64,000 nucleotides of DNA from Escherichia coli (lineage in GTDB: Bacteria; Pseudomonadota; Gammaproteobacteria; Enterobacterales; Enterobacteriaceae). Under the pieces are notes generated by a model. The model ran no database searches and had not been told where the DNA came from. It worked only from the letters and a program-made list of their open reading frames with translations. The position numbers and the translations under genes were made by a program. This document shows, in pieces, positions 1 to 64,000 of this stretch. Numbering within the stretch: position 1 is the stretch's first letter; each line of letters starts with the position of its first letter. Where the stretch lies: NCBI RefSeq assembly GCF_044324785.1, contig NZ_CP172127.1. The stretch is one strand, 5' to 3'.

Positions 1-297
1 CAAGGTATCGCGCATGTCGTTATTTCACTGGGTGCCGAAGGCGCGCTTTGGGTTAATGCCTCCGGCGAATGGATCGCCAAACCACCGTCAGTCGATGTCG
101 TAAGCACCGTTGGCGCAGGGGATTCTATGGTTGGTGGCCTGATTTATGGCTTGCTGATGCGTGAATCCAGTGAACACACACTGCGTCTGGCGACAGCTGT
201 TGCAGCCCTGGCGGTAAGTCAAAGCAATGTGGGTATTACCGATCGTCCGCAGTTGGCCGCAATGATGGCGCGCGTCGACTTACAACCTTTTAACTGA
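1..297 (+). CDS. fruK: 1-phosphofructokinase, C-terminal fragment (5' end outside window)
   Basis: Frame-1 translation ends ...GAGDSMVGG...DLQPFN-stop; PfkB GAGD signature; sits immediately upstream of fruA as in the fruBKA operon. Confidence 0.85.
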   Translation, partial: QGIAHVVISLGAEGALWVNASGEWIAKPPSVDVVSTVGAGDSMVGGLIYGLLMRESSEHTLRLATAVAALAVSQSNVGITDRPQLAAMMARVDLQPFN

Positions 298-313
298 CAG
301 CAGGAGAGGCATA

Positions 314-2005
314 ATGAAAACGCTGCTGATTATTGACGCTAATCTCGGTCAGGCACGCGCCTATATGGCGAAGACCCTGCTGGGCGCGGCGGCGCGAAAA
401 GCAAAACTGGAAATCATCGACAATCCGAACGACGCTGAAATGGCGATTGTTCTCGGTGATTCCATCCCGAACGACAGCGCGCTGAACGGTAAAAATGTCT
501 GGCTGGGCGATATTTCCCGGGCAGTTGCGCACCCTGAGCTGTTCCTGAGTGAAGCCAAAGGCCATGCGAAACCTTACACTGCGCCGGTCGCTGCGGCAGC
601 ACCGGTTGCCGCCAGCGGTCCGAAACGCGTAGTTGCGGTGACTGCTTGCCCGACTGGCGTAGCACACACCTTTATGGCGGCTGAAGCCATTGAAACCGAA
701 GCGAAAAAACGTGGCTGGTGGGTGAAAGTTGAAACCCGTGGTTCGGTTGGCGCGGGTAATGCAATCACCCCTGAAGAAGTAGCCGCAGCGGATCTGGTGA
801 TTGTGGCGGCAGATATTGAAGTGGATCTGGCGAAATTTGCTGGTAAACCGATGTATCGCACCTCTACCGGTCTGGCGCTGAAGAAAACCGCGCAGGAGCT
901 GGATAAAGCGGTTGCTGAAGCAACGCCGTATGAACCGGCGGGCAAAGCTCAAACGGCGACCACTGAAGGTAAGAAAGAGAGTGCAGGCGCTTATCGTCAC
1001 TTGCTGACGGGCGTTTCTTACATGCTGCCGATGGTCGTTGCAGGTGGTCTGTGTATCGCGCTTTCCTTTGCTTTTGGTATCGAAGCGTTTAAAGAGCCGG
1101 GTACGTTGGCAGCGGCGCTGATGCAGATTGGTGGTGGTTCAGCCTTTGCGCTGATGGTGCCGGTACTGGCAGGTTATATTGCCTTCTCCATTGCCGATCG
1201 TCCGGGTCTCACGCCGGGTCTGATTGGCGGTATGCTGGCGGTCAGCACTGGTTCTGGCTTCATTGGCGGTATTATTGCGGGCTTCCTGGCTGGTTACATT
1301 GCGAAGTTAATCAGTACGCAATTGAAACTGCCACAGAGTATGGAGGCGCTGAAACCGATTCTGATCATTCCGCTAATTTCCAGTCTGGTGGTCGGTCTGG
1401 CGATGATCTACCTGATCGGTAAACCGGTTGCTGGCATTCTCGAAGGGTTGACTCACTGGCTGCAGACCATGGGGACTGCGAATGCGGTTCTGCTGGGGGC
1501 GATCCTCGGTGGCATGATGTGTACTGACATGGGCGGTCCGGTAAACAAAGCAGCGTACGCGTTCGGTGTGGGTCTGCTGAGTACTCAAACCTATGGCCCG
1601 ATGGCGGCGATTATGGCGGCAGGTATGGTGCCACCGCTGGCAATGGGCCTGGCAACAATGGTGGCGCGTCGCAAATTCGACAAAGCGCAGCAGGAAGGGG
1701 GCAAAGCCGCTCTGGTATTGGGACTGTGCTTCATTTCGGAAGGTGCAATTCCGTTTGCTGCTCGTGATCCGATGCGTGTGCTGCCGTGCTGTATCGTGGG
1801 TGGGGCGCTGACTGGCGCAATCTCAATGGCGATTGGTGCGAAACTGATGGCACCGCACGGTGGTCTGTTTGTTCTGCTGATCCCTGGCGCGATTACGCCG
1901 GTATTGGGTTACCTGGTAGCCATTATTGCCGGTACGCTGGTGGCGGGTCTGGCCTATGCCTTCCTGAAACGTCCGGAAGTGGACGCAGTAGCGAAAGTAG
2001 CTTAA
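314..2005 (+). CDS. fruA: PTS fructose-specific EIIB'BC component
   Basis: 563-aa ORF with ATG start and SD caggagagg; N-terminal IIB-like domains followed by polytopic hydrophobic IIC domain; length matches K-12 FruA. Confidence 0.93.
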   Translation: MKTLLIIDANLGQARAYMAKTLLGAAARKAKLEIIDNPNDAEMAIVLGDSIPNDSALNGKNVWLGDISRAVAHPELFLSEAKGHAKPYTAPVAAAAPVAASGPKRVVAVTACPTGVAHTFMAAEAIETEAKKRGWWVKVETRGSVGAGNAITPEEVAAADLVIVAADIEVDLAKFAGKPMYRTSTGLALKKTAQELDKAVAEATPYEPAGKAQTATTEGKKESAGAYRHLLTGVSYMLPMVVAGGLCIALSFAFGIEAFKEPGTLAAALMQIGGGSAFALMVPVLAGYIAFSIADRPGLTPGLIGGMLAVSTGSGFIGGIIAGFLAGYIAKLISTQLKLPQSMEALKPILIIPLISSLVVGLAMIYLIGKPVAGILEGLTHWLQTMGTANAVLLGAILGGMMCTDMGGPVNKAAYAFGVGLLSTQTYGPMAAIMAAGMVPPLAMGLATMVARRKFDKAQQEGGKAALVLGLCFISEGAIPFAARDPMRVLPCCIVGGALTGAISMAIGAKLMAPHGGLFVLLIPGAITPVLGYLVAIIAGTLVAGLAYAFLKRPEVDAVAKVA

Positions 2006-2019
2006 TAAAACGTGAACGA

Positions 2020-2042
2020 CAGGGCAGAAATTTCCTGCCCTG
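2020..2042 (+). terminator. Hairpin 15 nt after fruA stop (8-bp stem cagggcag/ctgccctg, 7-nt loop), weak U-tract
   Basis: Inverted repeat read directly; followed by tatcattt. Confidence 0.4.
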
Positions 2043-2159
2043 TATCATTTGAAGATCGCAAGGTGACTGACTAGTTCTTGAGGGTAACTATATGAATTTT
2101 ATGTTTTTATCTTTAAGTTGAAACCAGAAATCTCATCAAACGTTAATGTTATTTCCTCA

Positions 2160-2187
2160 AGGGCAGATTATTTTCTGCCCTTTTTTA
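2160..2187 (+). terminator. Rho-independent terminator (stem agggcaga/tctgccct followed by TTTTTT)
   Basis: GC-rich 8-bp stem plus 6-T run read directly; stem sequence nearly identical to the hairpin at 2020-2042. Confidence 0.6.
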
Positions 2188-2323
2188 TTGTTCCTGTTCT
2201 GTGCATCCCGTCACAAATTCCCCGTTTTTATAATTCAGGCATTTAATCGCGTTTTGTGAGCCTGCTCAAATCTGCCCATTTTGCCTCTCTGGCGGTAATT
2301 TACTTTACGTAAAACATGCATAC

Positions 2324-2359
2324 TATGAGCACATGTTTAAATATGAACACATGTTTAAA
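2324..2359. repeat. Tandem 18-bp direct repeat (tatgaGcacatgtttaaa / tatgaAcacatgtttaaa) about 70 bp upstream of psuK
   Basis: 17/18 identical adjacent copies, each containing the palindrome ACATGT; candidate regulator binding sites in the psuK promoter. Confidence 0.7.
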
Positions 2360-2426
2360 CCGTCTTTGCAGTATCAATATTCTTGTGGATTGACAGGGTT
2401 GGTAATTTTTTACCAGAGGACGTGCT

Positions 2427-3368
2427 ATGCGCGAAAAGGATTATGTCGTAATTATAGGTTCGGCGAATATTGATGTCGCCGGATATTCACATGAATCATT
2501 AAATTATGCGGATTCAAATCCAGGTAAAATAAAATTTACGCCTGGTGGAGTCGGGCGCAATATTGCACAAAACCTGGCGTTGCTGGGGAACAAAGCCTGG
2601 CTACTGAGCGCCGTAGGCAGTGATTTTTATGGTCAATCGCTGCTAACGCAAACCAATCAATCTGGCGTTTATGTCGATAAATGCCTGATAGTGCCGGGAG
2701 AAAATACGTCAAGCTATTTATCATTACTCGATAATACCGGTGAAATGCTGGTTGCTATAAATGACATGAATATTAGCAACGCTATTACAGCTGAATATCT
2801 CGCACAGCACCGTGAATTTATTCAGAGGGCAAAGGTCATTGTCGCAGACTGTAATATCAGTGAAGAGGCACTGGCATGGATTCTGGATAATGCCGCCAAC
2901 GTACCTGTATTTGTCGATCCTGTTTCCGCGTGGAAATGTGTCAAAGTGCGCGACCGTCTAAATCAAATCCACACTCTCAAGCCAAACCGCCTTGAAGCGG
3001 AAACCCTGAGTGGGATTGCGCTGTCAGGGCGTGAAGATGTGGCAAAAGTTGCTGCCTGGTTCCATCAACATGGCCTGAACCGACTGGTATTGAGCATGGG
3101 CGGCGACGGCGTTTATTACAGCGATATCAGCGGTGAAAGTGGCTGGTCTGCGCCGATCAAAACCAATGTTATTAATGTTACCGGAGCGGGCGATGCCATG
3201 ATGGCGGGGCTTGCTTCGTGTTGGGTAGACGGAATGCCGTTTGCCGAATCTGTTCGTTTCGCACAGGGATGTTCGTCAATGGCGCTCTCCTGTGAATACA
3301 CCAATAACCCCGATTTATCGATTGCCAACGTTATATCGTTAGTGGAGAACGCAGAATGTCTGAATTAA
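2427..3368 (+). CDS. psuK: Pseudouridine kinase (PfkB family)
   Basis: 313 aa; GAGDAMMAG PfkB signature; SD agagga; position and length as K-12 PsuK (YeiC). Confidence 0.9.
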   Translation: MREKDYVVIIGSANIDVAGYSHESLNYADSNPGKIKFTPGGVGRNIAQNLALLGNKAWLLSAVGSDFYGQSLLTQTNQSGVYVDKCLIVPGENTSSYLSLLDNTGEMLVAINDMNISNAITAEYLAQHREFIQRAKVIVADCNISEEALAWILDNAANVPVFVDPVSAWKCVKVRDRLNQIHTLKPNRLEAETLSGIALSGREDVAKVAAWFHQHGLNRLVLSMGGDGVYYSDISGESGWSAPIKTNVINVTGAGDAMMAGLASCWVDGMPFAESVRFAQGCSSMALSCEYTNNPDLSIANVISLVENAECLN

Positions 3369-4294
3369 AAATTTCCCCTGAATTATTACAAATTTCCCCA
3401 GAAGTGCAGGACGCTTTAAAAAACAAAAAACCGATCGTGGCGCTGGAATCGACCATTATTTCTCACGGGATGCCGTTCCCACAAAATGCCCAGACCGCAA
3501 TTGAAGTTGAAGAAACTATTCGTAAACAGGGCGCGGTACCTGCCACTATCGCCATTATTGGCGGCGTGATGAAAGTGGGTTTAAGCAAAGAAGAAATTGA
3601 ATTGCTGGGTCGTGAAGGGCATAACGTGACCAAAGTTAGTCGTCGCGATTTACCTTTTGTTGTTGCCGCAGGGAAAAATGGCGCAACCACCGTTGCTTCA
3701 ACGATGATTATTGCGGCGCTTGCCGGAATTAGAGTATTTGCCACCGGGGGAATTGGTGGTGTGCATCGCGGGGCGGAACATACCTTCGATATTTCTGCCG
3801 ATTTGCAAGAGCTGGCAAATACTAATGTCACCGTTGTTTGTGCCGGGGCGAAATCTATTCTCGATTTAGGATTAACCACTGAGTATTTAGAAACTTTCGG
3901 TGTACCGCTAATTGGCTATCAGACCAAAGCGCTGCCTGCGTTTTTCTGCCGTACCAGCCCGTTTGACGTCAGCATTCGTCTCGACAGCGCCAGTGAAATT
4001 GCCCGTGCAATGGCGGTGAAATGGCAAAGCGGGCTGAACGGTGGCCTCGTGGTAGCGAACCCGATCCCGGAACAGTTTGCGATGCCGGAGGAATCTATCA
4101 ATGCAGCCATAGATCAAGCCGTCGCCGAAGCCGAAGAGCAGGGCGTTATTGGTAAAGAAAGCACACCGTTCCTGCTGGCTCGTGTTGCTGAACTGACTGG
4201 CGGTGACAGCCTGAAATCCAACATCCAGCTGGTGTTCAACAACGCCATTCTGGCGAGCGAAATTGCCAAAGAATATCAGCGTCTCGCGGGTTAA
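3356..4294 (+). CDS. psuG: Pseudouridine-5'-phosphate glycosidase
   Basis: 312 aa, overlaps psuK stop by 13 nt (translational coupling); length and position as K-12 PsuG (YeiN). Confidence 0.9.
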   Translation: MSELKISPELLQISPEVQDALKNKKPIVALESTIISHGMPFPQNAQTAIEVEETIRKQGAVPATIAIIGGVMKVGLSKEEIELLGREGHNVTKVSRRDLPFVVAAGKNGATTVASTMIIAALAGIRVFATGGIGGVHRGAEHTFDISADLQELANTNVTVVCAGAKSILDLGLTTEYLETFGVPLIGYQTKALPAFFCRTSPFDVSIRLDSASEIARAMAVKWQSGLNGGLVVANPIPEQFAMPEESINAAIDQAVAEAEEQGVIGKESTPFLLARVAELTGGDSLKSNIQLVFNNAILASEIAKEYQRLAG

Positions 4295-4321
4295 TTTCTG
4301 ACGGGCAGAAAGCCGTCGCCC
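4294..4321 (+). promoter_or_regulatory. Conserved 28-nt leader element (atttctgaCgggcagaaagccgtcgccc) with 5-bp stem hairpin, upstream of psuT
   Basis: 27/28 identical to the element at 7522-7549 upstream of the paralog nupX. Confidence 0.5.
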
Positions 4322-4387
4322 GTACTCATCAAGCATACCAAAACCTGGCGCTGACGCCGGGTTTACTGGCATGAAGGGAAAATCATT

Positions 4388-5638
4388 ATGGATATAATGA
4401 GAAGTGTTGTGGGGATGGTGGTGTTACTGGCAATAGCATTTCTGTTGTCAGTGAATAAAAAGAGCATCAGTTTGCGCACGGTTGGAGCCGCACTGCTGCT
4501 GCAAATTGCCATTGGTGGCATCATGCTCTATTTTCCGCCGGGAAAATGGGCAGTAGAACAGGCGGCATTAGGCGTTCATAAAGTGATGTCTTACAGTGAT
4601 GCCGGTAGCGCCTTCATTTTTGGTTCGCTGGTCGGGCCGAAAATGGATGTCCTCTTTGACGGTGCGGGTTTTATCTTTGCCTTTCGCGTACTCCCGGCGA
4701 TTATCTTCGTCACTGCGCTCATCAGCCTGCTGTACTACATTGGCGTGATGGGGCTGCTAATCCGCATTCTTGGCAGTATTTTTCAGAAAGCCCTCAACAT
4801 CAGCAAAATCGAATCTTTTGTTGCGGTTACTACTATTTTCCTCGGGCAAAATGAGATCCCGGCGATCGTAAAACCGTTTATCGATCGCATGAATCGCAAC
4901 GAGCTATTTACGGCAATTTGTAGCGGGATGGCGTCCATTGCCGGTTCGATGATGATTGGTTATGCCGGAATGGGCGTACCAATTGACTACCTGTTAGCGG
5001 CATCGCTGATGGCGATCCCTGGTGGTATTTTGTTTGCACGTATTCTTAGCCCAGCCACCGAGCCTTCGCAGGTGACATTTGAAAATCTGTCGTTCAGCGA
5101 AACGCCGCCAAAAAGCTTTATCGAAGCAGCGGCGAGCGGTGCGATGACCGGGTTGAAAATCGCCGCTGGTGTGGCGACGGTGGTAATGGCGTTTGTCGCA
5201 ATTATTGCGCTGATCAACGGTATTATCGGCGGAATTGGCGGCTGGTTTGGTTTTGCCAATGCCTCTCTGGAAAGTATTTTTGGCTATGTGCTGGCACCGC
5301 TGGCGTGGATCATGGGTGTGGACTGGAGTGATGCCAACCTGGCGGGTAGCCTGATTGGGCAGAAACTGGCGATTAACGAATTCGTCGCTTACCTGAGTTT
5401 CTCCCCATACCTGCAAACGGGCGGCACGCTGGAAGTGAAAACCATTGCGATTATCTCCTTTGCGCTTTGTGGTTTTGCTAACTTTGGTTCTATCGGTGTT
5501 GTCGTTGGCGCATTTTCGGCTATTTCGCCAAAACGCGCACCGGAAATCGCCCAGCTTGGTTTACGGGCGCTGGCAGCTGCCACGCTTTCCAACCTGATGA
5601 GCGCGACTATTGCCGGGTTCTTTATTGGTTTAGCTTGA
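4388..5638 (+). CDS. psuT: NupC-family nucleoside (pseudouridine) transporter
   Basis: 416 aa polytopic membrane protein, about 85 percent identical by eye to the nupX product in this window; length as K-12 PsuT (YeiM). Confidence 0.9.
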   Translation: MDIMRSVVGMVVLLAIAFLLSVNKKSISLRTVGAALLLQIAIGGIMLYFPPGKWAVEQAALGVHKVMSYSDAGSAFIFGSLVGPKMDVLFDGAGFIFAFRVLPAIIFVTALISLLYYIGVMGLLIRILGSIFQKALNISKIESFVAVTTIFLGQNEIPAIVKPFIDRMNRNELFTAICSGMASIAGSMMIGYAGMGVPIDYLLAASLMAIPGGILFARILSPATEPSQVTFENLSFSETPPKSFIEAAASGAMTGLKIAAGVATVVMAFVAIIALINGIIGGIGGWFGFANASLESIFGYVLAPLAWIMGVDWSDANLAGSLIGQKLAINEFVAYLSFSPYLQTGGTLEVKTIAIISFALCGFANFGSIGVVVGAFSAISPKRAPEIAQLGLRALAAATLSNLMSATIAGFFIGLA

Positions 5639-5705
5639 GTTTCATTGCCGGAGGTACGCGCTTATTAAATGTTGCATCCGGCAATCGCGCTATTGCAAAT
5701 AATTT

Positions 5706-6365
5706 TTACTGCATCATCCCGGAGAATTTATTCTCCGGGTCCATCTCCAGTGCCAGTCCTGACAACTGCTTTCTGTTTTTAATTAGATACCCTTTCTTGC
5801 TTTTAATTAATAAACCGTCGTGAATGAATTGCGCGAGAACATATAAAAGATGTCGATAAGAAACGCCTAAATACTCTGCCGCTTGCGTATGCTTTTCGTG
5901 ATAAAGATCACCTTCCTGCGAGAGTAATATAAAAGCTGCCAGGCGATTCACTAATGGAAATGATTGATTCTGAGTTAAAGAAACAATATTACGATAATTT
6001 TTATGACTTAAGGTGACGCAGAGTTTTCGTAAAAATAGCGTGTCGTTTAATAACAGCGGGCGGTAATGTTTCATAGGGAGCGCAAGGCACCAACACTCTT
6101 CAATAGCCTGCACCGCACGCGGTTCATGGTCTTTGTCGATTAACTCAATCTCGCCAATAAAACAGGGGGCGGCAAAGAAATCGATCAGCGACACGCGACC
6201 ATTAGCTAGCGTGGCGTAAAGCCTGGCGCGGCCTCGCGTCAGGTAAAACAGCCAGGACGGCTGTTGCCCTTCCTGCACAATGTAGTCACGCGCTAAAAAA
6301 TGAAACAGCCGCGTATCGGCTGAAACATCCGTTGAAAAGCAATCCTTAAACGCGGATTCACTCAT
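5706..6365 (-). CDS. yeiL: CRP/FNR-family transcriptional regulator
   Basis: ORF-track 232-aa frame begins at GTG; internal ATG at 6365 gives 219 aa (MSESAFKD...) matching the K-12 YeiL length; cNMP-binding-like fold plus C-terminal HTH. Confidence 0.85.
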
Positions 6366-6418
6366 CAATTGCTGCTTAAGATCATTATTGTGGATTTCTT
6401 TCACGATGTTTATCCGCT

Positions 6419-6432
6419 ATGAGATTTCTCAT
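6419..6432. promoter_or_regulatory. Perfect palindrome ATGAGA-TT-TCTCAT in the yeiL/rihB divergent promoter region
   Basis: Read directly; 54 bp upstream of the yeiL start, 102 bp upstream of the rihB start. Confidence 0.3.
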
Positions 6433-6533
6433 ATTTAGCATACGTACGCTGTTGTTAAGATTCAATCATCGGCCCGGTCGAATTTTCTTTGCTGTAGAAA
6501 AAATAACGCAACTGGAAACAGAGGAAATAAACA

Positions 6534-7475
6534 ATGGAAAAGAGAAAAATTATTCTGGATTGTGATCCGGGTCATGATGATGCTATTGCAATGATGATGG
6601 CAGCGAAACATCCGGCGATTGATTTATTAGGTATCACCATTGTAGCGGGTAATCAGACGCTTGATAAAACATTAATTAATGGCCTGAATGTTTGCCAGAA
6701 ACTGGAGATTAATGTTCCGGTTTATGCGGGGATGCCACAGCCCATTATGCGGCAACAAATTGTTGCCGATAATATTCACGGTGAAACCGGACTGGATGGC
6801 CCGGTATTCGAGCCGCTGACCCGCCAGGCAGAAAGCACTCATGCGGTGAAATATATCATCGATACCCTGATGGCAAGCGATGGCGATATCACTCTGGTGC
6901 CGGTTGGTCCGCTTTCAAATATCGCGGTGGCAATGCGTATGCAACCCGCGATCCTGCCCAAAATCCGTGAAATTGTGCTAATGGGCGGCGCTTACGGTAC
7001 AGGCAACTTCACCCCATCTGCCGAGTTCAACATCTTTGCCGACCCGGAAGCCGCACGCGTGGTGTTCACCTCCGGCGTTCCGTTGGTGATGATGGGCCTC
7101 GATCTCACCAACCAGACTGTTTGCACCCCGGACGTGATTGCCCGGATGGAAAGGGTAGGCGGCCCCGCCGGAGAGCTGTTCAGCGACATCATGAATTTCA
7201 CTCTAAAAACGCAGTTCGAAAACTACGGCCTGGCTGGCGGCCCGGTGCATGACGCCACCTGCATCGGTTATCTGATTAACCCTGATGGCATTAAAACCCA
7301 GGAGATGTACGTCGAAGTGGACGTTAACAGCGGCCCTTGCTACGGGCGTACGGTCTGCGACGAGCTGGGCGTTCTTGGCAAGCCCGCCAATACCAAAGTC
7401 GGCATCACTATTGATACCGACTGGTTCTGGGGATTAGTCGAAGAGTGCGTGCGCGGCTACATCAAAACCCATTAA
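6534..7475 (+). CDS. rihB: Pyrimidine-specific ribonucleoside hydrolase
   Basis: 313 aa; N-terminal DCDPGHDD nucleoside-hydrolase motif. Confidence 0.9.
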
Positions 7476-7521
7476 GTGTTGATAACAAGCCGGATCAGTG
7501 TCGCAAGATGCAGGCCCGGCT

Positions 7522-7549
7522 ATTTCTGATGGGCAGAAAGCCGTCGCCC
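7522..7549 (+). promoter_or_regulatory. Conserved 28-nt leader element (atttctgaTgggcagaaagccgtcgccc) upstream of nupX
   Basis: Near-identical copy of 4294-4321; the C-to-T change keeps the stem as a G-U pair. Confidence 0.5.
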
Positions 7550-7574
7550 AAAATGACATGAAGAGATAATAACT

Positions 7575-8825
7575 ATGGATGTCATGAGAAGTGTTCTGGG
7601 AATGGTGGTATTGCTGGCAATTGCGTTTTTGCTGTCAGTAAACAAGAAGAAGATCAGCCTGCGTACCGTTGGCGCGGCGTTAGTGTTACAGGTCGTGATT
7701 GGCGGCATTATGCTTTGGTTACCGCCAGGGCGTTGGGTCGCAGAAAAAGTCGCTTTTGGCGTGCATAAAGTGATGGCGTACAGCGACGCGGGTAGCGCAT
7801 TTATCTTTGGTTCTCTGGTCGGACCGAAAATGGACACCTTATTTGATGGCGCAGGATTTATCTTTGGCTTCAGGGTATTACCGGCAATTATCTTCGTTAC
7901 AGCACTGGTGAGTATTCTCTACTACATCGGTGTGATGGGGATCTTAATTCGAATTCTCGGCGGTATATTCCAGAAAGCATTGAATATCAGCAAGATCGAG
8001 TCATTCGTCGCGGTTACTACCATTTTCCTCGGGCAAAACGAAATTCCGGCAATCGTCAAACCCTTTATCGATCGTCTGAATCGCAATGAATTATTTACAG
8101 CGATTTGTAGTGGCATGGCCTCGATTGCTGGTTCGACAATGATTGGTTATGCCGCTCTGGGCGTGCCTGTGGAATATCTGCTGGCGGCATCGTTAATGGC
8201 GATCCCCGGCGGGATCTTGTTTGCCCGCCTGTTAAGCCCGGCTACCGAATCTTCGCAGGTTTCCTTTAATAACCTCTCTTTCACCGAAACACCGCCAAAA
8301 AGCATTATTGAAGCCGCCGCTACAGGGGCAATGACCGGGCTGAAAATCGCAGCAGGTGTGGCGACAGTGGTGATGGCATTTGTTGCCATCATTGCGTTGA
8401 TTAACGGAATTATCGGCGGCGTTGGCGGCTGGTTTGGTTTTGAACATGCCTCGCTGGAGTCAATTTTAGGTTATCTGTTGGCTCCACTGGCGTGGGTGAT
8501 GGGGGTTGACTGGAGTGATGCGAATCTTGCCGGGAGTTTGATTGGACAGAAACTGGCGATTAATGAATTTGTCGCTTACCTCAATTTCTCACCTTATCTG
8601 CAAACAGCTGGCACTCTGGATGCTAAAACCGTGGCGATTATTTCTTTCGCGTTGTGCGGTTTCGCTAACTTTGGTTCTATCGGGGTGGTGGTTGGCGCAT
8701 TTTCTGCGGTTGCGCCACACCGTGCACCGGAAATCGCCCAGCTTGGTTTACGCGCGCTGGCGGCGGCGACACTTTCTAACCTGATGAGTGCCACCATTGC
8801 AGGATTCTTTATTGGCTTAGCGTAG
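7575..8825 (+). CDS. nupX: NupC-family nucleoside transporter
   Basis: 416 aa, paralog of psuT. Confidence 0.9.
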   Translation: MDVMRSVLGMVVLLAIAFLLSVNKKKISLRTVGAALVLQVVIGGIMLWLPPGRWVAEKVAFGVHKVMAYSDAGSAFIFGSLVGPKMDTLFDGAGFIFGFRVLPAIIFVTALVSILYYIGVMGILIRILGGIFQKALNISKIESFVAVTTIFLGQNEIPAIVKPFIDRLNRNELFTAICSGMASIAGSTMIGYAALGVPVEYLLAASLMAIPGGILFARLLSPATESSQVSFNNLSFTETPPKSIIEAAATGAMTGLKIAAGVATVVMAFVAIIALINGIIGGVGGWFGFEHASLESILGYLLAPLAWVMGVDWSDANLAGSLIGQKLAINEFVAYLNFSPYLQTAGTLDAKTVAIISFALCGFANFGSIGVVVGAFSAVAPHRAPEIAQLGLRALAAATLSNLMSATIAGFFIGLA

Positions 8826-8838
8826 TGCGCGAGTTATG

Positions 8839-8872
8839 AGCCGGATAAGACGCGGTCAAGCGTCGAATCCGG
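8839..8872. repeat. Degenerate REP-like palindromic element between convergent nupX and yeiI
   Basis: gccggataagacgcg...gcgtcgaatccggc, resembles the E. coli REP consensus. Confidence 0.4.
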
Positions 8873-8880
8873 CAACATTG

Positions 8881-9969
8881 TTACACCATCGGCACTAATG
8901 AAAGCGCGTTTTCGGCAGACAGGGTAGGGTTGTTTAAGCTGCCGCTGGCGCGTGAAATTGCCGCGCAGGCCATCGCAAAACGGGCGCTGTCACGGAAATT
9001 GTTTCCCTCCAGAAAGCTATATACCAGGCCCGCCATAAAACCATCGTCAGCACCAAAACTGTCTACTGTCGTATGCGCTGGCGCTGTCAGCAAAAATTGT
9101 TCTCCATCCTTTTCGCTGCAATAAACTGACTCATCGGGCAAATAAACAAACAGTTGCTGAACACCTTGCTGATGCAACGTATTCACTGCGGCATTACGGT
9201 CAGCATCGCTGGTGATCGCCTGTCCCCATAAAATTTCCAGCTCCGGTAAAGTGGGTTTCAGGGTGTGAATATGCGCCAGCCAGTGTTTGATTTTGCCCGC
9301 TTTGAATTCTGAAACGGTATCGACAAACACCGGGATTTCATCAGCGAGGGTAAAGACCCACTCCAGCGCCTCGGCTGTCAGGTTGCAATCAGCAAGTACC
9401 ACGCCCGCATGACGAAGTAAATCGCGCGACCCGTTCAGTAGTTGCGGTGTCAACTGATCCAGCAGATGGGTATCGTTAATCGCCAGCACGGTTTGATCGT
9501 CTCGATTGGCAATTGCCAGATACGTCGATGTGCTTTGACCATGTAAACGAACGCAGCCGGAGACATTCACGCCGGCGCGGCGCGTTTCTTCCAGGAGCAT
9601 TTCGCCATAAAAGTCATCGCCAATCACTGAAAGCAAATGGACGTCGCGGCCTAACAGCGCCAAATTGTGGGCGATATTGCGCCCCACGCCGCCCGCCGAG
9701 CAATGAATTGTACCGGGATGAGAAGCCGCTTGCGGGTAACGGATATCCGCCATCCCGCGAATATCCATATTGATTGTCCCCACCACTACGCAGTATTCCT
9801 GCTCGGTGAGAATGTAACCTTTGCCTTTAATTCGACCTTTGCGCATTAAATCCATAATATGCGCCGCAACGCGCGAACGGCTGATTTGCAGCATATCAGC
9901 AATTTCGTTCTGCTGAATCAGCGGGTTACGCCGTAAAATTGCAAGGATCTCCTTCTCCCGGTTGTTCAT
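8881..9969 (-). CDS. yeiI: HTH-domain fused to PfkB-family (PsuK-like) sugar/nucleoside kinase
   Basis: 362 aa; N-terminal winged-helix segment (EILAILRRNPLIQQNEIADMLQISRSRVAAHI) then kinase domain with GGVGRNIAHNLA motif. Confidence 0.85.
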   Translation of the reverse strand: MNNREKEILAILRRNPLIQQNEIADMLQISRSRVAAHIMDLMRKGRIKGKGYILTEQEYCVVVGTINMDIRGMADIRYPQAASHPGTIHCSAGGVGRNIAHNLALLGRDVHLLSVIGDDFYGEMLLEETRRAGVNVSGCVRLHGQSTSTYLAIANRDDQTVLAINDTHLLDQLTPQLLNGSRDLLRHAGVVLADCNLTAEALEWVFTLADEIPVFVDTVSEFKAGKIKHWLAHIHTLKPTLPELEILWGQAITSDADRNAAVNTLHQQGVQQLFVYLPDESVYCSEKDGEQFLLTAPAHTTVDSFGADDGFMAGLVYSFLEGNNFRDSARFAMACAAISRASGSLNNPTLSAENALSLVPMV

Positions 9970-9971
9970 CT

Positions 9972-10829
9972 TCAGGCTACCGCTTTTTCAGTTTGTTGCG
10001 CTTTCAGCCAGGCGATCTCTTCTGCCCAGATATCCGGGTTGATGGTTTCAAGGATCAGCGGAATGCCGTCGAAACGGTCGTCCTGCATGATCCAGCGGAA
10101 CGCATCATGACCGATATTGCCTTCACCGAGGCTATGATGGCGGTCAACGCGGCTGCCAAAGGTGCTTTTCGCATCGTTAAGGTGCATCCCGCGCAGATAC
10201 TTAAAGCCGACAATACGGGCAAAATCAGCGAACGTTTTCTCGCATTCGGCTGGAGTACGCAAATCATACCCGGCAGCAAAAGCATGGCAGGTATCAATGC
10301 AGACGCCGACGCGGGATTTATCTTCCACGCCGTCGATAATCGCCGCGAGATGTTCGAATTTAAACCCTAAGTTACTGCCCTGACCGGCGGTGTTTTCAAT
10401 CACCGCTGTTACACCTTGAGTTTTATCCAGCGCAATGTTGATGGATTCAGCAATACGCGCAAGGCAATCCTCTTCTGAAATCTGCATCAGATGGCTGCCA
10501 GGGTGGAAGTTGAGCAAAGAAAGCCCCAGCTGTTCGCAACGCTGCATTTCATCTATAAACGCATCGCGCGATTTTTCCAGAGCTTCAGCGACCGGATGTC
10601 CGAGGTTAATCAGATAACTGTCGTGGGGAAGAATTTGCGCCGATGTGTAGTGATATTTTTCACAGGCGGCTTTGAATTCATCGATGGTTTGCGTCGTGAG
10701 CGGTGCGGCACGCCACTGACGTTGGTTTTTGGTGAACAAGGCAAACGCGGTTGCGTCGATTTCGGCGGCGCGAATTGCGGCATTTGCCAGACCGCCAGCA
10801 GCACTAACGTGCGCTCCAATGTATTTCAT
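9972..10829 (-). CDS. nfo: Endonuclease IV (AP endonuclease)
   Basis: 285 aa, length and neighbourhood as K-12 Nfo; TIM-barrel AP endonuclease family. Confidence 0.92.
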
Positions 10830-10902
10830 GCGAGGACTCCTGTTAAACCCGCTGGAGGAAAACGGTAATGATAGCGGGTTAACAGGAGCAAGATGTAGTG
10901 GT

Positions 10903-11952
10903 TTATGCGATGACGCTTTGAATCACATAGTTAATCGCACCACCACCAACAATCAGCCAGGCAAACAGTACCAGTGCCATCAGCAGAGGTTTCGCCCCGG
11001 CTTTTTTCAGCGCGCTGACGTGAGTGGTCAGACCCAGCGCCGCCATCGCCATTGCCAGCAGGAAGGTATCCAGCGTTACCAGCATGTTCACCACGCTCTG
11101 CGGTAACAGGTGGAACGAGTTAAAGATGGCAACTACGATGAACAAGATGGCAAACCACGGAATAGTGATTTTGCTTTTCTCGCCGCTGTTCGCCCCAGAC
11201 AGCTGTTTAACACGCGCCGCCAGCAGGATGAGGAACGGAGCCAGCATCATCACGCGCAGCATTTTGGAAATAACTGCTGCGTTTTCCGCATCCGGGCTGA
11301 TGGCATGACCTGCCGCCACCACCTGCGCCACTTCGTGCACAGTAGAACCAATGTAGATACCGAAAGTTTCCGGACTAAACCATTGAGACATCAGCGGATA
11401 TATCGCCGGGTAGAGGAAAATCGCCACGGTCCCGAAGATAACAACGGTTGCAACAGCCACGGTTACTTTACTGGCTTCCGCTTTCACTACCGGCTCAGTC
11501 GCCAGTACCGCGGCAGCACCACAGATACTGCTACCGGCACCGATCAACCAGCTGGTGTGCTTATCCAGACCAAACACTTTCTGCCCCAGGAAGCAAGCCA
11601 GCAGGAAGGTACTGGACAGCGTCAACACGTCAATAATGATCCCACTGATACCGACATCGGCAATTTGCGAGAACGTCAGACGGAAGCCATAAAGAATGAT
11701 ACCCAGACGTAATAAATATTGCTTGGCAAACAGCACACCACCGTCACAGCTTTTCCAGATGTGCGGATAGATGGTGTTGCCTAAAACCATCCCCAACAAA
11801 ATTGCGAGGGTGAGGGCACTAAACCCGGCACCCGCAACCGCGGGAATGGAACCACCCCACAGGGCGACCCCGGTGATAACTGCACTCAGGGCTAACCCCG
11901 GAATAAAATGCCACAGTGTACGATGTTGTTTCTGTAAGGTGATATTCGTCAT
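10903..11952 (-). CDS. yeiH: UPF0324-family inner membrane protein
   Basis: 349 aa polytopic hydrophobic protein divergent from LysR regulator yeiE. Confidence 0.85.
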
Positions 11953-12018
11953 AACCCTCTCCTTTAACCGGGCATAAGGTTACGACTAACTGGTTTAAAA
12001 ATAAAATTGATTATATAT

Positions 12019-12037
12019 TTATAATTAATCTTTATAA
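12019..12037. promoter_or_regulatory. LysR-type box TTATAA-N7-TTATAA in the yeiH/yeiE divergent region
   Basis: Inverted repeat fitting the T-N11-A LysR pattern, 14 bp upstream of the yeiE start. Confidence 0.4.
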
Positions 12038-12050
12038 GTGGTAAGCGACT

Positions 12051-12932
12051 ATGCACATCACCCTCCGGCAGTTGGAAGTTTTTGCAGAAGTATTGAAAAG
12101 TGGATCAACCACCCAGGCGTCGGTGATGCTGGCGTTGTCGCAATCAGCAGTGAGCGCAGCCTTGACCGACCTGGAAGGGCAGCTTGGCGTGCAACTGTTT
12201 GATCGCGTGGGGAAAAGACTGGTTGTTAATGAACACGGGCGGCTGCTCTATCCGCGCGCGTTGGCACTGCTTGAACAGGCGGTTGAAATCGAACAACTGT
12301 TTCGCGAAGACAACGGCGCGATTCGTATCTATGCCAGTAGTACTATCGGTAACTACATTCTGCCTGCAGTCATTGCCCGTTATCGCCATGATTATCCGCA
12401 GTTGCCGATTGAACTTAGCGTTGGGAACAGCCAGGACGTGATGCAAGCGGTGCTGGATTTCCGCGTTGATATTGGCTTTATTGAAGGACCGTGCCACAGC
12501 ACTGAAATCATTTCTGAACCGTGGCTGGAAGACGAGCTGGTGGTTTTCGCCGCGCCGACTTCGCCATTGGCTCGTGGTCCGGTCACCTTAGAACAGCTGG
12601 CCGCTGCGCCGTGGATCCTTCGTGAACGCGGCTCCGGCACGCGGGAGATTGTCGATTATCTGTTGCTGTCACATTTACCGAAGTTTGAGATGGCGATGGA
12701 ATTAGGTAACTCCGAGGCAATCAAACATGCGGTGCGTCATGGGTTGGGAATTAGTTGCCTGTCGCGACGGGTGATTGAAGATCAATTGCAGGCAGGCACA
12801 TTAAGTGAAGTTGCGGTCCCTCTGCCGCGCCTGATGCGTACGTTGTGGCGTATACATCATCGGCAAAAACACCTTTCCAACGCGCTACGGCGCTTTCTGG
12901 ACTATTGCGATCCCGCGAATGTACCGCGTTAA
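12051..12932 (+). CDS. yeiE: LysR-family transcriptional regulator
   Basis: 293 aa; N-terminal HTH ([24 protein letters not shown]) plus LysR substrate-binding domain. Confidence 0.9.
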
Positions 12933-13136
12933 GTTGCTGTACAAGAACATGCTGGTGCTGTGTCGATTTCGTGACGCAGCGCCCTCAGCATGCATTCGCC
13001 AGAAAAGAGATTGGCTGCTTTACTTATAATCCCTGGGCGATCATGAAGGTGTCTTATAACCGTGTATTTCTGCCGGAAGGATTGCCAATCGTCTGCTACA
13101 ATCGCGCCTCATTTTTAAGATGGATAGCATTTTTGT

Positions 13137-14606
13137 ATGGTTTCCGAAACTAAAACCACAGAAGCGCCGGGCTTACGCCGTGAATTAAAGGCGCGTCACC
13201 TGACGATGATTGCCATTGGCGGTTCCATCGGTACAGGTCTTTTTGTTGCCTCTGGCGCAACGATTTCTCAGGCAGGTCCGGGCGGGGCATTGCTCTCGTA
13301 TATGTTGATTGGCCTGATGGTTTACTTCCTGATGACCAGTCTCGGTGAACTGGCTGCATATATGCCGGTTTCCGGTTCGTTTGCCACTTATGGTCAGAAC
13401 TATGTTGAAGAAGGCTTTGGCTTCGCGCTGGGCTGGAACTACTGGTACAACTGGGCGGTGACTATCGCCGTTGACCTGGTTGCAGCTCAGCTGGTCATGA
13501 GCTGGTGGTTCCCGGATACACCGGGCTGGATCTGGAGTGCGCTGTTCCTCGGCGTTATCTTCCTGCTGAACTACATCTCAGTTCGTGGCTTTGGTGAAGC
13601 GGAATACTGGTTCTCACTGATCAAAGTCACGACAGTTATTGTCTTTATCATCGTTGGCGTGCTGATGATTATCGGTATCTTCAAAGGCGCGCAGCCTGCG
13701 GGCTGGAGCAACTGGACAATCGGCGAAGCGCCGTTTGCTGGTGGTTTTGCGGCGATGATCGGCGTAGCTATGATTGTCGGCTTCTCTTTCCAGGGAACCG
13801 AGCTGATCGGTATTGCTGCAGGCGAGTCCGAAGATCCGGCGAAAAACATTCCACGCGCGGTACGTCAGGTGTTCTGGCGAATCCTGTTGTTCTATGTGTT
13901 CGCGATCCTGATTATCAGCCTGATTATTCCGTACACCGATCCGAGCCTGCTGCGTAACGATGTTAAAGACATCAGCGTCAGTCCGTTCACCCTGGTGTTC
14001 CAGCACGCGGGTCTGCTCTCTGCGGCGGCGGTGATGAACGCAGTTATTCTGACGGCGGTGCTGTCAGCGGGTAACTCCGGGATGTATGCGTCTACTCGTA
14101 TGCTGTACACCCTGGCGTGTGACGGTAAAGCGCCGCGCATTTTTGCTAAACTGTCGCGTGGTGGCGTGCCGCGTAATGCGCTGTATGCGACGACGGTGAT
14201 TGCCGGTCTGTGCTTCCTGACCTCCATGTTTGGCAACCAGACGGTATATCTGTGGCTGCTGAACACCTCCGGGATGACGGGTTTTATCGCCTGGCTGGGG
14301 ATTGCCATTAGCCACTATCGCTTCCGTCGCGGTTACGTATTGCAGGGACACGACATTAACGATCTGCCGTACCGTTCAGGTTTCTTCCCATTGGGGCCGA
14401 TCTTCGCATTCATTCTGTGTCTGATTATCACTTTGGGCCAGAACTACGAAGCGTTCCTGAAAGATACCATTGACTGGGGCGGCGTAGCGGCAACGTATAT
14501 TGGTATCCCGCTGTTCCTGATTATTTGGTTCGGCTACAAGCTGATTAAAGGAACCCACTTCGTACGCTACAGCGAAATGAAGTTCCCGCAGAACGATAAG
14601 AAATAA
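13137..14606 (+). CDS. lysP: Lysine-specific permease (APC family)
   Basis: 489 aa, 12-TM amino acid permease, length as K-12 LysP. Confidence 0.93.
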   Translation: MVSETKTTEAPGLRRELKARHLTMIAIGGSIGTGLFVASGATISQAGPGGALLSYMLIGLMVYFLMTSLGELAAYMPVSGSFATYGQNYVEEGFGFALGWNYWYNWAVTIAVDLVAAQLVMSWWFPDTPGWIWSALFLGVIFLLNYISVRGFGEAEYWFSLIKVTTVIVFIIVGVLMIIGIFKGAQPAGWSNWTIGEAPFAGGFAAMIGVAMIVGFSFQGTELIGIAAGESEDPAKNIPRAVRQVFWRILLFYVFAILIISLIIPYTDPSLLRNDVKDISVSPFTLVFQHAGLLSAAAVMNAVILTAVLSAGNSGMYASTRMLYTLACDGKAPRIFAKLSRGGVPRNALYATTVIAGLCFLTSMFGNQTVYLWLLNTSGMTGFIAWLGIAISHYRFRRGYVLQGHDINDLPYRSGFFPLGPIFAFILCLIITLGQNYEAFLKDTIDWGGVAATYIGIPLFLIIWFGYKLIKGTHFVRYSEMKFPQNDKK

Positions 14607-14625
14607 GTTTCTCCCTTCCTTGCTA

Positions 14626-14652
14626 AGCCCTCTCAACCGAGAGGGCTTTTTC
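14626..14652 (+). terminator. Rho-independent terminator of lysP (agccctctc-aacc-gagagggct then TTTTTC)
   Basis: 9-bp GC-rich stem plus U-tract 20 nt after the lysP stop. Confidence 0.75.
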
Positions 14653-14703
14653 AATTCCATTTCCCTGACAAATCATGCGGATATAAAATTTAACATTTGG
14701 ATT

Positions 14704-14728
14704 GATAATTGTTATCGTTTGCATTATC
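14704..14728. promoter_or_regulatory. Fur box(es) in the cirA promoter (gataattgttatc...gcattatc)
   Basis: Matches the GATAAT-N-ATTATC Fur consensus; cirA is a classical Fur-repressed gene. Confidence 0.6.
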
Positions 14729-14897
14729 GTTACGCCGCAATCAAAAAAGGCTGACAAATCAGAGGCTGTTCCGGCTTTCTGGGATGATCACCTGCATACA
14801 AATAAGTCCACCGCGATGCTGCCGTACGCAAGGGGACATGAAGAAGATGTGAGCGATAACCCATTTTATTTTCGTAGTTACCTCATGGAGATATGGA

Positions 14898-16889
14898 ATG
14901 TTTAGGTTGAACCCTTTCGTACGGGTCGGGCTGTGTTTGTCCGCTATTTCTTGTGCATGGCCTGTGTTAGCGGTCGATGATGATGGCGAAACGATGGTTG
15001 TCACTGCATCTTCCGTTGAGCAAAACCTTAAAGATGCACCCGCTAGTATCAGCGTCATTACCCAGGAAGACCTGCAGCGAAAACCGGTACAGAATCTGAA
15101 GGATGTCCTCAAAGAAGTGCCTGGCGTACAACTGACGAACGAAGGGGATAACCGTAAGGGCGTTAGTATTCGTGGTCTGGACAGCAGCTACACCCTGATT
15201 CTCGTCGACGGTAAACGCGTTAACTCCCGCAATGCCGTCTTCCGCCACAATGATTTCGATCTGAACTGGATCCCGGTCGATTCCATCGAACGTATTGAAG
15301 TGGTCCGTGGCCCGATGTCGTCGCTGTACGGTTCCGATGCGCTCGGCGGTGTAGTGAATATCATCACCAAAAAAATCGGTCAGAAATGGTCGGGTACCGT
15401 TACTGTCGATACCACCATTCAGGAACATCGCGATCGCGGTGATACCTATAACGGTCAGTTCTTTACCAGCGGACCATTAATTGACGGTGTGCTGGGAATG
15501 AAAGCTTACGGCAGCCTGGCAAAACGTGAAAAGGATGACCCGCAAAACTCAACGACCACCGATACCGGAGAAACGCCGCGTATTGAAGGATTCTCCAGCC
15601 GCGACGGCAATGTGGAATTTGCCTGGACACCGAATCAAAATCACGATTTTACTGCCGGATACGGTTTCGACCGTCAGGATCGTGATTCCGACTCGCTGGA
15701 CAAAAACCGCCTGGAACGCCAGAACTACTCCGTCAGCCATAATGGGCGTTGGGATTACGGCACCAGCGAACTGAAATACTACGGTGAGAAAGTCGAGAAC
15801 AAAAACCCTGGCAACAGCAGCCCGATAACTTCCGAAAGCAATACGGTCGACGGAAAATACACGTTGCCGCTGACGGCGATTAATCAGTTTCTCACGGTTG
15901 GCGGTGAATGGCGTCACGACAAACTTAGCGATGCGGTGAACCTGACCGGGGGAACCAGCTCCAAAACGTCTGCCAGCCAGTACGCGCTGTTTGTGGAAGA
16001 TGAATGGCGGATCTTCGAGCCGCTGGCGCTGACGACCGGCGTACGTATGGACGATCATGAAACCTACGGTGAACACTGGAGTCCGCGTGCCTACCTGGTT
16101 TATAACGCCACCGACACCGTAACGGTGAAAGGGGGCTGGGCGACGGCATTTAAAGCACCTTCTCTGTTGCAACTTAGCCCTGACTGGACGAGCAATTCCT
16201 GCCGTGGCGCATGTAAGATTGTGGGTAGCCCGGATCTGAAACCAGAAACCAGCGAAAGTTGGGAGCTGGGGCTTTACTACATGGGTGAAGAAGGCTGGCT
16301 GGAAGGGGTTGAATCCAGCGTGACAGTTTTCCGTAACGATGTGAAAGATCGTATCAGCATCAGCCGTACGTCTGACGTCAACGCTGCACCGGGCTACCAA
16401 AACTTTGTCGGTTTTGAGACGGGCGCTAACGGACGGCGCATACCGGTATTTAGCTACTACAACGTTAACAAAGCACGTATTCAGGGCGTGGAAACCGAAC
16501 TGAAAATTCCGTTCAACGATGAATGGAAACTGTCGATCAACTACACCTACAACGATGGTCGTGATGTCAGCAACGGCGAAAATAAACCGCTATCCGATCT
16601 GCCGTTCCATACCGCTAACGGTACGCTGGACTGGAAACCGCTGGCGCTGGAAGACTGGTCATTCTATGTTTCCGGACACTATACCGGGCAGAAACGCGCC
16701 GACAGCGCGACGGCTAAAACACCGGGCGGTTATACCATCTGGAATACCGGCGCGGCCTGGCAGGTGACTAAAGACGTCAAACTGCGCGCAGGCGTGCTGA
16801 ACCTTGGCGACAAGGATCTCAGTCGTGACGACTACAGCTATAACGAAGACGGACGTCGTTACTTTATGGCAGTGGATTATCGCTTCTGA
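14898..16889 (+). CDS. cirA: TonB-dependent catecholate siderophore / colicin I receptor
   Basis: 663 aa; signal peptide, TonB box ETMVVTAS, C-terminal ...YRF; length as K-12 CirA. Confidence 0.93.
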
Positions 16890-16920
16890 TGAGAAGATGC
16901 CCGGCGAACCGGGCGGACTT

Positions 16921-17790
<870 letters not shown>

Positions 17791-18014
17791 TCATCATACC
17801 GTTTATTCAATGTGCTGTGAGTAACTTTCACTTCCGTATTTGCATAACGATGTTTTAACATCTGCTGATGAAAGGCAGCGGCAATTACAATAATTATCGC
17901 TGTGAATACTGGATTATGTGCGCCGCCTCACGCACAATAATCAGGCTGTAAATCAGCTTAATAACTTTGCCCCCACGCAGGGCGGAGGCGTCACACCTGC
18001 AGGAGAAATCATAA

Positions 18015-18683
18015 ATGCCATCACTCAGTAAAGAAGCGGCCCTGGTTCATGAAGCGTTAGTTGCGCGAGGACTGGAAACACCGCTGCGCCCGCCCGTGCA
18101 TGAAATGGATAACGAAACGCGCAAAAGCCTTATTGCTGGTCATATGACCGAAATCATGCAGCTGCTGAATCTCGACCTGGCTGATGACAGTTTGATGGAA
18201 ACGCCGCATCGCATCGCTAAAATGTATGTCGATGAAATTTTCTCCGGTCTGGATTACGCCAACTTCCCGAAAATCACCCTCATTGAAAACAAAATGAAGG
18301 TCGATGAAATGGTCACCGTGCGCGATATCACCCTGACCAGCACCTGTGAACACCATTTTGTTACCATCGATGGCAAAGCGACGGTGGCTTATATCCCGAA
18401 AGATTCGGTGATCGGTCTGTCAAAAATTAACCGTATCGTGCAGTTCTTTGCCCAGCGTCCGCAGGTACAGGAACGTCTGACGCAGCAAATTCTCATTGCG
18501 CTACAAACGCTGCTGGGCACCAATAATGTGGCTGTCTCTATCGACGCGGTGCATTACTGCGTGAAGGCGCGTGGCATCCGCGATGCAACCAGTGCCACGA
18601 CAACGACCTCTCTTGGTGGGTTGTTCAAATCCAGTCAAAATACGCGCCATGAGTTTCTGCGCGCTGTGCGTCATCACAACTGA
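18015..18683 (+). CDS. folE: GTP cyclohydrolase I
   Basis: 222 aa, length and position as K-12 FolE. Confidence 0.92.
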
Positions 18684-18699
18684 TTAAAAGGCAGGAGCC

Positions 18700-19857
18700 A
18701 TGGAGCGCAACGTCACGCTCGATTTTGTTCGCGGCGTCGCCATTCTGGGGATCCTGCTATTAAACATCAGCGCCTTTGGGCTACCAAAGGCGGCTTATCT
18801 CAATCCCGCCTGGTACGGCGCTATTACGCCGCAGGATGCATGGACTTGGGCATTTCTCGATCTCATCGGCCAGGTGAAATTCCTCACGCTTTTTGCGCTG
18901 CTGTTTGGTGCGGGCCTGCAAATGTTGCTGCCCCGTGGCAGACGCTGGATCCAGTCGCGGTTAACGCTGTTAGTCTTGCTGGGCTTTATTCACGGTTTAT
19001 TATTCTGGGACGGCGATATTCTGCTGGCTTACGGGCTGGTGGGCTTAATCTGCTGGCGGCTGGTGCGCGATGCGCCATCGGTAAAAAGCCTGTTTAATAC
19101 CGGCGTCATGCTTTATCTGGTGGGGCTTGGCGTTTTGCTGTTATTGGGGTTGATTTCCGACAGCCAGACCAGCCGCGCCTGGACGCCGGATGCATCGGCT
19201 ATTTTGTATGAAAAATACTGGAAGCTTCACGGCGGCGTTGAAGCGATCGGTAATCGTGCCGATGGTGTTGGAAACAGTTTACTGGCACTGGGCGCACAGT
19301 ATGGCTGGCAACTGGCAGGGATGATGCTCATTGGTGCGGCGCTGATGCGCAGCGGCTGGCTGAAAGGGCAGTTCAGCTTACGTCACTATCGTCGTACTGG
19401 TTTTGTGCTGGTGGCGATTGGGGTGACCATTAACCTTCCTGCCATCGCCCTGCAATGGCGACTGGACTGGGCGTATCGTTGGTGCGCCTTCTTACTTCAG
19501 ATGCCGCGGGAACTGAGTGCGCCGTTTCAGGCGATTGGCTATGCGTCGCTGTTTTATGGCTTCTGGCCGCAATTGAGCCGCTTTAAGCTGGTGCTGGCAA
19601 TCGCCTGCGTCGGACGGATGGCACTGACCAACTATCTATTGCAAACGCTGATTTGTACCACGCTTTTTTACCACCTCGGTTTGTTTATGCTGTTTGACCG
19701 CCTGGAGCTGCTGGCGTTTGTTATTCCGGTATGGCTGGCGAATATCCTCTTCTCTGTTATCTGGCTGCGTTACTTCCGCCAGGGGCCGGTGGAATGGCTC
19801 TGGCGTCAGTTAACTTTGCGTGCTGCCGGACCGGCAATATCTAAAACATCAAGATAA
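18700..19857 (+). CDS. yeiB: DUF418-family inner membrane protein
   Basis: 385 aa polytopic membrane protein 16 nt downstream of folE. Confidence 0.85.
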   Translation: MERNVTLDFVRGVAILGILLLNISAFGLPKAAYLNPAWYGAITPQDAWTWAFLDLIGQVKFLTLFALLFGAGLQMLLPRGRRWIQSRLTLLVLLGFIHGLLFWDGDILLAYGLVGLICWRLVRDAPSVKSLFNTGVMLYLVGLGVLLLLGLISDSQTSRAWTPDASAILYEKYWKLHGGVEAIGNRADGVGNSLLALGAQYGWQLAGMMLIGAALMRSGWLKGQFSLRHYRRTGFVLVAIGVTINLPAIALQWRLDWAYRWCAFLLQMPRELSAPFQAIGYASLFYGFWPQLSRFKLVLAIACVGRMALTNYLLQTLICTTLFYHLGLFMLFDRLELLAFVIPVWLANILFSVIWLRYFRQGPVEWLWRQLTLRAAGPAISKTSR

Positions 19858-19887
19858 CGATCTGGATCACATTCGTTAACAAAACGG

Positions 19888-19903
19888 CTGTAACCGTTTC
19901 CAT
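19888..19903. promoter_or_regulatory. GalR/GalS-type operator upstream of galS (cTGTAAcCGtTTcCAt)
   Basis: 12 of 14 constrained positions of the gal operator pattern GTGnAAnCGnTTnCAC. Confidence 0.45.
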
Positions 19904-19998
19904 TGCTGTGACTCGATTCACGAAGTCCTGTATTCAGTGCTGACAAAATAGCCGCCAGCAAGCAGTCATTTACTGCAATCTCATAACAGGTAGTGAAT

Positions 19999-21039
19999 AT
20001 GATCACCATTCGTGATGTAGCGCGTCAGGCTGGCGTCTCTGTGGCAACGGTTTCCCGGGTGCTCAATAACAGCACGCTGGTCAGTGCCGACACGCGTGAA
20101 GCAGTAATGAAAGCCGTGAGTGAGCTGGATTATCGGCCAAACGCCAATGCCCAGGCGCTGGCAACTCAGGTTAGCGATACCATTGGCGTGGTGGTGATGG
20201 ACGTTTCTGATGCGTTTTTTGGTGCGCTGGTAAAAGCGGTGGATTTGGTCGCCCAGCAGCATCAGAAATACGTGCTAATAGGCAATAGCTATCATGAAGC
20301 GGAAAAAGAGCGTCACGCCATTGAGGTGTTAATTCGCCAGCGTTGTAATGCGTTGATTGTTCACTCAAAAGCATTGAGTGATGATGAACTGGCACAATTT
20401 ATGGATAACATTCCCGGTATGGTGTTAATCAACCGCGTTGTACCGGGGTACGCCCATCGTTGCGTTTGCCTGGATAATCTCAGCGGTGCCCGAATGGCAA
20501 CGCGCATGTTGCTGAATAACGGTCATCAACGTATTGGTTATCTTTCTTCCAGTCACGGCATTGAAGATGACGCCATGCGTAAAGCAGGCTGGATGAGTGC
20601 GTTGAAAGAGCAGGATATTATTCCGCCGGAAAGCTGGATTGGCACTGGTACGCCGGACATGCCGGGCGGTGAGGCGGCGATGGTTGAACTGCTGGGGCGC
20701 AATCTTCAACTTACCGCTGTATTTGCTTATAACGACAATATGGCCGCTGGCGCACTGACAGCATTAAAAGATAATGGCATTGCGATTCCGTTACATCTCT
20801 CCATCATCGGTTTCGATGATATTCCCATCGCCCGTTACACCGACCCGCAATTAACGACCGTGCGTTATCCCATTGCTTCAATGGCGAAATTAGCCACCGA
20901 ACTGGCCTTGCAGGGGGCAGCTGGCAATATTGATCCTCGTGCCAGCCACTGTTTTATGCCGACGTTAGTGCGTCGCCATTCTGTCGCAACACGCCAGAAT
21001 GCGGCGGCGATCACTAACTCAACAAATCAGGTGATGTAA
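19999..21039 (+). CDS. galS: LacI-family galactose isorepressor
   Basis: ATG at 19999 gives 346 aa ([27 protein letters not shown]); the ORF-track frame starts 2 codons upstream at GTG. Confidence 0.9.
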
Positions 21040-21049
21040 CCGCTTTCAA
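21034..21049. promoter_or_regulatory. GalR/GalS operator of the mgl promoter (aTGTAAcCGcTTtCAa), overlapping the galS stop
   Basis: Operator-like 16-mer directly upstream of the CRP site. Confidence 0.45.
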
Positions 21050-21051
21050 TC

Positions 21052-21067
21052 TGTGAGTGATTTCACA
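21052..21067. promoter_or_regulatory. CRP binding site (TGTGA-gtgatt-TCACA) upstream of mglB
   Basis: Perfect match to both CRP consensus half-sites. Confidence 0.6.
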
Positions 21068-21318
21068 GTATCTTAACAATGTGATAGCTATGATTGCACC
21101 GTTTTAACGTTGTAACCCGTATGTAACAGTGAATAATCACTTTCACCGAGGTAATAGCGTCATAACAACAATTAAAGCCGTTTTCTGGAGCGTTACCGGG
21201 CATGGAAGAACGAATTTTAAAAAGTGAGCTTCGGCGTTCAGTAACACTTCATTAACTCTACTGCCCCGCCGAGCATTTATCTCAAGCACTACCCTGCATA
21301 AGAAAAACCGGAGATACC

Positions 21319-22317
21319 ATGAATAAGAAGGTGTTAACCCTATCTGCTGTGATGGCCAGCATGTTATTCGGTGCCGCTGCACACGCTGCTGATACTCGCA
21401 TTGGTGTAACAATCTATAAGTACGACGATAACTTTATGTCTGTAGTGCGCAAGGCTATTGAGCAAGATGCGAAAGCCGCGCCAGATGTTCAGCTGCTGAT
21501 GAATGATTCTCAGAATGACCAGTCCAAGCAGAACGATCAGATCGACGTATTGCTGGCGAAAGGGGTGAAGGCACTGGCAATCAACCTGGTTGACCCGGCA
21601 GCTGCGGGTACGGTGATTGAGAAAGCGCGTGGGCAAAACGTGCCGGTGGTTTTCTTCAACAAAGAACCGTCTCGTAAGGCGCTGGATAGCTACGACAAAG
21701 CCTACTACGTTGGCACTGACTCCAAAGAGTCCGGCATTATTCAGGGCGATTTGATTGCTAAACACTGGGCGGCGAATCAGGGTTGGGATCTGAACAAAGA
21801 CGGTCAGATTCAATTCGTACTGCTGAAAGGTGAGCCGGGGCATCCGGATGCAGAAGCACGTACCACTTACGTGATTAAAGAATTGAACGACAAAGGCATT
21901 AAAACTGAACAGTTACAGTTAGATACCGCTATGTGGGATACCGCTCAGGCGAAAGATAAGATGGACGCCTGGCTGTCTGGCCCGAACGCCAACAAAATCG
22001 AAGTGGTTATCGCCAACAACGATGCGATGGCAATGGGCGCGGTAGAAGCACTGAAAGCACACAACAAGTCCAGCATTCCGGTGTTTGGCGTCGATGCGCT
22101 GCCAGAAGCGCTGGCGCTGGTGAAATCCGGTGCACTGGCGGGCACCGTACTGAACGATGCCAACAACCAGGCGAAAGCGACCTTTGATTTGGCGAAAAAC
22201 CTGGCCGATGGCAAAGGTGCGGCTGATGGCACCAACTGGAAAATCGACAACAAAGTGGTCCGCGTACCTTATGTTGGCGTAGATAAAGACAACCTGGCTG
22301 AATTCAGCAAGAAATAA
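21319..22317 (+). CDS. mglB: Periplasmic D-galactose/D-glucose-binding protein
   Basis: 332 aa with N-terminal signal peptide ([23 protein letters not shown]). Confidence 0.93.
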
Positions 22318-22325
22318 GACTGATT

Positions 22326-22352
22326 GGGCGCAGTCGTTTACTGCGCCCTTAT
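22326..22352 (+). terminator. Intercistronic hairpin/attenuator between mglB and mglA (gggcgcag...ctgcgccc then ttattgt)
   Basis: 8-bp GC stem 9 nt after the mglB stop, short U-rich tail. Confidence 0.5.
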
Positions 22353-22377
22353 TGTATGGCCAACAAGGTAAAATTAT

Positions 22378-23898
22378 ATGGTCAGCTCAACGACTCCGTC
22401 TTCCGGGGAATACTTGTTGGAAATGAGCGGTATCAACAAGTCTTTTCCTGGTGTTAAGGCACTTGATAACGTTAATTTAAAAGTCCGGCCACATTCTATC
22501 CATGCATTAATGGGGGAAAACGGCGCAGGAAAATCAACATTATTAAAATGCCTGTTTGGTATTTATCAAAAAGACTCCGGCACCATTTTATTCCAGGGTA
22601 AAGAGATCGATTTCCATTCTGCCAAAGAAGCGCTGGAAAATGGTATTTCGATGGTACACCAGGAGTTAAACCTGGTATTACAACGTTCGGTGATGGATAA
22701 CATGTGGCTGGGGCGATATCCCACCAAAGGCATGTTTGTCGATCAGGACAAAATGTACCGCGAAACCAAAGCGATTTTTGATGAACTGGATATTGATATC
22801 GATCCGCGTGCGCGCGTCGGCACATTATCCGTTTCGCAAATGCAGATGATCGAAATCGCCAAAGCGTTTTCCTATAACGCGAAAATTGTGATTATGGATG
22901 AACCGACTTCTTCGTTAACCGAAAAAGAGGTCAATCATCTGTTCACTATTATTCGTAAATTAAAAGAGCGCGGCTGCGGTATTGTTTATATCTCACATAA
23001 AATGGAAGAAATCTTCCAGTTATGTGATGAAGTTACCGTATTGCGCGACGGTCAGTGGATCGCCACTGAACCGCTGGCAGGACTGACGATGGACAAGATC
23101 ATCGCCATGATGGTTGGGCGTTCTCTTAACCAGCGTTTCCCTGACAAAGAAAACAAGCCGGGCGAAGTGATTCTTGAAGTGCGTAACCTGACGTCGCTGC
23201 GCCAGCCGTCGATTCGCGATGTCTCGTTTGATCTGCATAAAGGGGAGATCCTCGGTATTGCCGGTCTGGTGGGGGCGAAACGTACCGATATTGTTGAGAC
23301 GTTATTTGGTATTCGCGAGAAATCGGCTGGCACCATTACGTTGCACGGCAAAAAGATCAATAACCATAATGCCAACGAAGCCATAAACCACGGATTTGCA
23401 CTGGTAACTGAAGAGCGCCGCTCAACGGGAATTTATGCCTATCTGGATATCGGTTTTAACTCGTTAATTTCCAATATTCGCAACTACAAAAATAAAGTTG
23501 GTTTACTGGATAACTCGCGGATGAAAAGCGATACCCAGTGGGTGATTGATTCGATGCGGGTAAAAACACCGGGGCATCGGACGCAAATTGGTTCGCTCTC
23601 CGGTGGTAATCAGCAAAAGGTGATTATTGGTCGCTGGCTACTAACGCAACCAGAAATATTAATGCTCGATGAACCGACGCGCGGTATTGATGTCGGGGCG
23701 AAGTTTGAGATCTATCAGTTAATTGCCGAACTGGCGAAGAAAGGCAAGGGGATTATTATTATCTCCTCTGAAATGCCTGAGTTGTTAGGGATAACAGACC
23801 GTATTCTGGTCATGAGCAATGGTCTTGTTTCCGGAATTGTCGATACAAAAACAACAACGCAAAACGAAATTCTGCGTCTTGCGTCTTTGCACCTTTAA
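22378..23898 (+). CDS. mglA: Galactose/methyl-galactoside ABC transporter ATPase
   Basis: 506 aa, duplicated ABC cassette, Walker [10 protein letters not shown]. Confidence 0.93.
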
Positions 23899-23913
23899 GA
23901 TTAGGGGCTTCCC

Positions 23914-24924
23914 ATGAGTGCGTTAAATAAGAAAAGTTTTCTTACTTACCTGAAAGAGGGCGGTATTTACGTCGTTCTTTTAGTTTTGCTGGCAATTATT
24001 ATTTTCCAGGACCCAACATTTTTAAGTCTGTTGAACTTAAGTAATATTCTCACCCAGTCATCGGTGCGTATTATTATCGCGCTCGGTGTGGCAGGGTTAA
24101 TTGTCACCCAGGGGACCGACCTTTCTGCAGGTCGCCAGGTGGGGCTGGCGGCAGTGGTGGCAGCGACGTTATTGCAGTCCATGGATAACGCCAACAAAGT
24201 GTTCCCGGAAATGGCGACGATGCCGATTGCGCTGGTTATTCTGATTGTCTGTGCCATTGGTGCGGTGATCGGTTTGATCAACGGTCTGATTATCGCCTAT
24301 CTCAACGTGACGCCGTTCATTACCACGCTCGGCACGATGATCATCGTCTATGGCATCAACTCGCTCTATTACGACTTTGTCGGGGCGTCGCCAATTTCTG
24401 GTTTTGACAGTGGCTTCTCTACCTTTGCTCAGGGCTTTGTCGCGCTGGGGAGTTTCCGTCTCTCTTACATCACCTTCTACGCGTTGATTGCGGTGGCGTT
24501 CGTCTGGGTGTTGTGGAACAAAACCCGCTTCGGTAAGAACATTTTTGCCATTGGCGGTAACCCGGAAGCGGCAAAAGTATCTGGTGTCAACGTCGGCCTG
24601 AACCTGCTGATGATCTACGCGTTGTCTGGCGTGTTCTATGCCTTTGGTGGGATGTTAGAAGCCGGACGTATCGGCTCTGCCACCAACAACCTTGGCTTTA
24701 TGTATGAGCTGGATGCTATCGCGGCGTGTGTGGTGGGCGGTGTATCGTTCAGCGGTGGTGTAGGGACGGTGATTGGCGTGGTGACCGGGGTGATTATTTT
24801 TACCGTCATCAACTATGGCCTGACGTACATCGGCGTAAACCCATACTGGCAGTACATCATCAAAGGGGCGATTATTATCTTCGCCGTAGCGCTGGATTCA
24901 CTGAAATACGCGCGTAAGAAATGA
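23914..24924 (+). CDS. mglC: Galactose ABC transporter permease
   Basis: 336 aa polytopic permease. Confidence 0.92.
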   Translation: MSALNKKSFLTYLKEGGIYVVLLVLLAIIIFQDPTFLSLLNLSNILTQSSVRIIIALGVAGLIVTQGTDLSAGRQVGLAAVVAATLLQSMDNANKVFPEMATMPIALVILIVCAIGAVIGLINGLIIAYLNVTPFITTLGTMIIVYGINSLYYDFVGASPISGFDSGFSTFAQGFVALGSFRLSYITFYALIAVAFVWVLWNKTRFGKNIFAIGGNPEAAKVSGVNVGLNLLMIYALSGVFYAFGGMLEAGRIGSATNNLGFMYELDAIAACVVGGVSFSGGVGTVIGVVTGVIIFTVINYGLTYIGVNPYWQYIIKGAIIIFAVALDSLKYARKK

Positions 24925-24940
24925 TGTGAATGTGGGTATT

Positions 24941-24990
24941 GCCGGATGCGCTGCATCCGGCAATCGGTGCCAAATGCCGGATGCGTCTCT
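24941..24990. repeat. REP/BIME palindromic elements between convergent mglC and preA
   Basis: gccggatgcgctgcatccggc and a second gccggatgcg copy. Confidence 0.6.
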
Positions 24991-24994
24991 GATT

Positions 24995-26230
24995 TTACAA
25001 CGTTACCGGGTGTTCTTTCTCTCCCTTCTTAAACTTCACTTCTCCGAGATCAATACAACCCACCGGGCAGACGTGACCACAAAGCAGGCAACCAACACAT
25101 TTCTCGGTATTACAATGCGGTGTACGGGTTTTCTCGCTCCATTCCATCGCCTGGTGACCGCCGTCGTAACAGGAAATATAACAGCGTCCACAGCCAACAC
25201 ATTTATCAAGATTGATACGGGGATAGACAATGTAACTGCGGTCTAAATCTTCCGCCGGGACAATATTGTTATTCGCCAGACCCACCATCTCCTGCAACGA
25301 ATCAAATCCCTGATCGGCGAGATAATGCGACAACCCGCTCGCCATATCTTCTACGATGCGATAGCCGTACTGCATAATGCCGGTGGTGACCTGTAACGTT
25401 GCTGCGCCGAGCAATAAAAACTCCGCCGCATCTTCCCAGGTTTCAATACCGCCGATACCGCTGATCGGGAAATCGCGCAGCTCTGGATGGGTACGCATTT
25501 GCTGAATGAAGCGCAGGGCGATCGGTTTTACCGCTTTACCGGAATATCCGGAAATACTCGATTTACCGTTAACGATCGGCATACCGATTTTCTGATTAAG
25601 ATCGATATTGGTGATGGATTTAACGGTGTTAATCGCCGCAATGCCATCTGCGCCGCCGCGCTTCGCCGCCAGCGCCACTTCGCACATATCACCGATATTC
25701 GGCGTCATCTTCGCCAGCATTGGCAGCGTGGAACCCCGTTTCACTGCCCGACAATATTTTTCTACCAGCTCCGGGCTTTGCCCGACATCGCTCCCCATCG
25801 CATGAGAAGTCATTTGCGGACAGGAGAAGTTACACTCGATCATATCGGCGCCTGCTTTTTGCACCAGATGCGCCAGATCTTCCCATTGCTGCTCATTTTC
25901 GCCCATGATCGAAGCGATAAGCACTTTGTCCGGGTAATCTTCTTTCAACCGACGCAGGGCGGCCAGATTCTCCTCCAGCGGATGCTCGGCAATCTGCTCC
26001 ATATTTTTGAAGCCGATAAAACCGGTATCTTCTTTCACCAGATGATCAAAACGCGGAGAGACTTCGTTGGCGATAAAAAAGCCGATCGTTTTAAACACCA
26101 CACCGCCCCAACCAGTGTCGTAGGCTTTGGCACACATCTCATAGCAGTTGCCTACCGGCGAAGAAGAAAGGCAGAACGGGTTGGGAAACTTCACGCCGCA
26201 AAAGGTAATCGAAAGATCTTTCGTTAACAT
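24995..26230 (-). CDS. preA: NAD-dependent dihydropyrimidine dehydrogenase, PreA subunit
   Basis: 411 aa from ATG at 26230; C-terminal 4Fe-4S ferredoxin motifs CVGCGRC and CVGCLLC. Confidence 0.9.
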
Positions 26231-27462
26231 GAGCAAGCTCCCTCTAAATAGTGATGAATCGCCCCGGCGGCTTCTTTCCCGGTTTTCACGGCATAGACCA
26301 CGGTTTTGTCACCCTCAACAATATCGCCAGCAGCAAAGACTTGCGGATCGCGGGTCTGATAATTTTGTGTTTTGATGGTGTTACGCTGCGGCTCTAACTC
26401 CGCAAAGGCATCCAGTCTGGCATGCTGACCGACGGCGAGAATAATTTTATCTGCCGCCATCGTCAGTTCGCCCGGTAACCGTACATGCTTAAACGTGACT
26501 TTATTGCCTTCCACGGCTACTGGCGTGAATCCATCGATGATCGAAACGCCCAGCTCCCGGGCGCTGGCAAACTCTTTTTCGCTTGCCGGAAACTCATCTA
26601 ACTCTTCACGCGCTACGCAAGTTACTGCCTGACAGCCGAGAACTTTCAGCGTGCTGGCTACGTCCATCGCGACATCACCGCCGCCGATAATTAATGCGTT
26701 TTGTGGAATGCTGATATCGCCTTGCGCCTGTCGTGCACGTTGCAAGAAGTCGACGGCAATCTCAACGTCGCTATGCTCAAACAGTGGTAGCCCGGAACCG
26801 CTAGATAACCCCACGGTGACCAGTACCGCGCGGTTTTCCGCTTTCAGCTGCTCCAGGGTGAGTGTTTTACCGATTTCATTATTGCACTTAATGGTCACGC
26901 CCATTTTTTCAATACGGACGATTTCTGCATCCAGTACTGATTGCGGTAACCGGAATTGCGGAATGCCGTTACGCAACCAGCCACCGGGTTGTGCTTCTTT
27001 CTCATAGATCGTGACGTCATAACCCTGGTTTGTCAGCGTCACACTGGCCTGCAATCCCGCAGGACCTGCGCCAATAATCGCGACTTTGCCGAGCGTTTTA
27101 GTACCGGGCTGATAAATTTCCATCCCGGTTTGTTGTTCAAAATCAGTAACAAAACGCTGTAAGCGGCCGATATCAATGGGAGCATCAACACCGGCACGGG
27201 TACAACCGCTTTGGCATAATTTCTCCGTCGGGCACACTCTGGCACAAACGGCACCGAGGGCATTATTTTCGCGAATTGTCTCGGCAGCGCCTTTAAAATT
27301 ACGAAAGTAGATTGAGCGAATAAATTTACCCGGATCGGTCTGTGCCGGGCAAGCCTGACTACAGGGAGCGTCATGACATAATAAACAGCGAGAGGCTTCT
27401 TTAATCGCCAGTAAAGGCGTAAAAGCCGGAGTGAGTTCATCCAGATAATTTTGTTGCGGCAT
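26224..27462 (-). CDS. preT: NAD-dependent dihydropyrimidine dehydrogenase, PreT subunit
   Basis: 412 aa; nucleotide-binding IIGAGPAG motif; 7-nt overlap with the preA start. Confidence 0.9.
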
Positions 27463-27554
27463 GTGATCTTCCTTAATGCTATGAGTAATTAAGGCGAACG
27501 CTAAATAAATATTGCGTGCTGATATTAAGGCTATGCGCGTGGGGAAATTTAAAC

Positions 27555-27570
27555 TGTGAAAGGATTCACA
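27555..27570. promoter_or_regulatory. CRP binding site (TGTGA-aaggat-TCACA) upstream of preTA
   Basis: Perfect consensus half-sites 93 bp upstream of the preT start. Confidence 0.55.
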
Positions 27571-27655
27571 AATAGCTGCGGTTCAGAATGTTATATCCGC
27601 AGCTTATTGAGTGAAGTAATAATTATTCTCAATAATTAACAGAAAAGAGAAAATA

Positions 27656-29651
<1,996 letters not shown>

Positions 29652-29710
29652 GGCGTTGCCTCATAATCATGTAATGGGATAACAGTTTACGAACCCGTTA
29701 TGGCTTTATA

Positions 29711-29726
29711 TGTGATCTGAATCTCA
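29711..29726. promoter_or_regulatory. CRP site (TGTGA-tctgaa-TCTCA) in the cdd promoter, with CytR-like TGCAA motifs nearby
   Basis: CRP-like half-sites about 67 bp upstream of the cdd start; cdd is a known CRP/CytR-regulated promoter. Confidence 0.5.
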
Positions 29727-29780
29727 TTAATTATGCAACGCGTGAAACTTACATCAAAAATGCGCGACGCATCGCAAATT

Positions 29781-30907
<1,127 letters not shown>

Positions 30908-31001
30908 TTAATTCGTAAAACGTGCTACCGATCACATTAAGAATTCTCAGCATAGTTGAATTTTAGGGACGTAACCTCGGGCGAGCGCCCAGTTCAGCAC
31001 A

Positions 31002-31910
31002 CTAATTCTGCTGTAAAAAGTGCAGAAACTGACTTAAAGCATAAGAAGGCGTTTCGTTATTGCGCCAGAACACACCGACGCTGCCTTTCTGTTCTATCTT
31101 TGGCAGGTTGAGGATCACCAGTTGTCCCTGGCTGGCATAACGTTGCGCCAGGCGTAATGACAAAATAGAGATCATATCGCTGCTTTGTAACAGGTTGGTA
31201 CTGACGTTCATCGACGCCGACTCAATCGTGTTTTCTGGCAGCATCACGCCGTGGTCTACCAGCGCATTATCAATACTGATGCGAATGGGGGTACCTGTCG
31301 GCCAGACTATCCACCGCCAGTTAGCAAGATCATTCCAGCTGAGGGTGGCGTATTTCGCCAGTGGATGCTCAGCACGGGCGACAAAACACACCGGCTCGGT
31401 GTAGAGCACCTTATAATTCAGTGGCAGCTGCAAGGCGCGACCGCCAATTCGCCCAACGACCACGTCGACAGAACCTGCCAATAGATCTTGCAGCAATGGG
31501 GTCATAACCTTCTCTTCAATATTCAGGTGTAGAGTTGGCATCTCCTTGAGCAAATGCAAAATCGCCTGGGATACGCAGTCAGTGGCGACGGGAGAACAGC
31601 CAATTTTCAGACTGCCGACCAGCCCACCTTGTTTAAAACGGGCCAGTTCATGTTGCGAGCGCTCCATGTCATTGATTAACCGCTGGGCATGTTGCAATAA
31701 CAATCTACCGCCTTCGGTAGGGCGTAACCCTTTGCTGTGCCGCTCAAAGAGTGTGAGGCCGATCTCATCTTCGAGTTGTGACAACCATTTCGACAGCGCA
31801 GGCTGGGTGATATTCATCATCCGCGCGACATGGGTCAGATTGCCCTGTTCACCCAGCGCCACCAGCATTTGCAGGTGATGAAGCTTTAGTTTCTGCGCCC
31901 AGTTTGCCAT
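31002..31910 (-). CDS. mhbR: LysR-family regulator of the gentisate cluster
   Basis: ATG at 31910 with SD tggagg gives 303 aa; HTH near the N-terminus; divergent from the catabolic operon. Confidence 0.75.
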   Translation of the reverse strand: MANWAQKLKLHHLQMLVALGEQGNLTHVARMMNITQPALSKWLSQLEDEIGLTLFERHSKGLRPTEGGRLLLQHAQRLINDMERSQHELARFKQGGLVGSLKIGCSPVATDCVSQAILHLLKEMPTLHLNIEEKVMTPLLQDLLAGSVDVVVGRIGGRALQLPLNYKVLYTEPVCFVARAEHPLAKYATLSWNDLANWRWIVWPTGTPIRISIDNALVDHGVMLPENTIESASMNVSTNLLQSSDMISILSLRLAQRYASQGQLVILNLPKIEQKGSVGVFWRNNETPSYALSQFLHFLQQN

Positions 31911-31915
31911 TTGCC

Positions 31916-31931
31916 ATAACCTCCAGGTTAT
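31916..31931. promoter_or_regulatory. Palindrome ATAACC-N4-GGTTAT (LysR-type box) overlapping the mhbR RBS
   Basis: Perfect 6+4+6 inverted repeat in the mhbR/mhbT divergent region. Confidence 0.4.
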
Positions 31932-32036
31932 CTCTCTGCCCGAAATGCCATTGTACATTTCATCTCTTTAATCACAATATCGCAACATACATAAAACAAA
32001 AGAAACATCTACCTTACCTGCACTGAGGCATTTACT

Positions 32037-33395
32037 ATGACTCAACGACGTGATTTACAAGCACTGATCGATGCTGCTCCGGTCGGCAAGATGCAGTGGC
32101 GCGTTATCATCTGCTGTTTTCTGGTGGTAATGCTCGATGGTTTTGACACCGCGGCTATCGGCTTTATCGCCCCTGATATTCGCACTCACTGGCAACTCAC
32201 CGCAGGCGATCTCGCCCCGCTTTTTGGCGCGGGTCTGCTGGGGTTAACCGCAGGCGCACTGCTTTGTGGTCCGTTGTCCGATCGCTTTGGCCGCAAACGT
32301 GTGATTGAGCTGTGCGTCTTTTTGTTTGGCGCGTTAAGCCTCGCCTCGGCTTTCTCACCGGATCTGCAAACGCTGGTATTCCTGCGTTTCCTCACCGGCC
32401 TTGGGCTGGGTGGCGCGATGCCAAACACAATTACCATGACCTCGGAATATCTGCCTGCCCGCCGCCGCGGCGCGCTGGTGACGCTGATGTTTTGCGGCTT
32501 TACCCTGGGTTCGGCGTTTGGCGGGATTGTCAGCGCGCAGCTGGTGCCGGTGATTGGCTGGCACGGGATCCTGGTGTTGGGTGGCGTATTACCGCTGATG
32601 CTGTTTGTTGCACTGCTGGTGGTTCTGCCGGAATCGCCACGCTGGCAGGTGCGCCGCCAGCTACCCCAGGCGGTGATTGCGAAAACCGTCAGCGCCATCA
32701 CCCGCGAGCGTTATGTCGATACCCACTTTTATCTCATTGAATCAGCCTCCGTTACAAAAGGCAGCATTCGTCAACTGTTTATGGGGCGTCAGTTACCCAT
32801 CACGTTGATGCTGTGGGTGGTGTTCTTTATGAGCTTGCTGATTATTTACCTGCTCTCAAGCTGGATGCCAACGCTGCTCAACCATCGCGGCATCGACCTG
32901 CAACATGCCTCCTGGGTTACCGCCGCGTTCCAGATTGGCGGTACGTTGGGCGCGCTGGCGCTGGGCGTGCTGATGGATAAGTTCAATCCTTTCCGCGTAC
33001 TGGCGCTGAGCTATGCCATAGGCGCTGTATGCATCGTGATGATTGGCTTAAGCCAGGACGGATTATGGCTAATGGCGCTGGCGATTTTCGGCACCGGCAT
33101 TGGCATCAGCGGATCGCAGGTGGGGCTGAATGCGCTGACCGCAACACTTTATCCAACACAAAGTCGCGCCACGGGCGTGAGCTGGTCAAACGCCGTGGGC
33201 CGCTGCGGCGCGATTGTTGGCTCGCTGTCTGGCGGCGTGATGATGGCGATGAATTTCTCTTTCGACACCCTGTTTTTCATTATCGCTGTGCCCGCGGCGA
33301 TCAGTGCGGTGATGTTAACCCTGCTGATCACCGTGGTTCGCCAGTCGACCTCTGTCCCTGACTCACTGCCTCACGCAGGTGTTGTGAACGAATAA
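32037..33395 (+). CDS. mhbT: MFS aromatic acid:H+ symporter (3-hydroxybenzoate transporter-like)
   Basis: 452 aa 12-TM MFS protein, first gene of the catabolic operon. Confidence 0.75.
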
Positions 33396-33406
33396 GGAGC
33401 ATCCCA

Positions 33407-34435
33407 ATGACTGATAACAATCAAAATAGCCGCGAGCAATTTTATCAGCATATTTCCGGGCAAAACCTGACCCCGCTGTGGGAGTCACTGCACCATCTGG
33501 TGCCAAAAACGCCCAACGCTAACTGTGCGCCAGCGTACTGGAATTATCAGGAGATCCGCCCGCTGCTGCTGGAGAGCGGCAGCCTGATTGGCGCGAAAGA
33601 AGCCGTGCGCCGCGTGCTGGTGCTGGAAAACCCGGCGCTGCGCGGGCAGTCTTCCATCACCGCGACTTTATATGCCGGTTTGCAACTGATCATGCCGGGC
33701 GAAGTGGCACCGAGTCATCGCCATAACCAGTCGGCGCTGCGTTTTATTGTTGAAGGTAAAGGGGCATTCACCGCCGTTGATGGCGAACGCACGCCAATGA
33801 ATGAGGGCGATTTTATCCTGACCCCGCAGTGGCGCTGGCACGATCACGGTAACCCTGGCGACGAACCGGTTATCTGGCTCGATGGGCTGGATCTGCCATT
33901 AGTGAACACTCTGGGCTGCGGTTTTGCCGAAGATTACCCGGAGGAGCAACAACCAGTAACGCGTAAAGAGGGCGATTACCTGCCGCGTTACGCTGCCAAT
34001 ATGTTGCCGCTGTGCCATCAGACCGGGAACTCCTCGCCCATCTTTAACTACCGTTATGACCGTAGCCGCGAAGTGCTACACGATTTAACCCGCCTGGGCG
34101 ATGCCGATGAGTGGGATGGCTACAAAATGCGCTACGTCAACCCGGTCACCGGTGGCTATCCGATGCCGTCGATGGGCGCTTTCCTGCAACTGCTGCCGAA
34201 AGGGTTTGCCTCACGCGTGGCGCGTACCACTGACAGCACCATCTACCATGTGGTGGAAGGTAGCGGGCAGGTCACTATCGGCAATGAAACCTTCAGCTTT
34301 AGTGCAAAAGATATCTTCGTGGTGCCGACCTGGCACGGCGTGTCGTTCCAGACCACGCAAGATACCGTTTTATTTAGTTTTTCGGACAGACCGGTACAAG
34401 AAGCCCTGGGGCTGTTCCGCGAAGCGCGTTATTAA
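33407..34435 (+). CDS. mhbD: Gentisate 1,2-dioxygenase (bicupin)
   Basis: 342 aa; cupin His motifs ([19 protein letters not shown]). Confidence 0.8.
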
Positions 34436-34450
34436 TTTGGGAGAGAGAAA

Positions 34451-35152
34451 ATGACTCAATACGTATTCGAACCACAAGCGCCCGTTACCGTACCGGTTGT
34501 TGGCAGTGATGAACAATTCCCCGTACGCCGCGTTTACTGCGTCGGACGTAACTATGCCGCCCACGCCCGCGAAATGGGCTTTGATCCGGATCGTGAACCG
34601 CCATTCTTCTTCTGCAAACCGGCGGATGCCGTTGTTCCGGTTGCCGCTGGCGAAACGCTGGCGCTGCCGTATCCGGCGCAGACCGATAACTACCATTATG
34701 AAATTGAACTGGTGGTGGCGATTGGTAAAAAAGGCAGTGATATCCCGCTGGAAAACGCCCATGAATATGTCTGGGGTTATGCCACGGGTCTTGATATGAC
34801 TCGCCGTGACCGTCAAATGGAAATGCGCCAGATGGGCCGCCCGTGGGAAATCGGCAAAGCGTTCGATCTCTCGGCCCCCATCGCGCCGCTGCACAAAGCC
34901 AGCGAAACTGGCGGTATTGATAACGCACCTATCTGGTTACAGGTTAACGGCGAAGATCATCAGCGCAGCGATATTCGTCATCTCATCTGGTCAGTGAATG
35001 AAACCATCAGCTACCTGTCAGGCTTCTTTGAGCTGCAACCGGGCGATCTAATCTTTACCGGTACGCCGGAAGGGGTTGGCCCAGTAGTCAAAGGTGATGT
35101 GATCACGGGCAACGTCGAGGGCTTAACGCCTATCGCGGTGAAGATTGTCTGA
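34451..35152 (+). CDS. mhbH: Fumarylpyruvate hydrolase (FAH family)
   Basis: 233 aa FAH-fold protein. Confidence 0.7.
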
Positions 35153-35804
35153 GGTGATGATGAAGCTGTACAGTTTTTTTAATAGTTCAGCGTCTTACCG
35201 GGTGCGCATTGCGCTGGCGCTGAAGGGTATCGATTACCAGACCGAAGGGGTGAATATCCGCATTGGTCAGCAAAACGAACTGGCCTACCGGCGGATGAAT
35301 CCGGTCGGGCTGGTGCCGACGCTGCTGACCGACGAGGGCGAATCACTCGGACAATCGCTGGCGATTATTGACTGGCTGGAGAGTCACTACCCGCAAGTTC
35401 CGCTGATGCCGCAGGAAGAACCGGCCCGCAACAAGGTGCTGGAAATTGTCTATGCCATCGCCTGCGATATTCATCCATTGAATAACCTACGCGTGCTGCG
35501 CTACCTGACCGAAGAGCTGAACGTCAGTGAAGAAGATAAAAAACGCTGGTATGCGCACTGGATCCAGCAAGGGTTAAGCGCGGTGGAACAGCTACTGCGC
35601 CAGAGCCAGTCGGGGCAATTTTGTGTGGGCGAGACGCCGACGCTGGCAGATTGCTGCCTTGTTCCACAGTGGGCGAACGCGCTACGTATGAACTGCGATC
35701 TGAGCGGGTATCCGCGCTGCAAAGCGGTGTACGACGCCTGCACGCAGCTGCCAGCGTTCATTGCCGCAGCGCCAGAAAATCAACAAGATAAAATTTCAGC
35801 CTGA
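35145..35804 (+). CDS. mhbI: Maleylpyruvate isomerase (GST zeta-like); start codon uncertain (TTG 35145, ATG 35157 or 35160)
   Basis: GST N-terminal thioredoxin fold ([23 protein letters not shown]). Confidence 0.7.
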
Positions 35805-35818
35805 CCAGGAGAACCATA

Positions 35819-37012
35819 ATGACTAAAGTGACACGCGCAGTAATTGTGGGAGGCGGGATCGGCGGTGCGGCAACTGCGTTGTCACTGGCCCGCCAGGGGA
35901 TCAAAGTGGTGCTGCTGGAAAAGGCGCATGAGATCGGTGAGATTGGCGCAGGTATCCAGTTGGGGCCAAATGCGTTTTCGGCGTTGGATAGCCTCGGCGT
36001 CGGCGAAATCGCCCGCCAGCGCGCGGTATTCACCGATCACATCACCATGATGGATGCGGTAAACGCCGAAGAAGTGGTGCGCATTGAAACCGGTCAGGCC
36101 TTTCGCGATCATTTCGGCGGCCCTTACGCGGTGATCCACCGGGTTGATATTCACGCCTCGGTGTGGGAAGCGGTACTGACGCATCCGGACGTGGAATATC
36201 ACACCTCCACCAACGTCGTGGATATTCGCGAGACAGAAGACGATGTCACCGTTTTCGACGATCGCGGCAATAGTTGGATCGGCGATATTCTGATTGGCTG
36301 TGACGGCGTGAAGTCAGTGGTGCGCCAGAGCTTATTGGGCGATGCGCCGCGTGTCACCGGGCATGTGGTCTACCGTGCGGTTATCGATTGTGCCGATATG
36401 CCGGAAGATTTGCGCATTAACGCACCAGTACTGTGGGCGGGGCCGTGCTGTCACTTGGTGCATTACCCTTTACGCGGCGGCAAGCAGTATAACCTGGTGG
36501 TGACATTCCACAGCCGCCAGCAGGAAGAGTGGGGCGTGAAGGATGGCAGTAAAGAGGAAGTGCTCTCTTACTTTGAAGGGATTCACCCCCGTCCGCGCCA
36601 GATGCTGGATAAACCGACCTCCTGGCGACGCTGGTCAACCGCCGACCGTGAACCGGTAGCGAAGTGGGGAACGAAGCGCATTACGCTGGTGGGCGATGCG
36701 GCCCATCCGGTGGCGCAGTATATGGCGCAGGGTGCCTGTATGGCGCTGGAAGACGCGGTAACACTGGGTAAGGCGCTGGCGCAGTGTGAGGGTGATGCGG
36801 CACAAGCCTTTGCGCTGTATGAGTCGGTACGTATTCCGCGCACCGCGCGCATCGTCTGGTCGACCCGTGAAATGGGGCGGGTTTATCATGCCGCAGGAGT
36901 AGAGCGCCAGGTACGTAACCTGTTGTGGAAAGGGAAATCGCAGGCAGAGTTTTACCGCGGCATGGAGTGGCTGTACGGCTGGAAAGAAGATAACTGTTTG
37001 CAACCACGCTGA
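35819..37012 (+). CDS. mhbM: 3-hydroxybenzoate 6-monooxygenase (FAD-dependent aromatic hydroxylase)
   Basis: 397 aa; Rossmann [19 protein letters not shown] and DG..S.VR flavoprotein hydroxylase motifs. Confidence 0.8.
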
Positions 37013-37073
37013 GTACTTTAATCCGTTGACCATAGGCGCTAACATAGCGCCTCATTTTTTTGCGGGTGATGAT

Positions 37074-38021
37074 ATGCGTGTGTTACTGGCTCCGATGGAG
37101 GGTGTGCTTGACTCTCTGGTGCGTGAATTGCTGACCGAAGTTAACGACTACGATCTGTGCATCACCGAGTTTGTCCGCGTGGTGGATCAACTGCTGCCGG
37201 TAAAAGTCTTTCATCGCATTTGCCCTGAGCTACAAAACGCCAGCCGGACACCATCCGGTACGCTGGTGCGCGTGCAGTTGTTAGGTCAGTTCCCACAATG
37301 GCTGGCAGAGAATGCCGCCCGTGCGGTCGAGTTAGGTTCCTGGGGCGTGGATCTCAATTGCGGCTGCCCGTCGAAAACGGTTAACGGTAGCGGCGGTGGG
37401 GCGACGTTACTCAAAGATCCTGAACTCATCTATCAGGGTGCAAAAGCGATGCGCGAAGCTGTACCGGCGCATTTGCCCGTAAGCGTAAAAGTGCGTCTGG
37501 GCTGGGACAGCGGTGAGAAGAAATTTGAAATCGCCGATGCGGTGCAACAGGCTGGCGCTACGGAGCTGGTGGTGCATGGGCGGACAAAAGAGCAGGGTTA
37601 CCGCGCGGAGCATATTGACTGGCAGGCGATTGGCGAGATTCGCCAGCGGCTGAATATTCCGGTGATTGCCAACGGTGAAATCTGGGACTGGCAGAGTGCG
37701 CAACAATGCATGGCGATCAGCGGCTGTGACGCAGTGATGATTGGTCGCGGGGCGCTCAATATTCCCAACCTGAGCCGGGTGGTAAAATATAACGAACCGC
37801 GAATGCCGTGGCCGGAGGTGGTTGCTTTGCTGCAAAAATATACCCGTCTGGAAAAGCAGGGCGATACCGGGTTATATCACGTTGCGCGGATTAAACAGTG
37901 GTTGAGTTATTTGCGTAAAGAATACGATGAAGCAACGGAATTATTTCAGCATGTTCGGGTGTTGAATAATTCCCCTGATATTGCAAGGGCTATTCAGGCA
38001 ATTGATATCGAGAAACTCTAA
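37074..38021 (+). CDS. dusC: tRNA-dihydrouridine synthase C
   Basis: ATG at 37074 gives 315 aa ([10 protein letters not shown]...); LNCGCPSK active-site motif; the ORF-track frame begins at an upstream TTG. Confidence 0.9.
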
Positions 38022-38040
38022 AAAACCATAGTGATGTTTT

Positions 38041-38067
38041 TTGACAATGTGTTAGCTCTTTATCAAT
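38041..38067 (+). promoter_or_regulatory. sigma70-like promoter in the IS left end (TTGACA -35, TATCAAT -10 region)
   Basis: Perfect -35 hexamer 20 bp after the dusC stop; the spacer is only 14-15 bp (shorter than the 17-bp optimum). Confidence 0.3.
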
Positions 38068-38069
38068 AG

Positions 38070-38250
38070 GCCGCACGGTTGTTTGGTGGCGTCAAAATCG
38101 CCGAGGCGTTCCCTGAAGGCCGGGGCAGCCCACATGGATGTGGGCTGAGGGCGCGTTTTACAGGGATAATGAGATGGACGCTCCAGATTTTACGGTATCA
38201 AAGTACCAGACTGGATCGTTGCAATACGTCCTGAAAAATTAGGAGCGTCC
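38070..38250 (+). ncRNA. Candidate structured ncRNA (bridge/guide-RNA-like) in the IS110 left end; speculative
   Basis: Downstream of the promoter-like motif; contains a 9-bp stem hairpin cagcccaca-tgga-tgtgggctg (38126-38147) and an inverted 10-mer. Confidence 0.25.
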
Positions 38251-38252
38251 AC

Positions 38253-39278
38253 ATGAAAGTATCAACTCTTGGTATCGACCTGGCAAAGAACGTTTTTCAG
38301 CTTCATGGTGTCGATCATGAAGGCCATACTATTTTGCGTAAAAAACTCACCCGGGCTAAGTTTGTTCAGTTTGTGATTCAACTGGAACCTTGTCTGATTG
38401 GCATGGAAGCCTGCTCATCCAGTCATTATTTTGCGCGATTATTCACCCGCTATGGTCATGAGGTAAAACTCATACCTCCGCAGTATGTGAAGCCTTATGT
38501 GAAAACGAACAAGACGGATGCAGCAGATGCTGAAGCAATCTGCGAAGCGGTAACCCGTCCGAATATGCGTTTTGTTCAGATAAAAACCGAAGAGCAGCAG
38601 GCCGTTTTAGCGTTACACACTGAACGGGGAATACTTATCCGTGAGCGGATTGCCTGTGCCAATAGTTTAAGAGCCACACTTGCTGAGTTTGGTATTACGA
38701 TTGCGGCCGGACAAAGCCATTTAACCCGTGAGCTGCCAGCCATTCTGGAGGATGGCGAAAATGGTTTATCTCCCTTTGTCAGAACCAGCATCTACAGACA
38801 GTCTAAACATATCCGGGAACTTGAAGAACAAGTTAAACAGGTAGAAGAAGCTCTGGCCTCCTGGTATAGAACGCAGGAAGCCTGCCAGAGAATGGCCAAA
38901 ATCCCGGGGGTTGGCATGCTAACGGCCACTTATGTGGTAGCAGCAGTGGGTAATGCCCGACAATTCAGTACCGCAAAGCAGTTCGCTTCATGGCTGGGGC
39001 TGACACCAAAGGAACATTCCAGCGGCGGGAAACAGCAACTGGGAGGGATCAGCAAACGTGGAGATGGATATTTCCGATACCTGCTGGTTCACGGCGCACG
39101 CGCACTTACCGCCTGGGTCAACCGAAACGGCGCGGTTGAGGAGAATTCCTGGCTTCAGGGACTCCTTGAGCGGAAGCACTACAATGTAGCTGTTGTCGCC
39201 ATGGCGGCAAAAACAGCGAGGATCATGTGGTCAATGTTGTCACACAATACTGAATATCAACCTCGGCAGCTCGCCTGA
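38253..39278 (+). CDS. IS110-family transposase/recombinase (DEDD RuvC-like N-domain plus C-terminal Tnp domain)
   Basis: 341 aa; N-terminal LGIDLAKN, GMEACSS, TDAADAEA motifs; C-terminal GLTPKEHSSGGK...GISKRGDGYFR; SD aggag. Confidence 0.85.
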   Translation: MKVSTLGIDLAKNVFQLHGVDHEGHTILRKKLTRAKFVQFVIQLEPCLIGMEACSSSHYFARLFTRYGHEVKLIPPQYVKPYVKTNKTDAADAEAICEAVTRPNMRFVQIKTEEQQAVLALHTERGILIRERIACANSLRATLAEFGITIAAGQSHLTRELPAILEDGENGLSPFVRTSIYRQSKHIRELEEQVKQVEEALASWYRTQEACQRMAKIPGVGMLTATYVVAAVGNARQFSTAKQFASWLGLTPKEHSSGGKQQLGGISKRGDGYFRYLLVHGARALTAWVNRNGAVEENSWLQGLLERKHYNVAVVAMAAKTARIMWSMLSHNTEYQPRQLA

Positions 39279-39638
39279 CACAAGGTCAGTCAATCTGACG
39301 AGGTGCTGAAAAAAAGTTAACGTCCTGGTAGGTGCAGGTGACTTCAGAAGATGGCAAAACAGGTAAGACCGCAGGCAGGATACACCGAGAGGTAACAAGG
39401 GCAAGTTAGCCCGTAGAGGATGATTGGTACCTGCCTGGCGGATTTCATCATGGTTCGGGATAAAAATCCCATCAGAAACCGGATATATGGCTGCACCTAC
39501 CCGTTTTATTACATAACTGAAGAAAGCATTGCATTCCGGGAGCGTCCATATATGTTACCTCGCGCCCGACCCGGTAGCCGTAAGGGATAAGCCGAGGGCA
39601 CCGCGCAGCGGCGATTTTGTTCGCCAGAGCCCGGGGGT

Positions 39639-39670
39639 GCAGGGGGCGGCGGCGATTGGCCGCCCCCTGC
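39639..39670. repeat. GC-rich perfect 12-bp-stem palindrome (gcagggggcggc-N8-gccgccccctgc)
   Basis: Read directly; no flanking U-tract; possibly a REP/BoxC-like host element or IS-associated structure. Confidence 0.5.
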
Positions 39671-39779
39671 GCGCTCCTTGCGCCAGTGATTATATGAAGC
39701 AATGCACATGACAGGAGCGCAACAGGATGAGAGACTGAAATATTCTCGTTATTTTCGGATCTGATGACATTAATTAATT

Positions 39780-39863
39780 TTAAAATATCATCTTAAATAC
39801 GCCAGTCACCACCAGTAGCCCAATCAGGAAAATAATCAATACAGCCCAGAGTATAATTTTCAT
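39780..39863 (-). CDS. yohP: Small (27 aa) single-TM membrane protein
   Basis: Hand translation of the minus strand: MKIILWAVLIIFLIGLLVVTGVFKMIF-stop; below the 60-aa ORF-track cutoff; matches my recollection of K-12 YohP. Confidence 0.75.
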   Translation of the reverse strand: MKIILWAVLIIFLIGLLVVTGVFKMIF

Positions 39864-40086
39864 TGGCGTTCCTTTATTTGTGAGTGCTGAATAAGTATAG
39901 GAAAAAACGAAGTCCTTTGCCGTTATCCATAAACGATTAAGATAAATCGGAAGATATCATTCACTTAGTGTATATTTTTCTGGATATGTCATATTATTGC
40001 CACTGATGTTTTGCCACGCGAAACTAAAAAATATATCGCAACACACGGTAATCTCCGCGCACCTTTTCTTACCTGATTATTCCCCC

Positions 40087-41523
40087 ATGAATCGTGATTC
40101 CTTTTATCCCGCCATCGCCTGTTTTCCGCTGTTACTGATGCTGGCCGGGTGTGCGCCTATGCATGAAACCCGCCAGGCGTTAAGCCAGCAAACGCCTGCT
40201 GCACAAGTTGACACCGCATTACCCACGGCGCTGAAAAATGGTTGGCCAGACAGCCAATGGTGGCTGGAGTATCACGATAATCAGCTCACTTCCTTAATTA
40301 ACAATGCACTACAGAACGCACCGGATATGCAGGTGGCTGAACAGCGCATTCAGCTAGCTGAAGCCCAGGCGAAGGCAGTTGCTACTCAGGATGGTCCGCA
40401 GATCGACTTTTCTGCGGATATGGAGCGGCAAAAAATGTCGGCAGAAGGGTTAATGGGGCCGTTTGCTCTGAACGATCCTGCCGCAGGTACGACCGGTCCG
40501 TGGTACACCAACGGTACTTTTGGCTTAACGGCGGGCTGGCATCTCGATATCTGGGGAAAGAATCGGGCGGAGGTAACTGCTCGCCTGGGTACGGTTAAAG
40601 CACGAGCGGCGGAACGCGAGCAAACCCGCCAATTGCTGGCTGGCAGCGTAGCCCGCCTGTACTGGGAGTGGCAAACCCAGGCGGCGTTAAACACTGTCTT
40701 ACAGCAAATCGAAAAAGAGCAGAACACCATTATCGCCACCGATCGCCAGCTATATCAGAACGGGATTACTTCTTCAGTTGAAGGTGTGGAAACCGATATT
40801 AATGCCAGCAAAACCCGGCAGCAGCTCAACGATGTCGCGGGGAAAATGAAAATTATTGAGGCACGGTTAAGCGCACTTACAAATCACCAGACAAAGTCAC
40901 TGAAGCTTAAACCGGTCGCGTTGCCGAAAGTGGCAAGCCAGCTTCCTGATGAACTGGGGTACTCCTTACTGGCGCGGCGGGCAGATTTGCAGGCGGCGCA
41001 CTGGTACGTTGAGTCATCGTTAAGCACCATTGATGCGGCAAAAGCGGCATTTTATCCTGACATCAACCTGATGGCCTTCCTGCAACAGGATGCGTTGCAC
41101 TTAAGCGATCTGTTCCGTCATTCCGCGCAGCAAATGGGCGTTACGGCAGGCCTGACGCTACCCATTTTCGATAGTGGTCGTCTTAACGCCAATCTCGATA
41201 TCGCAAAAGCCGAAAGCAACTTGTCTATCGCCAGCTACAACAAAGCGGTGGTTGAAGCGGTGAATGACGTGGCGCGGGCAGCCAGTCAGGTTCAGACACT
41301 GGCGGAGAAAAACCAGCATCAGGCGCAAATTGAGCGCGATGCCTTGCGTGTAGTTGGTCTTGCGCAGGCGCGCTTTAACGCGGGCATCATTGCCGGTTCC
41401 CGCGTCAGCGAAGCCAGAATCCCGGCGCTTCGCGAGCGGGCCAATGGCCTGTTATTGCAAGGGCAGTGGCTGGATGCCTCCATTCAACTCACTGGTGCGT
41501 TGGGCGGGGGTTACAAACGCTGA
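40087..41523 (+). CDS. mdtQ: Outer-membrane efflux lipoprotein (OMF/NodT family), apparently intact
   Basis: ATG at 40087 gives 478 aa with lipobox LLMLAGC; uninterrupted frame. Confidence 0.8.
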   Translation: MNRDSFYPAIACFPLLLMLAGCAPMHETRQALSQQTPAAQVDTALPTALKNGWPDSQWWLEYHDNQLTSLINNALQNAPDMQVAEQRIQLAEAQAKAVATQDGPQIDFSADMERQKMSAEGLMGPFALNDPAAGTTGPWYTNGTFGLTAGWHLDIWGKNRAEVTARLGTVKARAAEREQTRQLLAGSVARLYWEWQTQAALNTVLQQIEKEQNTIIATDRQLYQNGITSSVEGVETDINASKTRQQLNDVAGKMKIIEARLSALTNHQTKSLKLKPVALPKVASQLPDELGYSLLARRADLQAAHWYVESSLSTIDAAKAAFYPDINLMAFLQQDALHLSDLFRHSAQQMGVTAGLTLPIFDSGRLNANLDIAKAESNLSIASYNKAVVEAVNDVARAASQVQTLAEKNQHQAQIERDALRVVGLAQARFNAGIIAGSRVSEARIPALRERANGLLLQGQWLDASIQLTGALGGGYKR

Positions 41524-41575
41524 TGATATGCGCCTTCTATACTTAACGTTTATTCAGCGTTAAGTGGAGAACTCG

Positions 41576-42337
41576 ATGGCACAGGTTGCGATTATTACCG
41601 CCTCCGATTCGGGGATCGGCAAAGAGTGCGCGTTATTACTGGCGCAGCAGGGGTTTGATATTGGTATTACCTGGCACTCAGATGAAGAAGGGGCAAAAGA
41701 TACCGCGCGTGAGGTAGTTAGCCACGGCGTACGTGCGGAGATCGTGCAACTGGATCTCGGCAATCTACCAGAAGGTGCGCAGGCGCTGGAGAAACTGATT
41801 CAACGGCTGGGGCGTATTGATGTGCTGGTGAATAATGCGGGTGCAATGACCAAAGCGCCGTTTCTTGATATGGCTTTTGATGAGTGGCGCAAGATTTTTA
41901 CCGTTGATGTCGACGGTGCATTCTTATGCTCGCAAATTGCGGCCCGCCAGATGGTGAAACAAGGGCAGGGCGGTCGCATCATCAACATTACGTCGGTACA
42001 TGAACATACGCCGCTGCCGGATGCCAGCGCCTACACAGCCGCTAAACATGCGCTCGGCGGGTTAACCAAAGCGATGGCGCTGGAGCTGGTCAGGCATAAG
42101 ATTTTGGTGAATGCGGTTGCACCTGGGGCGATCGCCACGCCAATGAACGGCATGGATGATGGCGACGTGAAGCCCGGCGCGGAGCCTTCGATTCCTCTGA
42201 GGCGTTTTGGCGCAACGCATGAGATTGCCAGCCTGGTAGCGTGGCTGTGCTCAGAGGGCGCAAATTACACCACCGGGCAGTCGTTGATAGTGGATGGCGG
42301 CTTTATGTTGGCGAATCCGCAGTTCAACCCAGAATAG
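41576..42337 (+). CDS. yohF: Short-chain dehydrogenase/reductase
   Basis: 253 aa from ATG at 41576 (SD gtggaga); TASDSGIGK cofactor motif and YTAAK catalytic motif. Confidence 0.88.
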   Translation: MAQVAIITASDSGIGKECALLLAQQGFDIGITWHSDEEGAKDTAREVVSHGVRAEIVQLDLGNLPEGAQALEKLIQRLGRIDVLVNNAGAMTKAPFLDMAFDEWRKIFTVDVDGAFLCSQIAARQMVKQGQGGRIINITSVHEHTPLPDASAYTAAKHALGGLTKAMALELVRHKILVNAVAPGAIATPMNGMDDGDVKPGAEPSIPLRRFGATHEIASLVAWLCSEGANYTTGQSLIVDGGFMLANPQFNPE

Positions 42338-42369
42338 CGCAGTGAGGTGCGTGGTTATTTCAATGGGTT

Positions 42370-42450
42370 AGGCCAGATAAGACACGCCAGCGTCGCATCA
42401 GGCATGGAACACTCGGTGCCGGATGTGGCGTGAATGCTTATCTGTGGCAA
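42370..42450. repeat. BIME: two REP elements in opposite orientation between convergent yohF and yohD
   Basis: ggccagataagacacgccagcgtcgcatcaggc and gccggatgtggcgtgaatgcttatctgtggc. Confidence 0.6.
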
Positions 42451-42455
42451 CTGCT

Positions 42456-43034
42456 TTACGCTTGATTATCCGGCTTTTTCTTCCCGCGCCGTTTCAGCCA
42501 CCAGCGCACGCCTACCACCAGAACCACGACCAGAATCAACCAGACCCAGTGCTTCAAATGCTGGTCGAGATTGTGCAACCATGGCGCAATCACCTGACCA
42601 CCAGCGTAACCGATAGTGGTAAAAATCAACGCCCAGGCAAATGCGCCGAGGATATTCAGTGGCAGAAAGATTTTCGGCGGCAGCTGGCTGGCACCAATCA
42701 GCGTCGGGCCAATCACCCGAAAGCCATACATAAAACGCGTACCAATGACAAACAGATACGGATGGCGCTGGATAAGTTTCTGCGCCCGCTCAATTTTATC
42801 CTGATGTTTCGAGAAACGGCGTAACAGCTTGCCGCCAAACCGCCGCCCGCACAGATAGAGCACCTGGTCGCCAATCATGCCGCCAAGCGCCACAGAAAGT
42901 ACCACCAGCGGGAACTTTAATAGCCCCTGATGTGCCGCAACGCCTCCCAGCAAAGTCACGGTTTCACCTTCCGCCAGGCTACCGATCACCAGCGCGGCAT
43001 AACCATATTGTGAGATGAGTGTATTGAGATCCAT
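42456..43034 (-). CDS. yohD: DedA-family inner membrane protein
   Basis: ATG at 43034 gives 192 aa. Confidence 0.85.
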   Translation of the reverse strand: MDLNTLISQYGYAALVIGSLAEGETVTLLGGVAAHQGLLKFPLVVLSVALGGMIGDQVLYLCGRRFGGKLLRRFSKHQDKIERAQKLIQRHPYLFVIGTRFMYGFRVIGPTLIGASQLPPKIFLPLNILGAFAWALIFTTIGYAGGQVIAPWLHNLDQHLKHWVWLILVVVLVVGVRWWLKRRGKKKPDNQA

Positions 43035-43203
43035 AGGCCAGTCTGTCTCCCTTTGGTTGCCTGTAAGCATACACCCTGTGAATCATTCACGCTGAAAAAG
43101 GACGTACATCAGACGGTGCAAATTACATGGGCGAACAAAAAATAATCACAAGCTGGCTTATACTTGAACTGTCAGGTTCATGAACTCACAACAAGGGGGC
43201 GGT

Positions 43204-43791
43204 ATGAGCCATGTCTGGGGACTGTTTTCCCATCCCGATCGTGAAATGCAGGTGATTAATCGCGAAAACGAAACGATTTCTCACCATTACACCCACCACG
43301 TTTTGCTGATGGCGGCGATTCCGGTGATTTGCGCCTTCATTGGCACCACACAAATTGGCTGGAATTTTGGCGATGGCACTATCCTGAAGTTATCCTGGTT
43401 TACCGGACTGGCGCTGGCTGTCTTGTTTTATGGCGTTATGCTGGCTGGGGTCGCGGTGATGGGGCGGGTCATCTGGTGGATGGCGCGCAATTATCCGCAA
43501 CGTCCATCACTTGCGCACTGCATGGTCTTCGCGGGCTACGTTGCAACTCCGCTGTTTTTAAGCGGTCTGGTGGCGCTTTATCCGCTGGTCTGGTTGTGTG
43601 CGCTGGTCGGCACGGTGGCGCTGTTTTACACCGGCTACCTGCTTTACCTCGGTATTCCGAGCTTCCTGAATATCAACAAAGAGGAAGGCCTTAGCTTCTC
43701 CAGTTCGACGTTGGCGATAGGCGTGCTGGTGCTGGAAGTGCTGCTCGCCCTTACCGTTATACTATGGGGTTACGGTTATCGTTTGTTCTAG
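43204..43791 (+). CDS. yohC: Yip1-family inner membrane protein
   Basis: ATG at 43204 gives 195 aa (MSHVWGLFSHP...). Confidence 0.85.
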   Translation: MSHVWGLFSHPDREMQVINRENETISHHYTHHVLLMAAIPVICAFIGTTQIGWNFGDGTILKLSWFTGLALAVLFYGVMLAGVAVMGRVIWWMARNYPQRPSLAHCMVFAGYVATPLFLSGLVALYPLVWLCALVGTVALFYTGYLLYLGIPSFLNINKEEGLSFSSSTLAIGVLVLEVLLALTVILWGYGYRLF

Positions 43792-43806
43792 AAAGTTCTT
43801 TTGTGT

Positions 43807-43836
43807 TGCATTGCTGGCGTAAATGTCAGCAATGCA
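43807..43836 (+). terminator. Hairpin (10-bp stem tgcattgctg/cagcaatgca) 16 nt after the yohC stop; weak U-tract
   Basis: Inverted repeat read directly. Confidence 0.35.
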
Positions 43837-43964
43837 GCATTTCCTCACGATTCTCCTTTGACGATCGCACTTTTTGCTCGTTATGATGGCGTCGCTAGCC
43901 TCAGTAAATCCTTACTCCGGCGGTGCGCAACCTGTGCGCGTGAACCACTATCTGAATGCTCATC

Positions 43965-44897
43965 ATGCCGAAATTTCGAGTTTCTTTATTTAGCCTGGCC
44001 CTGATGCTGGCTGTGCCTTTTGCACCGCAGGCCGTTGCGAAAACGGCAGCCGCTACCACCGCTTCACAGCCGGAAATTGCCTCCGGTAGCGCGATGATTG
44101 TTGATCTGAATACCAACAAAGTGATCTATTCGAACCACCCGGATCTGGTGCGTCCGATTGCGTCTATCAGCAAATTAATGACCGCGATGGTCGTGCTGGA
44201 TGCGCGACTGCCGCTGGATGAAAAACTAAAAGTGGATATCAGCCAGACGCCGGAGATGAAAGGGGTCTATTCGCGCGTACGACTGAATAGCGAAATCAGC
44301 CGTAAAGATATGCTGTTGCTGGCGCTGATGTCTTCAGAAAACCGCGCGGCGGCAAGCCTTGCGCACCATTATCCCGGTGGTTACAAAGCCTTTATTAAGG
44401 CGATGAATGCGAAAGCGAAATCGCTCGGAATGAACAACACGCGCTTTGTTGAACCGACCGGATTGTCGGTGCATAACGTTTCAACCGCCCGTGACTTAAC
44501 CAAACTGCTCATTGCCAGCAAACAATATCCGTTGATCGGGCAGTTAAGTACTACCCGGGAAGATATGGCAACCTTCTCTAACCCGACGTATACGCTGCCG
44601 TTCCGCAATACTAATCATCTGGTGTATCGCGATAACTGGAATATCCAGCTAACCAAAACCGGCTTTACCAATGCGGCGGGCCATTGTCTGGTGATGCGTA
44701 CGGTTATCAATAATAAACCGGTGGCGCTGGTAGTGATGGATGCGTTTGGCAAATATACCCATTTTGCCGATGCCAGCCGCCTGCGTACCTGGATTGAGAC
44801 CGGTAAAGTGATGCCTGTTCCGGCAGCAGCGTTGAGCTATAAAAAACAAAAAGCCGCCCAGATGGCGGCGGCGGGGCAGACGGCGCAGAACGATTAA
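43965..44897 (+). CDS. pbpG: D-alanyl-D-alanine endopeptidase (PBP7)
   Basis: 310 aa from ATG at 43965 (alternative ATG at 43956); signal peptide; SxxK active site in ASISKLMTA. Confidence 0.88.
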
Positions 44898-44904
44898 GTG
44901 AAGT

Positions 44905-44937
44905 ACGGATGGCGATACTCTGCCATCCGTAATTTTT
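44905..44937 (+). terminator. Rho-independent terminator (acggatggc-N8-gccatccgt then aattttt), shared by convergent pbpG and dld
   Basis: 9-bp stem plus T-run; the dld stop overlaps the T-run. Confidence 0.7.
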
Positions 44938-46651
44938 ACTCCACTTCCTGCCAGTTTTTCCGCTTACTGGTTTTACCGATCCCCGGATTCATACTGTTGG
45001 TCGGATCGTTCTCGCGATAAAACTTCTGCAACGTCTCCGGTGCTTTATACAAATGACCGACGTTATGCTCGGCAGGGTATTGCGCGCCGCGCTGCTGTAG
45101 CAGTTCCAGCATCTGTTCTTTCAACGCATGCACATCCACGCCTTTTTTAACGATGTAATCCTGATGGAAGACATAGCACATAAAATGGCCGTAATAGAGC
45201 TTGTGCACCAGTTGGCTGTCGATCTCCGGCGGTAAATGCTCATACCACTCGGTGTCGTTACGCCGCAGAGCGATATCCAGTGCCAGAATGTCTTCGACTT
45301 CATCGGAATGCACCGCCTGATAACGAATTGCTGCGCCCGCAGCGGCGAAACGGTGTAAAAACGCTTTGCTACCTTCCTCCGGCGTACAGACAAAGAAATC
45401 GCCTTCGGCCTGTTTGAAATAATCCACCAGCCACGATTTGGCTTCACCGACGCCATCGCCCGCCATTTTTAACAGCAGATGATGTTCGTATTTATCGCGC
45501 CAGTTTTTCATGCGCGGCGGTAAATGGCTGGGGAACAGGTGACCGAATTTTTGCATCGCACGGTCGGTAAAATGCGGACGGAAGAATTTCACTTTCTCCA
45601 GCATCGCATCGGTGCGCCCCTTGAGATTAAAGAAGAACGGCATCTTGTCGGTGCCTAACTTATCAATCATCAGGAAGGTGTCTTTGCCGTATTTTTCCGC
45701 AATATCGTAGATATCCCGGTGCATATATTCCCCGGCAACCGGCAGATTTTCGAAATTAGCCAGAATATGACGGCGGATTTCTGTCAGTACTTCCGGCTGG
45801 TTGGTGCCGATATAAAACACCTGCTGATTTTTTTCCGCTTCGAAGGTATCAAGACGTACCGCAAAGACGGCCAGCTTCCCGGCGCAACCAGAAGATTCAA
45901 ATAACCGATCCGGATCGGCGTTATAACGTGCGGGCGTGTCGGCTTCAATATCACGAACGCGGTGGACATAGTCATAATCGTGGGCGTGACGACCATCGTG
46001 GCGCACATCGTCATCTTTGATGCGATCGTCATCCAGCTTGCTAAGGATCTGCTCCGGCGTTTCGCCCAGATCAATCCCCAGATGGTTCACCAGCGTCAGT
46101 TTGCCGTCTTCATTTATACGCGCGAATAACGACATTTCGGTATACGCCGGGCCACGCTGCACCAGCGAGCCGCCGGAGTTGTTACAAATACCGCCGATGA
46201 CCGATGCGCCTATACACGATGATCCAATCACCGAGTGCGGTTCGCGTCCCAGCGGTTTGAGGGCTTTTTCCAGCGAATAAAGCGTGGTGCCCGGGTAGGC
46301 CAGCACCTGTTCGCCCTTGCCGAGAACGTGCAGCTTGTCGAGACGCAGGGTGCTGATGATCACGATATCGCGATCATAGTCGTTACCGTTTGGCGTCGAT
46401 CCTTCGGTCAGGCCTGTATTGGCAGCCTGCATCAGAATAATTTTGTCGGCGGTGACGCAGGCTTTCAGCACCCGCCACAATTCCAGTAGTGAGCCAGGGA
46501 AAACGACAGCCAGCGCGTCGCCCTGACCAGAACGGAAGCCCTTGCGATAGCGGGCCGTTTTTGCGGGATCGGTGAGCAGGTGTGAATGACCGACCAGACG
46601 GGCAAGTTCATTCAAAAAGGCTTTATTATCAGTTGTTGTCATGGAAGACAT
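44936..46651 (-). CDS. dld: FAD-dependent respiratory D-lactate dehydrogenase
   Basis: 571 aa from ATG at 46651 (MSSMTTTDNK...). Confidence 0.9.
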   Translation of the reverse strand: MSSMTTTDNKAFLNELARLVGHSHLLTDPAKTARYRKGFRSGQGDALAVVFPGSLLELWRVLKACVTADKIILMQAANTGLTEGSTPNGNDYDRDIVIISTLRLDKLHVLGKGEQVLAYPGTTLYSLEKALKPLGREPHSVIGSSCIGASVIGGICNNSGGSLVQRGPAYTEMSLFARINEDGKLTLVNHLGIDLGETPEQILSKLDDDRIKDDDVRHDGRHAHDYDYVHRVRDIEADTPARYNADPDRLFESSGCAGKLAVFAVRLDTFEAEKNQQVFYIGTNQPEVLTEIRRHILANFENLPVAGEYMHRDIYDIAEKYGKDTFLMIDKLGTDKMPFFFNLKGRTDAMLEKVKFFRPHFTDRAMQKFGHLFPSHLPPRMKNWRDKYEHHLLLKMAGDGVGEAKSWLVDYFKQAEGDFFVCTPEEGSKAFLHRFAAAGAAIRYQAVHSDEVEDILALDIALRRNDTEWYEHLPPEIDSQLVHKLYYGHFMCYVFHQDYIVKKGVDVHALKEQMLELLQQRGAQYPAEHNVGHLYKAPETLQKFYRENDPTNSMNPGIGKTSKRKNWQEVE

Positions 46652-46846
46652 TTTCCACTCCTTGTGGTGGCGAAAAAATATCACAAACTAGAATAGCGCC
46701 TTGTATGACAATTCAGCGAGTGAATATTTTGAAAATTCAGACAATAAACTGAGCATTCTTTTTCTCTCTCCACCATGCTTATGGCAAACTACGGTTTTTG
46801 CACCATTTTCGCTGCCACGTCGGGCAACAAAGGAAGAAAAATCCAT

Positions 46847-49144
46847 ATGAAATGGCTATGTTCAGTAGGAATCGCGGTGAGTCTGGCCCTGCAGCCAGCA
46901 CTGGCGGATGATTTATTCGGTAACCATCCATTAACGCCTGAAGCGCGGGATGCGTTCGTCACCGAACTGCTTAAGAAAATGACAGTTGATGAGAAAATTG
47001 GTCAGCTGCGCTTAATCAGCGTCGGCCCGGATAACCCGAAAGAGGCGATCCGCGAGATGATCAAAGACGGTCAGGTTGGGGCGATTTTCAACACCGTAAC
47101 CCGTCAGGATATCCGCGCCATGCAGGATCAGGTGATGGAATTAAGCCGCCTGAAAATTCCTCTTTTCTTTGCTTACGACGTGCTGCACGGTCAGCGCACG
47201 GTGTTCCCGATTAGCCTCGGTCTGGCCTCGTCTTTTAACCTCGATGCGGTGAAAACGGTCGGACGTGTCTCTGCTTATGAAGCGGCAGATGATGGCCTGA
47301 ATATGACCTGGGCACCAATGGTCGATGTTTCGCGCGATCCGCGCTGGGGACGTGCTTCCGAAGGTTTTGGCGAAGATACGTATCTCACCTCAATAATGGG
47401 TAAAACCATGGTGGAAGCGATGCAGGGTAAAAGCCCGGCAGATCGCTACTCAGTGATGACCAGCGTCAAACACTTTGCCGCTTACGGCGCGGTAGAAGGC
47501 GGTAAAGAGTACAACACCGTCGATATGAGTCCGCAGCGCCTGTTTAATGATTATATGCCGCCGTACAAAGCGGGGCTGGACGCAGGCAGCGGCGCGGTGA
47601 TGGTGGCGCTGAACTCGCTGAACGGCACGCCAGCCACCTCCGACTCCTGGCTGCTGAAAGATGTTCTGCGCGACCAGTGGGGCTTTAAAGGCATCACCGT
47701 TTCCGATCACGGCGCAATCAAAGAGCTGATTAAACATGGCACGGCGGCAGACCCGGAAGATGCGGTGCGCGTGGCGCTGAAATCCGGCATCAACATGAGT
47801 ATGAGCGACGAGTATTACTCGAAGTATCTGCCTGGGTTGATCAAATCCGGCAAAGTGACGATGGCAGAGCTGGACGACGCTGCCCGCCATGTACTGAACG
47901 TTAAATATGATATGGGGTTGTTTAACGACCCATACAGCCATTTGGGGCCGAAAGAGTCTGACCCGGTTGACACCAATGCCGAAAGCCGCTTGCACCGCAA
48001 AGAAGCACGTGAAGTGGCGCGTGAAAGCCTGGTGTTGCTGAAAAACCGTCTCGAAACGCTGCCGCTGAAAAAATCTGCAACCATTGCGGTGGTTGGCCCG
48101 CTGGCAGACAGCAAGCGTGACGTGATGGGTAGCTGGTCCGCAGCCGGTGTCGCCGATCAATCTGTTACTGTGCTAACAGGGATTAAAAATGCCGTCGGTG
48201 AAAACGGTAAAGTGCTGTATGCCAAAGGGGCGAACGTTACCAGTGACAAAGGCATTATCGATTTCCTGAATCAGTATGAAGAAGCGGTCAAAGTCGATCC
48301 GCGTTCGCCGCAAGAGATGATTGATGAAGCGGTGCAGACCGCGAAACAATCTGATGTGGTGGTGGCTGTGGTCGGTGAAGCTCAGGGGATGGCGCACGAG
48401 GCTTCCAGCCGTACCGATATTACTATTCCGCAAAGCCAACGTGACTTGATTGCGGCGCTGAAAGCCACTGGTAAACCGCTGGTTCTGGTGCTGATGAATG
48501 GGCGTCCGCTGGCGCTGGTGAAAGAAGATCAGCAGGCTGATGCGATTCTGGAAACCTGGTTTGCGGGTACGGAAGGGGGTAATGCGATTGCCGATGTATT
48601 GTTTGGCGATTACAACCCGTCCGGCAAGCTGCCGATGTCCTTCCCGCGTTCTGTCGGGCAGATCCCGGTGTACTACAGTCATCTGAATACCGGTCGCCCG
48701 TATAATGCCGACAAGCCGAACAAATACACTTCGCGTTATTTTGATGAAGCTAACGGGGCGCTTTATCCGTTCGGCTATGGTCTGAGCTATACCACTTTCA
48801 CCGTCTCTGATGTGAAACTTTCTGCGCCGACCATGAAGCGTGACGGCAAAGTGACCGCCAGCGTGCAGGTGACGAACACCGGTAAGCGCGAAGGGGCGAC
48901 GGTAGTGCAGATGTACCTGCAGGATGTGACGGCTTCTATGAGTCGCCCGGTGAAACAACTGAAAGGTTTTGAGAAAATCACCCTGAAACCGGGCGAAACT
49001 CAGACCGTCAGCTTCCCGATTGATATCGAGGCGCTGAAGTTCTGGAATCAACAGATGAAATATGACGCCGAGCCTGGCAAGTTCAATGTCTTTATCGGCA
49101 CTGATTCCGCACGCGTTAAGAAAGGCGAGTTTGAGTTGCTGTAA
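46847..49144 (+). CDS. bglX: Periplasmic beta-glucosidase (GH3)
   Basis: 765 aa from ATG at 46847 (SD aggaag); signal peptide MKWLCSVGIAVSLALQPALA. Confidence 0.92.
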   Translation: MKWLCSVGIAVSLALQPALADDLFGNHPLTPEARDAFVTELLKKMTVDEKIGQLRLISVGPDNPKEAIREMIKDGQVGAIFNTVTRQDIRAMQDQVMELSRLKIPLFFAYDVLHGQRTVFPISLGLASSFNLDAVKTVGRVSAYEAADDGLNMTWAPMVDVSRDPRWGRASEGFGEDTYLTSIMGKTMVEAMQGKSPADRYSVMTSVKHFAAYGAVEGGKEYNTVDMSPQRLFNDYMPPYKAGLDAGSGAVMVALNSLNGTPATSDSWLLKDVLRDQWGFKGITVSDHGAIKELIKHGTAADPEDAVRVALKSGINMSMSDEYYSKYLPGLIKSGKVTMAELDDAARHVLNVKYDMGLFNDPYSHLGPKESDPVDTNAESRLHRKEAREVARESLVLLKNRLETLPLKKSATIAVVGPLADSKRDVMGSWSAAGVADQSVTVLTGIKNAVGENGKVLYAKGANVTSDKGIIDFLNQYEEAVKVDPRSPQEMIDEAVQTAKQSDVVVAVVGEAQGMAHEASSRTDITIPQSQRDLIAALKATGKPLVLVLMNGRPLALVKEDQQADAILETWFAGTEGGNAIADVLFGDYNPSGKLPMSFPRSVGQIPVYYSHLNTGRPYNADKPNKYTSRYFDEANGALYPFGYGLSYTTFTVSDVKLSAPTMKRDGKVTASVQVTNTGKREGATVVQMYLQDVTASMSRPVKQLKGFEKITLKPGETQTVSFPIDIEALKFWNQQMKYDAEPGKFNVFIGTDSARVKKGEFELL

Positions 49145-49154
49145 TGCTTTAGTA

Positions 49155-49177
49155 AGGGCGCGACGTCTGCGCCCTTT
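49155..49177 (+). terminator. Terminator hairpin after bglX (gggcgc-gacgtct-gcgccc then ttt)
   Basis: GC stem 11 nt after the bglX stop. Confidence 0.5.
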
Positions 49178-49292
49178 AAGTATTTATCTGATTCTGCAAC
49201 TGAATCCGCCCAGACAGGCTAACCCTGTCATTATCAACTATGCTTTTCTCTTAATTCGCTGAAAACAACAGTAAAAGAATGAGGAAAGCATC

Positions 49293-50210
49293 ATGCCACT
49301 CTCAAAGCTCTGGGCAGGTTCATTGGTTTTGTTGGCAGCCGTGAGCCTGCCGCTACAGGCGGCTTCCCCCGTTAAGGTCGGTTCAAAAATCGATACCGAA
49401 GGCGCGCTGCTCGGCAACATTATTTTGCAAGTGCTGGAAAGCCACGGCGTACCAACGGTCAATAAAGTGCAACTTGGAACGACTCCTGTGGTGCGCGGGG
49501 CGATCACTTCCGGTGAACTGGATATCTATCCGGAATATACCGGCAATGGGGCGTTCTTCTTTAAAGATGAAAACGATGCTGCGTGGAAAAATGCCGGGCA
49601 AGGCTACGAGAAAGTCAAAAAGCTCGATGCAGAGCAAAACAAGTTAATCTGGCTGACGCCTGCGCCTGCAAATAACACCTGGACCATCGCCGTGCGTCAG
49701 GATGTGGCAGAGAAAAACAAACTCACTTCGCTTGCTGACCTGAGTCGTTATCTGAAAGACGGTGGCACCTTCAAACTGGCTGCCTCAGCAGAATTTATTG
49801 AACGCGCCGATGCGTTACCCGCGTTTGAAAAAGCCTATGGCTTTAAGCTCGGTCAGGATCAGTTGCTGTCACTGGCTGGTGGCGATACGGCAGTGACGAT
49901 CAAAGCCGCTGCTCAGCAAACCTCTGGCGTTAATGCCGCAATGGCTTACGGTACCGACGGTCCGGTCGCGGCGCTGGGGCTGCAAACTTTAAGCGATCCG
50001 CAAGGCGTGCAACCTATCTACGCGCCTGCACCAGTGGTGCGTGAGTCGGTGTTGAAGGAGTATCCGCAAATGGCACAGTGGCTACAGCCAGTCTTCGCCA
50101 GCCTCGATGAAAAAACATTGCAGCAACTGAATGCCAGCATTGCTGTGGAAGGACTGTATGCCAAAAAAGTGGCTGCCGACTACCTGAAACAAAAAGGGTG
50201 GACGAAGTAA
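49293..50210 (+). CDS. osmF: Periplasmic glycine betaine-binding protein of an osmoprotectant ABC transporter
   Basis: 305 aa with signal peptide; first gene of a 4-gene ABC operon. Confidence 0.9.
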   Translation: MPLSKLWAGSLVLLAAVSLPLQAASPVKVGSKIDTEGALLGNIILQVLESHGVPTVNKVQLGTTPVVRGAITSGELDIYPEYTGNGAFFFKDENDAAWKNAGQGYEKVKKLDAEQNKLIWLTPAPANNTWTIAVRQDVAEKNKLTSLADLSRYLKDGGTFKLAASAEFIERADALPAFEKAYGFKLGQDQLLSLAGGDTAVTIKAAAQQTSGVNAAMAYGTDGPVAALGLQTLSDPQGVQPIYAPAPVVRESVLKEYPQMAQWLQPVFASLDEKTLQQLNASIAVEGLYAKKVAADYLKQKGWTK

Positions 50211-50216
50211 TTTCCC

Positions 50217-51374
50217 GTGACTTATTTCCGTATTAATCCTGTTCTGGCGCTGCTGCTGTTGCTGACGGCAATCGCAGCGGCGCTGCCGTTTATCAGTTAC
50301 GCGCCTAATCGTTTAGTTTCGGGTGAGGGGCGTCATCTCTGGCAGCTGTGGCCGCAAACGATCTGGATGCTGGTGGGCGTTGGTTGCGCCTGGATGACAG
50401 CCTGTTTTATTCCCGCTAAAAAAGGCAGCATTTTTGCACTCATTCTGGCGCAATTCGTCTTCGTATTGCTGGTGTGGGGAGCAGGAAAGGCGGCGACACA
50501 ACTGGCACAAAATGGCAGTGCGCTGGCGCGTACCAGCCTCGGCAGTGGTTTCTGGCTGGCTGCGGCGCTGGCATTGCTGGCCTGTAGCGATGCCATCCGC
50601 CGAATCTCCACGCATCCGCTGTGGCGCTGGTTGTTGCATATGCAGATTGCCATCATTCCGCTGTGGTTGCTGTACTCCGGCACGCTTAACGATCTCTCGC
50701 TAATGAAAGAATACGCCAACCGTCAGGATGTGTTTGACGACGCGCTGGCACAACATCTGACGTTGCTGTTTGGTGCGGTGCTGCCTGCGTTAGTGATTGG
50801 TGTGCCGTTGGGCATCTGGTGCTACTTTTCCACCGCGCGGCAGGGGGCGATTTTTTCTCTGCTCAATGTCATTCAGACCGTGCCTTCGGTGGCGCTCTTT
50901 GGCCTGTTGATTGCGCCGCTTGCCTCGCTGGTTACGGCCTTTCCGTGGCTGGGTAAGCTCGGCATAGCAGGAACCGGAATGACACCCGCACTGATTGCGC
51001 TGGTGCTCTATGCCTTGCTGCCGCTGGTGCGCGGCGTGGTAGTCGGCTTGAACCAGATCCCGCGCGATGTGCTGGAGAGCGCCAGAGCGATGGGCATGAG
51101 CGGGGCGCAGCGATTCCTGCATGTTCAGTTACCGCTGGCGTTACCGGTATTTCTGCGTAGCCTGCGGGTAGTGATGGTGCAAACCGTCGGCATGGCGGTG
51201 ATTGCGGCGTTAATCGGTGCAGGCGGTTTTGGGGCGCTGGTTTTCCAGGGGCTGCTAAGCAGCGCCATTGATTTAGTATTGCTGGGGGTGATCCCGGTAA
51301 TTGTTCTGGCGGTGCTGATCGATGCGCTGTTCGATTTGCTTATCGCACTGCTGAAGGTGAAACGTAATGATTGA
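50217..51374 (+). CDS. yehY: ABC transporter permease
   Basis: 385 aa polytopic permease. Confidence 0.88.
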
Positions 51375-52293
51375 ATTTAGCCATGTCAGCAAACTGTTCG
51401 GCGCACAAAAAGCCGTTAACGATCTCAATCTCAATTTTCAGGAAGGGAGTTTTTCGGTGCTGATTGGTACATCAGGCTCCGGTAAATCCACCACTCTGAA
51501 AATGATTAACCGCCTGGTGGAGCATGACAGTGGCGTGATCCGCTTTGCCGGAGAAGAAATTCGCTCGCTGCCAGTGCTGGAGTTGCGCCGCCGGATGGGC
51601 TATGCCATTCAATCTATTGGCCTGTTTCCCCACTGGAGCGTGGCGCAAAATATTGCCACCGTGCCGCAATTACAAAAATGGTCACGGGCGCGGATCGACG
51701 ATCGTATCGACGAATTAATGGCGCTACTGGGGTTGGAGCCAAATTTGCGTGAGCGTTATCCGCATCAGCTTTCCGGTGGTCAGCAGCAACGTGTGGGAGT
51801 GGCGCGCGCACTGGCTGCCGATCCGCAAGTCTTACTGATGGATGAACCTTTTGGCGCACTGGACCCGGTAACGCGCGGCGCGTTGCAACAAGAGATGACG
51901 CGCATTCACCGTTTGCTGGGGCGCACTATTGTGCTGGTCACTCATGATATTGATGAGGCGCTACGGCTGGCAGAACATCTGGTATTGATGGATCACGGTG
52001 AAGTGGTGCAGCAGGGCAATCCGCTGACGATGCTGACTCGTCCGGCGAATGATTTTGTCCGCCAGTTTTTTGGGCATAGTGAACTGGGTGTCCGCCTGCT
52101 TTCGTTACGTAGTGTGGCGGATTACGTGCGTCGCGAAGAACGGGCAGAAGGTGAGGCACTGGCAGAAGAGATGACGCTACGCGATGCGCTCTCCCTGTTT
52201 GTCGCGCGGGGATGCGAGGTGCTGCCGGTGGTGAACACGCAGGGCCAGCCTTGCGGCACGCTGCATTTTCAGGATCTACTGGTGGAGGCGTAA
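51367..52293 (+). CDS. yehX: ABC transporter ATP-binding protein with C-terminal CBS-like domain
   Basis: 308 aa; Walker [13 protein letters not shown] signature LSGGQQQR. Confidence 0.9.
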
Positions 52294-52297
52294 GCGT

Positions 52298-53029
52298 ATG
52301 AAGATGTTGCGCGATCCGCTGTTCTGGCTCATTGCTTTGTTTGTGGCACTGATTTTCTGGCTGCCTTACAGCCAGCCGCTGTTTGCTGCCTTGTTCCCAC
52401 AACTGCCACGACCCGTTTATCAGCAGGAAAGCTTTGCAGCTCTGGCACTGGCTCATTTCTGGCTGGTGGGAATTTCGAGTTTGTTTGCGGTGATCATTGG
52501 CACTGGTGCAGGAATTATTGTTACTCGCCCGTGGGGCGCGGAATTTCGCCCACTGGTGGAAACTATTGCCGCCGTTGGGCAGACTTTTCCGCCCGTCGCG
52601 GTGCTGGCGATTGCCGTTCCGGTGATTGGGTTTGGTCTGCAACCCGCGATTATCGCCTTGATCCTTTACGGTGTGCTGCCCGTCCTACAGGCGACACTTG
52701 CCGGGCTGGGAGCGATTGATGCCAGCGTGACAGAAGTTGCGAAAGGTATGGGAATGAGTCGAGGTCAGCGACTGCGTAAGGTCGAGCTACCGCTGGCGGC
52801 TCCGGTGATTCTGGCGGGCGTGCGAACTTCGGTGATTATCAACATTGGTACGGCGACGATCGCCTCAACGGTAGGGGCCAGCACGCTGGGTATGCCCATC
52901 ATCATCGGGCTTAGCGGATTTAATACCGCGTATGTGATCCAGGGGGCGTTACTGGTGGCACTGGCGGCGATCATTGCAGACCGCCTGTTTGAAAGGCTGG
53001 TGCAGGCGCTTAGCCAGCACGCAAAATAA
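52298..53029 (+). CDS. yehW: ABC transporter permease
   Basis: 243 aa polytopic permease. Confidence 0.88.
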
Positions 53030-53117
53030 AGGTATAACCTGCGAGCATGACGCCACCAATTCCGCCTAACGCCATAAACAGGAACAGGGCGATGACCCCA
53101 ATTTTAGCTATGCGCAT
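53010..53117 (-). CDS. yohO: Small (35 aa) single-TM membrane protein, convergently overlapping the yehW 3' end by 20 nt
   Basis: Hand translation: [35 protein letters not shown]-stop; below the ORF-track cutoff; symbol from memory of K-12 small proteins. Confidence 0.6.
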
Positions 53118-53176
53118 AATGCACTCCTTATGTTAACGAAAGGATTGTACAGTAAAGCGCATTTGTTAACGAATCA

Positions 53177-53908
53177 TTAAATGCCGAGTGGGAAAATATC
53201 ATGGCCTTGTTCCTGCCAACTGGTAAGTTGCTGCTGTTGGGCAGAGGTTCGATTTTCACCGCACCACACCAGCAATGTACGGCCTTCGAACAGTTCAGGG
53301 CGTAGTTGATTGAGCGAGTGGGCGAGGACATCAATGCGCCATCCTTGTTGACTGGCAATCCAGCCCTCCAGCCACAGACGGGTGGTATCCTGAATATTCC
53401 AGCCAACTACCAGCGCATCTTTACCCTGTTTTTTACGCGCCGAAGCCAGACAAATGGCGATGTAGTTGATCAGTACGCCGTCGAGGATCGCCAGCAGCGC
53501 CTGGAGAGTCGGTTGTTGGCACTGAAGTCGTCGGCGCAGAGGAATAAACAGATGTGTGGTGAGCGTCTGGGCGGGGTAATCCTGACCGCGCTCTTTGATC
53601 CACGTTCGCAGGCTATGCAGATTGCCGCTTTGCAGGTAAGTCAGTAATGTTTCTTGCTGATCGCGCCAGCCGTTCTGCACATCAACATTTTCATTACTGA
53701 GCAGCATTTTAACTTTGCTAACCTGCACGCCGTTGTCGATCCAGCGTTTGATCTCGCGGATCCGGTCAATATCGGCATCATTGAACAGCCGATGACCGCC
53801 GTCTGTCCGTTGCGGTTTCAGCAATCCGTAACGCCTCTGCCACGCGCGTAACGTGACAGGGTTAATATCACAAAGCAACGCCACTTCACCAATTGTGTAA
53901 AGCGCCAT
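53177..53908 (-). CDS. mlrA: MerR-family transcriptional regulator (curli/csgD activator)
   Basis: 243 aa; N-terminal MerR HTH YTIGEVALLCDINPVTLRAWQRRYGL. Confidence 0.9.
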   Translation of the reverse strand: MALYTIGEVALLCDINPVTLRAWQRRYGLLKPQRTDGGHRLFNDADIDRIREIKRWIDNGVQVSKVKMLLSNENVDVQNGWRDQQETLLTYLQSGNLHSLRTWIKERGQDYPAQTLTTHLFIPLRRRLQCQQPTLQALLAILDGVLINYIAICLASARKKQGKDALVVGWNIQDTTRLWLEGWIASQQGWRIDVLAHSLNQLRPELFEGRTLLVWCGENRTSAQQQQLTSWQEQGHDIFPLGI

Positions 53909-54129
53909 CGTCTCACCCTTGCTCGCGAGGTCCCGGTTTAACTTTAGACGCAGTTTTGCGAACCAGGTAGTTTTGCCCGTTTTTTGTGCATCTATAGGGT
54001 GATTTTATTTTTGCCAGGCGATTTTGAGTGATCGTACTCACGAATTCTCATTTTTCTGCAAGAGTTCAAAGAAAGTTAAACGCAGGCAATGTATGTTACG
54101 CGTTTTAAAGGGAAGTGTGGTTTGCGGGT

Positions 54130-55815
54130 ATGTACGATTTTAATCTGGTGTTGCTGCTGCTTCAGCAGATGTGCGTTTTTTTAGTCATTGCGTGGTTAAT
54201 GAGTAAAACGCCATTATTCATACCGTTAATGCAGGTCACGGTTCGTCTGCCGCATAAATTTCTCTGCTACATCGTCTTTTCCATCTTCTGCATCATGGGC
54301 ACCTGGTTTGGGTTGCACATTGACGATTCTATTGCCAATACCCGTGCGATAGGCGCGGTAATGGGCGGCTTGCTCGGCGGTCCGGTCGTCGGTGGGCTGG
54401 TTGGTCTGACCGGCGGGTTACATCGATATTCGATGGGGGGCATGACCGCGCTAAGTTGCATGATCTCGACCATCGTTGAAGGATTGCTCGGCGGCCTGGT
54501 ACACAGCATCCTGATTCGTCGCGGGCGCACTGATAAAGTCTTTAACCCCATTACCGCCGGTGCCGTCACGTTCGTCGCTGAAATGGTGCAAATGTTGATC
54601 ATCCTGGCGATCGCCCGACCTTATGAAGATGCGGTGCGTCTGGTGAGTAATATTGCTGCGCCAATGATGGTCACCAATACCGTCGGCGCGGCGCTGTTTA
54701 TGCGTATATTGCTCGATAAACGCGCGATGTTTGAAAAATACACTTCGGCTTTTTCTGCTACTGCGCTGAAAGTGGCTGCCTCGACGGAAGGCATTTTGCG
54801 CCAGGGGTTTAACGAAGTGAACAGCATGAAAGTGGCACAGGTGCTGTATCAGGAGCTGGATATTGGTGCAGTCGCGATTACCGATCGAGAGAAATTGCTG
54901 GCCTTTACCGGAATTGGTGACGACCACCATTTACCCGGCAAACCGATTTCTTCGACTTATACCTTAAAAGCAATTGAAACCGGTGAAGTGGTCTACGCTG
55001 ATGGCAACGAAGTACCTTATCGTTGCTCTTTGCATCCGCAATGCAAACTGGGGTCGACGCTGGTAATTCCGTTGCGTGGCGAAAATCAGCGGGTGATGGG
55101 CACCATCAAATTGTATGAAGCCAAAAACCGTTTATTCAGTTCAATCAACCGCACGTTGGGTGAGGGGATTGCGCAACTGCTTTCGGCGCAGATCCTCGCC
55201 GGGCAATATGAGCGGCAAAAAGCGATGCTCACCCAGTCAGAGATCAAACTGCTTCACGCTCAGGTGAACCCCCATTTTTTGTTTAATGCGCTTAACACCA
55301 TTAAAGCGGTGATCCGTCGCGACAGCGAACAGGCCAGCCAGCTGGTGCAGTATCTTTCCACTTTTTTCCGCAAAAACTTAAAGCGGCCTTCGGAGTTTGT
55401 TACTCTCGCCGACGAAATTGAACATGTGAACGCTTATCTGCAAATTGAAAAGGCGCGCTTCCAGTCGCGGTTGCAGGTCAACATTGCTATTCCGCAAGAA
55501 TTATCCCAGCAGCAATTGCCCGCGTTTACCCTGCAACCGATAGTGGAAAACGCTATTAAACATGGGACATCACAACTGCTCGATACAGGGCGAGTGGCAA
55601 TCAGCGCCCGACGTGAGGGGCAACATTTGATGCTGGAGATCGAAGACAATGCCGGTTTGTATCAACCGGTAACCAATGCCAGTGGGCTGGGGATGAATCT
55701 GGTGGATAAGCGTTTACGTGAACGGTTTGGCGATGACTATGGGATAAGCGTCGCCTGTGAGCCTGATAGTTACACCCGAATAACGTTACGACTACCATGG
55801 AGGGACGAGGCATGA
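54130..55815 (+). CDS. btsS: LytS-type sensor histidine kinase (pyruvate sensing)
   Basis: 561 aa from ATG at 54130 (GTG at 54115 is an alternative); N-terminal polytopic sensor domain plus His-kinase H-box [15 protein letters not shown]. Confidence 0.88.
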
Positions 55816-56531
55816 TTAAAGTCTTAATTGTCGATGATGAACCGTTAGCACGGGAGAACCTGCGCGTATTTTTGCAGGAGCAGAGCGATATTGAAATCGT
55901 TGGTGAGTGTTCAAACGCCGTGGAAGGGATCGGCGCGGTGCATAAACTGCGCCCGGATGTGCTGTTTCTTGATATCCAGATGCCGCGCATCAGTGGTCTG
56001 GAAATGGTGGGAATGCTCGACCCGGAACATCGTCCGTATATCGTTTTTCTCACCGCGTTTGATGAATACGCCATTAAAGCCTTTGAAGAACATGCCTTTG
56101 ATTATCTGCTGAAGCCAATTGATGAAGCGCGACTGGAGAAAACGCTGGCGCGATTGCGTCTGGAGCGCAGCAAGCAGGATGTTTCGCTGTTACCGGAAAA
56201 TCAACAGGCGCTGAAATTTATCCCTTGTACGGGGCATAGTCGGATTTATTTGCTGCAAATGAAAGATGTAGCATTTGTCAGCAGTCGGATGAGCGGTGTC
56301 TACGTTACCAGTCACGAAGGGAAAGAGGGCTTTACCGAACTGACATTACGTACCCTGGAGAGTCGTACACCACTACTACGCTGCCATCGTCAGTATCTGG
56401 TTAACCTCGCGCATTTACAGGAGATTCGTCTGGAAGATAACGGTCAGGCCGAGTTGATTTTGCGTAATGGCTTAACCGTGCCGGTCAGCCGTCGTTATCT
56501 GAAAAGCTTAAAAGAGGCGATTGGCCTGTAA
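55797..56531 (+). CDS. btsR: LytTR-family response regulator
   Basis: 244 aa; receiver domain [15 protein letters not shown] plus C-terminal LytTR DNA-binding domain; overlaps the btsS stop. Confidence 0.9.
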
Positions 56532-57048
56532 AAGACTGCTAAAATGGCTTTTTGCCTCATCAACACCTGAAGGCCTCATGCTAAGTAACGATATTCTGCG
56601 CAGCGTGCGCTACATTTTGAAAGCCAATAATAATGACCTGGTGCGTATTCTGGCGCTGGGTAATGTCGAAGCCACCGCGGAACAGATCGCCGTCTGGCTA
56701 CGTAAAGAAGACGAAGAGGGTTTTCAGCGTTGTCCGGACATTGTTTTGTCTTCCTTCCTCAATGGCCTAATTTATGAAAAACGCGGCAAGGATGAGTCTG
56801 CTCCGGCACTGGAGCCGGAACGTCGCATTAATAACAACATCGTGCTGAAAAAATTACGCATCGCGTTTTCGCTGAAAACCGATGACATTCTGGCGATCCT
56901 CACCGAACAGCAGTTCCGCGTTTCGATGCCGGAAATTACGGCGATGATGCGTGCACCGGATCATAAAAACTTCCGCGAATGCGGCGATCAATTTTTACGT
57001 TATTTTCTGCGTGGACTGGCAGCGCGCCAGCATGTGAAGAAAAGCTAA
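56521..57048 (+). CDS. yehS: DUF1456-family protein
   Basis: 175 aa. Confidence 0.8.
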
Positions 57049-57057
57049 GACGGGTAT

Positions 57058-57082
57058 GGCGGCCATGCGGAACATGGCCGCC
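57058..57082. terminator. Bidirectional terminator hairpin between convergent yehS and yehR (10-bp stem ggcggccatg/catggccgcc)
   Basis: GC-rich perfect stem with 5-nt loop. Confidence 0.55.
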
Positions 57083-57088
57083 GACAGA

Positions 57089-57562
57089 TTATTTCACTTC
57101 TTTAAAACCAGCGGCTTTCATCACCAGTTCCATTTGCGCCATAGTGATACCTTTTTTGGCATCTTCAGCAGAAACGTTGATTCCTGAAATACCCTGCAGG
57201 GCTTTAAAATCCACTTTTTCCATATCGATAGTCACGTTTTCCTGCGCGTAGGTATCGGTATAGGTTAATTTTTCTTCAACACCCGCGATGTTTTTGTATT
57301 TGGCGCTTAACGGCTCAAGTGTCTTGGCAGCGTCTTCTTTGGTGGTTGCACCAATGGAGGCAAATTGAATTTTGGTTTCAGAAGATTGCTTAAGCACCTT
57401 GTCACCTTTGTAGACATAGGTAATGGCAATTTCAGTACCGTTCAGATTGGCGCTGAATTTTTTCGATTCTTCTTTGTCACCGCAGCCAGCAAGAGAGAAA
57501 ACCAGAACAGATGCAACAACGAGGGAAAACAGCTTATTGAAAGCCTTCATGTAAAACTCCAT
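57089..57562 (-). CDS. yehR: DUF1307 lipoprotein
   Basis: 157 aa; lipobox SLAGC. Confidence 0.85.
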   Translation of the reverse strand: MEFYMKAFNKLFSLVVASVLVFSLAGCGDKEESKKFSANLNGTEIAITYVYKGDKVLKQSSETKIQFASIGATTKEDAAKTLEPLSAKYKNIAGVEEKLTYTDTYAQENVTIDMEKVDFKALQGISGINVSAEDAKKGITMAQMELVMKAAGFKEVK

Positions 57563-57674
57563 TTTATTTAATCAAGGAACTGGTGACTCTCACCAGGGGC
57601 TATATAGGATATGCCTAATACTGTGGCGTGAGCAGTCCGGAACTGGAGTAGAACTCTTAGTAAAAAGCACTATT

Positions 57675-59675
57675 TCATCCTTGTTGCTGAAGCATGGGGA
57701 ATAATTGTTCGCAAAGTAAAACACCGTTATTCATTGCTTCTACCCGTGCCTCGCTTTCTGTATTACGAAATTGTGCCAACACATGTGCCAGCCGATAAAA
57801 ACCCACCGCGGAGAGGTCATTCGCCAGCAACTCTGCCTGACCAATAGCACTCTGTTCCTGATAGCGCCAGCCGTTATGGAGCAGTTGAATAAGTAACGCC
57901 TGGCAGCGCATCAGCAACTGATGAGCGGTAGACGGCACAGGCAAAACGCTGGCAGAAGGTAGCGGTGCCACAGGCGCAGTTTCTGCGTCCAGCGCCCAGG
58001 CGCGAGTTTTTGTCATCATCACCCGTGGTTCCAGTGTCAATTGCCCCTCTACAAAGCTGACAAAGCCAGAAACCAGACTCACGGGGTCGTCTGTTTGTTG
58101 CAAAAGCGCCGCCATGCGTTCAACGGCAAAAGGAGAACAGGCAGATGCCGGAAGGGATAACGTCAGCACATTATCTTCCCCTTCGCCGCTAATGACCTGC
58201 GCATCCAGTGTCTGGCGGCTGCTATCCCAACCAAGCGAAATACACTCCGCTACCGGCAGAATAAATAAGTTATCGACCTGGTTGAGTGGTCGTATGCAGG
58301 CGGGGGGACGCTGGCGTAAATATTCCCGCAAAGCCACAATGCCCGGCTGGCGCAACGGCGCACTCAACATTTGCCAGGCGTCTGGCGACAGTGGAACAAC
58401 ACTACTCAAGCGGTTGCGGGTAGCTAACAGCAGCTCGCCATCGGCACTGCGTTTTGCTGCTTGTGAAACAATTTGCCCACCCGCCAGTGCGCCAGCCTGA
58501 AAACTAAACAGCCGACGCGTCGCTGCCGGTGAGTTTTCCTGTTCGCTTCTCGGCCAACTACGCGAAAGGTGCAAAATACTGCCGGTGTCGGGATCGGTAA
58601 ACCAGATGCGTAAACCATACTGCTCAATATCCTGCCAGCAACGCATACCTAAAGACACCAGCCGCAGATGATCAAGCTTTGCTTCTCCGGCAATGCCAGC
58701 GCCAACGACCGTGCGCCACGGCATGGGAGGAACTTCACCAACACTGTCGCGCCGGGCCATCTCTTGTGCACAATTTAATCGATTGTTTAATGCCGCAAGC
58801 TGACATAAGCATTCTCCGGCATGATAGTGGCTGGCGCGGGCGTGGAAGGCATCAACGCTGGCGCGCAGTTGCCGTAGCGATTCACTCACCCAGCGCCAGT
58901 TGCAGCGTTCCGCCGCTTGCTGCGCGCGGCTGAAAGCAGCCTCGTAATGAATAAGCGGCTGGCTGATGCCGCCAAGCCATAACGCCTGGCTTAATTGCTG
59001 AACATATTGACGACACGCGTCGCCCTCATCGTTGGCAAACGGATCGTCAGATGATGTGACGTGTTCGCTGCGCATCTGCCAGATTAAATGAGTAAATTCC
59101 GCTTGCTGCGCTTTGGCCTGGGCAAAGGCCTGTACTGCCAGTACGACATGTTCGCAAAGTGTGCCGTCAATACAATCACAGCGTGCGAAACGAATGCTGC
59201 TGCGGGAATAAAAACGTACATCGCTCATCGGTAAGCGGGCAGAGGGAATTTCGCCAGGCGTACAGAACAACTCAATGGTGATGCCTTTAGCGACCAGTGT
59301 CTGTGCGCGTTTGCGGGTGGCATCGGGCAGGGTAGCCAGTTCTTCCAGCCAGATTGCCGGATCCCACTCTTCTTCTTTTTCCGTAGGCTGGGTGGTGGCG
59401 CAAAGTCGCTGATAACTTAAAACCAGCATCACGCGATGGCGGCACATGCCGCTGGCCCCGCAGCTGCATTGAGCCTCTTTCAGTGCCTGACCGTTCGCCA
59501 GCTGGGTGCGGACACCGTCACTGAAGGTGGCGATTAAAGCGCCGTTCTCATGGCTGATTTCCGGGACGTTGCCATTTTCCAGTTCTTTAAGGCTGCGCTT
59601 AACAAAACCGGCATTGCTTAACGCCGTCAAAGCTTGTGGTGTCAGTTCTAATAATTCCGGCCGTAGTGAATTCAT
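57675..59675 (-). CDS. yehQ: SWIM zinc-finger protein of the yehLMPQ cluster
   Basis: 666 aa; two CxCx5CxH SWIM motifs (CSCGASGMCRHRV, CDCIDGTLCEHVV); start overlaps the yehP stop (ATGA). Confidence 0.8.
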   Translation of the reverse strand: MNSLRPELLELTPQALTALSNAGFVKRSLKELENGNVPEISHENGALIATFSDGVRTQLANGQALKEAQCSCGASGMCRHRVMLVLSYQRLCATTQPTEKEEEWDPAIWLEELATLPDATRKRAQTLVAKGITIELFCTPGEIPSARLPMSDVRFYSRSSIRFARCDCIDGTLCEHVVLAVQAFAQAKAQQAEFTHLIWQMRSEHVTSSDDPFANDEGDACRQYVQQLSQALWLGGISQPLIHYEAAFSRAQQAAERCNWRWVSESLRQLRASVDAFHARASHYHAGECLCQLAALNNRLNCAQEMARRDSVGEVPPMPWRTVVGAGIAGEAKLDHLRLVSLGMRCWQDIEQYGLRIWFTDPDTGSILHLSRSWPRSEQENSPAATRRLFSFQAGALAGGQIVSQAAKRSADGELLLATRNRLSSVVPLSPDAWQMLSAPLRQPGIVALREYLRQRPPACIRPLNQVDNLFILPVAECISLGWDSSRQTLDAQVISGEGEDNVLTLSLPASACSPFAVERMAALLQQTDDPVSLVSGFVSFVEGQLTLEPRVMMTKTRAWALDAETAPVAPLPSASVLPVPSTAHQLLMRCQALLIQLLHNGWRYQEQSAIGQAELLANDLSAVGFYRLAHVLAQFRNTESEARVEAMNNGVLLCEQLFPMLQQQG

Positions 59676-60808
59676 GACTGAAGATTCTCCGCAAGCCAGG
59701 TCGCCAGTTCGCCCGGCGTCATGGCGGCTATTTGTGCGCCGACATTAACCAGCGCCTGGGCCGTATCGTGGTCATAGCAAGGTGTTGCGGTGCTATCGAG
59801 CGCCGCCAGTCCCAGCACTTTGACGCCGCTCTGGACACACGTTTTCACCTGATGCGTCAGCAATGATGATGAACCCCCTTCATAGAAATCGCTCACGAGG
59901 ATAATGACGCTTTTCGCTGGTTGTTCAATAAGTTGCCGACCATACTCCACGGCACTGGCGATATTGGTCCCGCCGCCCAGTTGTACTTTCATTAATAACT
60001 CTACTGGATCAGCAACGTCTGCCGTGAGATCAACGACGCTGGTGTCAAACGCCACCAGATGGGTACGAATGCCGGGTAACTGCCATAAACAGGCCGCCAT
60101 CACCGCAGAGTGGATCACCGAATCGACCATCGATCCGCTTTGATCAACCAGTAAGACCAGTTGCCATTGTTCGCTTTGGCGTTTAATGCGGCTGTTAAAG
60201 CGGGGGGATTCGATATACAACTTGCCGTGTTGCGGGTGCCAGTGTTGCAGGTTGGCGCGCAGAGTACTTTTGAAATCAAAGTTTCGCGCCAGTGGAATAA
60301 ATGAGCGGCGACGGCGATCGCGGACACCAGAAAAAGCCTGGCGAACTTCCTTTGCCAGTCGCGCCATAATTTCTTCAACAACCTGGCGCACTATCCGGCG
60401 GGCGGCAGCCAGCACTTCGGGATTCATCAGATGTTTGGTGTGCAAAACGGCGCGTAGCAGGCTTTCAGAAGGCTGCATACGTTCCAGCACGTCGAGATTC
60501 GTCACCACATCTTCAATGCCGTAGCGCAGTACGGCATCGCTTTCCAGCCGCTCGATCACCTGTTGCGGAAACAGCGTGTGAATACTGTTGATCCACTCAG
60601 GGGTGGTGAGATTTGAGTCACCTAATCCACCGGAGCGTTCACCACGCTGGAGCCGTTCAGGATCGCGCCCATACAGCCACTCCAGCGCGTGGTCTATCTG
60701 CCGGGCATTGTCATCCAGCCCACAAAGGGTCGTTTCTGCCGCTTCGCCAAGAATTAATCGCCAGCGTTGTAGCTCACGGGTGGTCAGAAGATCGTTCAGT
60801 TCAGACAT
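59672..60808 (-). CDS. yehP: von Willebrand factor A (VWA) domain protein
   Basis: ATG at 60808 gives 378 aa (MSELNDLL...); MIDAS motif DQSGSM; overlaps the yehM stop by 8 nt; the ORF-track frame is an upstream extension. Confidence 0.85.
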   Translation of the reverse strand: MSELNDLLTTRELQRWRLILGEAAETTLCGLDDNARQIDHALEWLYGRDPERLQRGERSGGLGDSNLTTPEWINSIHTLFPQQVIERLESDAVLRYGIEDVVTNLDVLERMQPSESLLRAVLHTKHLMNPEVLAAARRIVRQVVEEIMARLAKEVRQAFSGVRDRRRRSFIPLARNFDFKSTLRANLQHWHPQHGKLYIESPRFNSRIKRQSEQWQLVLLVDQSGSMVDSVIHSAVMAACLWQLPGIRTHLVAFDTSVVDLTADVADPVELLMKVQLGGGTNIASAVEYGRQLIEQPAKSVIILVSDFYEGGSSSLLTHQVKTCVQSGVKVLGLAALDSTATPCYDHDTAQALVNVGAQIAAMTPGELATWLAENLQS

Positions 60809-63080
60809 GGAAAACTCCCCAGTGTTGCAGCGATGCCAGTGCCTGCTGTTCGAGTTGTTGATGATGTGCAATGGCTTGCGGTGGACAATGCAACGGCATT
60901 TGCAGCGCTGAAACGGGAAGCTGTGCGAGCTGGTAATGCTCAAGCACCTGATGCGCCAGCGTCCCGCGTTCCCGTGGTGGTAGCCAGGCCATCGCCGCAC
61001 GTAAATCGGGCAGGGCGTTAATAAAATCGTCGTCACTCAGTTGATTTAAATGACTACTGAAACCGGCGATAAATGCCGGCTGACAGGCCAGTTGATGGCG
61101 GGCCAGCGCCAGCAAACCGTGCAGTGCCTCGCCGGATTGTGCCGGGGATAATTGCGCCAGCATCGTCAGCGCCGCTTCGGCACTGGCGTTGGGATGTTCC
61201 AGACGCATCAGTGCGCCAAGAGCCGCGCCGCGATCCAGCGCCGGGGCATGAATCGCCTGACTGCGGCGCTCCAGTAAGGCTACCGCCGCAGAAAGAGAAA
61301 CGCCGGGTAAATTAACGCCGCTATGTAGATCGCGCAGGATATGGCAAAGCGCCTGCCAGCTATGCAGGTGAGCGTGAAACTCCTTTTCCTCCGGTCTGCC
61401 GTTGGATTCACACAGCCAGAGTGTGCGATCGATAGCCGCGCATAACGTCGTCTGTAATATCTGCGCGCCTTGCATACCGCTAATTTCATCCAGCCGCCAT
61501 AAGGCGTATAGCACTTCCAGCGCCTGGCCCATTTCGGCAAACTGATTTTCCTGGGCGATTAATAATGTAAGTTGCTCCAGTAATTGTTGACTGAAGGACG
61601 CCAGACCCGCTAACGCCGCCTGGCTAAGACATGTGGTGATACTGCCGATTCCACCCGCGTCCAGCATATCGGCTTCTAATTTATTGCGTGCGGCTTCCTG
61701 GAGTGTGGCACCAAAGCAGGCGGCCTCAATTAATGCCGCATGTTGGCTAAGCGGGCGGGTTAATTTCCAGCGTTCTTCACCGTTGCCTGCAAGTGTCAGT
61801 GTGCTTCCCTGCTGGCGTACAATCCCTGGGATCTCCAGTATTGCCAGCCGATGTAACACCTGACTTTGCGCTAGTCTATTGGGGTTAAAGCGATTTAAGG
61901 TAAGCTCCGCCGGAAGAGAGATTGCGGTACGTTCCAGTTCGCAGGTGACATCTTTTGGCAGAGGCGGTTGTGGCGTAGAAGGGGCAAGTTTACCGAATCC
62001 GTCACCCGCTAATGTGTCTATCAACGTTAGCAGAATCGGATCGGTATCGGGATGAATAACGCCGCGATAGCTCCACGGCAACGGCGCGTTCAAGGCTTCT
62101 TTAATCAGCGAGCCTGCTATGGCATCCAGCCAGTCAGTGCGTAACGGTAGTATATGACCGCGCAACTGTGCCAGCGCCATCGCATGCAGATGAGCGGCAG
62201 CCATATCCGCTGTTGAAGCAGGCAAGTGGTGCTGGCGCAAACGGGTAAGAACCGTTTTCAGCAGTTGTTCACCTGCCTGCTGCAAGCCCCACCGCCAGCA
62301 CCAGTTTTGCCAGACCGGGGCAGGCATTCCTGAAAGGTATCCTGCCAGCACATCAAGGCGCTTTTCACTGTATGGCGTGAGATAGCAACCTGTAACGGCA
62401 TCATCCAGTGAGAGCAATTCTGGCGTGTTAATTTCTTGCGGGCATTCGCGCCACATTTTTGCCAGTGCCGGAGCGTGCCAGCCTCCGCAGACGACTAATA
62501 CGTCGCCATTATTTTGCTGCATCGCCCATCCAATCCAGCGGGCCATAAAGGCTTCGCGCTGACGATTGAGTGCATCGCCGGAGGCGTCGCCCCGCAGTTG
62601 TACAAAATAGTGCGCCAGTGCAGAGGGTAATATAGTTTGCTGGCTTTCATCTTCGAACAAGTGATCCCACAGGGTGTCGCTGTTATCCATGCGGGTGGCA
62701 CGCAGCAGCAAGGTCTGGCTTTCCTCTTGCGTATCAGGCGAATTGTCCTCTTCTTCACTCTGTGCCCAGCAAGGCAAATCGATGAAGTAAGTTTGTGCCT
62801 GAATACGACGTGCGGCTTGTAGCGCCTGCCACTCCGGCGAAAATTCAGCAAATGGCGTCCAGGCACCACGCCCGGGGGCCGCACCGTCCTGATACTGGCA
62901 ATAACTGTAAATAGCTACCGGAAGCTGGTGGGCTAACAACAGTTCGTCTACCCGGTCATTAAAATCAGCCGGGCCTTCAATCAACACGTATCGTGGCCGC
63001 TGGCTTTCGATTAACGATTTCACCAGCCGGGCGCAGGCCGGACTATGATGCCGGATGCCGACAATTAACGGCTCGCTCAT
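60801..63080 (-). CDS. yehM: Large uncharacterised protein of the yehLMPQ cluster
   Basis: ATG at 63080 gives 759 aa (MSEPLIVGIRHHSPA...); the ORF-track 806-aa frame is an in-frame upstream extension. Confidence 0.8.
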   Translation of the reverse strand: MSEPLIVGIRHHSPACARLVKSLIESQRPRYVLIEGPADFNDRVDELLLAHQLPVAIYSYCQYQDGAAPGRGAWTPFAEFSPEWQALQAARRIQAQTYFIDLPCWAQSEEEDNSPDTQEESQTLLLRATRMDNSDTLWDHLFEDESQQTILPSALAHYFVQLRGDASGDALNRQREAFMARWIGWAMQQNNGDVLVVCGGWHAPALAKMWRECPQEINTPELLSLDDAVTGCYLTPYSEKRLDVLAGYLSGMPAPVWQNWCWRWGLQQAGEQLLKTVLTRLRQHHLPASTADMAAAHLHAMALAQLRGHILPLRTDWLDAIAGSLIKEALNAPLPWSYRGVIHPDTDPILLTLIDTLAGDGFGKLAPSTPQPPLPKDVTCELERTAISLPAELTLNRFNPNRLAQSQVLHRLAILEIPGIVRQQGSTLTLAGNGEERWKLTRPLSQHAALIEAACFGATLQEAARNKLEADMLDAGGIGSITTCLSQAALAGLASFSQQLLEQLTLLIAQENQFAEMGQALEVLYALWRLDEISGMQGAQILQTTLCAAIDRTLWLCESNGRPEEKEFHAHLHSWQALCHILRDLHSGVNLPGVSLSAAVALLERRSQAIHAPALDRGAALGALMRLEHPNASAEAALTMLAQLSPAQSGEALHGLLALARHQLACQPAFIAGFSSHLNQLSDDDFINALPDLRAAMAWLPPRERGTLAHQVLEHYQLAQLPVSALQMPLHCPPQAIAHHQQLEQQALASLQHWGVFHV

Positions 63081-63090
63081 GCATCTTTCC

Positions 63091-64000
63091 TCACGGCAGG
63101 CGGTGGCGAGCTTGATAATAAGCCTGCCAGTGAGCTTCTTTATGTGTAGCGACACGTTGTTCGAAGTAACGGCGCAGACGTGCGCGATCTTCTTCGTTAT
63201 CTTTGACGATGGTTCCGGCAATACAGTCCACCAGGTCGGCTGGCTCCCCCGCGCGATTCGCTAAAAACCAGGCGCGGACGCCCACAGCGTGGGCCACGTT
63301 CACGGCTTCAGCGGTGGACATAATCGCTGTCAGTGTATCCATTGACGTTTTCTTTTCGCCGTTGGCACGCAGATCGCGGAAGGTGCGTACCAGTAACTCC
63401 AGTACCGCGTCAGGCACTTTATGCGGAATACCGCTATGGGCCAACAAACGCGCCGAAGCACTGGCGACCAGTTCCAGCTCCTGGGCGAAATCCATAATCG
63501 GAAAGACAGTTTCAAAATCGAAGCGACGCTTTAGCGCAGCACTCATTTCATTGACGCCGCGATCGCGGGTATTGGCAGTGGCAATAATATTAAAGCCTTC
63601 CCGCGCATAGAGCTGACTGGCTTCACCAGTGAGTTCCGGCACCGTCATTACCCTGTCAGAAAGCATACCTAACAGACAGTCTTGTACTTCCAGCGGTGTA
63701 CGCGTTATCTCTTCAAAACGGACAATTTTGCCGTCGCGCATTCCCTGGTAAAGCGGGGCAGGGACCAGCGCTTCCGTTGACGGACCATGGTTGATAAGCA
63801 GGGCGTAGTTCCAGCCATACTTGATTTGATCTTCGGTGGTAGATGCGCCGCCCTGGATGGTTAACCCGGCATCGCCGCTAATAGCGGTTGCCAGTAATTC
63901 AGACAGGAGAGATTTTGCGGTGCCAGGTTCCCCCACCAACATCAAACCGCGCCCGGTAGCGAGAGTGACTAACATGCGTTCGACAGCGGAGGGACTGATC
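63091..64000 (-). CDS. yehL: MoxR-type AAA+ ATPase, N-terminus truncated by window end
   Basis: Walker A GEPGTAKS; frame stays open to the window edge; stop at 63091-63093. Confidence 0.85.
   Translation of the reverse strand, partial: ISPSAVERMLVTLATGRGLMLVGEPGTAKSLLSELLATAISGDAGLTIQGGASTTEDQIKYGWNYALLINHGPSTEALVPAPLYQGMRDGKIVRFEEITRTPLEVQDCLLGMLSDRVMTVPELTGEASQLYAREGFNIIATANTRDRGVNEMSAALKRRFDFETVFPIMDFAQELELVASASARLLAHSGIPHKVPDAVLELLVRTFRDLRANGEKKTSMDTLTAIMSTAEAVNVAHAVGVRAWFLANRAGEPADLVDCIAGTIVKDNEEDRARLRRYFEQRVATHKEAHWQAYYQARHRLP

Follow-up and report, generated by a model that had tools for sequence, protein, structure and literature searches.

Between positions 31002 and 37012 of the window (the whole 64-kb stretch of Escherichia coli DNA analysed here), the list of open reading frames gives six intact genes in the order mhbR (-) / mhbT-mhbD-mhbH-mhbI-mhbM (+), and we consider it very probable that they are the E. 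coli orthologue of the mhbRTDHIM cluster for aerobic 3-hydroxybenzoate catabolism via gentisate, standing at an ancestral locus (Table 1). The operon is already known: RefSeq annotates it and published work describes it. An initial annotation had interpreted it as an inserted accessory island; the observation of the cluster is confirmed, and that interpretation is supported in part.

Table 1. Features of the mhb locus and its flanks (window coordinates)
Feature	Coordinates	Strand	Description
yohJ	30473..30871	-	Left flanking core gene; NF002494 219 bits, cut-off 124; RefSeq concurs
Variable segment	30944..37015		6072 bp: whole mhbRTDHIM plus short spacers
mhbR	31002..31910	-	LysR-type transcriptional regulator, 302 aa from PGAP start; divergent from catabolic genes
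Candidate MhbR site	31916..31931		Perfect dyad ATAACC-N4-GGTTAT, mhbR-mhbT intergenic region
mhbT	32037..33395	+	Aromatic acid/H+ symporter, MFS superfamily; assigned 3-hydroxybenzoate transporter
mhbD/gtdA	33407..34435	+	Gentisate 1,2-dioxygenase, bicupin, Fe2+
mhbH	34451..35152	+	FAH-family hydrolase, assigned fumarylpyruvate hydrolase
mhbI/maiA	35160..35804	+	Zeta-class GST, assigned glutathione-dependent maleylpyruvate isomerase
mhbM	35819..37012	+	FAD-dependent 3-hydroxybenzoate 6-monooxygenase
Putative terminator of mhbTDHIM	37034..37052	+	GC-rich hairpin then T-run between mhbM and dusC (terminator-like scan)
dusC	37074..38021	+	Right flanking core gene; NF007838 696 bits, cut-off 395; RefSeq concurs

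All six genes are open reading frames where the initial annotation had placed them, with the starts of mhbR and mhbI in need of trimming. The longest mhbR frame reaches 31958, but the RefSeq/PGAP model and the orthologues begin at 31910, which is most likely the start; for mhbI, the same sources place the start at ATG 35160 (214 aa) and not at TTG 35145. None of the frames is truncated, and their products are identical or nearly so to RefSeq proteins, which carry the labels mhbT, gtdA, maiA and 3-hydroxybenzoate 6-monooxygenase. Downstream of mhbM, the hairpin is likely the terminator of mhbTDHIM, and an identical sequence also lies 5' of dusC in the K-12 spacer.

Families were assigned with curated NCBIfam models and their equivalog cut-offs, PDB matches and RefSeq names. 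MhbD scored 598.6 bits on the gentisate 1,2-dioxygenase equivalog TIGR02272 (cut-off 442.1), its second-best model being 5-aminosalicylate dioxygenase (242 against a cut-off of 650). MhbM scored 755.8 bits on the 3-hydroxybenzoate 6-monooxygenase equivalog NF006021 (cut-off 459) and 139 on the salicylate 1-monooxygenase model (cut-off 446). The motifs cited in the initial annotation are both present, namely GGGIGG in MhbM and the metal-binding cupin residues His104, His106 and His145 in MhbD. MhbM also aligns over its full length with PDB 4BJY/4BJZ, deposited as a 'probable salicylate monooxygenase', which we take to be the 3-hydroxybenzoate 6-hydroxylase of R. jostii RHA1; the residues aligned with Tyr105, His213 and Tyr217 of that protein are conserved and Arg169 is present, all four being presumably functional residues. 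MhbI reached 308.6 bits on TIGR01262 (cut-off 171) and matches the Ralstonia sp. U2 NagL structures, deposited as 'maleylpyruvate isomerase' (PDB 2V6K/2JL4; E 3.5e-48).

The specific roles of MhbT, MhbH and MhbR rest on operon position and Klebsiella orthology, since these three reached no curated equivalog cut-off. For MhbH, no NCBIfam equivalog searched scored above its cut-off; its PDB matches are 6j5y (E 2.5e-113) and 4maq, a 'putative fumarylpyruvate hydrolase' (E 1.2e-73), and the Klebsiella orthologues, which occupy the matching place in their operons, share 91-92% identity with it. MhbT scored below the cut-offs of both TIGR00895 (379.7 bits) and the PcaK model (425.8 bits); an identical RefSeq protein is named '3-hydroxybenzoate transporter MhbT', and a DGFD motif can be read in the translation at residues 34-37. 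The top match of MhbR, a PcaQ-like LysR model (188.6 bits), also fell under its equivalog cut-off, and MhbR is therefore assigned to family only; strain MS 21-1 has a RefSeq protein that equals it throughout (100% identity), and identity is 84-85% with its K. michiganensis and K. oxytoca counterparts.

On these assignments we infer the substrate flow, regulation and growth phenotype of the operon. MhbT would import 3-hydroxybenzoate, which MhbM, using FAD, NAD(P)H and O2, would hydroxylate at C6 to gentisate. The Fe2+ bicupin MhbD would open the ring to maleylpyruvate, the glutathione-dependent zeta-class GST MhbI would convert this to fumarylpyruvate, and the FAH-family hydrolase MhbH would hydrolyse fumarylpyruvate to fumarate and pyruvate. 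The dyad in the mhbR-mhbT intergenic region is probably the binding site of MhbR, which with inducer would activate mhbTDHIM and would repress its own gene. The dyad overlaps the mhbR Shine-Dalgarno sequence and is centred ~113 nt upstream of the ATG of mhbT. The window contains it a single time and none of 100 shuffles does, and it is almost invariant across 22 orthologous intergenic regions representing over 10 genera.

Klebsiella pneumoniae M5a1, the source of the reference cluster, is now usually placed in the K. oxytoca/michiganensis group, and our Klebsiella comparison used species representatives of K. michiganensis and K. oxytoca in place of M5a1 strain sequences. The M5a1 mhbRTDHIM cluster agrees in its six functions and in their order, has a divergently placed gene for a LysR-type activator, MhbR, and carries mhbM downstream of mhbI (PMC3572157), which bears out the gene identities and the Klebsiella-like order R(-)/T-D-H-I-M claimed in the initial annotation, as do the NCBIfam models and the orthologues. 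In K. michiganensis, K. oxytoca, K. grimontii and K. spallanzanii the cluster likewise lies between yohJ and dusC, its proteins are 83-92% identical to those of the window, and the mhbR-mhbT control region has the same 126 bp and the same dyad; the difference is one of orthologue-level divergence only, at about 79% nucleotide identity, with flanking genes alike. As cited in the same paper, a plasmid with Klebsiella DNA confers 3-hydroxybenzoate growth on E. coli K-12, and Salmonella uses m-hydroxybenzoate via the gentisate pathway (Goetz and Harmuth, 1992, cited in PMC3572157). The betaproteobacterial operons of Ralstonia sp. U2 (nagIKL), Cupriavidus necator (gtd) and Burkholderia xenovorans (mhbRTDHI) share the chemistry of a gentisate dioxygenase, a GSH-dependent isomerase and an FAH-type hydrolase, and the Variovorax and Polaromonas dioxygenases are 57-60% identical to MhbD. 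However, gene order and regulators in the nag/gtd operons are unlike those of the window cluster: the B. xenovorans MhbR is of MarR type with mhbM unlinked (PMC3572157), and the C. necator regulator responds to maleylpyruvate (PMC11603403).

Several labels could point to a different aromatic pathway (salicylate, 5-aminosalicylate, or homogentisate/tyrosine via maleylacetoacetate isomerase), with 3-hydroxybenzoate a non-physiological substrate: TIGR01262 is titled 'maleylacetoacetate isomerase' and RefSeq names the gene maiA, 4BJY bears its salicylate title, and an older EHEC metabolic model contains a 'salicylate hydroxylase' reaction (PMC3229490). We regard this as most improbable, as the cluster has no homogentisate dioxygenase, the orthologous Klebsiella cluster was experimentally defined as a 3-hydroxybenzoate pathway (PMC3572157), and the dioxygenase and monooxygenase, whose closeness to another pathway the initial annotation had named as evidence against its reading, score far higher on the gentisate and 3-hydroxybenzoate models.

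The cluster is also under purifying selection, with dN/dS of about 0.03-0.08 in all six genes against O157, E. albertii and Salmonella, and values no higher than this against E69. The majority of E. coli already lack the cluster, and one E. coli-like metagenomic contig (L049) carries a deletion variant without mhbH and mhbI, as might be expected if it were a non-functional relic that is decaying and being lost. We give this reading hardly any weight, given the full-length frames matching RefSeq proteins, the low dN/dS in every comparison, the intact catalytic residues checked in MhbM and MhbD, the conserved mhbR-mhbT control region, and the identification of GtdA in proteomics of E. coli O157 under bovine rumen conditions (PMC9135228).

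The contrast with K-12 is as the initial annotation described it. In MG1655, the yohJ-dusC spacer is only 238 bp and contains no mhb gene, the presence of which the initial annotation had named as refuting its reading, and is identical to the K-12-like empty site that we compared with the window by blastn; the comparison, one that the initial annotation had proposed, set 6072 bp here (30944-37015) against 108 bp of unrelated sequence in K-12. Bases 181-238 of the K-12 spacer directly follow the mhbM stop in the window, E69, E. albertii and Citrobacter. Among 5426 complete E. coli genomes, 4918 (about 91%) have the K-12-type 238-bp empty allele and 504 (about 9%, O157:H7 and the window's lineage included) have the operon at yohJ-dusC, so that the cluster is strain-variable, as had been claimed, and the site is essentially biallelic. 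The operon occurs anywhere in the genome in 614 of the 5426, with diverged extra copies on IncF plasmids and in IS-rich pathogenicity islands. At 99% identity or above, the window-type allele is present in about 71 records of the collection.

The gentisate operon of E. coli O157:H7, which includes the gene for the dioxygenase of structure PDB 2D40, was reportedly described by Adams and colleagues in Mol Microbiol in 2006. Its locus, genes and left junction are as in the window, and MhbD shares 337 of 342 residues with 2D40, differing at five. It is nevertheless a different allele, with about 117 extra nt between mhbM and dusC, whereas the window has the shorter junction of Citrobacter and E. 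albertii. Between window and O157, the cluster is 95.6% identical (dS 0.12-0.23) and the left flank 98.2% (dS 0.05-0.075), an excess of cluster divergence that speaks against strictly vertical descent within E. coli.

An island acquired horizontally and inserted into a K-12-like spacer in the window's lineage would fit the empty site in most E. coli, the slightly higher GC of the cluster (55.6%, against 51-52% in surrounding DNA), the carriage of the same module by conjugative IncF plasmids and IS-flanked pathogenicity islands, and the 4-5% separation of E. coli cluster alleles where flanks differ less. Yet the order sanA-cdd-yohK-yohJ-[mhbRTDHIM]-dusC is conserved across other enterobacterial genera, with the cluster in identical position and orientation in Salmonella, Citrobacter, Klebsiella, Kluyvera, Raoultella, Pluralibacter, Shimwellia, E. 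albertii and others: 28 species-level loci have both flanks and 6 further ones have a single flank, the contig or locus stopping short of the other; together they cover about 12 genera, to which Salmonella is additional. Nucleotide identity to the window is alike in cluster and flanks for E. albertii (90.8 vs 89.4%), Citrobacter (82.6 vs 80.4/79.8%), Salmonella (80.3 vs 80.1/81.4%) and Klebsiella (79.4 vs 77.0/80.4%), and between species the dS of the cluster tracks that of the flanking core genes. Salmonella enterica, which has all six genes at the yohJ-dusC site and a dS of about 1.1-1.8, shows species-level differences only, and its dioxygenase is annotated three codons longer. At the junctions we found no target duplications, integrase, tRNA or IS, and the two share no repeat, direct or inverted; Rfam gave no matches in 28000-41000. 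The K-12 allele has 108 bp missing from the cluster-bearing allele, which implies a replacement and not a clean insertion. Insertion of an island is thus improbable, and 'inserted', the word used in the initial annotation, is probably wrong for a cluster with a site conserved in many genera, divergence that tracks its flanks and a shared right junction. The accompanying claim of no flanking mobility genes or repeats holds for junction repeats, with one correction on mobility genes: an IS110-family element (38168-39551) lies nearby, beyond dusC and ~1.15 kb from the right junction; this is a separate strain-specific insertion outside the cluster.

Judged from these sequence comparisons, mhbRTDHIM at yohJ-dusC looks like an ancestral Enterobacteriaceae locus lost in K-12. 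Because the same site is occupied in many genera, cluster and flanks diverge alike, and the right junction is shared, the K-12 state is most simply a deletion of that locus, and we propose that about 91% of complete E. coli share a single deletion allele, the 238-bp spacer. Since plasmids and pathogenicity islands show the module to be mobile elsewhere, it is also possible that homologous recombination through the flanks brought the ancestral allele back from another Escherichia lineage.

The six genes between yohJ and dusC make up the mhbRTDHIM operon in its E. coli orthologous form. The ORF list of the window gives six uninterrupted reading frames where the initial annotation had placed them, and the starts of mhbR and mhbI were refined from the RefSeq annotation of the E. 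coli MS 21-1 region (99.4% identical) and from tblastn against many orthologues. The regulator gene lies on the minus strand, divergent from the catabolic genes.

Features of the mhb locus and its right-hand neighbourhood (positions on the window scale)
Feature	Position	Strand	Product or description	Curated match
yohJ	30473-30871	-	left flank	curated NCBIfam model
mhbR	longest ORF 31002-31958; refined start 31910, 302 aa	-	LysR-type regulator	LysR family matches
dyad	31916-31931		ATAACC-N4-GGTTAT
mhbT	32037-33395	+	MFS transporter
mhbD/gtdA	33407-34435	+	gentisate 1,2-dioxygenase	TIGR02272
mhbH	34451-35152	+	FAH-family protein
mhbI/maiA	ORF 35145-35804; refined ATG start 35160, 214 aa	+	GST-like isomerase	TIGR01262
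mhbM	35819-37012	+	flavoprotein 3-hydroxybenzoate 6-monooxygenase	NF006021
hairpin	37034-37052		hairpin with T-run
dusC	37074-38021	+	right flank	curated NCBIfam model
IS110-family element	38168-39551		1384 bp
transposase	38253-39278	+	IS110-family transposase	NF033542 (359 bits)
mdtQ	40087-41523		outer-membrane efflux component, 478 aa

Both oxygenases pass curated equivalogs. MhbD scores 598.6 bits on the gentisate 1,2-dioxygenase equivalog of NCBIfam (cut-off 442.1), and its sole other match there, to a 5-aminosalicylate dioxygenase, stands at 242 against a cut-off of 650. The enzyme already has a solved E. coli O157:H7 counterpart (PDB 2D40), with which it agrees at 337 of 342 residues, and the metal-binding His104, His106 and His145 are present. 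MhbM reaches 755.8 bits on the NCBIfam 3-hydroxybenzoate 6-monooxygenase equivalog (cut-off 459) and 139 on the salicylate 1-monooxygenase model (cut-off 446). It aligns end to end with 4BJY/4BJZ, the 3-hydroxybenzoate 6-hydroxylase of Rhodococcus jostii; the residues aligned to Tyr105, His213 and Tyr217 of that chain are conserved, and Arg169 is present. The possibility, raised in the initial annotation, that these enzymes belong closer to a different aromatic pathway is therefore rejected, since the 3-hydroxybenzoate and gentisate models far outscore those for salicylate and 5-aminosalicylate, both of which fall far under their cut-offs.

For the remaining four proteins, specific function leans to varying degrees on context. 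MhbI passes the maiA (zeta-class GST) model at 308.6 bits against a cut-off of 171 and matches the maleylpyruvate isomerase structures 2V6K/2JL4 (E 3.5e-48); its context favours maleylpyruvate, rather than maleylacetoacetate, as the likely substrate. MhbH clearly belongs to the FAH family, with a best curated equivalog score of 154.5 against 201, and it matches PDB 6J5Y as well as 4MAQ (E 1.2e-73), which was deposited as a 'putative fumarylpyruvate hydrolase'; operon position and orthology point to the same putative activity. MhbT, a candidate 3-hydroxybenzoate transporter, falls just under the cut-offs of the aromatic acid/H+ symporter families (TIGR00895, 379.7 against 418.55; PcaK, 425.8 against 770); the RefSeq name of an identical protein is MhbT, and identity to the Klebsiella orthologues is 87-88%. 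MhbR has NCBIfam matches to LysR families only, the best being PcaQ-like at 188.6 bits, under the equivalog cut-off, and its presumed specific role follows from operon position and orthology. RefSeq already carries the names mhbT, gtdA, maiA and 3-hydroxybenzoate 6-monooxygenase, and the order transporter-dioxygenase-hydrolase-isomerase-monooxygenase recurs in at least 40 enterobacterial loci. Taken together, the curated models, PDB matches and synteny settle the identity of the operon, with MhbH as its putative fumarylpyruvate hydrolase and MhbT as its putative transporter, in agreement with the initial annotation.

The likeness to Klebsiella, also recognized in that annotation, extends to the six genes, their order and the divergent LysR gene: in K. 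pneumoniae M5a1 the operon is organized as R(-)/T-D-H-I-M, with MhbR (UniProt Q5EXK6) as a divergent LysR-type activator (PMC3572157). A plasmid with the Klebsiella genes conferred growth on 3-hydroxybenzoate on E. coli K-12, and Salmonella uses m-hydroxybenzoate via the gentisate pathway (both cited in PMC3572157). Within E. coli, gentisate 1,2-dioxygenase figures in genome-scale models among the reactions specific to EHEC when compared with K-12 (PMC3229490), and GtdA was among the proteins identified in O157 proteomics under bovine rumen conditions (PMC9135228). Literature searches on how the operon is distributed across the E. coli phylogeny turned up incidental mentions only.

By analogy with the Klebsiella system (PMC3572157), MhbT would take up 3-hydroxybenzoate, MhbM would convert it to gentisate, and MhbD would open gentisate to maleylpyruvate. 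MhbI, with glutathione, would then isomerize maleylpyruvate to fumarylpyruvate, which MhbH would cleave to fumarate and pyruvate. MhbR may activate the divergent operon and repress its own gene, and the geometry of the control region fits such a scheme. This region spans 126 bp between mhbR and mhbT (31911-32036), a length kept in most genera, and holds a perfect dyad that is nearly invariant across control regions, occurs once in the window and appeared in 0 of 100 shuffles. The dyad sits ~113 nt ahead of the mhbT start codon, overlapping the ribosome-binding site of mhbR. Promoter and terminator scans returned hits at background frequency overall, the exceptions worth noting being a promoter-like site for mhbR, which coincides with a conserved block, and the hairpin following mhbM.

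A decaying pseudogene cluster is rejected on grounds that include the uninterrupted reading frames and low dN/dS. Measured against O157, E. albertii and Salmonella, dN/dS of the six genes is ~0.03-0.08, and comparison with the divergent 'E. coli' E69 gives values no higher than these; all six genes are under strong purifying selection.

A central question is whether the operon was inserted between yohJ and dusC, as the initial annotation framed it, or retained there. When a K-12-type empty site is aligned with the window, the left flank matches up to 30943 and the right flank from 37016, so that 6072 bp of the window stand in place of 108 bp of unrelated, hairpin-containing K-12 sequence. In a multi-species alignment, the left flank seems to keep weak homology over ~12 further bases. 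The absence of the genes from K-12, stated in the initial annotation, is confirmed: MG1655 has a 238-bp yohJ-dusC spacer without mhb genes (MG1655 2230386-2230623). The right junction lies only three bases past the mhbM stop codon and is followed by the hairpin with its T-run, which is also found upstream of dusC in K-12. Citrobacter, E. albertii, E69 and the window all have bases 181-238 of the K-12 spacer immediately after the mhbM stop, which identifies the window's right junction as the ancestral one. The 108-bp filler of the K-12-type site (2944-3051 in the empty-site locus L004) holds a perfect hairpin, AGAGGGATTGC…GCAATCCCTCT. Compared with the cluster and the rest of the window, it gave only chance matches of 10-13 nt, which lends no support to an origin from either.

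The stretch to the right of mhbM varies. The O157-type allele (L002 9013-9131, Z1834) has ~117 extra nt between mhbM and dusC, including a GC-rich palindromic repeat, …GGTCCCCTCGCCCCTTCGGGAGAGGGTTAGGGTGAGGG…, and this stretch is absent from the window, E. albertii and Citrobacter. In Kluyvera and relatives (loci L014, L016, L024, L028 and L052), the distance from mhbM to dusC exceeds that of the other genera by 1.5-2.7 kb, so sequence was added there in that lineage.

A horizontally inserted island finds no support at the junctions. No direct or inverted repeats join them, the ORF list and NCBIfam show no mobility ORF or integrase inside or abutting the segment, and an Rfam gathering scan of 28000-41000 returned no matches, leaving no RNA genes and no tRNA attachment site. 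Nor is the cluster missing from relatives. We used the dioxygenase to scan a single genome of each species and then ran tblastn of the window proteins on the returned loci. The arrangement sanA-cdd-yohK-yohJ-[mhbR/TDHIM]-dusC was found with both flanks in 28 loci; in 6 more, the contig or locus ended with one flank reached. These came from Escherichia (E. albertii and E69), Citrobacter, Kluyvera, Klebsiella, Raoultella, Pseudocitrobacter, Pseudenterobacter, Pluralibacter, Shimwellia, Entomohabitans and further Enterobacteriaceae. Salmonella enterica has the same yohJ-[cluster]-dusC arrangement, and ~13 genera altogether carry the cluster at this locus; in Serratia, Trabulsiella and Cedecea it is present in other contexts.

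Divergence of the cluster also follows that of its surroundings. Nucleotide identity to the window is 90.8% for the cluster and 89.4% for the flanks in E. albertii, 82.6% and 80.4/79.8% in Citrobacter, 80.3% and 80.1/81.4% in Salmonella, and 79.4% and 77.0/80.4% in Klebsiella, and synonymous divergence between species is about the same for the cluster genes as for cdd, yohK, yohJ and dusC. Multi-genus synteny, flank-like divergence and the ancestral right junction together indicate, from comparative sequence evidence, that the cluster is ancestral at yohJ-dusC and was deleted or replaced in K-12; the initial framing as an inserted island was probably the wrong way round. Two observations qualify this within E. 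coli. Its GC content is mildly raised (55.6% vs 51-52% in the surroundings), and between the window and O157 its dS is 0.12-0.23 vs 0.05-0.075 for the left flank. Within E. coli, deep allelic lineages or re-import from other Escherichia by homologous recombination are possible.

The strain variability noted initially can be given in numbers. Among 5426 complete E. coli genomes, 614 carry the cluster anywhere, 504 have it at the yohJ-dusC site, and 4918 (~91%) have the K-12-type 238-bp spacer at >=95% identity. The last two classes sum to 5422 of 5426, making the site essentially biallelic. Every span measured in a 'spread' sample of genomes without the island is consistent with this one 108-bp filler, which suggests one deletion allele. 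Among carriers, the window-type allele (>=99% identity) accounts for ~71 records, NRZ14408 and MS 21-1 being examples of strains with it, and a large class at 95.6% identity comprises O157:H7 and relatives.

Some ~110 complete genomes have the module at second sites only. Six-gene second-site copies occur in LAU-OXA (L003 6001-12070), O145:H28 RM13514 (L087 7001-13067) and plasmid pHNSHP24-2 (L086 7001-12947). Those of LAU-OXA and RM13514 lie in pathogenicity islands flanked by IS66/ISEc60 remnants, the latter beside efa1/lifA, and diverged copies (~94% identity) are found on conjugative IncF plasmids. The pathogenicity-island copies have the first ~45 nt of the O157-type extra stretch, which suggests that the mobilized copies derive from an O157-like allele. 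Two PLSDB records filed as plasmids look like mislabelled chromosomes and inflate the operon's apparent plasmid count: NZ_CP148876.1 (L085, Salmonella, 499 kb) carries the core genes sanA, cdd, yohJK, dusC and mdtQ, and NZ_CP134663.1 (E. coli) is chromosome-sized at 4.9 Mb. A contig labelled MAG Collinsella sp. (L049) encodes E. coli-like mhbR, mhbT and mhbM products (98-99% protein identity), with mhbH and mhbI missing and mhbD truncated, so that it represents a deletion variant; Escherichia DNA probably contaminated the Collinsella bin.

The initial observation that no mobility genes or repeats flank the cluster at either junction holds; the nearest insertion sequence lies beyond dusC. This IS110-family element is inserted into a GC-rich palindromic spacer, 146 bp past the end of dusC, with an 'AT' dinucleotide at both joints and the subterminal inverted repeat ATGGACGCTCC/GGAGCGTCCAT. 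It is single-copy in the window, leaves the downstream yohP intact, and is found at the same site in MS 21-1 and not in K-12, O157 Z1834 or NRZ14408. The insertion is separate from the cluster and does not explain its presence. In MS 21-1, synteny stops ~180 bp past the element (L001 ~12730 onward, window ~39730), where aqpZ and ybjD replace yohP and mdtQ, a pattern indicative of a rearranged chromosome. The window's mdtQ is intact, as in O157, and is annotated as a pseudogene in K-12 MG1655.

Annotation and publications already cover the pathway, its enzymes and the fact that it varies among E. coli strains. What these genome comparisons modestly add is evidence that the locus is ancestral, that one deletion allele of it is widespread and that mobilized copies are secondary. 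We lean, with some reserve, towards an ancient presence/absence polymorphism, in which the ancestral locus was deleted once to a single 238-bp allele, over acquisition by pathogenic E. coli. If true, the narrative that EHEC gained the gentisate operon, reportedly given in a 2006 structural paper, would be reversed, and the depth of the retained alleles would mean that they were maintained over long periods or re-imported from divergent lineages of Escherichia. Perhaps plant-derived phenolics in some gut or environmental niches lie behind such maintenance or re-import.

Given the ancestral synteny and the shared deletion allele, a core-like trait that was retained describes the operon better than an island that was acquired, and within E. 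coli it provides a clean marker with essentially two alleles. By analogy with the characterized system, it predicts that this strain, unlike K-12, would use 3-hydroxybenzoate and gentisate as carbon sources. These compounds are plant- or lignin-derived phenolics and drug metabolites, and their use may matter in the rumen, in the gut or on plant material.

Follow-up and report, generated by a model that had tools for sequence, protein, structure and literature searches.

A conserved PcaQ-type palindrome in the mhbR/mhbT control region of Escherichia coli is the probable recognition site of the LysR-type regulator MhbR

We analysed a stretch of Escherichia coli DNA of 64 kb (the window), in which the mhb island (31002-37012) sits between yohJ (~30473) and dusC (37026). 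The minus-strand gene mhbR (31002-31910, ATG at 31910-31908) encodes a LysR-type regulator of 302 aa, as placed by its translation, the RefSeq start and orthologue N-termini. Divergent from it, on the plus strand, lies the proposed target operon mhbT-mhbD(gtdA)-mhbH-mhbI(maiA)-mhbM (32037-37012), identified from open reading frames and RefSeq names, with the products in order being a transporter, gentisate 1,2-dioxygenase, fumarylpyruvate hydrolase, maleylpyruvate isomerase and 3-hydroxybenzoate 6-monooxygenase. For an E. coli strain with 99.9% identity, RefSeq lists a minus-strand LysR-family gene, divergent from the mhbT operon and with its 5' end at 31910, the mhbT start at 32037, and a fumarylacetoacetate-hydrolase-family label on the mhbH counterpart. 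The segment 31000-33400 is 99.9% identical to E. coli strain N3 and is shared by 613 of 5426 complete E. coli genomes (~11%). Among the 623 matching places, 26 are plasmid-borne, including one 47.7-kb IncX1 plasmid on which the cluster lies between IS3 and Tn3 transposase remnants. The mhb cluster is accessory in E. coli, and these settings suggest that it has spread by transposons or plasmids.

Several further observations concern the island and its relatives. In strain N3, whose genome is the closest match, the 3-hydroxybenzoate 6-monooxygenase gene (L001, 9320-10512) is annotated as a frameshifted pseudogene, and the corresponding gene of the window (35819-37012) is an intact open reading frame of 397 aa. 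The contig JAIJJM010000061.1 (L002), labelled 'MAG: Collinsella sp.', shows 98% protein identity to the E. coli mhb locus with a near-identical intergenic region, and its label most likely reflects mis-binning or contamination of the metagenome-assembled genome. Additionally, MhbR of the Serratia marcescens group (L017, L019, L020, L046) shares 87-89% identity with its E. coli counterpart, compared with ~84% for Klebsiella, and that of Serratia sp. H1w (L040) is only 69% identical and accompanies another type of intergenic region; these identities suggest horizontal transfer of the mhb cluster into the S. marcescens group.

Next, we examined the mhbR product and its start. Homologues at 65-98% identity carry PF00126 (HTH_1) and PF03466 (LysR_substrate), and MhbR of the window can be aligned over its full length with many NCBIfam LysR models and with solved LysR-type transcriptional regulators (LTTRs; TsaR, BenM, OxyR, CbnR). 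By its sequence, the protein thus presents as a LysR-type regulator, with an HTH_1 domain, a LysR substrate-binding domain and a length of ~300 aa. All 14 of 14 orthologues (65-86% identity) begin with M-x-[N/D]-W-[T/A]-Q-K-L at the residue encoded at 31910. The initial annotation had placed the mhbR start at 31910, and this assignment is well supported by the RefSeq start, the 14 orthologue N-termini and the Shine-Dalgarno (SD) spacing. A longer mechanical open reading frame from 31958 (318 aa) was rejected on the orthologue N-termini and the RefSeq start; the 48-nt extension would also cross conserved promoter elements, which counts against it.

The intergenic region between the two genes contains a palindrome at 31916-31931 which reads ATAACCTCCAGGTTAT. 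Its distance to the start codon is 5 nt on the mhbR side and 105 nt on the mhbT side, so that a dyad-symmetric site lies between the regulator gene and its divergent target. The earlier description of a perfect inverted repeat, ATAACC-TCCA-GGTTAT, is correct, and a 7+2+7 reading is slightly better than 6+4+6, with the inverted-repeat search returning 7-nt arms (ATAACCT, 31916-31922; AGGTTAT, 31925-31931) that are 100% complementary across a 2-nt gap. We propose this site, which has no strand and whose box can be written ATAAC-N6-GTTAT, as the primary (recognition, 'RBS') site of MhbR, on the basis of its sequence, the conservation of its arms and its match to the PcaQ operator. On the minus strand the palindrome and the mhbR start read ATAACCTGGAGGTTAT-GGCAA-ATG. 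The centre CCTCC (31920-31924) is the complement of GGAGG, which we read from the sequence as the minus-strand SD of mhbR, 9 nt upstream of the ATG with TTATGGCAA (9 nt) in between; the palindrome therefore does hold the complement of the mhbR SD, as had been noted before. Two small features accompany the site, namely a 7-nt tandem repeat (TTTGCCA, two copies) at 31903-31917 across the mhbR start codon and an out-of-frame ATG (31917-31915) inside the palindrome, 2 nt past the mhbR SD. Citrobacter has ATA where Escherichia has this out-of-frame ATG, one A-to-G difference making the ATG.

We then asked how unusual such a palindrome is within a single sequence. The pattern ATAACC-N4-GGTTAT with at most one mismatch occurs once in the 64-kb window versus 0.10 expected, a rarity that is overstated in that the pattern was picked after the palindrome had been seen. 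A fairer test counts any palindrome whose spacer does not exceed 10 nt in shuffled versions of the 126-nt intergenic region, and here 20% (arms of at least 6 nt) and 5% (arms of at least 7 nt) of the shuffles contain one. Since 5-20% of the shuffles hold an equal palindrome, single-sequence statistics are insufficient, and the palindrome alone is mildly unusual and constitutes weak evidence; its significance derives from its conservation and not from its rarity. Looser searches for further sites in the 64-kb window returned just two one-mismatch matches, which is the chance level, and a full-text literature search for the exact 16-mer gave no match.

To compare the control region across taxa, we used a locus scan with one genome per species, which comprised 56 loci with MhbR relatives at 63-98% identity. 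In 54 of the 56 loci mhbR points away from an mhbT homologue, behind which a gentisate dioxygenase gene usually lies, the exceptions being L039, with only 185 nt upstream of mhbR, and L057, a match to a fragment of 29 residues. Intergenic regions were cut by coding coordinates only, which yielded 51 distinct regions ranging from E. coli to Xenorhabdus and including two beta-proteobacteria. In a k-mer census of these 51 regions, ATAAC and CCATT were the sole 5-mers found in all, and GTTAT was found in 49 of 51. Unanchored MAFFT alignment of the same regions gave invariant columns at 31916-31920 (ATAAC) and 31928-31931 (TTAT) within the palindrome, and elsewhere at 31938, 31945, 31948-31952, 31954, 31976, 31985-31987 and 32025-32027, the last being the mhbT SD. 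A further alignment of 26 sequences comprised 25 loci plus a second copy in Saezia sanguinis (L047b), with one locus per genus save two Escherichia species and three Serratia-labelled loci. In this alignment invariant columns make up 8 of 10 in the arms versus 9 of 80 elsewhere (Fisher, p = 1e-5), and the information content is 2.0 bits in the arms versus 0.07-0.9 bits just outside. A regular expression for the motif served to anchor the 26-sequence alignment, which is thereby partly circular, but the coordinate-cut k-mer census and the unanchored MAFFT alignment agreed with it.

The exact motif ATAAC-N6-GTTAT occurs once per locus of ~5.9 kb, 5-6 nt before mhbR, with a small number of exceptions. 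In Shimwellia the site itself reads GATTAT and the sole exact match is located in another part of the locus; Leminorella has ATAAC-N5-GTTAT, the only variant that gives T-N11-A; in the Alcaligenaceae locus (L048) the site reads ATAAC-N6-ATTAT; and the fragment locus L057 has no motif match. The arms are kept while the central bases vary among TCCA, CCCC, CCTC, CTCC, TCCT, TCAA, TGAA and AAAA. Across the sequences compared we could thus confirm that the palindrome is conserved at its arms while its centre and flanks vary, and it is this conservation that decides the case, although the SD together with the promoter and leader of mhbR, instead of protein binding, could be responsible for part of it. 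In O157:H7-type strains (L059, Z1766; at window position 31924) the site reads ATAACCTCAAGGTTAT, with the centre TCAA, intact arms and an mhbR SD weakened from GGAGG to GAGG; ~500 E. coli genomes fall in the 95-99% identity class of the O157:H7-type mhb locus.

Two loci separate the arms from the SD. In Saezia sanguinis, a second palindrome, together with copies of the second conserved block (31938-31954 in the window) and of the -10, stands upstream of a second MhbT-like MFS gene without mhbR (L047b), and this copy retains the arms, the block and a -10-like CACAATAC, with diverged flanks and the centre AAAAA. The two copies (L047, 834-849 and 2475-2490) belong to a tandem duplication of the control region and the MhbT-like transporter gene, and the second keeps a CAT-TTGAT remnant of the mhbR start and no mhbR. 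In L048, an Alcaligenaceae metagenome-assembled genome, 48 nt separate the palindrome from the downstream mhbR ATG, whose SD is a distinct AAGGG; the operator is here embedded in a longer perfect palindrome with 13-nt arms (2420-2455, GGCTTTGTCATAA-N8-TTATGACAAAGCC). The palindrome centre is A/T-only in both L047b, which has no adjacent mhbR, and L048, where the SD sits well downstream of the palindrome. The arms are therefore selected independently of the SD, since they are kept without SD function in the Saezia copy and the Alcaligenaceae locus. The Enterobacterales centres are without exception rich in purines on the mhbR-sense strand (GGAGG, GGGGG, GAGGG, AGGAGG, GAGG) and therefore always form an SD. 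The SD comes to lie in the operator centre because the mhbR leader is only ~33 nt long, and we regard the overlap as an incidental by-product of this short leader and not as a mechanism, because a regulator bound to DNA leaves ribosomes unhindered and because the L048 palindrome sits apart from the SD.

Upon examining the promoters, we obtained from a promoter scan a predicted minus-strand mhbR promoter with a -10 TACAAT (31950-31955) and a -35 TTGTGA (31972-31977) separated by a 16-nt spacer. The -10 hexamer positions are conserved, with positions 2, 4, 5 and 6 (A, A, A, T) invariant in all loci (TACAAT, GATAAT, TATAAT, TAAAAT). The predicted mhbR transcription start at ~31943 (+/-2) would put the palindrome at ~+13 to +28 of the ~33-nt leader. 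On the plus strand the scan returned no promoter above threshold, as expected for an activator-dependent promoter. From the 26-sequence alignment we predict a weak mhbT -35 TTGTAC (31951-31956, plus strand) and, from its conservation in the alignment, a weak mhbT -10 CAATAT (31975-31980, plus strand), with an 18-nt spacer; the hexamers are weak (6 of 12) and stand at constant spacing from the palindrome. Within this -10, the alignment shows no variation at A31976 (position 2) or T31980 (position 6) and 92% conservation of C31975, and an A-C-A at 31985-31987 is 88-92% conserved in the same alignment. The mhbT start is predicted near A31987, which would place the palindrome at -71 to -56 (centre -63.5). 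The predicted mhbR -35 overlaps the predicted mhbT -10 on the opposite strand, and the two predicted promoters overlap almost completely.

An alternative mhbT -10 in the conserved GCAACATA (31983-31990) is less likely, with no conserved -35 at the right distance, and is also disfavoured by the position of the motif, which in a distant group lies ~11 nt further from the operator; we accordingly read the A-C-A as probable start-site context, a -10 role being the less likely alternative. The surrounding GCAAC(A/G) (31981-31990; L040-L045, L055) is conserved in all groups, and the ~11-nt displacement in the distant Enterobacterales group corresponds to one helical turn; the motif may belong to the start-site context, act in the leader or be bound by a further factor. 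The mhbT SD, GAGG (32025-32028, plus strand), lies 8 nt upstream of the ATG, and its GAG (32025-32027) is invariant in the 51 regions. Kluyvera and Pseudenterobacter (L024-L029, L036, L049) carry an insertion of ~44 nt in the mhbT leader, equivalent to window ~32010-32020, which holds an inverted repeat GCCGTTC...GAACGGC. E. coli, Citrobacter and Klebsiella lack this repeat, and the insertion may represent either a mobile repeat of small size or a hairpin in the leader.

Furthermore, a second conserved block, G-N4-GAAAnnCCATTnT (31938-31954, without strand), lies 10 nt from the palindrome and overlaps both the mhbR -10 and the mhbT -35. Its positions 31938, 31945, 31949-31952 and 31954 are invariant and 31943, 31944 and 31948 nearly so. 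Relative to the predicted mhbT start the block would cover -49 to -33, and we propose it as the activation site (ABS). A dyad, GAAATG-N8-CATTTC (31942-31961), was considered as a symmetric activation site and rejected, as its register varies between groups (GAAA-N12-TTTC versus GAAA-N11-TTTC). We claim only a conserved block and no dyad here, because the register is not kept between groups.

The family assignment of MhbR bears on the form of the box. Its best NCBIfam match is TF_pcaQ (TIGR02424; 188.8 bits, E = 1e-55, full length), the next family scoring 109 bits (E = 2e-31). The score remains below the TIGR02424 equivalog cut-off of 303.8, so that by sequence MhbR is best described as a member of a PcaQ-like sister subfamily and not as PcaQ. 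The PcaQ operator is quoted as ATAACC-N4-GGTTAT in PMC3557286, and as ATAaccgggggatTAT in PMC5002191, centred 65.5 bp upstream (-65.5), where mutations in the arms cut activation. The mhb palindrome has the same ATAAC/GTTAT arms, 6-nt gap and 16-bp dyad, and is an exact match to the motif given in PMC3557286. The PcaQ systems (pcaDCHGB/pcaMNVWX of Sinorhizobium meliloti, and Agrobacterium) share the arms and the 16-bp length with mhb, and the position of their operator at the target promoter (-65.5) agrees with the one predicted for mhb (-63.5). Because MhbR is below the PcaQ equivalog cut-off, the operator specificity is carried over from PcaQ by inference. Both regulators act on aromatic-acid catabolism; the PcaQ pathway is that of protocatechuate, whereas the MhbR pathway is that of gentisate, and the effector of MhbR must therefore differ from that of PcaQ. 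The spacing of the box is not the canonical T-N11-A, the symmetric T31917 and A31930 being separated by 12 nt (T-N12-A). This lowers the case for a canonical box but not that for an LTTR site, because the PcaQ box deviates likewise. The initial annotation had called the palindrome LysR-type; that designation holds, with the refinement that the site is a PcaQ-type 16-bp box with conserved arms instead of a canonical T-N11-A box.

We further compared the region with characterised systems. In Klebsiella M5a1, MhbR is described as a LysR-type activator of mhbTDHIM (Lin, Liu & Zhou 2010, as cited in PMC3572157 and PMC7862547). Klebsiella pneumoniae (oxytoca-group) M5a1 shares with E. coli the divergent gene order mhbR<->mhbTDHIM, the MhbR orthologues of the oxytoca group are ~84% identical to the E. 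coli protein, and the K. oxytoca intergenic region is equally long, with an identical 16-bp palindrome and second block. The E. coli copy differs from that of Klebsiella in residing on an accessory island between yohJ and dusC. Classic LTTR regions (CatR/ClcR, BenM/CatM, CbnR, IlvY, OccR) have a recognition site at ~-65, an activation site at ~-35 and negative autoregulation. Following the general model in PMC5002191, the mhb region would share with them a dyad A/T-rich site ~60-70 bp upstream of the activated start (here a predicted one), a less symmetric second site over the predicted -35, and a divergent regulator gene whose promoter would be covered by the bound protein. In contrast to the classic box (ATAC-N7-GTAT / T-N11-A), the mhb box is ATAAC-N6-GTTAT (T-N12-A), and unlike in the classic cases the predicted mhb promoters overlap nearly wholly and the proposed recognition site lies in the regulator's predicted leader and contains its SD. 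In Cupriavidus necator H16, the LysR-type GtdR adjoins and activates the gentisate operon (PMC11603403), which contains gtdA, a hydrolase gene, maiA and genes for 3-hydroxybenzoate 6-monooxygenase and an MFS transporter in an order different from that of mhb. Genetic evidence for GtdR/PgtdA favours maleylpyruvate, and not gentisate, as the true inducer (PMC11603403). By functional analogy with GtdR, the inducer of MhbR need not be 3-hydroxybenzoate or gentisate.

Several other readings of the palindrome were weighed. It might act mainly as RNA, with a 6-bp leader hairpin (AUAACC-UGGA-GGUUAU) that sequesters the SD, limits mhbR translation and explains the conservation. The palindrome does lie within the predicted mhbR leader and includes the SD, and the leader centroid fold is exactly this hairpin; the fold is nonetheless weak, at -4.9 kcal/mol, and the leader has no folding advantage over its shuffles (z = 0.40, with 123 of 200 shuffles at least as good). 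In the alignment 98% of the cells are paired and one double (compensatory) change occurs, in L048, yet four of the six pairs never vary, which leaves no covariation signal, and three cells are unpaired without compensation. With this fold score and pair variation, a stable SD-sequestering leader hairpin with covariation was rejected as a candidate. Invariance of the primary sequence over 35% protein divergence is a prediction of protein recognition and not of structure alone, L047b keeps the arms outside any mhbR leader, L048 has its palindrome 48 nt from the ATG with the SD elsewhere, and the motif equals the known operator of a protein (PcaQ), all of which makes the hairpin reading very improbable. 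We also considered that the operator may be used twice, with the arms read as DNA by MhbR, the centre (SD) read as RNA by the ribosome, and the leader hairpin adding a translational layer. This we hold to be improbable as well; if true, MhbR output would be set jointly by a transcriptional roadblock and SD occlusion.

It is also highly unlikely, in our estimate, that another DNA-binding protein, global or local, uses the palindrome and that MhbR binds elsewhere, such as at the 31938-31961 block alone. In favour of such a protein are the second block, which matches the palindrome in conservation and includes the small dyad GAAATG-N8-CATTTC, and the departure of the palindrome from T-N11-A; but the dyad register in the second block is not kept between groups, and the palindrome motif accompanies mhbR in different families and classes and on the E. 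coli IncX1 plasmid, is not found elsewhere in the 64-kb window and corresponds to the operator of the nearest LysR subfamily. Chance would account for the palindrome itself, given that shuffled intergenic regions hold equal ones in 5-20% of cases, with the conservation then due to the SD, a short leader and the shallow divergence of a horizontally spread island. Some loci are indeed not independent, the island being mobile (613 of 5426 E. coli genomes, plasmids). Against this, the flanks and centre are near-random while the arms are invariant (0.07-0.9 versus 2.0 bits), the SD accounts for the centre only and not for ATAA/TTAT, and the arms persist down to 63-69% protein identity, as they do in a copy that has no SD function, so that we consider a chance origin extremely unlikely.

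The sequence features of the region, their conservation and the family assignment can be regarded as established. From them we infer MhbR binding, the transcription starts, the inducer and the direction of regulation, including autorepression. The palindrome is very probably the high-affinity recognition site of MhbR in a compact region of overlapping divergent promoters. In the proposed mechanism, an MhbR tetramer would place one dimer on ATAAC-N6-GTTAT (31916-31931), a site with its centre ~63.5 bp upstream of the predicted mhbT start, and the other on the conserved block at 31938-31954, over the weak mhbT -35. Upon binding of the inducer, which may be either one of the pathway's aromatic acids or a product of ring cleavage, the promoter-proximal dimer would shift or relax the DNA bend, and RNA polymerase would be recruited to PmhbT. 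The same occupancy would cover the PmhbR -10 (TACAAT, 31955-31950) and the early transcribed region, leading to self-repression of mhbR. The layout had been interpreted before as fitting classic LysR autorepression with divergent activation, and the conserved arms, the PcaQ operator match and the predicted geometry lend support to this interpretation. In the proposed scheme the operator arms would be constrained by protein recognition and the central bases by translation.

Overall, this is an ordinary, well-understood LysR operator whose regulator has already been characterised in Klebsiella, and no current model is challenged by it. The practical value is modest: the mhbR start codon is fixed, and the E. 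coli mhb control region is provided with a testable map consisting of an operator, a second site and two overlapping divergent promoters. Knowledge of the box would be useful for building biosensors of 3-hydroxybenzoate or gentisate. For the family, the sequences point to the MhbR subfamily using a PcaQ-type 16-bp box and not T-N11-A, which may aid motif-based regulon prediction in this LysR clade.

What the first reader, a model, noticed from the sequence alone, without database searches (positions are those of the whole stretch)
38022..39720. IS110-family insertion between dusC and yohP with a promoter-plus-hairpin left end that may encode a bridge-type guide RNA
A 341-aa DEDD-type IS110-family recombinase (38253-39278) is preceded by about 230 bp of non-coding DNA that starts immediately after the dusC stop. 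That left end has a perfect TTGACA -35 with a TATCAAT -10-like motif (38041-38067) and a strong 9-bp hairpin (38126-38147). IS110-group elements are known to encode a structured non-coding bridge RNA in this position, which specifies both target and donor DNA for the recombinase. This interval has no IS in K-12 as I remember it, so this is a strain-specific insertion. The right boundary and the target site are unresolved: the structured GC-rich DNA at 39590-39700 could be the REP-like target or part of the element.
Basis: partly seen in the sequence, partly recalled or inferred. Interest (0 to 1): 0.75.

Follow-up and report, generated by a model that had tools for sequence, protein, structure and literature searches.

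The report
ISEc81 insertion; guide RNA at 3' end

Summary
The 341-aa IS110-family recombinase gene is real (38253-39278). It belongs to a 1386-bp element, 38168-39553, fixed by two uninterrupted sites. The protein differs at 4 of 341 residues from ISfinder ISEc81, an IS1111-group element.

They are present in BL21 and K-12, which lack the element. Only 85 bp of the element precede the gene. They hold the left subterminal inverted repeat and a hairpin that covers the ribosome-binding site.

The guide RNA is in the 275-bp 3' end, as expected for the IS1111 group. A covariance model built only from about 50%-identical relatives hits the window once, at 39327-39502 (98.7 bits, E 6e-27), and finds nothing in the left end. 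Target guides GAGGUAACA (39389-39397) and GGAUG (39418-39422) match the two strands of the insertion site. In 20 relatives the same positions match their own flanks.

The target is an unannotated repeat of about 230 bp, present in nearly all E. coli, that resembles TwoAYGGAY RNA below Rfam's threshold. Durrant et al. 2024 already list ISEc81 with a right-end bridge RNA. This is a known system; interest is low.

The parts
38168..39553 (+). ISEc81 copy (IS110 family, IS1111 group), 1386 bp. The boundary has a 2-bp ambiguity: AT at 38166-67 and at 39552-53, present once at the empty site.
   Evidence: Empty sites read ...ACAGGGAT|GTTACCTC... in the BL21 lineage and at K-12 lysO-aqpZ. Eleven further copies are all 1386 bp with the same junctions. 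The Tnp differs from ISfinder ISEc81 at 4 of 341 residues.
38168..38184 (+). Left terminus: 6-nt extension AATGAG plus the left subterminal inverted repeat ATGGACGCTCC (38174-38184).
   Evidence: An 11-bp perfect inverted repeat with 39539-39549. About 30 relatives share the architecture (A/G)ATGGR + ATGGACGCCCC.
38175..38251 (+). 5'-UTR hairpin. The left inverted repeat pairs with a third repeat copy, GGAGCGTCCA (38242-38251), which overlaps the Shine-Dalgarno AGGAG. Inferred to block translation of read-through transcripts.
   Evidence: RNA fold -32.7 kcal/mol, z -3.7, 10-bp stem. By my reading of the printed sequences, many relatives have a repeat-like copy just before the ATG that tracks their own inverted repeat; the strict automatic criterion found it in only 7 of 31. 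The function is inferred, not tested.
38253..39278 (+). Transposase/recombinase gene, 341 aa, with a DEDD RuvC-like domain and a C-terminal domain carrying the GL-P----SG motif.
   Evidence: D9, E52, D89, D92 and G249-L250-x-P252...S257-G258 are invariant in the 5-sequence alignment.
39327..39503 (+). Bridge RNA (long seekRNA) gene, about 177 nt, closed by an 11-bp outer stem GGUAGGUGCAG (39327-37) / CUGCACCUACC (39493-503).
   Evidence: Model R1, built without ISEc81, hits 39327-39502 at 98.7 bits, E 5.8e-27, over the full model length. On the 21-sequence alignment 96% of cells are paired and 21 of 35 pairs show compensatory change, reached by 0 of 500 shuffles. Single-sequence fold z -3.7.
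39368..39442 (+). Target-binding stem-loop: stems CCGCAGGCAGG/CCUGCCUGGCGG and ACCGA/UUGGU around an internal loop with a small hairpin, GGGC (39399-402) / GCCC (39409-12).
   Evidence: Helix 5 (8 pairs) and helix 6 (3 pairs) all show changes on both sides.
39389..39397 (+). Target guide T: GAGGUAACA, complementary to top-strand TGTTACCTC (last base of the left flank plus 8 bases of the right flank). It extends to 11 of 12 matches over 39386-97.
   Evidence: At the aligned position relatives match their own right flank by 8.0 nt on average, against 3.4 nt for other elements' flanks. The own target is the unique best in 18 of 21.
39418..39422 (+). Target guide B: GGAUG, same sense as GGAT|G, so it pairs with the bottom strand. 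The variant site ACAAGGAT|G seen in L009 would pair over 7 nt, 39416-22 (my reading of the sequences).
   Evidence: own 6.95 nt against 3.24 nt for others; unique best in 17 of 21. Order T then B, overlapping at the insertion point, is the order Siddiquee et al. 2024 describe for the IS1111 family.
39442..39450 (+). Putative donor guide T: AUUUCAUCA, complementary to left-end bases 2-8, ATGAGAT, with one G-U pair.
   Evidence: Relatives have AUUCCAUCA opposite ATGGAAT. The C-to-U change in ISEc81 matches the G-to-A change in its left end. Ambiguous: the same bases are also predicted to pair inside the RNA (helix 3).
39483..39490 (+). Donor guide B: AUAUAU(GG), same sense as the last 6 bases of the right end.
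   Evidence: This RNA segment equals the element's own last 6 right-end bases in 19 of 21 elements, across 6 variants: ATGTAT, ATCTAT, ATGCAT, ATATAT, ATGTAA, ATATAC.
39529..39553 (+). Right terminus: -35-like TTGCAT (39529-34), right inverted repeat GGAGCGTCCAT (39539-49) and the extension ATAT. Joined to the left end in a circle, TAT|AAT gives a perfect -10 TATAAT.
   Evidence: Read from the sequence and from the alignment of relatives (TTGGCA, 17 nt, TAT|AAT). A junction promoter was shown experimentally for ISEc11 and ISEc21, not for this element.
38075..38167 (+). Left half of the host repeat that is the target.
   Evidence: The uninterrupted copy gives Rfam TwoAYGGAY 30.9 bits against a gathering score of 43.
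39554..39690 (+). Right half of the host repeat, including the GC-rich hairpin around 39630-39670.
   Evidence: Contiguous with 38167 at the empty sites.
38041..38067 (+). TATCAAT). It is host intergenic DNA, not part of the IS.
   Evidence: Present at the IS-free site. The spacer is 14-15 nt and the scan does not report it.

Best explanation
The interval holds one intact copy of ISEc81, an IS1111-group member of the IS110 family, at 38168-39553.

Shown here: its exact ends, its subterminal inverted repeats, and its single-orientation insertion into one position of a repeated host element without target duplication.

Shown by comparison with 20 relatives: the 3' non-coding region (39327-39503) encodes a structured RNA of about 177 nt with two guide-bearing domains. 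In the first domain GAGGUAACA pairs with the top strand just right of the insertion point, and GGAUG pairs with the bottom strand just left of it. In the second domain AUAUAU matches the element's right end and AUUUCAUCA is complementary to its left end.

Inferred from experiments on other family members (ISEc11, ISKpn4, ISPa11, IS621): the DEDD recombinase binds this RNA. The RNA bridges the circularised element's RE-LE junction to the target, and strand exchange inserts the element.

Inferred from sequence: circularisation creates a promoter (TTGCAT, 16 nt, TAT|AAT) that drives the recombinase gene and the downstream RNA. In the integrated copy, read-through transcripts fold the left repeat onto the ribosome-binding site and keep translation low.

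The promoter-like motif and the hairpin upstream are parts of the host intergenic region and of the host repeat. They are not parts of the element.
For: Boundaries: empty-site alignment, a second empty site in K-12, and 11 copies at 4 loci with identical junctions.

Family. Identity with ISfinder ISEc81.

Subterminal inverted repeats: with the conserved end architecture in relatives.

RNA: a model built without ISEc81 hits 39327-39502 at 98.7 bits, E 6e-27. Covariation gives 96% of cells paired, 21 compensatory pairs and 0 of 500 shuffles reaching the observed values, while slid controls pair at 27-47%.

Guides: a 9-nt match to the target. In the own-versus-other test, T is 8.0 against 3.4 nt and B is 6.95 against 3.24 nt, with the own target the unique best in 18 and 17 of 21. 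The right-end guide equals the right end in 19 of 21 elements across 6 variants.

Literature: in the IS1111 family the seekRNA lies in the 3' NCR, with the top-strand match 5' of the bottom-strand match, and is required for circle formation and transposition (PMC11187229). ISEc81 is listed as 'RE / IS1111' (PMC11208160).
Against: There is no expression, processing or binding evidence for this element; everything about the RNA is comparative.

The B target guide is only 5 nt here, against 7-9 nt in most relatives.

The putative left-end donor guide overlaps a predicted intramolecular helix, so its role is ambiguous.

Rfam 15 reports no family in the 3' end, so no curated model was available as a check.

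I did not obtain the closest relatives (ISYen1, ISEch3) as DNA.
Confidence: 0.9

Rival explanations
1. The 230 bp upstream of the gene are the element's left end. A promoter at 38041-38067 would start a bridge RNA of 150-200 nt near 38074 that includes the 38126-38147 hairpin, as in IS110-group elements such as IS621.
For: The motifs exist in the sequence. IS110-group elements do encode the RNA upstream of the gene.
Against: 38022-38167 is present unchanged at IS-free sites. The repeat containing the hairpin is in 5425 of 5426 E. coli genomes, whereas the IS is in 178. The family model scores at most 5.2 bits in 37900-38400 with filters off. The promoter spacing is 14-15 nt and the scan does not report it. 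The element has the IS1111 layout.
Confidence: 0.02
2. The 3' non-coding region is not a guide RNA. It would be DNA-level recombinase binding sites or a 3' UTR, and target choice would be made by the protein.
For: There is no RNA evidence for this element. The subterminal repeats show that some end recognition could be by protein.
Against: Compensatory base-pair changes in 21 of 35 pairs point to selection on RNA structure. The loop segments change with each element's flanks while the proteins stay about 50% identical. Other IS1111-family members have been shown experimentally to depend on this RNA.
Confidence: 0.03
3. The copy in this window is an inactive relic: the element is correctly identified but no longer mobile.
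For: It sits at the most common site (95 genomes), so it may be inherited vertically. The B guide matches only 5 nt.
Against: The ORF is intact and this exact protein occurs in thousands of assemblies. All sampled copies are full length, 1386 bp, with intact ends and guides, at 4 loci. The catalytic DEDD and SG residues are present.
Confidence: 0.1

Closest known systems
ISEc81 (ISfinder; IS110 family, IS1111 group)
   Same: The transposase is identical at 337 of 341 residues. The layout fits the 'RE / IS1111' entry in Durrant et al. 2024.
   Different: There are four amino-acid substitutions (A91T, S154N, W285R, E294K relative to the ISfinder protein). I could not compare nucleotide sequence with the ISfinder entry. 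In the papers searched I found no description of its target or guides.
ISEc11, ISKpn4, ISPa11 (IS1111 family; seekRNA shown experimentally, Siddiquee et al. 2024)
   Same: Subterminal inverted repeats with a short left extension. A 3' NCR RNA with the top-strand match 5' of the bottom-strand match, the two overlapping at the insertion point. A junction-formed promoter. No target duplication. A structured, repeated target, as with REP for ISPa11 and attC for ISKpn4.
   Different: The ISEc81 protein is about 32-44% identical to the IS1111-group proteins shown in the excerpt of that paper's identity matrix that I read (ISKpn4 33%). I did not retrieve its identity to ISEc11 or ISPa11. The target is different. 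Here the comparative data also point to right-end and left-end (donor) matching segments in a second domain, which that paper did not describe.
IS621 bridge RNA (IS110 group; Durrant et al. 2024, Hiraizumi et al. 2024)
   Same: A two-domain RNA, one domain for the target and one for the donor. Each domain has two guide segments that read opposite strands on either side of the crossover. A DEDD recombinase.
   Different: In IS621 the RNA is in the left end, upstream of the gene. The order of top-strand and bottom-strand guides is reversed, the inverted repeats are only 2-3 bp, and the core is CT.
Rfam RF01731 TwoAYGGAY RNA (for the host target repeat)
   Same: Two adjacent hairpins with loops AUGGAU and AGGGAU, enclosed by a long outer stem. 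The match covers the full model. The family is reported from gamma-Proteobacteria.
   Different: Scores are 30.6-30.9 bits against a gathering score of 43. The second loop departs from AYGGAY. The repeat is about 230 bp and carries an extra GC-rich hairpin.

Membership tests
IS110 family, IS1111 group | DEDD (RuvC-like) N-terminal domain plus C-terminal PF02371 domain with the GL-P----S/TG motif | tested here: met
   NF033542 at 359 bits. PF01548 and PF02371. D9, E52, D89, D92 and G249-L-x-P252...S257-G258 are invariant.
IS110 family, IS1111 group | Subterminal inverted repeats of 7-17 bp, set in from both ends | tested here: met
   The 11-bp repeat ATGGACGCTCC (38174-84) / GGAGCGTCCAT (39539-49) lies 6 nt from the left end and 4 nt from the right end.
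IS110 family, IS1111 group | Short left end, long right end (non-coding region downstream of the gene) | tested here: met
   85 bp against 275 bp, with the ends fixed by empty sites.
IS110 family, IS1111 group | Sequence-specific insertion in one orientation without target-site duplication | tested here: met
   The same junctions occur in 12 copies at 4 loci. The empty site holds a single AT.
IS110 family, IS1111 group | Right-end RNA with a top-strand target match 5' of a bottom-strand match, overlapping at the insertion point | tested here: met
   The evidence is sequence and covariation only.
IS110 family, IS1111 group | The RNA is transcribed, bound by the recombinase and required for circle formation and transposition | not testable with these tools
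   Shown for ISEc11, ISKpn4, ISPa11 and ISPst6, not for ISEc81.
IS110 family, IS1111 group | A promoter assembled at the circle junction | tested here: inconclusive
   RE ...TTGCAT, 16 nt, TAT joined to LE AAT... gives TATAAT. The TAT|AAT termini are conserved in relatives. No circle was observed.
ISEc81 (same element name) | Near-identity to the ISfinder reference | tested here: met
   Protein 337/341. I could not compare reference DNA, as no ISfinder access was available.
IS110 group (IS621-like, left-end bridge RNA) | A long left end encoding the bridge RNA upstream of the gene | tested here: not met
   The left end is 85 bp. The family model finds nothing there. Rfam finds nothing.
Rfam RF01731 TwoAYGGAY (host repeat) | A score at or above the gathering threshold of 43 bits | tested here: not met
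   30.9 and 30.6 bits for the two K-12 copies. This is a resemblance only.

The most novel reading that the evidence does not exclude
The natural target of ISEc81 would be the second AYGGAY-type hairpin loop of a conserved, unannotated, TwoAYGGAY-like structured repeat that almost every E. coli carries in about 3 copies, and which lies in either orientation at the same locus in different lineages. If that repeat is a real RNA gene or a small mobile element, ISEc81 would be an RNA-guided parasite of it, and its insertions would be natural knock-outs that could help reveal what TwoAYGGAY-class RNAs do. In addition, the second RNA domain with right-end and left-end matches would show that IS1111-group RNAs are full two-loop bridge RNAs and not target-only seekers.
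Probability: 0.3. Interest if true: 0.4.

Novelty: already known. Interest (0 to 1): 0.2.

Why it matters
It matters little as a discovery. The element is named in ISfinder, and both 2024 studies of RNA-guided IS110/IS1111 recombinases include it in their tables, one of them with the RNA assigned to the right end.

What this work adds is a correct annotation for this locus: exact ends, guide positions and the target sequence ACAGGGAT|GTTACCTC. It also shows why the left-end reading fails. For anyone wishing to use ISEc81 as a programmable recombinase in E. coli, the guide and donor positions given here are directly testable.

The side observations may deserve a separate look. They are a TwoAYGGAY-like repeat family in E. 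coli, a hairpin covering the ribosome-binding site that is built from the inverted repeat, and a flank swap between two copies that implies an inversion of about 1.5 Mb.

Tried and rejected
Rfam 15 in E-value mode over 37500-40500 gave only chance hits (AgvB, mir-611) and no bridge-RNA family. I therefore built my own model.

A plain MFE fold of the whole 3' end did not use the 11-bp outer stem and was of limited help. The comparative structure was needed.

This was still enough for covariation.

Element L044 was set aside: its flanks look like another copy's ends, which suggests nested or tandem insertion. L032 and L036 match their flanks poorly.

An automatic search for the third inverted-repeat copy before the ATG (10 nt, at most 1 mismatch) found it in only 7 of 31 elements. 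Shorter covarying copies are visible by eye in many of the others, so this point remains semi-quantitative.

I looked for a shared 2-bp core between donor and target, as in IS621. ISEc81 has AT on both, but many relatives share only T or nothing, so I make no core claim.

A literature search to name the host repeat (RSA, box C, IRU) found nothing. 'ISEc81' appears only in passing in three resistance-genomics papers.

The NC_000913.3 annotation shows no repeat or RNA feature in the dusC-yohP interval.
Full report
**What is in the sequence.** The window is E. coli. dusC ends at 38021, an intact 341-aa ORF runs 38253-39278 on the plus strand, yohP lies at 39780-39863 on the minus strand, and mdtQ follows. 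The ORF scores 359 bits against NCBIfam NF033542 'IS110 family RNA-guided transposase' (cut-off 140). It carries Pfam DEDD_Tnp_IS110 and Transposase_20. The protein sequences in the supplement of Siddiquee et al. 2024 (PMC11187229) contain ISfinder ISEc81, which differs from this ORF at 4 of 341 residues. The closest named relatives are ISYen1 (68% identical) and ISEch3 (65%).

**Where the element starts and ends.** A megablast of 37700-40100 against 5,426 complete E. coli genomes found the whole interval in 95 genomes. In most others it found the same locus without about 1.4 kb. The BL21-lineage locus reads ...GGGCGCGTTTTACAGGGAT|GTTACCTCGCGCCCG... without interruption. K-12 has the same uninterrupted sequence at this locus and at lysO-aqpZ. 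The insertion is therefore 38168-39553, 1386 bp. An AT dinucleotide could be assigned to either end and is present once at the empty site, so there is no target duplication. The GC-rich stretch at 39590-39700 is also host DNA. The promoter-like motif has a 14-15-nt spacer and the sigma-70 scan does not report it.

**Layout of the element.** The element has 85 bp before the gene and 275 bp after it. It also has an 11-bp perfect subterminal inverted repeat: ATGGACGCTCC at 38174-84 and GGAGCGTCCAT at 39539-49. This is the IS1111-group layout described by Siddiquee et al. and by Durrant et al. 2024 (PMC11208160). Both place the guide RNA of this group in the right end. Durrant's supplementary table lists 'ISEc81, RE, IS1111'.

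**Distribution and target.** The element is in 178 of 5,426 genomes, at 305 places, 1-4 per genome. Looking up the exact protein gave ten places at four loci: dusC-yohP, lysO(ybjE)-aqpZ, ybaP-copA and yegH-asmA. Every copy is 1386 bp and sits at the same position and in the same orientation within a shared host repeat. That repeat, about 230 bp, occurs in 5,425 of 5,426 genomes with a median of 3 places, and is never annotated. As single-stranded DNA or RNA it folds far better than shuffles (z -5.2). The uninterrupted copies give a full-length but sub-threshold Rfam match to TwoAYGGAY RNA (30.9 and 30.6 bits; gathering score 43). The IS sits in the loop of the second hairpin, directly after AGGGAT.

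**The guide RNA.** Matching the non-coding ends against the target gave a 9-nt hit. GAGGTAACA (39389-97) is the reverse complement of TGTTACCTC, which is the last base of the left flank plus eight bases of the right flank. To test this comparatively I collected 80 loci encoding relatives of 46-55% identity from Beta-, Alpha- and Gammaproteobacteria.

- About 30 of them share the end architecture: (A/G)ATGGR + ATGGACGCCCC ... GGGGCGTCCAT + GTAT/GCAT/CTAT/ATAT.
- In about 20 of them a segment roughly 100-120 nt after the stop codon is the reverse complement of their own target from -1 to about +8. It is followed by a small hairpin, and about 25 nt further on by a segment identical to their own target from about -7 to +1.
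- At the aligned positions the match to the own flank averages 8.0 nt (T) and 6.95 nt (B), against 3.4 and 3.2 nt for other elements' flanks. The own target is the unique best in 18 and 17 of 21 elements.
- In ISEc81 the B segment is GGAUG (39418-22). It is short here but lies at the expected place. By my reading it fits 7 nt to the variant site ACAAGGAT seen on one lysO-side flank.

T before B, overlapping at the insertion point, is the order reported for IS1111-family seekRNAs.

**Structure.** The 21 aligned RNAs give a consensus of 35 pairs in 8 helices, and 21 pairs show changes on both sides. Counting on that structure gives 96% of cells paired, with 0 of 500 shuffles reaching the observed values and slid controls at 27-47%. 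One caveat applies: that structure was derived from the same alignment, so the comparison with the slid controls is somewhat favourable to it. A covariance model built from the 20 relatives only hits the 64-kb window once, at 39327-39502 on the plus strand, at 98.7 bits and E 5.8e-27 over the full model. With filters off, the best score in 37900-38400 is 5.2 bits.

**A second, donor-matching domain.** After the target stem-loop comes a conserved segment, AUUCCAUCA (AUUUCAUCA in ISEc81, 39442-50), then a stem and hairpin, then AUGUAUGG (AUAUAUGG, 39483-90). The last segment equals each element's own final six right-end bases in 19 of 21 elements, across six variants. The first segment is complementary to left-end bases 2-8. 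ISEc81's C-to-U change matches its G-to-A change in the left end. The same bases are also predicted to pair within the RNA (helix 3), so I rate that guide as probable only. Together the two domains resemble the target and donor loops of the IS621 bridge RNA, with the strand order reversed.

**Expression (inferred).** The termini ...TAT and AAT... are conserved across the family. Once joined in a circle they give TATAAT, 16-17 nt after a -35-like hexamer: TTGCAT in ISEc81 (39529-34) and TTGGCA in relatives. Junction promoters were demonstrated for ISEc11 and ISEc21. In the integrated copy the left repeat pairs with a third repeat copy (38242-51) that overlaps the Shine-Dalgarno sequence (-32.7 kcal/mol, z -3.7). 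By my reading, repeat-like copies before the ATG track the inverted repeat in many relatives, though the strict automatic criterion found this in only 7 of 31. I infer that transcripts entering from dusC are poorly translated. This was not tested.

**Verdict.** It is an IS110-family insertion with a bridge-type RNA. However, the element is the known ISEc81, the RNA is at the other end, and the features cited for it are host DNA. Novelty: already known. Interest: low. The modest additions are the mapped guides and target, and the side observations on the host repeat.

Noticed in passing
window 38075-38167 + 39554-39690; uninterrupted in L001 676-905, L004 656-885 (minus strand), L095 4028-4247: An unannotated repeat of about 230 bp is present in 5425 of 5426 complete E. 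coli genomes, with a median of 3 copies. It has two adjacent hairpins (loops AUGGAU and AGGGAU) inside a long outer stem. Rfam TwoAYGGAY scores 30.6-30.9 bits, below the gathering score of 43. From memory, and unverified, it may correspond to the old 'RSA' repeat of E. coli.
   Followed up: partly
L003 665-936 compared with L001 684-954: In some genomes with the shorter match at this locus (the group that includes O157:H7, Nissle 1917 and O25:H4 records), exemplified by L003, the same repeat lies in the opposite orientation at the dusC-yohP locus (88.6% identity over 272 bp). This suggests that the repeat is or was mobile or invertible.
   Followed up: partly
L009 and L010 (strain SCU-172, CP054353, at about 1.737 and 3.281 Mb); also L013: Flanks are swapped between the lysO-aqpZ and dusC-yohP insertion sites: hcp-lysO | IS | yohP-mdtQ, and dusC | IS | aqpZ-ybjD. 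This implies a chromosomal inversion of about 1.5 Mb between two inverted ISEc81 copies, made by homologous recombination or by the recombinase itself. In L011 the IS is reversed relative to lysO and aqpZ compared with L005.
   Followed up: no
hits H92-H100: In several genomes the ISEc81 copy matches in two pieces about 1.26 kb apart, with an IS3-family transposase annotated under the match. This indicates an IS3-family element inserted into ISEc81.
   Followed up: no
window 35819-37012 and upstream: Upstream of dusC this strain carries a 397-aa FAD-dependent monooxygenase gene, and in the matching strain (L010) a glutathione S-transferase gene, where K-12 has yohJ-yohK. This is another strain-specific difference next to the finding.
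   Followed up: no
L096 3586-3866 (K-12 ybaQ-copA interval): K-12 has REP-type naRNA4 elements here (Rfam RF02564, 80-89 bits) in place of the 230-bp repeat that serves as an ISEc81 target between ybaP and copA in other strains.
   Followed up: no
L044 (Paraburkholderia sp. CNPSo 3274) flanks: The flanks of this relative look like the ends of another copy of the same element (...CCATGCAT | ... | GATGGATTGGAC...). This suggests insertion into a junction-like or tandem copy.
   Followed up: no

Follow-up and report, generated by a model that had tools for sequence, protein, structure and literature searches.

Within the 64-kb stretch of Escherichia coli chromosomal DNA that we analysed (hereafter the window), a 1386-bp copy of ISEc81, an insertion sequence of the IS1111 group in the IS110 family, lies between dusC and yohP (38167-39552; coordinates refer to the window, and features are on its plus strand unless stated otherwise). 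Its ends were delimited by comparison with an empty site (L001), which reads ...ACAGGGAT|GTTACCTCG... and from which the occupied site differs by the element alone. The boundary slides by 2 bp because AT is present on both sides, and within the ambiguity of this overlap, the insertion is site-specific and made no target duplication. This site is likewise occupied in 173 of the 5426 E. coli genomes. Over its full length, the region from 38000 to 39750 matches E. coli ARL09/232 with 99.7% identity, and most genomes match the flanks alone.

The element interrupts a repeat of about 270 bp, present in a median of three copies per E. coli genome (here 38073-38167 and 39553-39730; intact at 370-650 of L001), and the same repeat flanks it in Kluyvera and Citrobacter. 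When uninterrupted, the repeat folds into a long and very stable hairpin (dG -143.8, z -5.3), and the insertion point falls within the loop of this hairpin, ACAGGGAU|GUUACC. One part of it (L001 380-531) has a sub-threshold Rfam hit to the TwoAYGGAY RNA (RF01731; 30.9 bits for a gathering score of 43, E = 0.012). There is also a weak Rfam match to AgvB, the anti-GcvB sRNA, on the minus strand just upstream of yohP (39697-39757; 22.9 bits for a gathering score of 56), which is probably due to chance (E values of 0.24 for the window and 0.084 for L001).

The element encodes a transposase of 341 amino acids, a DEDD RNA-guided recombinase (38253-39278). It matches the model of IS110-family RNA-guided transposases (NF033542) with 359 bits, for a cut-off of 140, and has both the N-terminal RuvC-like domain (PF01548, E = 1e-14) and the C-terminal domain (PF02371, E = 4e-24). 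Its length and the two domains correspond to those of the transposases of the IS1111 group (330-350 amino acids), and it shares about 98% identity with the ISfinder ISEc81 protein given in supplement file 6 of PMC11187229 (Siddiquee et al. 2024). The group is recognised by terminal extensions, subterminal inverted repeats (sTIR), and a short left end (LE) combined with a long right end (RE) (PMC11187229, PMC11208160). All of these are found here. The noncoding LE has 86 bp and the RE has 274 bp, the longer region being, as in the rest of the group, downstream of the transposase gene. On the left, a terminal extension, TAATGAG (38167-38173; 7 bp by the convention of PMC11187229), precedes sTIR-L, ATGGACGCTCC (38174-38184). 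On the right, sTIR-R, GGAGCGTCCAT (39539-39549), is followed by a 3-bp extension, ATA (39550-39552). With the ends defined by the empty site, the two sTIRs make an 11-bp perfect inverted repeat (12/13 when extended) that is inset from both ends and within the 7-17 bp known for such repeats.

An earlier note on this DNA had pointed to an inverted pair of 10-mers 57 nt apart and a third, direct copy further on. Exact matching in the window confirms this arrangement: TGGACGCTCC (copy 1, 38175-38184) and GGAGCGTCCA (copy 2, 38242-38251) are exact reverse complements of each other, the two arms are separated by 57 nt, and GGAGCGTCCA recurs at 39539-39548 (copy 3). When extended to the 13-mer GGAGCGTCCATAT, the third copy is identical to 38242-38254 at 12 of 13 positions. 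Three exact matches to GGAGCGTCCA in the window compare with 0.10 ± 0.33 expected from 100 dinucleotide shuffles, none of which reached three; with one mismatch allowed, the count (4 found, 4.0 expected) is uninformative. All three copies are inside the insertion sequence. Judging from the sequence of the ends, copy 1 is the left sTIR of ISEc81 and copy 3 the right one, located 7 and 3 bp, respectively, from its termini. For the third copy, the note had suggested that it may indicate the right sub-terminus or a feature of the circle junction, and both suggestions fit, since it is sTIR-R, 3 bp from the end of the element, and also sits in the spacer of the predicted junction promoter described below. 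Some details need correction. The third copy does lie after the stop codon, as claimed, but begins 261 nt past its last base (39278), not 260. The Shine-Dalgarno (SD) sequence, AGGAG, is at 38241-38245, which is 7 nt upstream of the ATG and not 2; copy 2 overlaps it, and the last base of this copy is 1 nt before the ATG (38253). What was called an IS110-family left end belongs to an element of the IS1111 type, not of the IS110 type in the narrow sense. That copy 1 is itself the left sTIR and that the RE holds a putative seekRNA, or bridge RNA, had been overlooked.

The region homologous to seekRNA/bridge RNA spans 39327-39501 and is closed by a perfect 11-bp stem (39327-39337 with 39491-39501). 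Its alignment with the REs of ISYen1, ISEc11, and three other relatives (L007, L052, and L014) has a conserved core, TGGCAAAACAGGTAAGACCG ... CCGGATATATGGCTGCA. A target-matching segment, GAGGUAACA (39389-39397), complements the top strand at the right junction (TGTTACCTC, 39553-39561), and its position is that of the top-strand match in the seekRNA of ISEc11 (CAGTATTTT against the target AAAATACTG). The match to the top strand has 9 nt and that to the bottom strand, read by eye, is weak (GGATG only). A donor-matching segment, GGAUAUAUGG (39481-39490), repeats the tip of the RE, CCATATAT (39546-39553). Four variable bases of this segment co-vary with the right terminal extension across six elements (ISEc81, ISYen1, L007, L052, ISEc11, and L014), as would be expected of a donor-binding guide. 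The Rfam search matched no family to the leader or to the RE RNA. In one relative (L023), a 14-nt stretch of the left end, GGAGGCTTGGCGG, at about -99 from the ATG, is complementary to the seekRNA region of the same element (CCGCCAAGCC, +96 after the stop); this complementarity is not seen in its close relative L014.

Once joined, as they would be in the circular intermediate that is known for the IS1111 group, the ends of ISEc81 read TTGCAT-N16-TATAAT, which we take as a predicted circle-junction promoter. Its putative -35 is at 39529-39534, its 16-nt spacer holds sTIR-R, and its -10 would be assembled from the RE tip and the left extension (39551-39553 and 38168-38170). Most relatives have a TTGC-type hexamer (TTGCAA, TTGCGT, or TTGCCT) just 5' of the right sTIR, and the others have TTGGCA or TTGACA. 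An active circle-junction promoter has been reported for ISEc11 (PMC11187229). In ISEc81, the start site is predicted at 38176-38178, 6-8 nt after the junction -10, and would thus be within copy 1.

We folded the RNA of the leader (38160-38275), using 200 shuffles as a control. In both the minimum free energy (MFE) and the centroid structures, copy 1 (38175-38184) pairs over 10 bp with copy 2 (38242-38251) and, after a bulge, 38186-38191 pairs over 6 bp with 38235-38240. The fold has a dG of -33.4 kcal/mol (z = -2.96), and none of the 200 shuffles is as stable. The complementarity of the two copies extends to 17 nt at 88% (38175-38191 with 38235-38251), and the part of it that involves the inner segment of the 5' arm, GAUUUU (38186-38191), has no counterpart in the right sTIR. 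The 3' arm (38235-38251) contains the AGGAG and copy 2, and ends 1 nt before the ATG. Between the arms are an inner hairpin, GGUAU-CAAA-GUACC (38194-38207), and, in the MFE structure, a second hairpin (38213-38231), which is variable: relatives have a hairpin of different sequence in the same place. ISEc81 thus has an upstream leader segment that is complementary to the SD and start region and is predicted to pair with it.

The computed cost of opening the ribosome binding site (RBS; 38241-38255) depends on where the transcript begins. It amounts to 15.3-15.9 kcal/mol when the 5' end is at 38176 or further upstream, 11.7 for a start at 38177, 9.6 for a start at 38178, and about 7 when the arm is removed, in which case an alternative fold still keeps the SD about 80% paired. 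The predicted junction start (38176-38178) trims 1-3 bp of the arm and leaves 7-9 bp plus the 6-bp extension. A sigma-70 scan revealed no sigma-70-like promoter on the plus strand of the integrated left end. On the minus strand, there is a sigma-70-like site (38286 to 38258, TTGCCA-17-GATACT) directed leftwards through the leader, which could yield an antisense RNA of the kind known from ISPpu9. The site coincides in part with the coding sequence of the conserved GIDLAK motif, and sites of this type are no more numerous in the region than shuffles lead one to expect.

To place the stem in a broader context, we assembled relatives from a scan of species-representative genomes (34 loci) and from plasmid records (18). 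The latter include ISEc11, ISYen1, and IS4321/IS5075 (records L037, L049, L038, and L039), of which ISEc11 is L037, from plasmid pFORC43. The transposases of the relatives are 37-97% identical to that of ISEc81. We folded the region from -95 to +15 of each left end, 38 of them in a first survey and six more later. In 31 of the 38 left ends, the partner of at least five of the ten SD-zone nucleotides is more than 40 nt away, in an arm situated about 75 nt upstream, and the six later relatives mostly agree. In every case, 1-7 nt separate the 3' arm from the start codon. About seven of the 38 loci have a weak stem, or none, in the MFE structure (L011, L015, L019, L022, L023, L040, and L048), and the stem of ISYen1 carries an uncompensated C.A mismatch. 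The arms differ between elements and remain complementary: GGACGCTCC/GGAGCGTCC in ISEc81, GGTCGCCCC/GGGGCGACC in L007, GGATCCTC/GAGGATCC in L014, GGACTCTC/GAGAGTCC in L015, GGGTTCCC/GGGAACCC in L032, and GGAACGGCC/GGCCGTTCC-like in L045.

Alignment of the raw left ends with MAFFT, analysed with RNAalifold, recovered only the inner hairpin. The outer arms are missed because indels shift them out of register, and we therefore used folding of the individual loci together with an alignment of the arms (A4, 19 elements) anchored on the GG...CC that starts the best helix. This anchoring favours pairing, so the following figures are indicative and do not constitute a formal significance test: 80.9% of the cells of A4 are paired (68.0 in shuffles), 31 cells are double, i.e., compensatory, changes (8.4 ± 2.5 in shuffles, with 0 of 500 reaching 31), and the covariation score is 0.425, compared with 0.150 in shuffles and at most 0.14 when the partner column is slid by 1-3. 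The duplexes between arm and SD region have a mean of -21.3 kcal/mol for cognate and -15.2 for non-cognate combinations. Among the cells that are not Watson-Crick pairs, G.U (9) and A.C/C.A (10) are about equally frequent, a count that does not separate pairing in the plus-strand RNA from a symmetric complementarity at the DNA level. Single cases of G.U that favour RNA (IS4321 compared with IS5075; L016) are anecdotal. Within the limits of an alignment anchored on the helix, these data are indicative of an evolutionary maintenance, across the IS1111 group, of the pairing between an upstream arm and the SD region.

The stem occurs in two architectures. In architecture A, the left sTIR itself serves as the 5' arm (ISEc81, ISYen1, IS5075/IS4321, L007, L012, L040, and L043-L046). 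In architecture B, the SD region pairs with an arm at about -78 that is distinct from the left sTIR (ISEc11, L026, the L013-L027 clade, and L021), and the true sTIR-L is nearly invariant (ATGGACGCCTCCC) and located at about -110 to -206 from the ATG. We considered whether the -78 arm of the L013-L027 clade could be a left sTIR lacking a right partner; this was ruled out by the alignment of the right ends and by the presence of the real sTIR-L at -110 to -206. The right ends of architecture B (ISEc11-type) elements contain no copy of the -78 arm. The arm and the SD region of these elements vary together (GGATCC/GGATCC, GGACCC/GGGTCC, GGACTC/GAGTCC, and GGAGCC/GGCTCC). Because this arm is not a sTIR and still co-varies, the complementarity to the SD is preserved irrespective of the recombination repeats. 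The left end of ISEc11-type elements (L037 551-700; L026; L013-L027) has 125-210 bp, and a second, sTIR-like arm is retained in it solely to pair with the SD region. Such an arrangement is suggestive of an extension, or a re-termination, of the left end during the evolution of the group.

We propose, with a probability of about 0.65, that the leader stem of ISEc81 hides the RBS and keeps the translation of the transposase low, and that this pairing has been preserved by compensatory changes across the group. The transcribed sTIR-L region (38174-38191) would pair with 38235-38251, covering the SD up to 1 nt before the AUG and enclosing the conserved small hairpin and the variable one, and with the RBS hidden, little transposase would be translated. 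The earlier note had proposed that a long-range stem could occlude the RBS in read-through transcripts, and had suggested folding and a search for covariation in related left ends. The stem is indeed favoured and buries the SD, and compensatory substitutions do keep it across the IS1111 group; the selectivity for read-through transcripts is something that we only infer. In ISEc81-type elements, transcripts of the circle-junction promoter would start within the 5' arm and should be easier to translate than those reading through from dusC, which lies upstream of ISEc81 on the same strand. Repression of read-through is plausible for ISEc81, given the position of dusC, the failure to find a plus-strand promoter in its left end, and a predicted start that trims the arm. 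It cannot be the general role of the stem, because the junction transcripts of ISEc11-type elements would include the whole of it. In IS10 and IS50, native transcripts begin within or past the 5' arm and thereby avoid repression. The predicted start of ISEc81 would lower the opening cost by 4-6 kcal/mol but leave most of the stem, and the arm of ISEc11-type elements is well downstream of any junction start. Hence, a constitutive damper is more defensible as a general role than selective insulation.

The stem might instead serve mainly to stabilise or process the mRNA, either as a 5' stem-loop protecting it from RNase E or as an RNase III site splitting the leader from the transposase gene, with the covering of the SD being secondary. 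The module is long and has several hairpins, and the start predicted at 38176-38178 would put the stem 0-3 nt from the 5' end of the transcript, which is the geometry of known 5' stabilisers. However, the 3' arm covers the SD and start region in all cases and is never found in another part of the leader. Furthermore, the stem of ISEc11-type elements is internal, about 50-130 nt from any start of a junction promoter. We find this explanation unlikely.

A second alternative concerns DNA: the copy at 38242-38251 could be a third binding site for the transposase or its RNA-guided complex, an internal version of the right sTIR that acts in the autoregulation of transcription, as a decoy, or in synapsis, with the pairing of the RNA being incidental. 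It is an exact 10-mer of sTIR-R, and the counts of G.U and A.C cells do not favour RNA. Several observations speak against it. The SD-proximal arm of ISEc11-type elements complements an arm that is not a sTIR, and it does not resemble the real sTIRs. IS5075/IS4321, L040, L044, and L050 have an SD arm that reproduces sTIR-R unfaithfully, with indels and substitutions, and yet still pairs. The complementarity in ISEc81 runs 6 bp beyond the sTIR, and the SD-side arm is 1-7 nt from the start codon in every relative. Finally, mini-elements of ISEc11 that lack the module still transpose: with 50 bp of the left end, and with transposase and seekRNA provided in trans, they do so at 15-42%, and cargo inserted after bp 50 of the left end is tolerated (PMC11187229). 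In our record of ISEc11 (L037), these first 50 bp correspond to 551-600 and end before the arm at 622. We regard a third DNA site as quite improbable. The arms of architecture B, the mini-elements, the unfaithful copies, and the extension past the sTIR all favour the stem module being a structure of the leader RNA that controls expression, rather than a recombination site.

The inner hairpin raises a different question. Its family consensus is CGGCAUC-N3-4-GUGCC. Of 44 left ends, 22 contain the strict motif, between -54 and -65, and it does not occur at any other position in these loci. The RNAalifold structure includes the hairpin, with compensatory pairs (C-G to U-A and G-C to A-U). Its sequence is conserved across elements with about 40% protein identity, beyond what occlusion of the SD explains, and for this reason it can be read as an operator. 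The leader of about 80 nt would then be an undescribed, IS1111-specific class of cis-regulatory RNA, the hairpin would be bound by the transposase or its ribonucleoprotein, and translation would be autoregulated and coupled to the loading of the seekRNA. We offer this extension tentatively and consider it unlikely. In a related alternative, the leader is a riboswitch-like device in which a factor acting in trans (the transposase on the inner hairpin, the RNA of the right sTIR, or an antisense transcript) opens or locks the stem and couples translation to the state of the element. The conservation of the inner hairpin fits this scheme, as do the identity of the right sTIR RNA of ISEc81 to the SD arm, which would allow it to compete for the 5' arm, the antisense promoter-like site at 38286 to 38258, and the precedent of ISPpu9, whose antisense RNA opens the leader structure (PMC8450116). 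Against it, sites like the antisense one are no more numerous than expected from shuffles, the rest of the loci has no hairpin that resembles the inner one, and the REs of ISEc11-type elements contain no competitor sequence. This last result ruled out competition by the right sTIR RNA as a general mechanism, and the scheme as a whole is, like the third DNA site, quite improbable. Finally, that the repeats arose by chance or as a passive by-product of duplication, and have no function, is suggested by nothing more than their small size and is extremely improbable in the light of three exact copies, where 0.10 are expected, and of the covariation across the family.

An RBS-occluding leader, as we propose for ISEc81, would give one short repeat two roles, that of a recombination-site repeat and that of an anti-SD arm. 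Because the 5' arm of ISEc81 doubles as a recombination-site repeat, the SD arm has to be almost identical to the right repeat, which results in three copies. The dual role would also explain the CUCC and GGAG cores of the sTIRs of the IS1111 group. For annotation, it means that a "third repeat" next to the start codon of such elements is best seen as a feature of the leader RNA and not as an additional end. The recombinases of the IS1111 and IS110 elements are being developed as programmable RNA-guided tools for genome editing, and the natural limits on their synthesis have been little studied. The stem, conserved across the group even where the repeat and anti-SD roles are separate, offers a testable control point for the expression of the transposase. 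Our literature search found no description of an SD-occluding stem in IS1111-group elements; older studies in J. Bacteriol., on IS4321/IS5075 (2003) and on the junction promoter of ISEc11 (2006), may mention the stem.

By analogy, the leader of ISEc81 would belong to a known class of mechanisms, with IS10, IS50, and ISPpu9 as examples. In the fold-back inhibition of IS10 and IS50, a sequence adjacent to the terminus is complementary to the initiation region of the transposase gene, which guards the element against activation by outside transcription. This mechanism was reportedly worked out by Davis, Simons, and Kleckner in 1985 and by Krebs and Reznikoff in 1986, and is said to be reviewed by Mahillon and Chandler (1998). 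As in these elements, leaders of ISEc81 that include the terminus of the insertion sequence are predicted to bury the RBS. ISEc81 differs in belonging to another family, with a DEDD RNA-guided recombinase, a circular intermediate, and a junction promoter, and in having a 5' arm that is the subterminal recombination repeat itself. Furthermore, its native start is a predicted one and would remove just 1-3 bp of the arm, and all transcripts of ISEc11-type elements would keep the stem.

The comparison with ISPpu9, of the IS110 group, is closer in terms of the protein, as the transposases are of the same superfamily, and in both cases the structure of the leader includes the RBS. The 5' UTR of its transposase gene folds into a structure that covers the RBS, and mutations that weaken this structure raise translation (PMC8450116). 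Besides a leader of 244 nt with a dedicated promoter, ISPpu9 has two further RNAs, the antisense activator Asr9 and the sponge Ssr9 (PMC8450116). It lacks subterminal repeats and has no similarity, in sequence or architecture, to the IS1111 module of about 80 nt. The closest parallels are ISEc11, ISYen1, IS4321, and IS5075, which share with ISEc81 the 7-bp and 3-bp extensions, the subterminal repeats, the short LE, the long RE with a seekRNA (putative in ISEc81), a right repeat preceded by a TTGC-type -35, and the SD-occluding stem. Nonetheless, ISEc11 has an LE of 150 bp and an anti-SD arm separate from the left repeat, and the module of IS5075/IS4321 is shorter and lacks the canonical inner hairpin. 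ISEc81 also differs from all four in its target, which is the structured repeat downstream of dusC.

Follow-up and report, generated by a model that had tools for sequence, protein, structure and literature searches.

YohP of Escherichia coli resembles YncL, YkgR, YshB and YohO in being a stress-induced protein of fewer than 50 residues with a single transmembrane helix that classical annotation missed. These proteins are unrelated to YohP in sequence and are placed in separate curated families (NF010225 for YohO), and some of their properties recur: YncL also depolarises the membrane and condenses the nucleoid, and YkgR also cross-links to SRP (PMC7549839, PMC12542507). YohP itself sits in the inner membrane, is recognised by SRP and is inserted post-translationally; its dimers are SDS-resistant and need Gly15, and an IGLLVVTGV motif has been described (PMC7549839). 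Its transcript has a route of its own, in that the U-rich yohP coding sequence suffices, with no need for the UTRs, to direct the mRNA to the membrane, and the mRNA arrives there without being translated (PMC10066597).

Natively tagged YohP increases in stationary phase, in minimal medium and under oxygen limitation, and its production makes the membrane less fluid, reduces the membrane potential, switches on the Psp response, induces (p)ppGpp and reduces metabolic enzymes, a state called "metabolic silencing" in which the depolarisation is sublethal; deletion of yohP leads to greater sensitivity to ciprofloxacin and oxidative stress (PMC12719787). Nucleoid condensation and interference with magainin-2 oligomerisation have been described as well (PMC12542507). 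As its authors state, the physiological model derives mainly from premature, plasmid-driven expression of YohP; endogenous levels in stationary phase are high and are tolerated (PMC12719787). The Salmonella Typhimurium orthologue, known as STnc1330, is translated, induced in stationary phase and dependent on RpoS, with a sigma-S-type -10 element: STnc1330 yields YohP-3xFLAG in abundance in stationary phase, and hardly any can be detected in a delta-rpoS strain (PMC5437024).

The type I toxins TisB and HokB have no sequence relation to YohP; like it, they are small hydrophobic peptides that lower the pmf and promote a dormant, tolerant state. The YohP papers themselves compare the protein with depolarising type I toxins (PMC12719787).

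Here we analysed a 64,000-nucleotide stretch of E. coli DNA (the window), in which an earlier note, made from the sequence alone, had recognised a 27-aa membrane protein gene, yohP, in the vicinity of an insertion sequence (IS). We are highly confident that the open reading frame at 39780..39863 is bona fide yohP, with a predicted sigma-S-type promoter and encoding a membrane peptide, and that the IS most likely has no effect on it. Sequence identity, family membership, synteny, coding constraint, promoter-motif conservation and the IS junctions were established in the present analysis; translation, localisation, regulation and physiology of YohP are known from the literature.

The yohP reading frame and its neighbourhood

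Read on the minus strand, positions 39780..39863 comprise 27 codons and a TAA stop (ATG AAA ATT ATA ... TTT TAA) and encode MKIILWAVLIIFLIGLLVVTGVFKMIF, exactly the peptide that had been translated by hand in the earlier note. The frame is also present in a mechanical ORF list, and RefSeq annotates it as yohP. A Shine-Dalgarno sequence, AAGGA, can be read on the same strand at 39870..39874, 6 nt 5' of the ATG. A length of 27 codons is not remarkable by itself, because the segment 37000-42500 alone is overlapped by 104 ORFs of 20 aa or more. Of the ORFs of 20-50 aa that begin with ATG in the 64-kb window, 321 in all, this frame is the most hydrophobic, with a best 19-mer Kyte-Doolittle value of 2.96 (z = 3.4). 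The peptide contains a single hydrophobic helix between Lys2 and Lys24, and Gly15 lies within the IGLLVVTGV motif.

In an ungapped comparison with the K-12 derivative MC1061, all 84 nucleotides of the coding sequence are identical, as are all 27 residues of the protein. A homologue was looked for at the corresponding position of K-12 and was found there: in MG1655, yohP (b4679, "putative membrane protein YohP") sits between the mdtQ pseudogene and dusC. The K-12 protein (YP_002791249.1 / WP_000691708.1) and the one described here thus agree in protein, coding sequence, position between mdtQ and dusC, Shine-Dalgarno sequence and the segment from the -10 element to the ATG. The loci differ at four intergenic SNPs and one SNP in the 3' flank, and in the IS, which lies 228 bp downstream of yohP here and is missing from K-12. 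Both curated models recognise the peptide over its full length: the NCBIfam equivalog NF011345 (PRK14762) at 67.3 bits (cut-off 58, E = 7.7e-19, 27/27 profile positions) and Pfam PF25659 (YohP) at 50.6 bits (gathering threshold 27, residues 1-27). A search of PDB sequences with YohP returned no relative, that is, no solved structure of a related sequence.

The gene is nearly universal in the species. A 401-bp segment around yohP was found in 5423 of 5426 complete E. coli genomes, and the matches listed for it carry the annotation "small membrane protein YohP"; one variant protein, I10F, occurs in strain ARL09/232. Annotation is missing from some RefSeq genomes, such as NZ_CP040390.1 (E. coli A1_136), where the match lists dusC and mdtQ without yohP. 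The gene described here is thus an already known, experimentally characterised one, present as the K-12 allele. The reading proposed in the earlier note was borne out in its main points: the identification as yohP agrees with the K-12 comparison, the synteny and both family models, the identical K-12 protein is known from experiment to be a single-helix small membrane protein (PMC7549839), and a frame of 27 codons, below the 60-aa threshold of the ORF track, is a real gene.

On its 5' side, yohP is divergent from mdtQ (40087..41523, plus strand), which is an intact ORF of 478 codons here. Many E. coli genomes likewise have an intact mdtQ, which a frameshift has made a pseudogene in K-12 MG1655 and MC1061. 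On the 3' side, beyond the IS, lies the convergent gene dusC (37074..38021, plus strand), known from both the ORF list and RefSeq. Between yohJ and dusC, at about 31002-37012, the window carries a 3-hydroxybenzoate/gentisate catabolic cluster that is absent from K-12, with genes for a LysR regulator, mhbT, gtdA, a fumarylacetoacetate hydrolase family gene, maiA and 3-hydroxybenzoate 6-monooxygenase; these designations follow the matching RefSeq annotation of two loci, one of them in E. coli MS 21-1. A second small membrane protein gene below the 60-aa threshold, yohO, is found at 53010-53117 on the minus strand; it has a Shine-Dalgarno sequence, and its 35-aa product matches NCBIfam NF010225 at 80.1 bits (cut-off 57).

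The insertion sequence and the dispersed repeat downstream of yohP

The IS occupies 38168..39551 (plus strand, 1384 bp). Its borders follow from the unoccupied K-12 site, to which the window corresponds on the left as far as 38167 and on the right again from 39552. An AT dinucleotide is common to both junctions, and the net insertion relative to K-12 is 1386 bp. The element carries a DEDD transposase/recombinase gene of 341 aa at 38253..39278 on the plus strand, convergent with yohP, whose product matches PF01548, PF02371 and NF033542 (359 bits, cut-off 140). The IS110 family named in the earlier note is therefore the right one, and the element does lie 3' of yohP. Since the transposase gene is on the opposite strand and the IS is 3' of yohP, transcription of yohP heads for the right end of the IS, as the note had also stated. 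Its description of yohP as next to the IS holds in the sense of nearby and not of adjacent, because 228 bp separate the stop codon from the right end of the IS at 39551.

In elements of the IS1111 group the LE is short, the RE is long, and inverted repeats of 7-17 bp lie sub-terminally (PMC11208160). Here the LE measures 85 bp and the RE 273 bp, and inverted repeats of 11 bp, ATGGACGCTCC and GGAGCGTCCAT, lie at 38174-38184 and 39539-39549. A DEDD transposase and strict site-specificity in a repeat are further properties of that group that recur here. The IS was found in 179 of 5426 E. coli genomes, with a median of 2 copies, and at the yohP locus in 95 genomes. In seven of seven other copies examined, at the loci dusC-yohP (strain N3), yegH-asmA, yegH-relE-fragment and ybaP-copA, it is inserted at the identical point, with GCGTTTTACAGGGAT immediately to its left and ATGTTACCTCG immediately to its right. 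Judged by these sequence features, the element is a site-specific IS1111-group IS with the dispersed repeat described below as its apparent target.

For IS1111-group elements, a guide RNA transcribed from the RE in the direction of the element end is expected (PMC11208160). Several short segments of the RE here match the target or the donor. The 9-nt sequence GAGGTAACA (39389-39397) is the exact complement of the right flank of the target, where about 0.07 such 9-mers would be expected by chance on our own estimate; a 7-nt segment, CGTTTTA (39502-39508), matches the left flank of the target; and another, TATATGG (39484-39490), is complementary to the circular RE-LE donor junction. These segments are candidates for the guide portions of a bridge or seek RNA. 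In the MFE fold of the RE, GAGGUAACA is unpaired in an internal loop; the fold itself is not significant (z = -1.7). An Rfam scan of 38000-40200 at E <= 1 returned only AgvB and mir-611, and both were rejected as chance matches (AgvB at 22.9 bits, gathering threshold 56).

The insertion splits a dispersed repeat, about 270 bp long and unannotated, into a left-hand part (38083..38167) and a right-hand part (39554..39739), which makes up the distal portion of the 3' flank of yohP. Proximal to it, a unique stretch of about 40 nt (39740..39779, minus strand) follows the stop codon; its border with the repeat was placed by means of the inverted copy in strain N3 and of paralogous copies, and it differs from K-12 by one SNP at 39760. 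Of 5426 genomes, 5425 contain the repeat, and the median number of places that it occupies in a genome is 3. An identity with the RSA element was considered for it and not adopted. As RNA, the part proximal to yohP is strongly structured (z = -3.99), and a perfect 12-bp G+C hairpin lies within the repeat at 39639-39670, without a U-tract; a terminator scan of 39450-40150 identified no canonical intrinsic terminator 3' of yohP, so the transcript might extend as far as the IS.

The repeat and the IS vary in arrangement among E. coli strains. In strain N3, the whole repeat together with the IS is inverted between yohP and dusC, at 90% identity. The opposite orientation of the IS in N3 had been considered as a second target site or a palindromic target, and this was rejected, the whole repeat of about 270 bp being inverted. 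In E. coli MS 21-1, SCU-172, MSB1_4I and others, dusC, the IS and the right repeat half are followed by aqpZ-ybjD and not by yohP-mdtQ, the change falling at about position 39730 of the window. The joining of aqpZ-ybjD at this point implies a large chromosomal rearrangement with its breakpoint in the repeat or the IS. On the K-12 map, the yohP and aqpZ loci presumably lie roughly symmetrically about the terminus. The repeat and the IS thus constitute a polymorphic rearrangement point beside yohP.

An insertion in such a position might alter yohP expression, either because the split repeat changes the 3' end or stability of the mRNA or through antisense read-out from the right end of the IS. 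The transposase strand converges on yohP, the structured repeat that is split forms the distal 3' flank of the gene, there is no U-tract terminator between yohP and the IS, and the guide RNA of an IS1111-group element would be directed from the RE toward the element end (PMC11208160). Against this, the 228 bp from the stop codon to the IS remain in place, including the 12-bp G+C hairpin, and the proximal 3' flank is unchanged except for its single SNP. The UTRs are also dispensable for targeting of the yohP mRNA (PMC10066597). The sole promoter-like match antisense to yohP (39764-39791, plus strand) was rejected as evidence of an antisense RNA, as one match was found where 1.6 were expected by chance. 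Moreover, natural lineages carry the repeat in either orientation, or have a different locus joined to it, and this speaks against any dependence of yohP on the distal flank. Since this variation points to a yohP that can bear changes in the distal part of its 3' flank, we rate an effect of the IS as unlikely, and we infer that the insertion is neutral for yohP in this strain.

A related idea concerns the repeat and not the IS as such: if the repeat serves as the distal 3' UTR or terminator of yohP, its states in different lineages (forward, inverted, IS-split or recombined) might set the level of YohP. We consider this improbable.

Coding constraint and control of yohP across genera

Homologues were collected with a degenerate DNA pattern covering codons 1-12 of yohP only, in one genome per species. 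The scan returned 26 loci in six genera (Escherichia, Citrobacter, Atlantibacter, Enterobacter, Cedecea and Buttiauxella), a set which, being chosen by its N-terminal 12 codons, under-samples divergent homologues. Salmonella and Klebsiella yohP were not recovered by this codon 1-12 pattern; that the Salmonella gene was missed means that it differs within the first 12 codons.

The ORF is exactly 27 codons long at all 26 loci. In codons 13-27, to which the pattern did not extend, amino-acid variation is confined to two positions (L13I and M25A). Across 18 distinct non-Escherichia coding sequences, pS in these codons is 0.49-0.99, near saturation, and pN does not exceed 0.06; codons 13-27 are unchanged in the two distinct Escherichia coding sequences. 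Variable columns are distributed 4/1/13 over the first, second and third codon positions, and the stop at codon 28 may be TAA, TAG or TGA. On this pattern of substitution, yohP evolves as a protein-coding sequence, under what we read as purifying selection on its amino acids, with its length kept.

The surroundings of the gene behave differently. Between genera the flanks are nearly unalignable, with an ungapped identity of about 0.3-0.45 upstream and about 0.25 downstream. Despite these diverged surroundings, a purine-rich Shine-Dalgarno sequence (AGGA, GGAG or GGGA) is kept at the same position in 26/26 loci. Gene order is shared by part of the set, as dusC together with yohF or mdtQ flanks yohP in Escherichia, Citrobacter and Atlantibacter, and conservation of the yohP gene organisation has been reported (PMC12719787). 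At eight homologue loci of Enterobacter, Cedecea and Buttiauxella, the fetched flanks contained no dusC, mdtQ or yohF, several of these loci being short; yohP may there have a different context, or these may be paralogues. Two of the homologue records are both labelled Buttiauxella agrestis.

Upstream of yohP, the intergenic region shared with mdtQ (39864..40086) measures 223 bp and separates two divergent genes, as the earlier note had described. The note had also called this promoter region untouched. That is correct in that an ungapped comparison with MC1061 found no insertion; the region is not identical to K-12, from which it differs by four SNPs, at 40010, 39993, 39991 and 39913. From the -10 element (39900-39894) as far as the ATG there is no difference from K-12.

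That element, a predicted sigma-S-type extended -10 on the minus strand (39894..39900), has the sequence CTATACT, i.e. TATACT with a C at -13, and was identified by its conservation across genera. An octamer, CCTATACT, is invariant in 27/27 sequences from the six genera; it lies in the midst of DNA that has diverged, with its end 30-39 nt upstream of the ATG. A TATACT -10 element preceded by C, without a recognisable -35 element, is the classical signature of sigma-S. The same signature is restated in the study of Salmonella STnc1330 (PMC5437024), whose sigma-S-type -10 element is matched by the CTATACT found here. A sigma-70 promoter scan of 39450-40150 did not call the yohP promoter, as would be expected when no -35 element matches; since that scan made no call, the assignment rests on conservation and on the Salmonella genetics. 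We infer that yohP is driven by a compact sigma-S-type promoter in this strain, with its transcription start site near 39886-39888, which would leave a 5' UTR of about 25 nt.

yohP might also be regarded as the toxin of a module of the type I toxin-antitoxin kind, repressed by an antisense RNA. YohP is small and hydrophobic; its over-production depolarises the membrane and retards growth, and a link to persister-like dormancy has been drawn by the authors of that work (PMC12719787, PMC12542507). Nevertheless, we regard a toxin role as very unlikely. Neither a conserved antisense promoter nor an sRNA was detected at yohP in the promoter scan of 39450-40150 and the Rfam scan of 38000-40200, and the flanks are not conserved across genera (about 25% ungapped identity 3' of the stop codon). 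In contrast to TisB and HokB, YohP is not known to have an antitoxin RNA and none is detectable here, its depolarisation is sublethal, and its control would be exerted by a sigma-S promoter and not by an antitoxin. Its high endogenous level in stationary phase is tolerated (PMC12719787).

That the locus is primarily a non-coding sRNA with an incidental ORF, as might be supposed from the short, membrane-localised transcript that needs no translation (PMC10066597) and from the first cataloguing of the Salmonella orthologue as the sRNA STnc1330 (PMC5437024), is hardly tenable given the protein-like substitution (low pN against high pS, third-position variation, a fixed 27 codons, three stops), the detection of tagged and untagged YohP protein in E. 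coli and Salmonella (PMC7549839, PMC12719787, PMC5437024), and the lack of any Rfam family match in the scan of 38000-40200, a dual RNA/protein function being likewise without support.

Working model and meaning

Taken together, we read this locus as yohP, a probably sigma-S-controlled gene for a membrane peptide, with the following course of events. The conserved CTATACT -10 element (39900-39894) would give rise to a short, leadered yohP mRNA, and initiation at AAGGA-ATG would yield the 27-residue peptide, with its one transmembrane helix, its Lys2 and Lys24 flanks and Gly15 in the middle of the helix. As for the identical K-12 protein, YohP would be recognised by SRP and inserted post-translationally into the inner membrane, and the U-rich mRNA would also be able to reach the membrane by itself. 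There, YohP would form dimers that depend on Gly15; once produced, it would partly dissipate the membrane potential and thereby elicit the phage-shock and stringent responses. This depolarisation would lead in turn to nucleoid condensation and reduced protein synthesis, the "metabolic silencing" of the published model. The IS110-family element would have arrived independently, by sequence-targeted insertion into the dispersed repeat, most likely with no effect on yohP.

With respect to the biology of YohP, this analysis adds nothing new, as the gene, its product, its regulation and the working model were already published. yohP serves here as a positive control: a studied gene of 27 codons, under the 60-aa threshold, was correctly recognised from its sequence. 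Some by-products may be mildly useful, namely the sigma-S-type -10 element conserved across genera, the site-specific IS1111-group element on a dispersed repeat, and the rearrangement point beside yohP at which this repeat and the IS are polymorphic. Should the state of that repeat set the level of YohP after all, improbable as we consider this, it would lead to differences among E. coli lineages in stationary-phase depolarisation and antibiotic tolerance.

Follow-up and report, generated by a model that had tools for sequence, protein, structure and literature searches.

Escherichia coli mdtQ is intact as the species norm and carries a one-nucleotide frameshift in K-12

Among the exit ducts that serve the Escherichia coli pumps, TolC is considered the dominant one (PMC5615136), and besides it this bacterium has three further outer-membrane factors (OMFs), CusC, MdtP and MdtQ, according to a 2025 review (PMC11762307). 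The same review counts mdtQ as part of the E. coli core genome, even though the gene is annotated as a pseudogene, and states that its promoter lacks experimental confirmation and that the role of the protein has yet to be elucidated (PMC11762307). In this work we analyzed a 64,000-nucleotide stretch of E. coli DNA, hereafter the window, in which mdtQ occupies a single uninterrupted frame; the locus raises the question of whether this copy is sound, whether its presence distinguishes the strain, and what an intact MdtQ may do.

According to the ORF listing of the window, mdtQ lies in a stop-to-stop open frame of the plus strand (39997 to 41523), and from an ATG at 40087 to the TGA at 41521-41523 it encodes a product of 478 residues; the initial annotation, which had described an intact gene in one frame with these limits and this length, was correct on both counts. 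Given that its length is far above chance and that it matches curated models from end to end, the 478-codon frame is considered real. The N-terminus, MNRDSFYPAIACFPLLLMLAGC, carries a basic residue (Arg3), then a hydrophobic stretch, and then a lipobox, L-A-G-C at residues 19-22, identified with the expression [LVI][ASTVI][GAS]C; the lipoprotein signal noticed previously was therefore recovered, with Cys22 as the predicted lipidation site (Table 1), and the residue at position +2 after this Cys is Ala. In some public records a TTG at 39997 is chosen as the start, and the resulting protein has 508 residues. This start is unlikely, because the signal peptide would sit 30 residues inside the protein; as RefSeq also uses the ATG at 40087, the latter is the credible start.

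Table 1. Coordinates of the mdtQ region and of the genes of the upstream island in the window
Feature	Position	Strand	Evidence
mdtQ (formerly yohG/yohH), CDS, intact	40087..41523	+	ORF list, NCBIfam, Pfam, E. coli genome comparison
MdtQ lipoprotein signal peptide (residues 1-21) and lipidation Cys22, predicted; Cys22 codon 40150-40152	40087..40152	+	lipobox regular expression
A5 run, site of the K-12 lesion (A4 in K-12); gene nt 148-152, codons K50-N51	40234..40238	+	pairwise alignment, three-frame translation
yohP-mdtQ spacer, 223 nt; putative mdtQ promoter and 5' UTR	39864..40086	+	eight-strain alignment
yohP, small membrane protein gene, divergent from mdtQ; ATG at 39861-39863	39780..39863	-	RefSeq annotation of aligned loci
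yohF, SDR-family oxidoreductase	41576..42337	+	Pfam adh_short, adh_short_C2; RefSeq annotation of aligned loci
LysR-type regulator (island gene)	within 30944..37015	-	
Aromatic-acid MFS transporter (island gene)	within 30944..37015		
FAH-family hydrolase (island gene)	within 30944..37015		
Gentisate 1,2-dioxygenase (island gene)	within 30944..37015		598.6 bits
Maleylacetoacetate-type isomerase (island gene)	within 30944..37015		308.6 bits
3-Hydroxybenzoate 6-monooxygenase (island gene)	within 30944..37015		755.8 bits

The family to which MdtQ belongs is settled by a full-length equivalog match together with a published AlphaFold comparison. With the MdtQ equivalog model NF008524 of NCBIfam the score was 1025.6 bits, all 478 residues being aligned with all 478 profile positions (cut-off 650 bits), and with the NodT subfamily model TIGR01845 it was 274.1 bits (residues 16-475 on positions 4-460 of 460; cut-off 210.05 bits). 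Both models bear out the earlier proposal of an outer-membrane channel of the NodT/OMF family, and the predicted N-terminal lipoprotein signal with its lipobox Cys is a trait of the NodT/OMF lipoprotein subfamily as well. The two repeats of Pfam PF02321 (OEP) were found as tandem stretches, with an overall score of 106.6 bits (cut-off 22). The related models were matched below their cut-offs: the MdtP-family model gave 356 bits over residues 17-477 (MdtP equivalog cut-off 597), the CusC-type model 97 bits, and the TolC-type model TIGR01844 53.8 bits (cut-off 225.15). Identification of the gene as mdtP is accordingly rejected, MdtP, the outer-membrane subunit of MdtNOP in E. coli, being the closest paralogue family; membership in the TolC subfamily is rejected too, the relation to TolC being one of fold only. 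TolC shares 12% sequence identity with MdtQ (PMC11762307) and is not lipidated, in contrast to the lipobox-bearing MdtQ; MdtQ and MdtP, both of the NodT type, are counted by a preprint among the OMFs of E. coli that are N-acylated (bioRxiv 10.1101/2025.03.19.644130). Among solved structures the best match was VceC (1yc9, E 1.5e-39, residues 51-477), followed by OprM, SilC, CmeC, CusC, OprN, MtrE and OprJ; every one of these structures belongs to an outer-membrane exit duct of a tripartite exporter. VceC, from Vibrio cholerae, is an exit duct as in the family of MdtQ, yet it is a distant homologue from another genus.

In MG1655 (NC_000913.3) the orthologous locus, b2139, spans 1436 nt (2227323-2228758) and is annotated as a pseudogene, formerly split as yohG and yohH. 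Its pairwise alignment with the window gene gave 98.1% DNA identity, with 26 substitutions and one gap, and the gap places the lesion: one A is missing from the A5 run, so that K-12 reads CTG AAA ATG G where the window reads CTG AAA AAT GG. In K-12 the reading frame is lost after K50 and a stop follows at codon 70, with the rest of the gene in another frame; the statement of the initial annotation that mdtQ is interrupted in K-12 is thus upheld, and the comparison proposed along with it, an alignment with K-12, leaves no intact frame there. This lesion parts the signal peptide and the lipobox from the channel body, and the product would in consequence be unable to reach the outer membrane. When the missing A is restored, the K-12 protein differs from that of the window at a single residue (H267N). 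As no further damage has accumulated, the frameshift looks recent.

The distribution of both alleles was examined in the complete E. coli genomes. The gene was matched in 5420 of 5426, at 97-99% identity to annotated mdtQ, and at least 80% of it is present in 5390, with 95-99% identity or higher. A 68-mer carrying the intact A5 run was found exactly in 4582 genomes, and the corresponding 67-mer of the K-12 A4 allele in 355; the 40 of these 355 that were listed all look, by name and source, like K-12 laboratory strains or derivatives (MG1655, C600, J53, DH5alpha, HST04 and NEB 5-alpha are among them). Six non-K-12 genomes were sampled (WP4-S18-ESBL-07, EDL933, 372_BP0083, EC21Z-144, PF9285 and GPEC1035), and each one has a 1437-nt intact mdtQ CDS with a protein accession and no internal stops on translation. 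The MdtQ of E. coli O157:H7 and of other non-K-12 E. coli (UniProt Q8X659; EDL933 WP_001078131.1) also has 478 residues, and the EDL933 protein differs from that of the window at two of them (S262I and K273T), with 27 synonymous sites; the gene shares its chromosomal position (yohP-mdtQ-yohF-yohD-yohC) with that of the window, and there is no substantive difference between them. Intact mdtQ is the species norm of E. coli, and the broken copy of K-12 is the exception. The window gene is very probably an ordinary wild-type allele of this chromosomal core gene, and the observation that it is intact is correct but ordinary, being already known and in print. The statement that the strain possesses an extra outer-membrane factor holds relative to K-12 only; it fails as a trait of the strain, since nearly all the complete genomes carry the gene. 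Natural losses do occur: in STEC379 only the 3' 40% of mdtQ is left, adjoining IS1, as an IS1-associated 5' deletion, and truncations are present in some isolates of Salmonella Typhi and Paratyphi A (PMC9241588). In view of these losses, and given that K-12 lives without it, mdtQ is dispensable.

The locus is collinear with K-12 (yohC-yohD-yohF-mdtQ-yohP-dusC) and with WP4-S18-ESBL-07 apart from two upstream insertions, and mdtQ has its orthologous place on the chromosome, flanked by yohP/dusC on one side and yohF on the other. One insertion is a 6-kb island between yohJ and dusC, absent from K-12 and from WP4-S18-ESBL-07, whose genes (Table 1) encode a 3-hydroxybenzoate/gentisate pathway; related copies are present in a minority of the complete E. 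coli genomes, and 498 genomes hold at least 80% of the 22-kb segment from 28000 to 50000. Over most of this segment the closest complete E. coli genomes among the matches listed are about 98.7% identical, and for mdtQ alone 99% identity is reached by only six genomes, so it seems that the source lineage is poorly represented among the complete RefSeq genomes of E. coli, or that the segment is a recombination mosaic. The other insertion is an IS110-family element of 1384 bp (38168-39551) between dusC and yohP, present as one copy only in the window. Its transposase gene (38253-39278, plus strand) encodes 341 residues (NF033542, 359 bits) and is followed on its 3' side by a long non-coding part of about 270 nt; the dinucleotide AT stands at both ends of the element, and other strains show one AT only at the empty site. 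Calculated from offsets in the literature, the insertion lies within the TRIP1c repeat described between yohI (dusC) and yohG (PMC10888264). Two assemblies with an identical MdtQ protein have unrelated genes instead of dusC upstream of yohP-mdtQ. The first carries rlmG and a ygjP-like gene there, and the second nikR with a nik-type ABC transporter. Such junctions would be consistent with TRIP1-mediated rearrangements, which are on record for this site (PMC10888264), or with assembly joins at the repeat. On the other side of mdtQ, a Peptidase-S11 RNA motif (RF03039), a known cis-regulatory motif, scored 73.1 bits (gathering score 34.8) on the plus strand at 43880-43960, where it is flanked by yohC and by the expected location of pbpG; at gathering thresholds, the Rfam scan had no hits within the IS element or around mdtQ.

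Conservation of the frame was analyzed at the level of substitutions. The exact MdtQ protein of the window is found on at least 957 public contigs, under the NCBI name MdtQ, and six genomes with the identical protein differ from the window gene at 24-26 nucleotides, all of them necessarily synonymous. Mean dN/dS across eight mdtQ alleles was 0.068, and the changes between the window gene and the frame-repaired K-12 gene are 25 synonymous and one non-synonymous. Judged from these alleles, mdtQ is under strong purifying selection in the species, and the dN/dS of about 0.07 argues that some function exists.

A lesion that does not produce a stop, whether missense or regulatory, could make the window copy as non-functional as that of K-12. 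This lesion was searched for by exact look-up of the protein, by comparison with six intact alleles and by alignment of the 600 nt upstream in eight strains, and none was found, which answers the reservation of the initial annotation. The yohP-mdtQ spacer has no indels in the eight strains. Two features are in favor of such a lesion: one spacer substitution, about 160 nt ahead of the ATG, that is private to the window and absent from the seven compared strains, and the IS110-family element 536 nt upstream. Against these stand the 84 nt that adjoin the ATG, in which the eight strains do not differ, the location of the IS on the far side of yohP and the presence of an IS with the same flanks in about 175 of the 5426 complete genomes. 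An effect of the element on mdtQ was judged unlikely. As the protein is also identical, residue for residue, to the one on the contigs mentioned above, and is matched end to end by the equivalog model, a hidden lesion is very improbable.

If the gene is functional, the established biology of OMF lipoproteins suggests how its product would work. The precursor would leave the cytoplasm through Sec, acquire its lipid at Cys22 and be processed by signal peptidase II, and, given that the residue at +2 is Ala and not Asp, the Lol pathway would sort it to the outer membrane. There MdtQ would assemble as a trimer resembling TolC, its beta-barrel set in the membrane and its alpha-helical tunnel reaching into the periplasm, and this duct would dock on an inner-membrane pump and its periplasmic adaptor, acting as their exit. 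The closest relatives of MdtQ are MdtP (mdtNOP) and the Vibrio VceC (VceCAB), both of which belong to systems built on non-RND pumps, and this is a weak hint that the partner may be a non-RND pump, of the MFS or EmrAB type. VceC is encoded together with its VceAB pump. The mdtP gene shares an operon with the genes of its pump and adaptor, whereas mdtQ is solitary (PMC11762307); in its neighbourhood in the window, no gene was found for a pump or an adaptor that could be its cognate partner in a tripartite efflux system. Our tentative reading, which we regard as possible, is that wild E. coli keeps MdtQ under strong purifying selection as the working exit duct of a probably non-RND exporter, and that efflux genetics based on K-12, itself naturally null for mdtQ, has missed this function.

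The control region bears on a different view, namely that mdtQ is cryptic, its frame being kept and its expression being too weak under ordinary conditions to add to efflux. No Shine-Dalgarno-like purine run is present directly before the ATG in ttattcccccATG, and the promoter scan gave no sigma-70-like site in the yohP-mdtQ spacer, with a total of sites not above the shuffled expectation. The one plus-strand promoter-like site, at 39764-39791, was rejected; it lies about 300 nt upstream of mdtQ, overlaps the 3' end of yohP, and has its -35 hexamer within 12 nt that EDL933-type strains lack. Based on these features of the region before the ATG, mdtQ may be weakly expressed or silent in culture. 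On its 3' side, 52 nt (41524-41575) separate the mdtQ stop from the start of yohF on the same strand, and as the terminator scan found no terminator-like hairpin between them, both genes may be co-transcribed; mdtQ has been described as independently encoded (PMC11762307). The unconfirmed promoter and unelucidated function reported in the review, as well as the tolerated losses in K-12 and in sporadic natural strains, agree with a cryptic gene. Nonetheless, a dN/dS of this order and identical proteins across so many synonymous differences are hard to square with a complete lack of expression, the orthologue of Klebsiella pneumoniae, YohG (479 aa), is listed among the outer-membrane proteins identified by proteomics of ST258 (PMC4404324), and a weak consensus scan could miss an activator-dependent promoter or one read by an alternative sigma factor. 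We consider it doubtful that mdtQ is cryptic.

The gene name raises a further alternative. [quoted passage not shown] It could be that "multidrug resistance" is a misnomer and that MdtQ exports other cargo, such as a metabolite, a siderophore or a peptide, or that it is a structural lipoprotein of the outer membrane; as an orphan without an adjacent pump, the gene agrees with this view. The mdtQ null mutants of Sulavik et al. 2001 were reportedly made in K-12. If so, mdtQ was already frameshifted in the parent, the evidence for the name is weakened, and the phenotype would need another cause, for instance polarity on neighbouring genes or measurement noise. On the other hand, the close relatives with solved structures are without exception ducts of tripartite exporters, the family models are specific for the outer-membrane subunits of efflux transporters, and an exporter of other cargo would differ from the exit duct proposed above in cargo alone, the mechanism being the same. 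We regard the misnomer as unlikely.

For the window itself these results are of little consequence, given that its gene is the standard E. coli allele. If MdtQ is indeed the exit duct of an exporter in wild E. coli and the mutants were derived from K-12, the cited susceptibility shifts of mdtQ null strains would need re-examination. Work done in K-12 on outer-membrane factors leaves MdtQ out, and since K-12 is without an intact mdtQ, the function of this protein is best studied in a strain whose allele is intact, for instance the source strain of the window.
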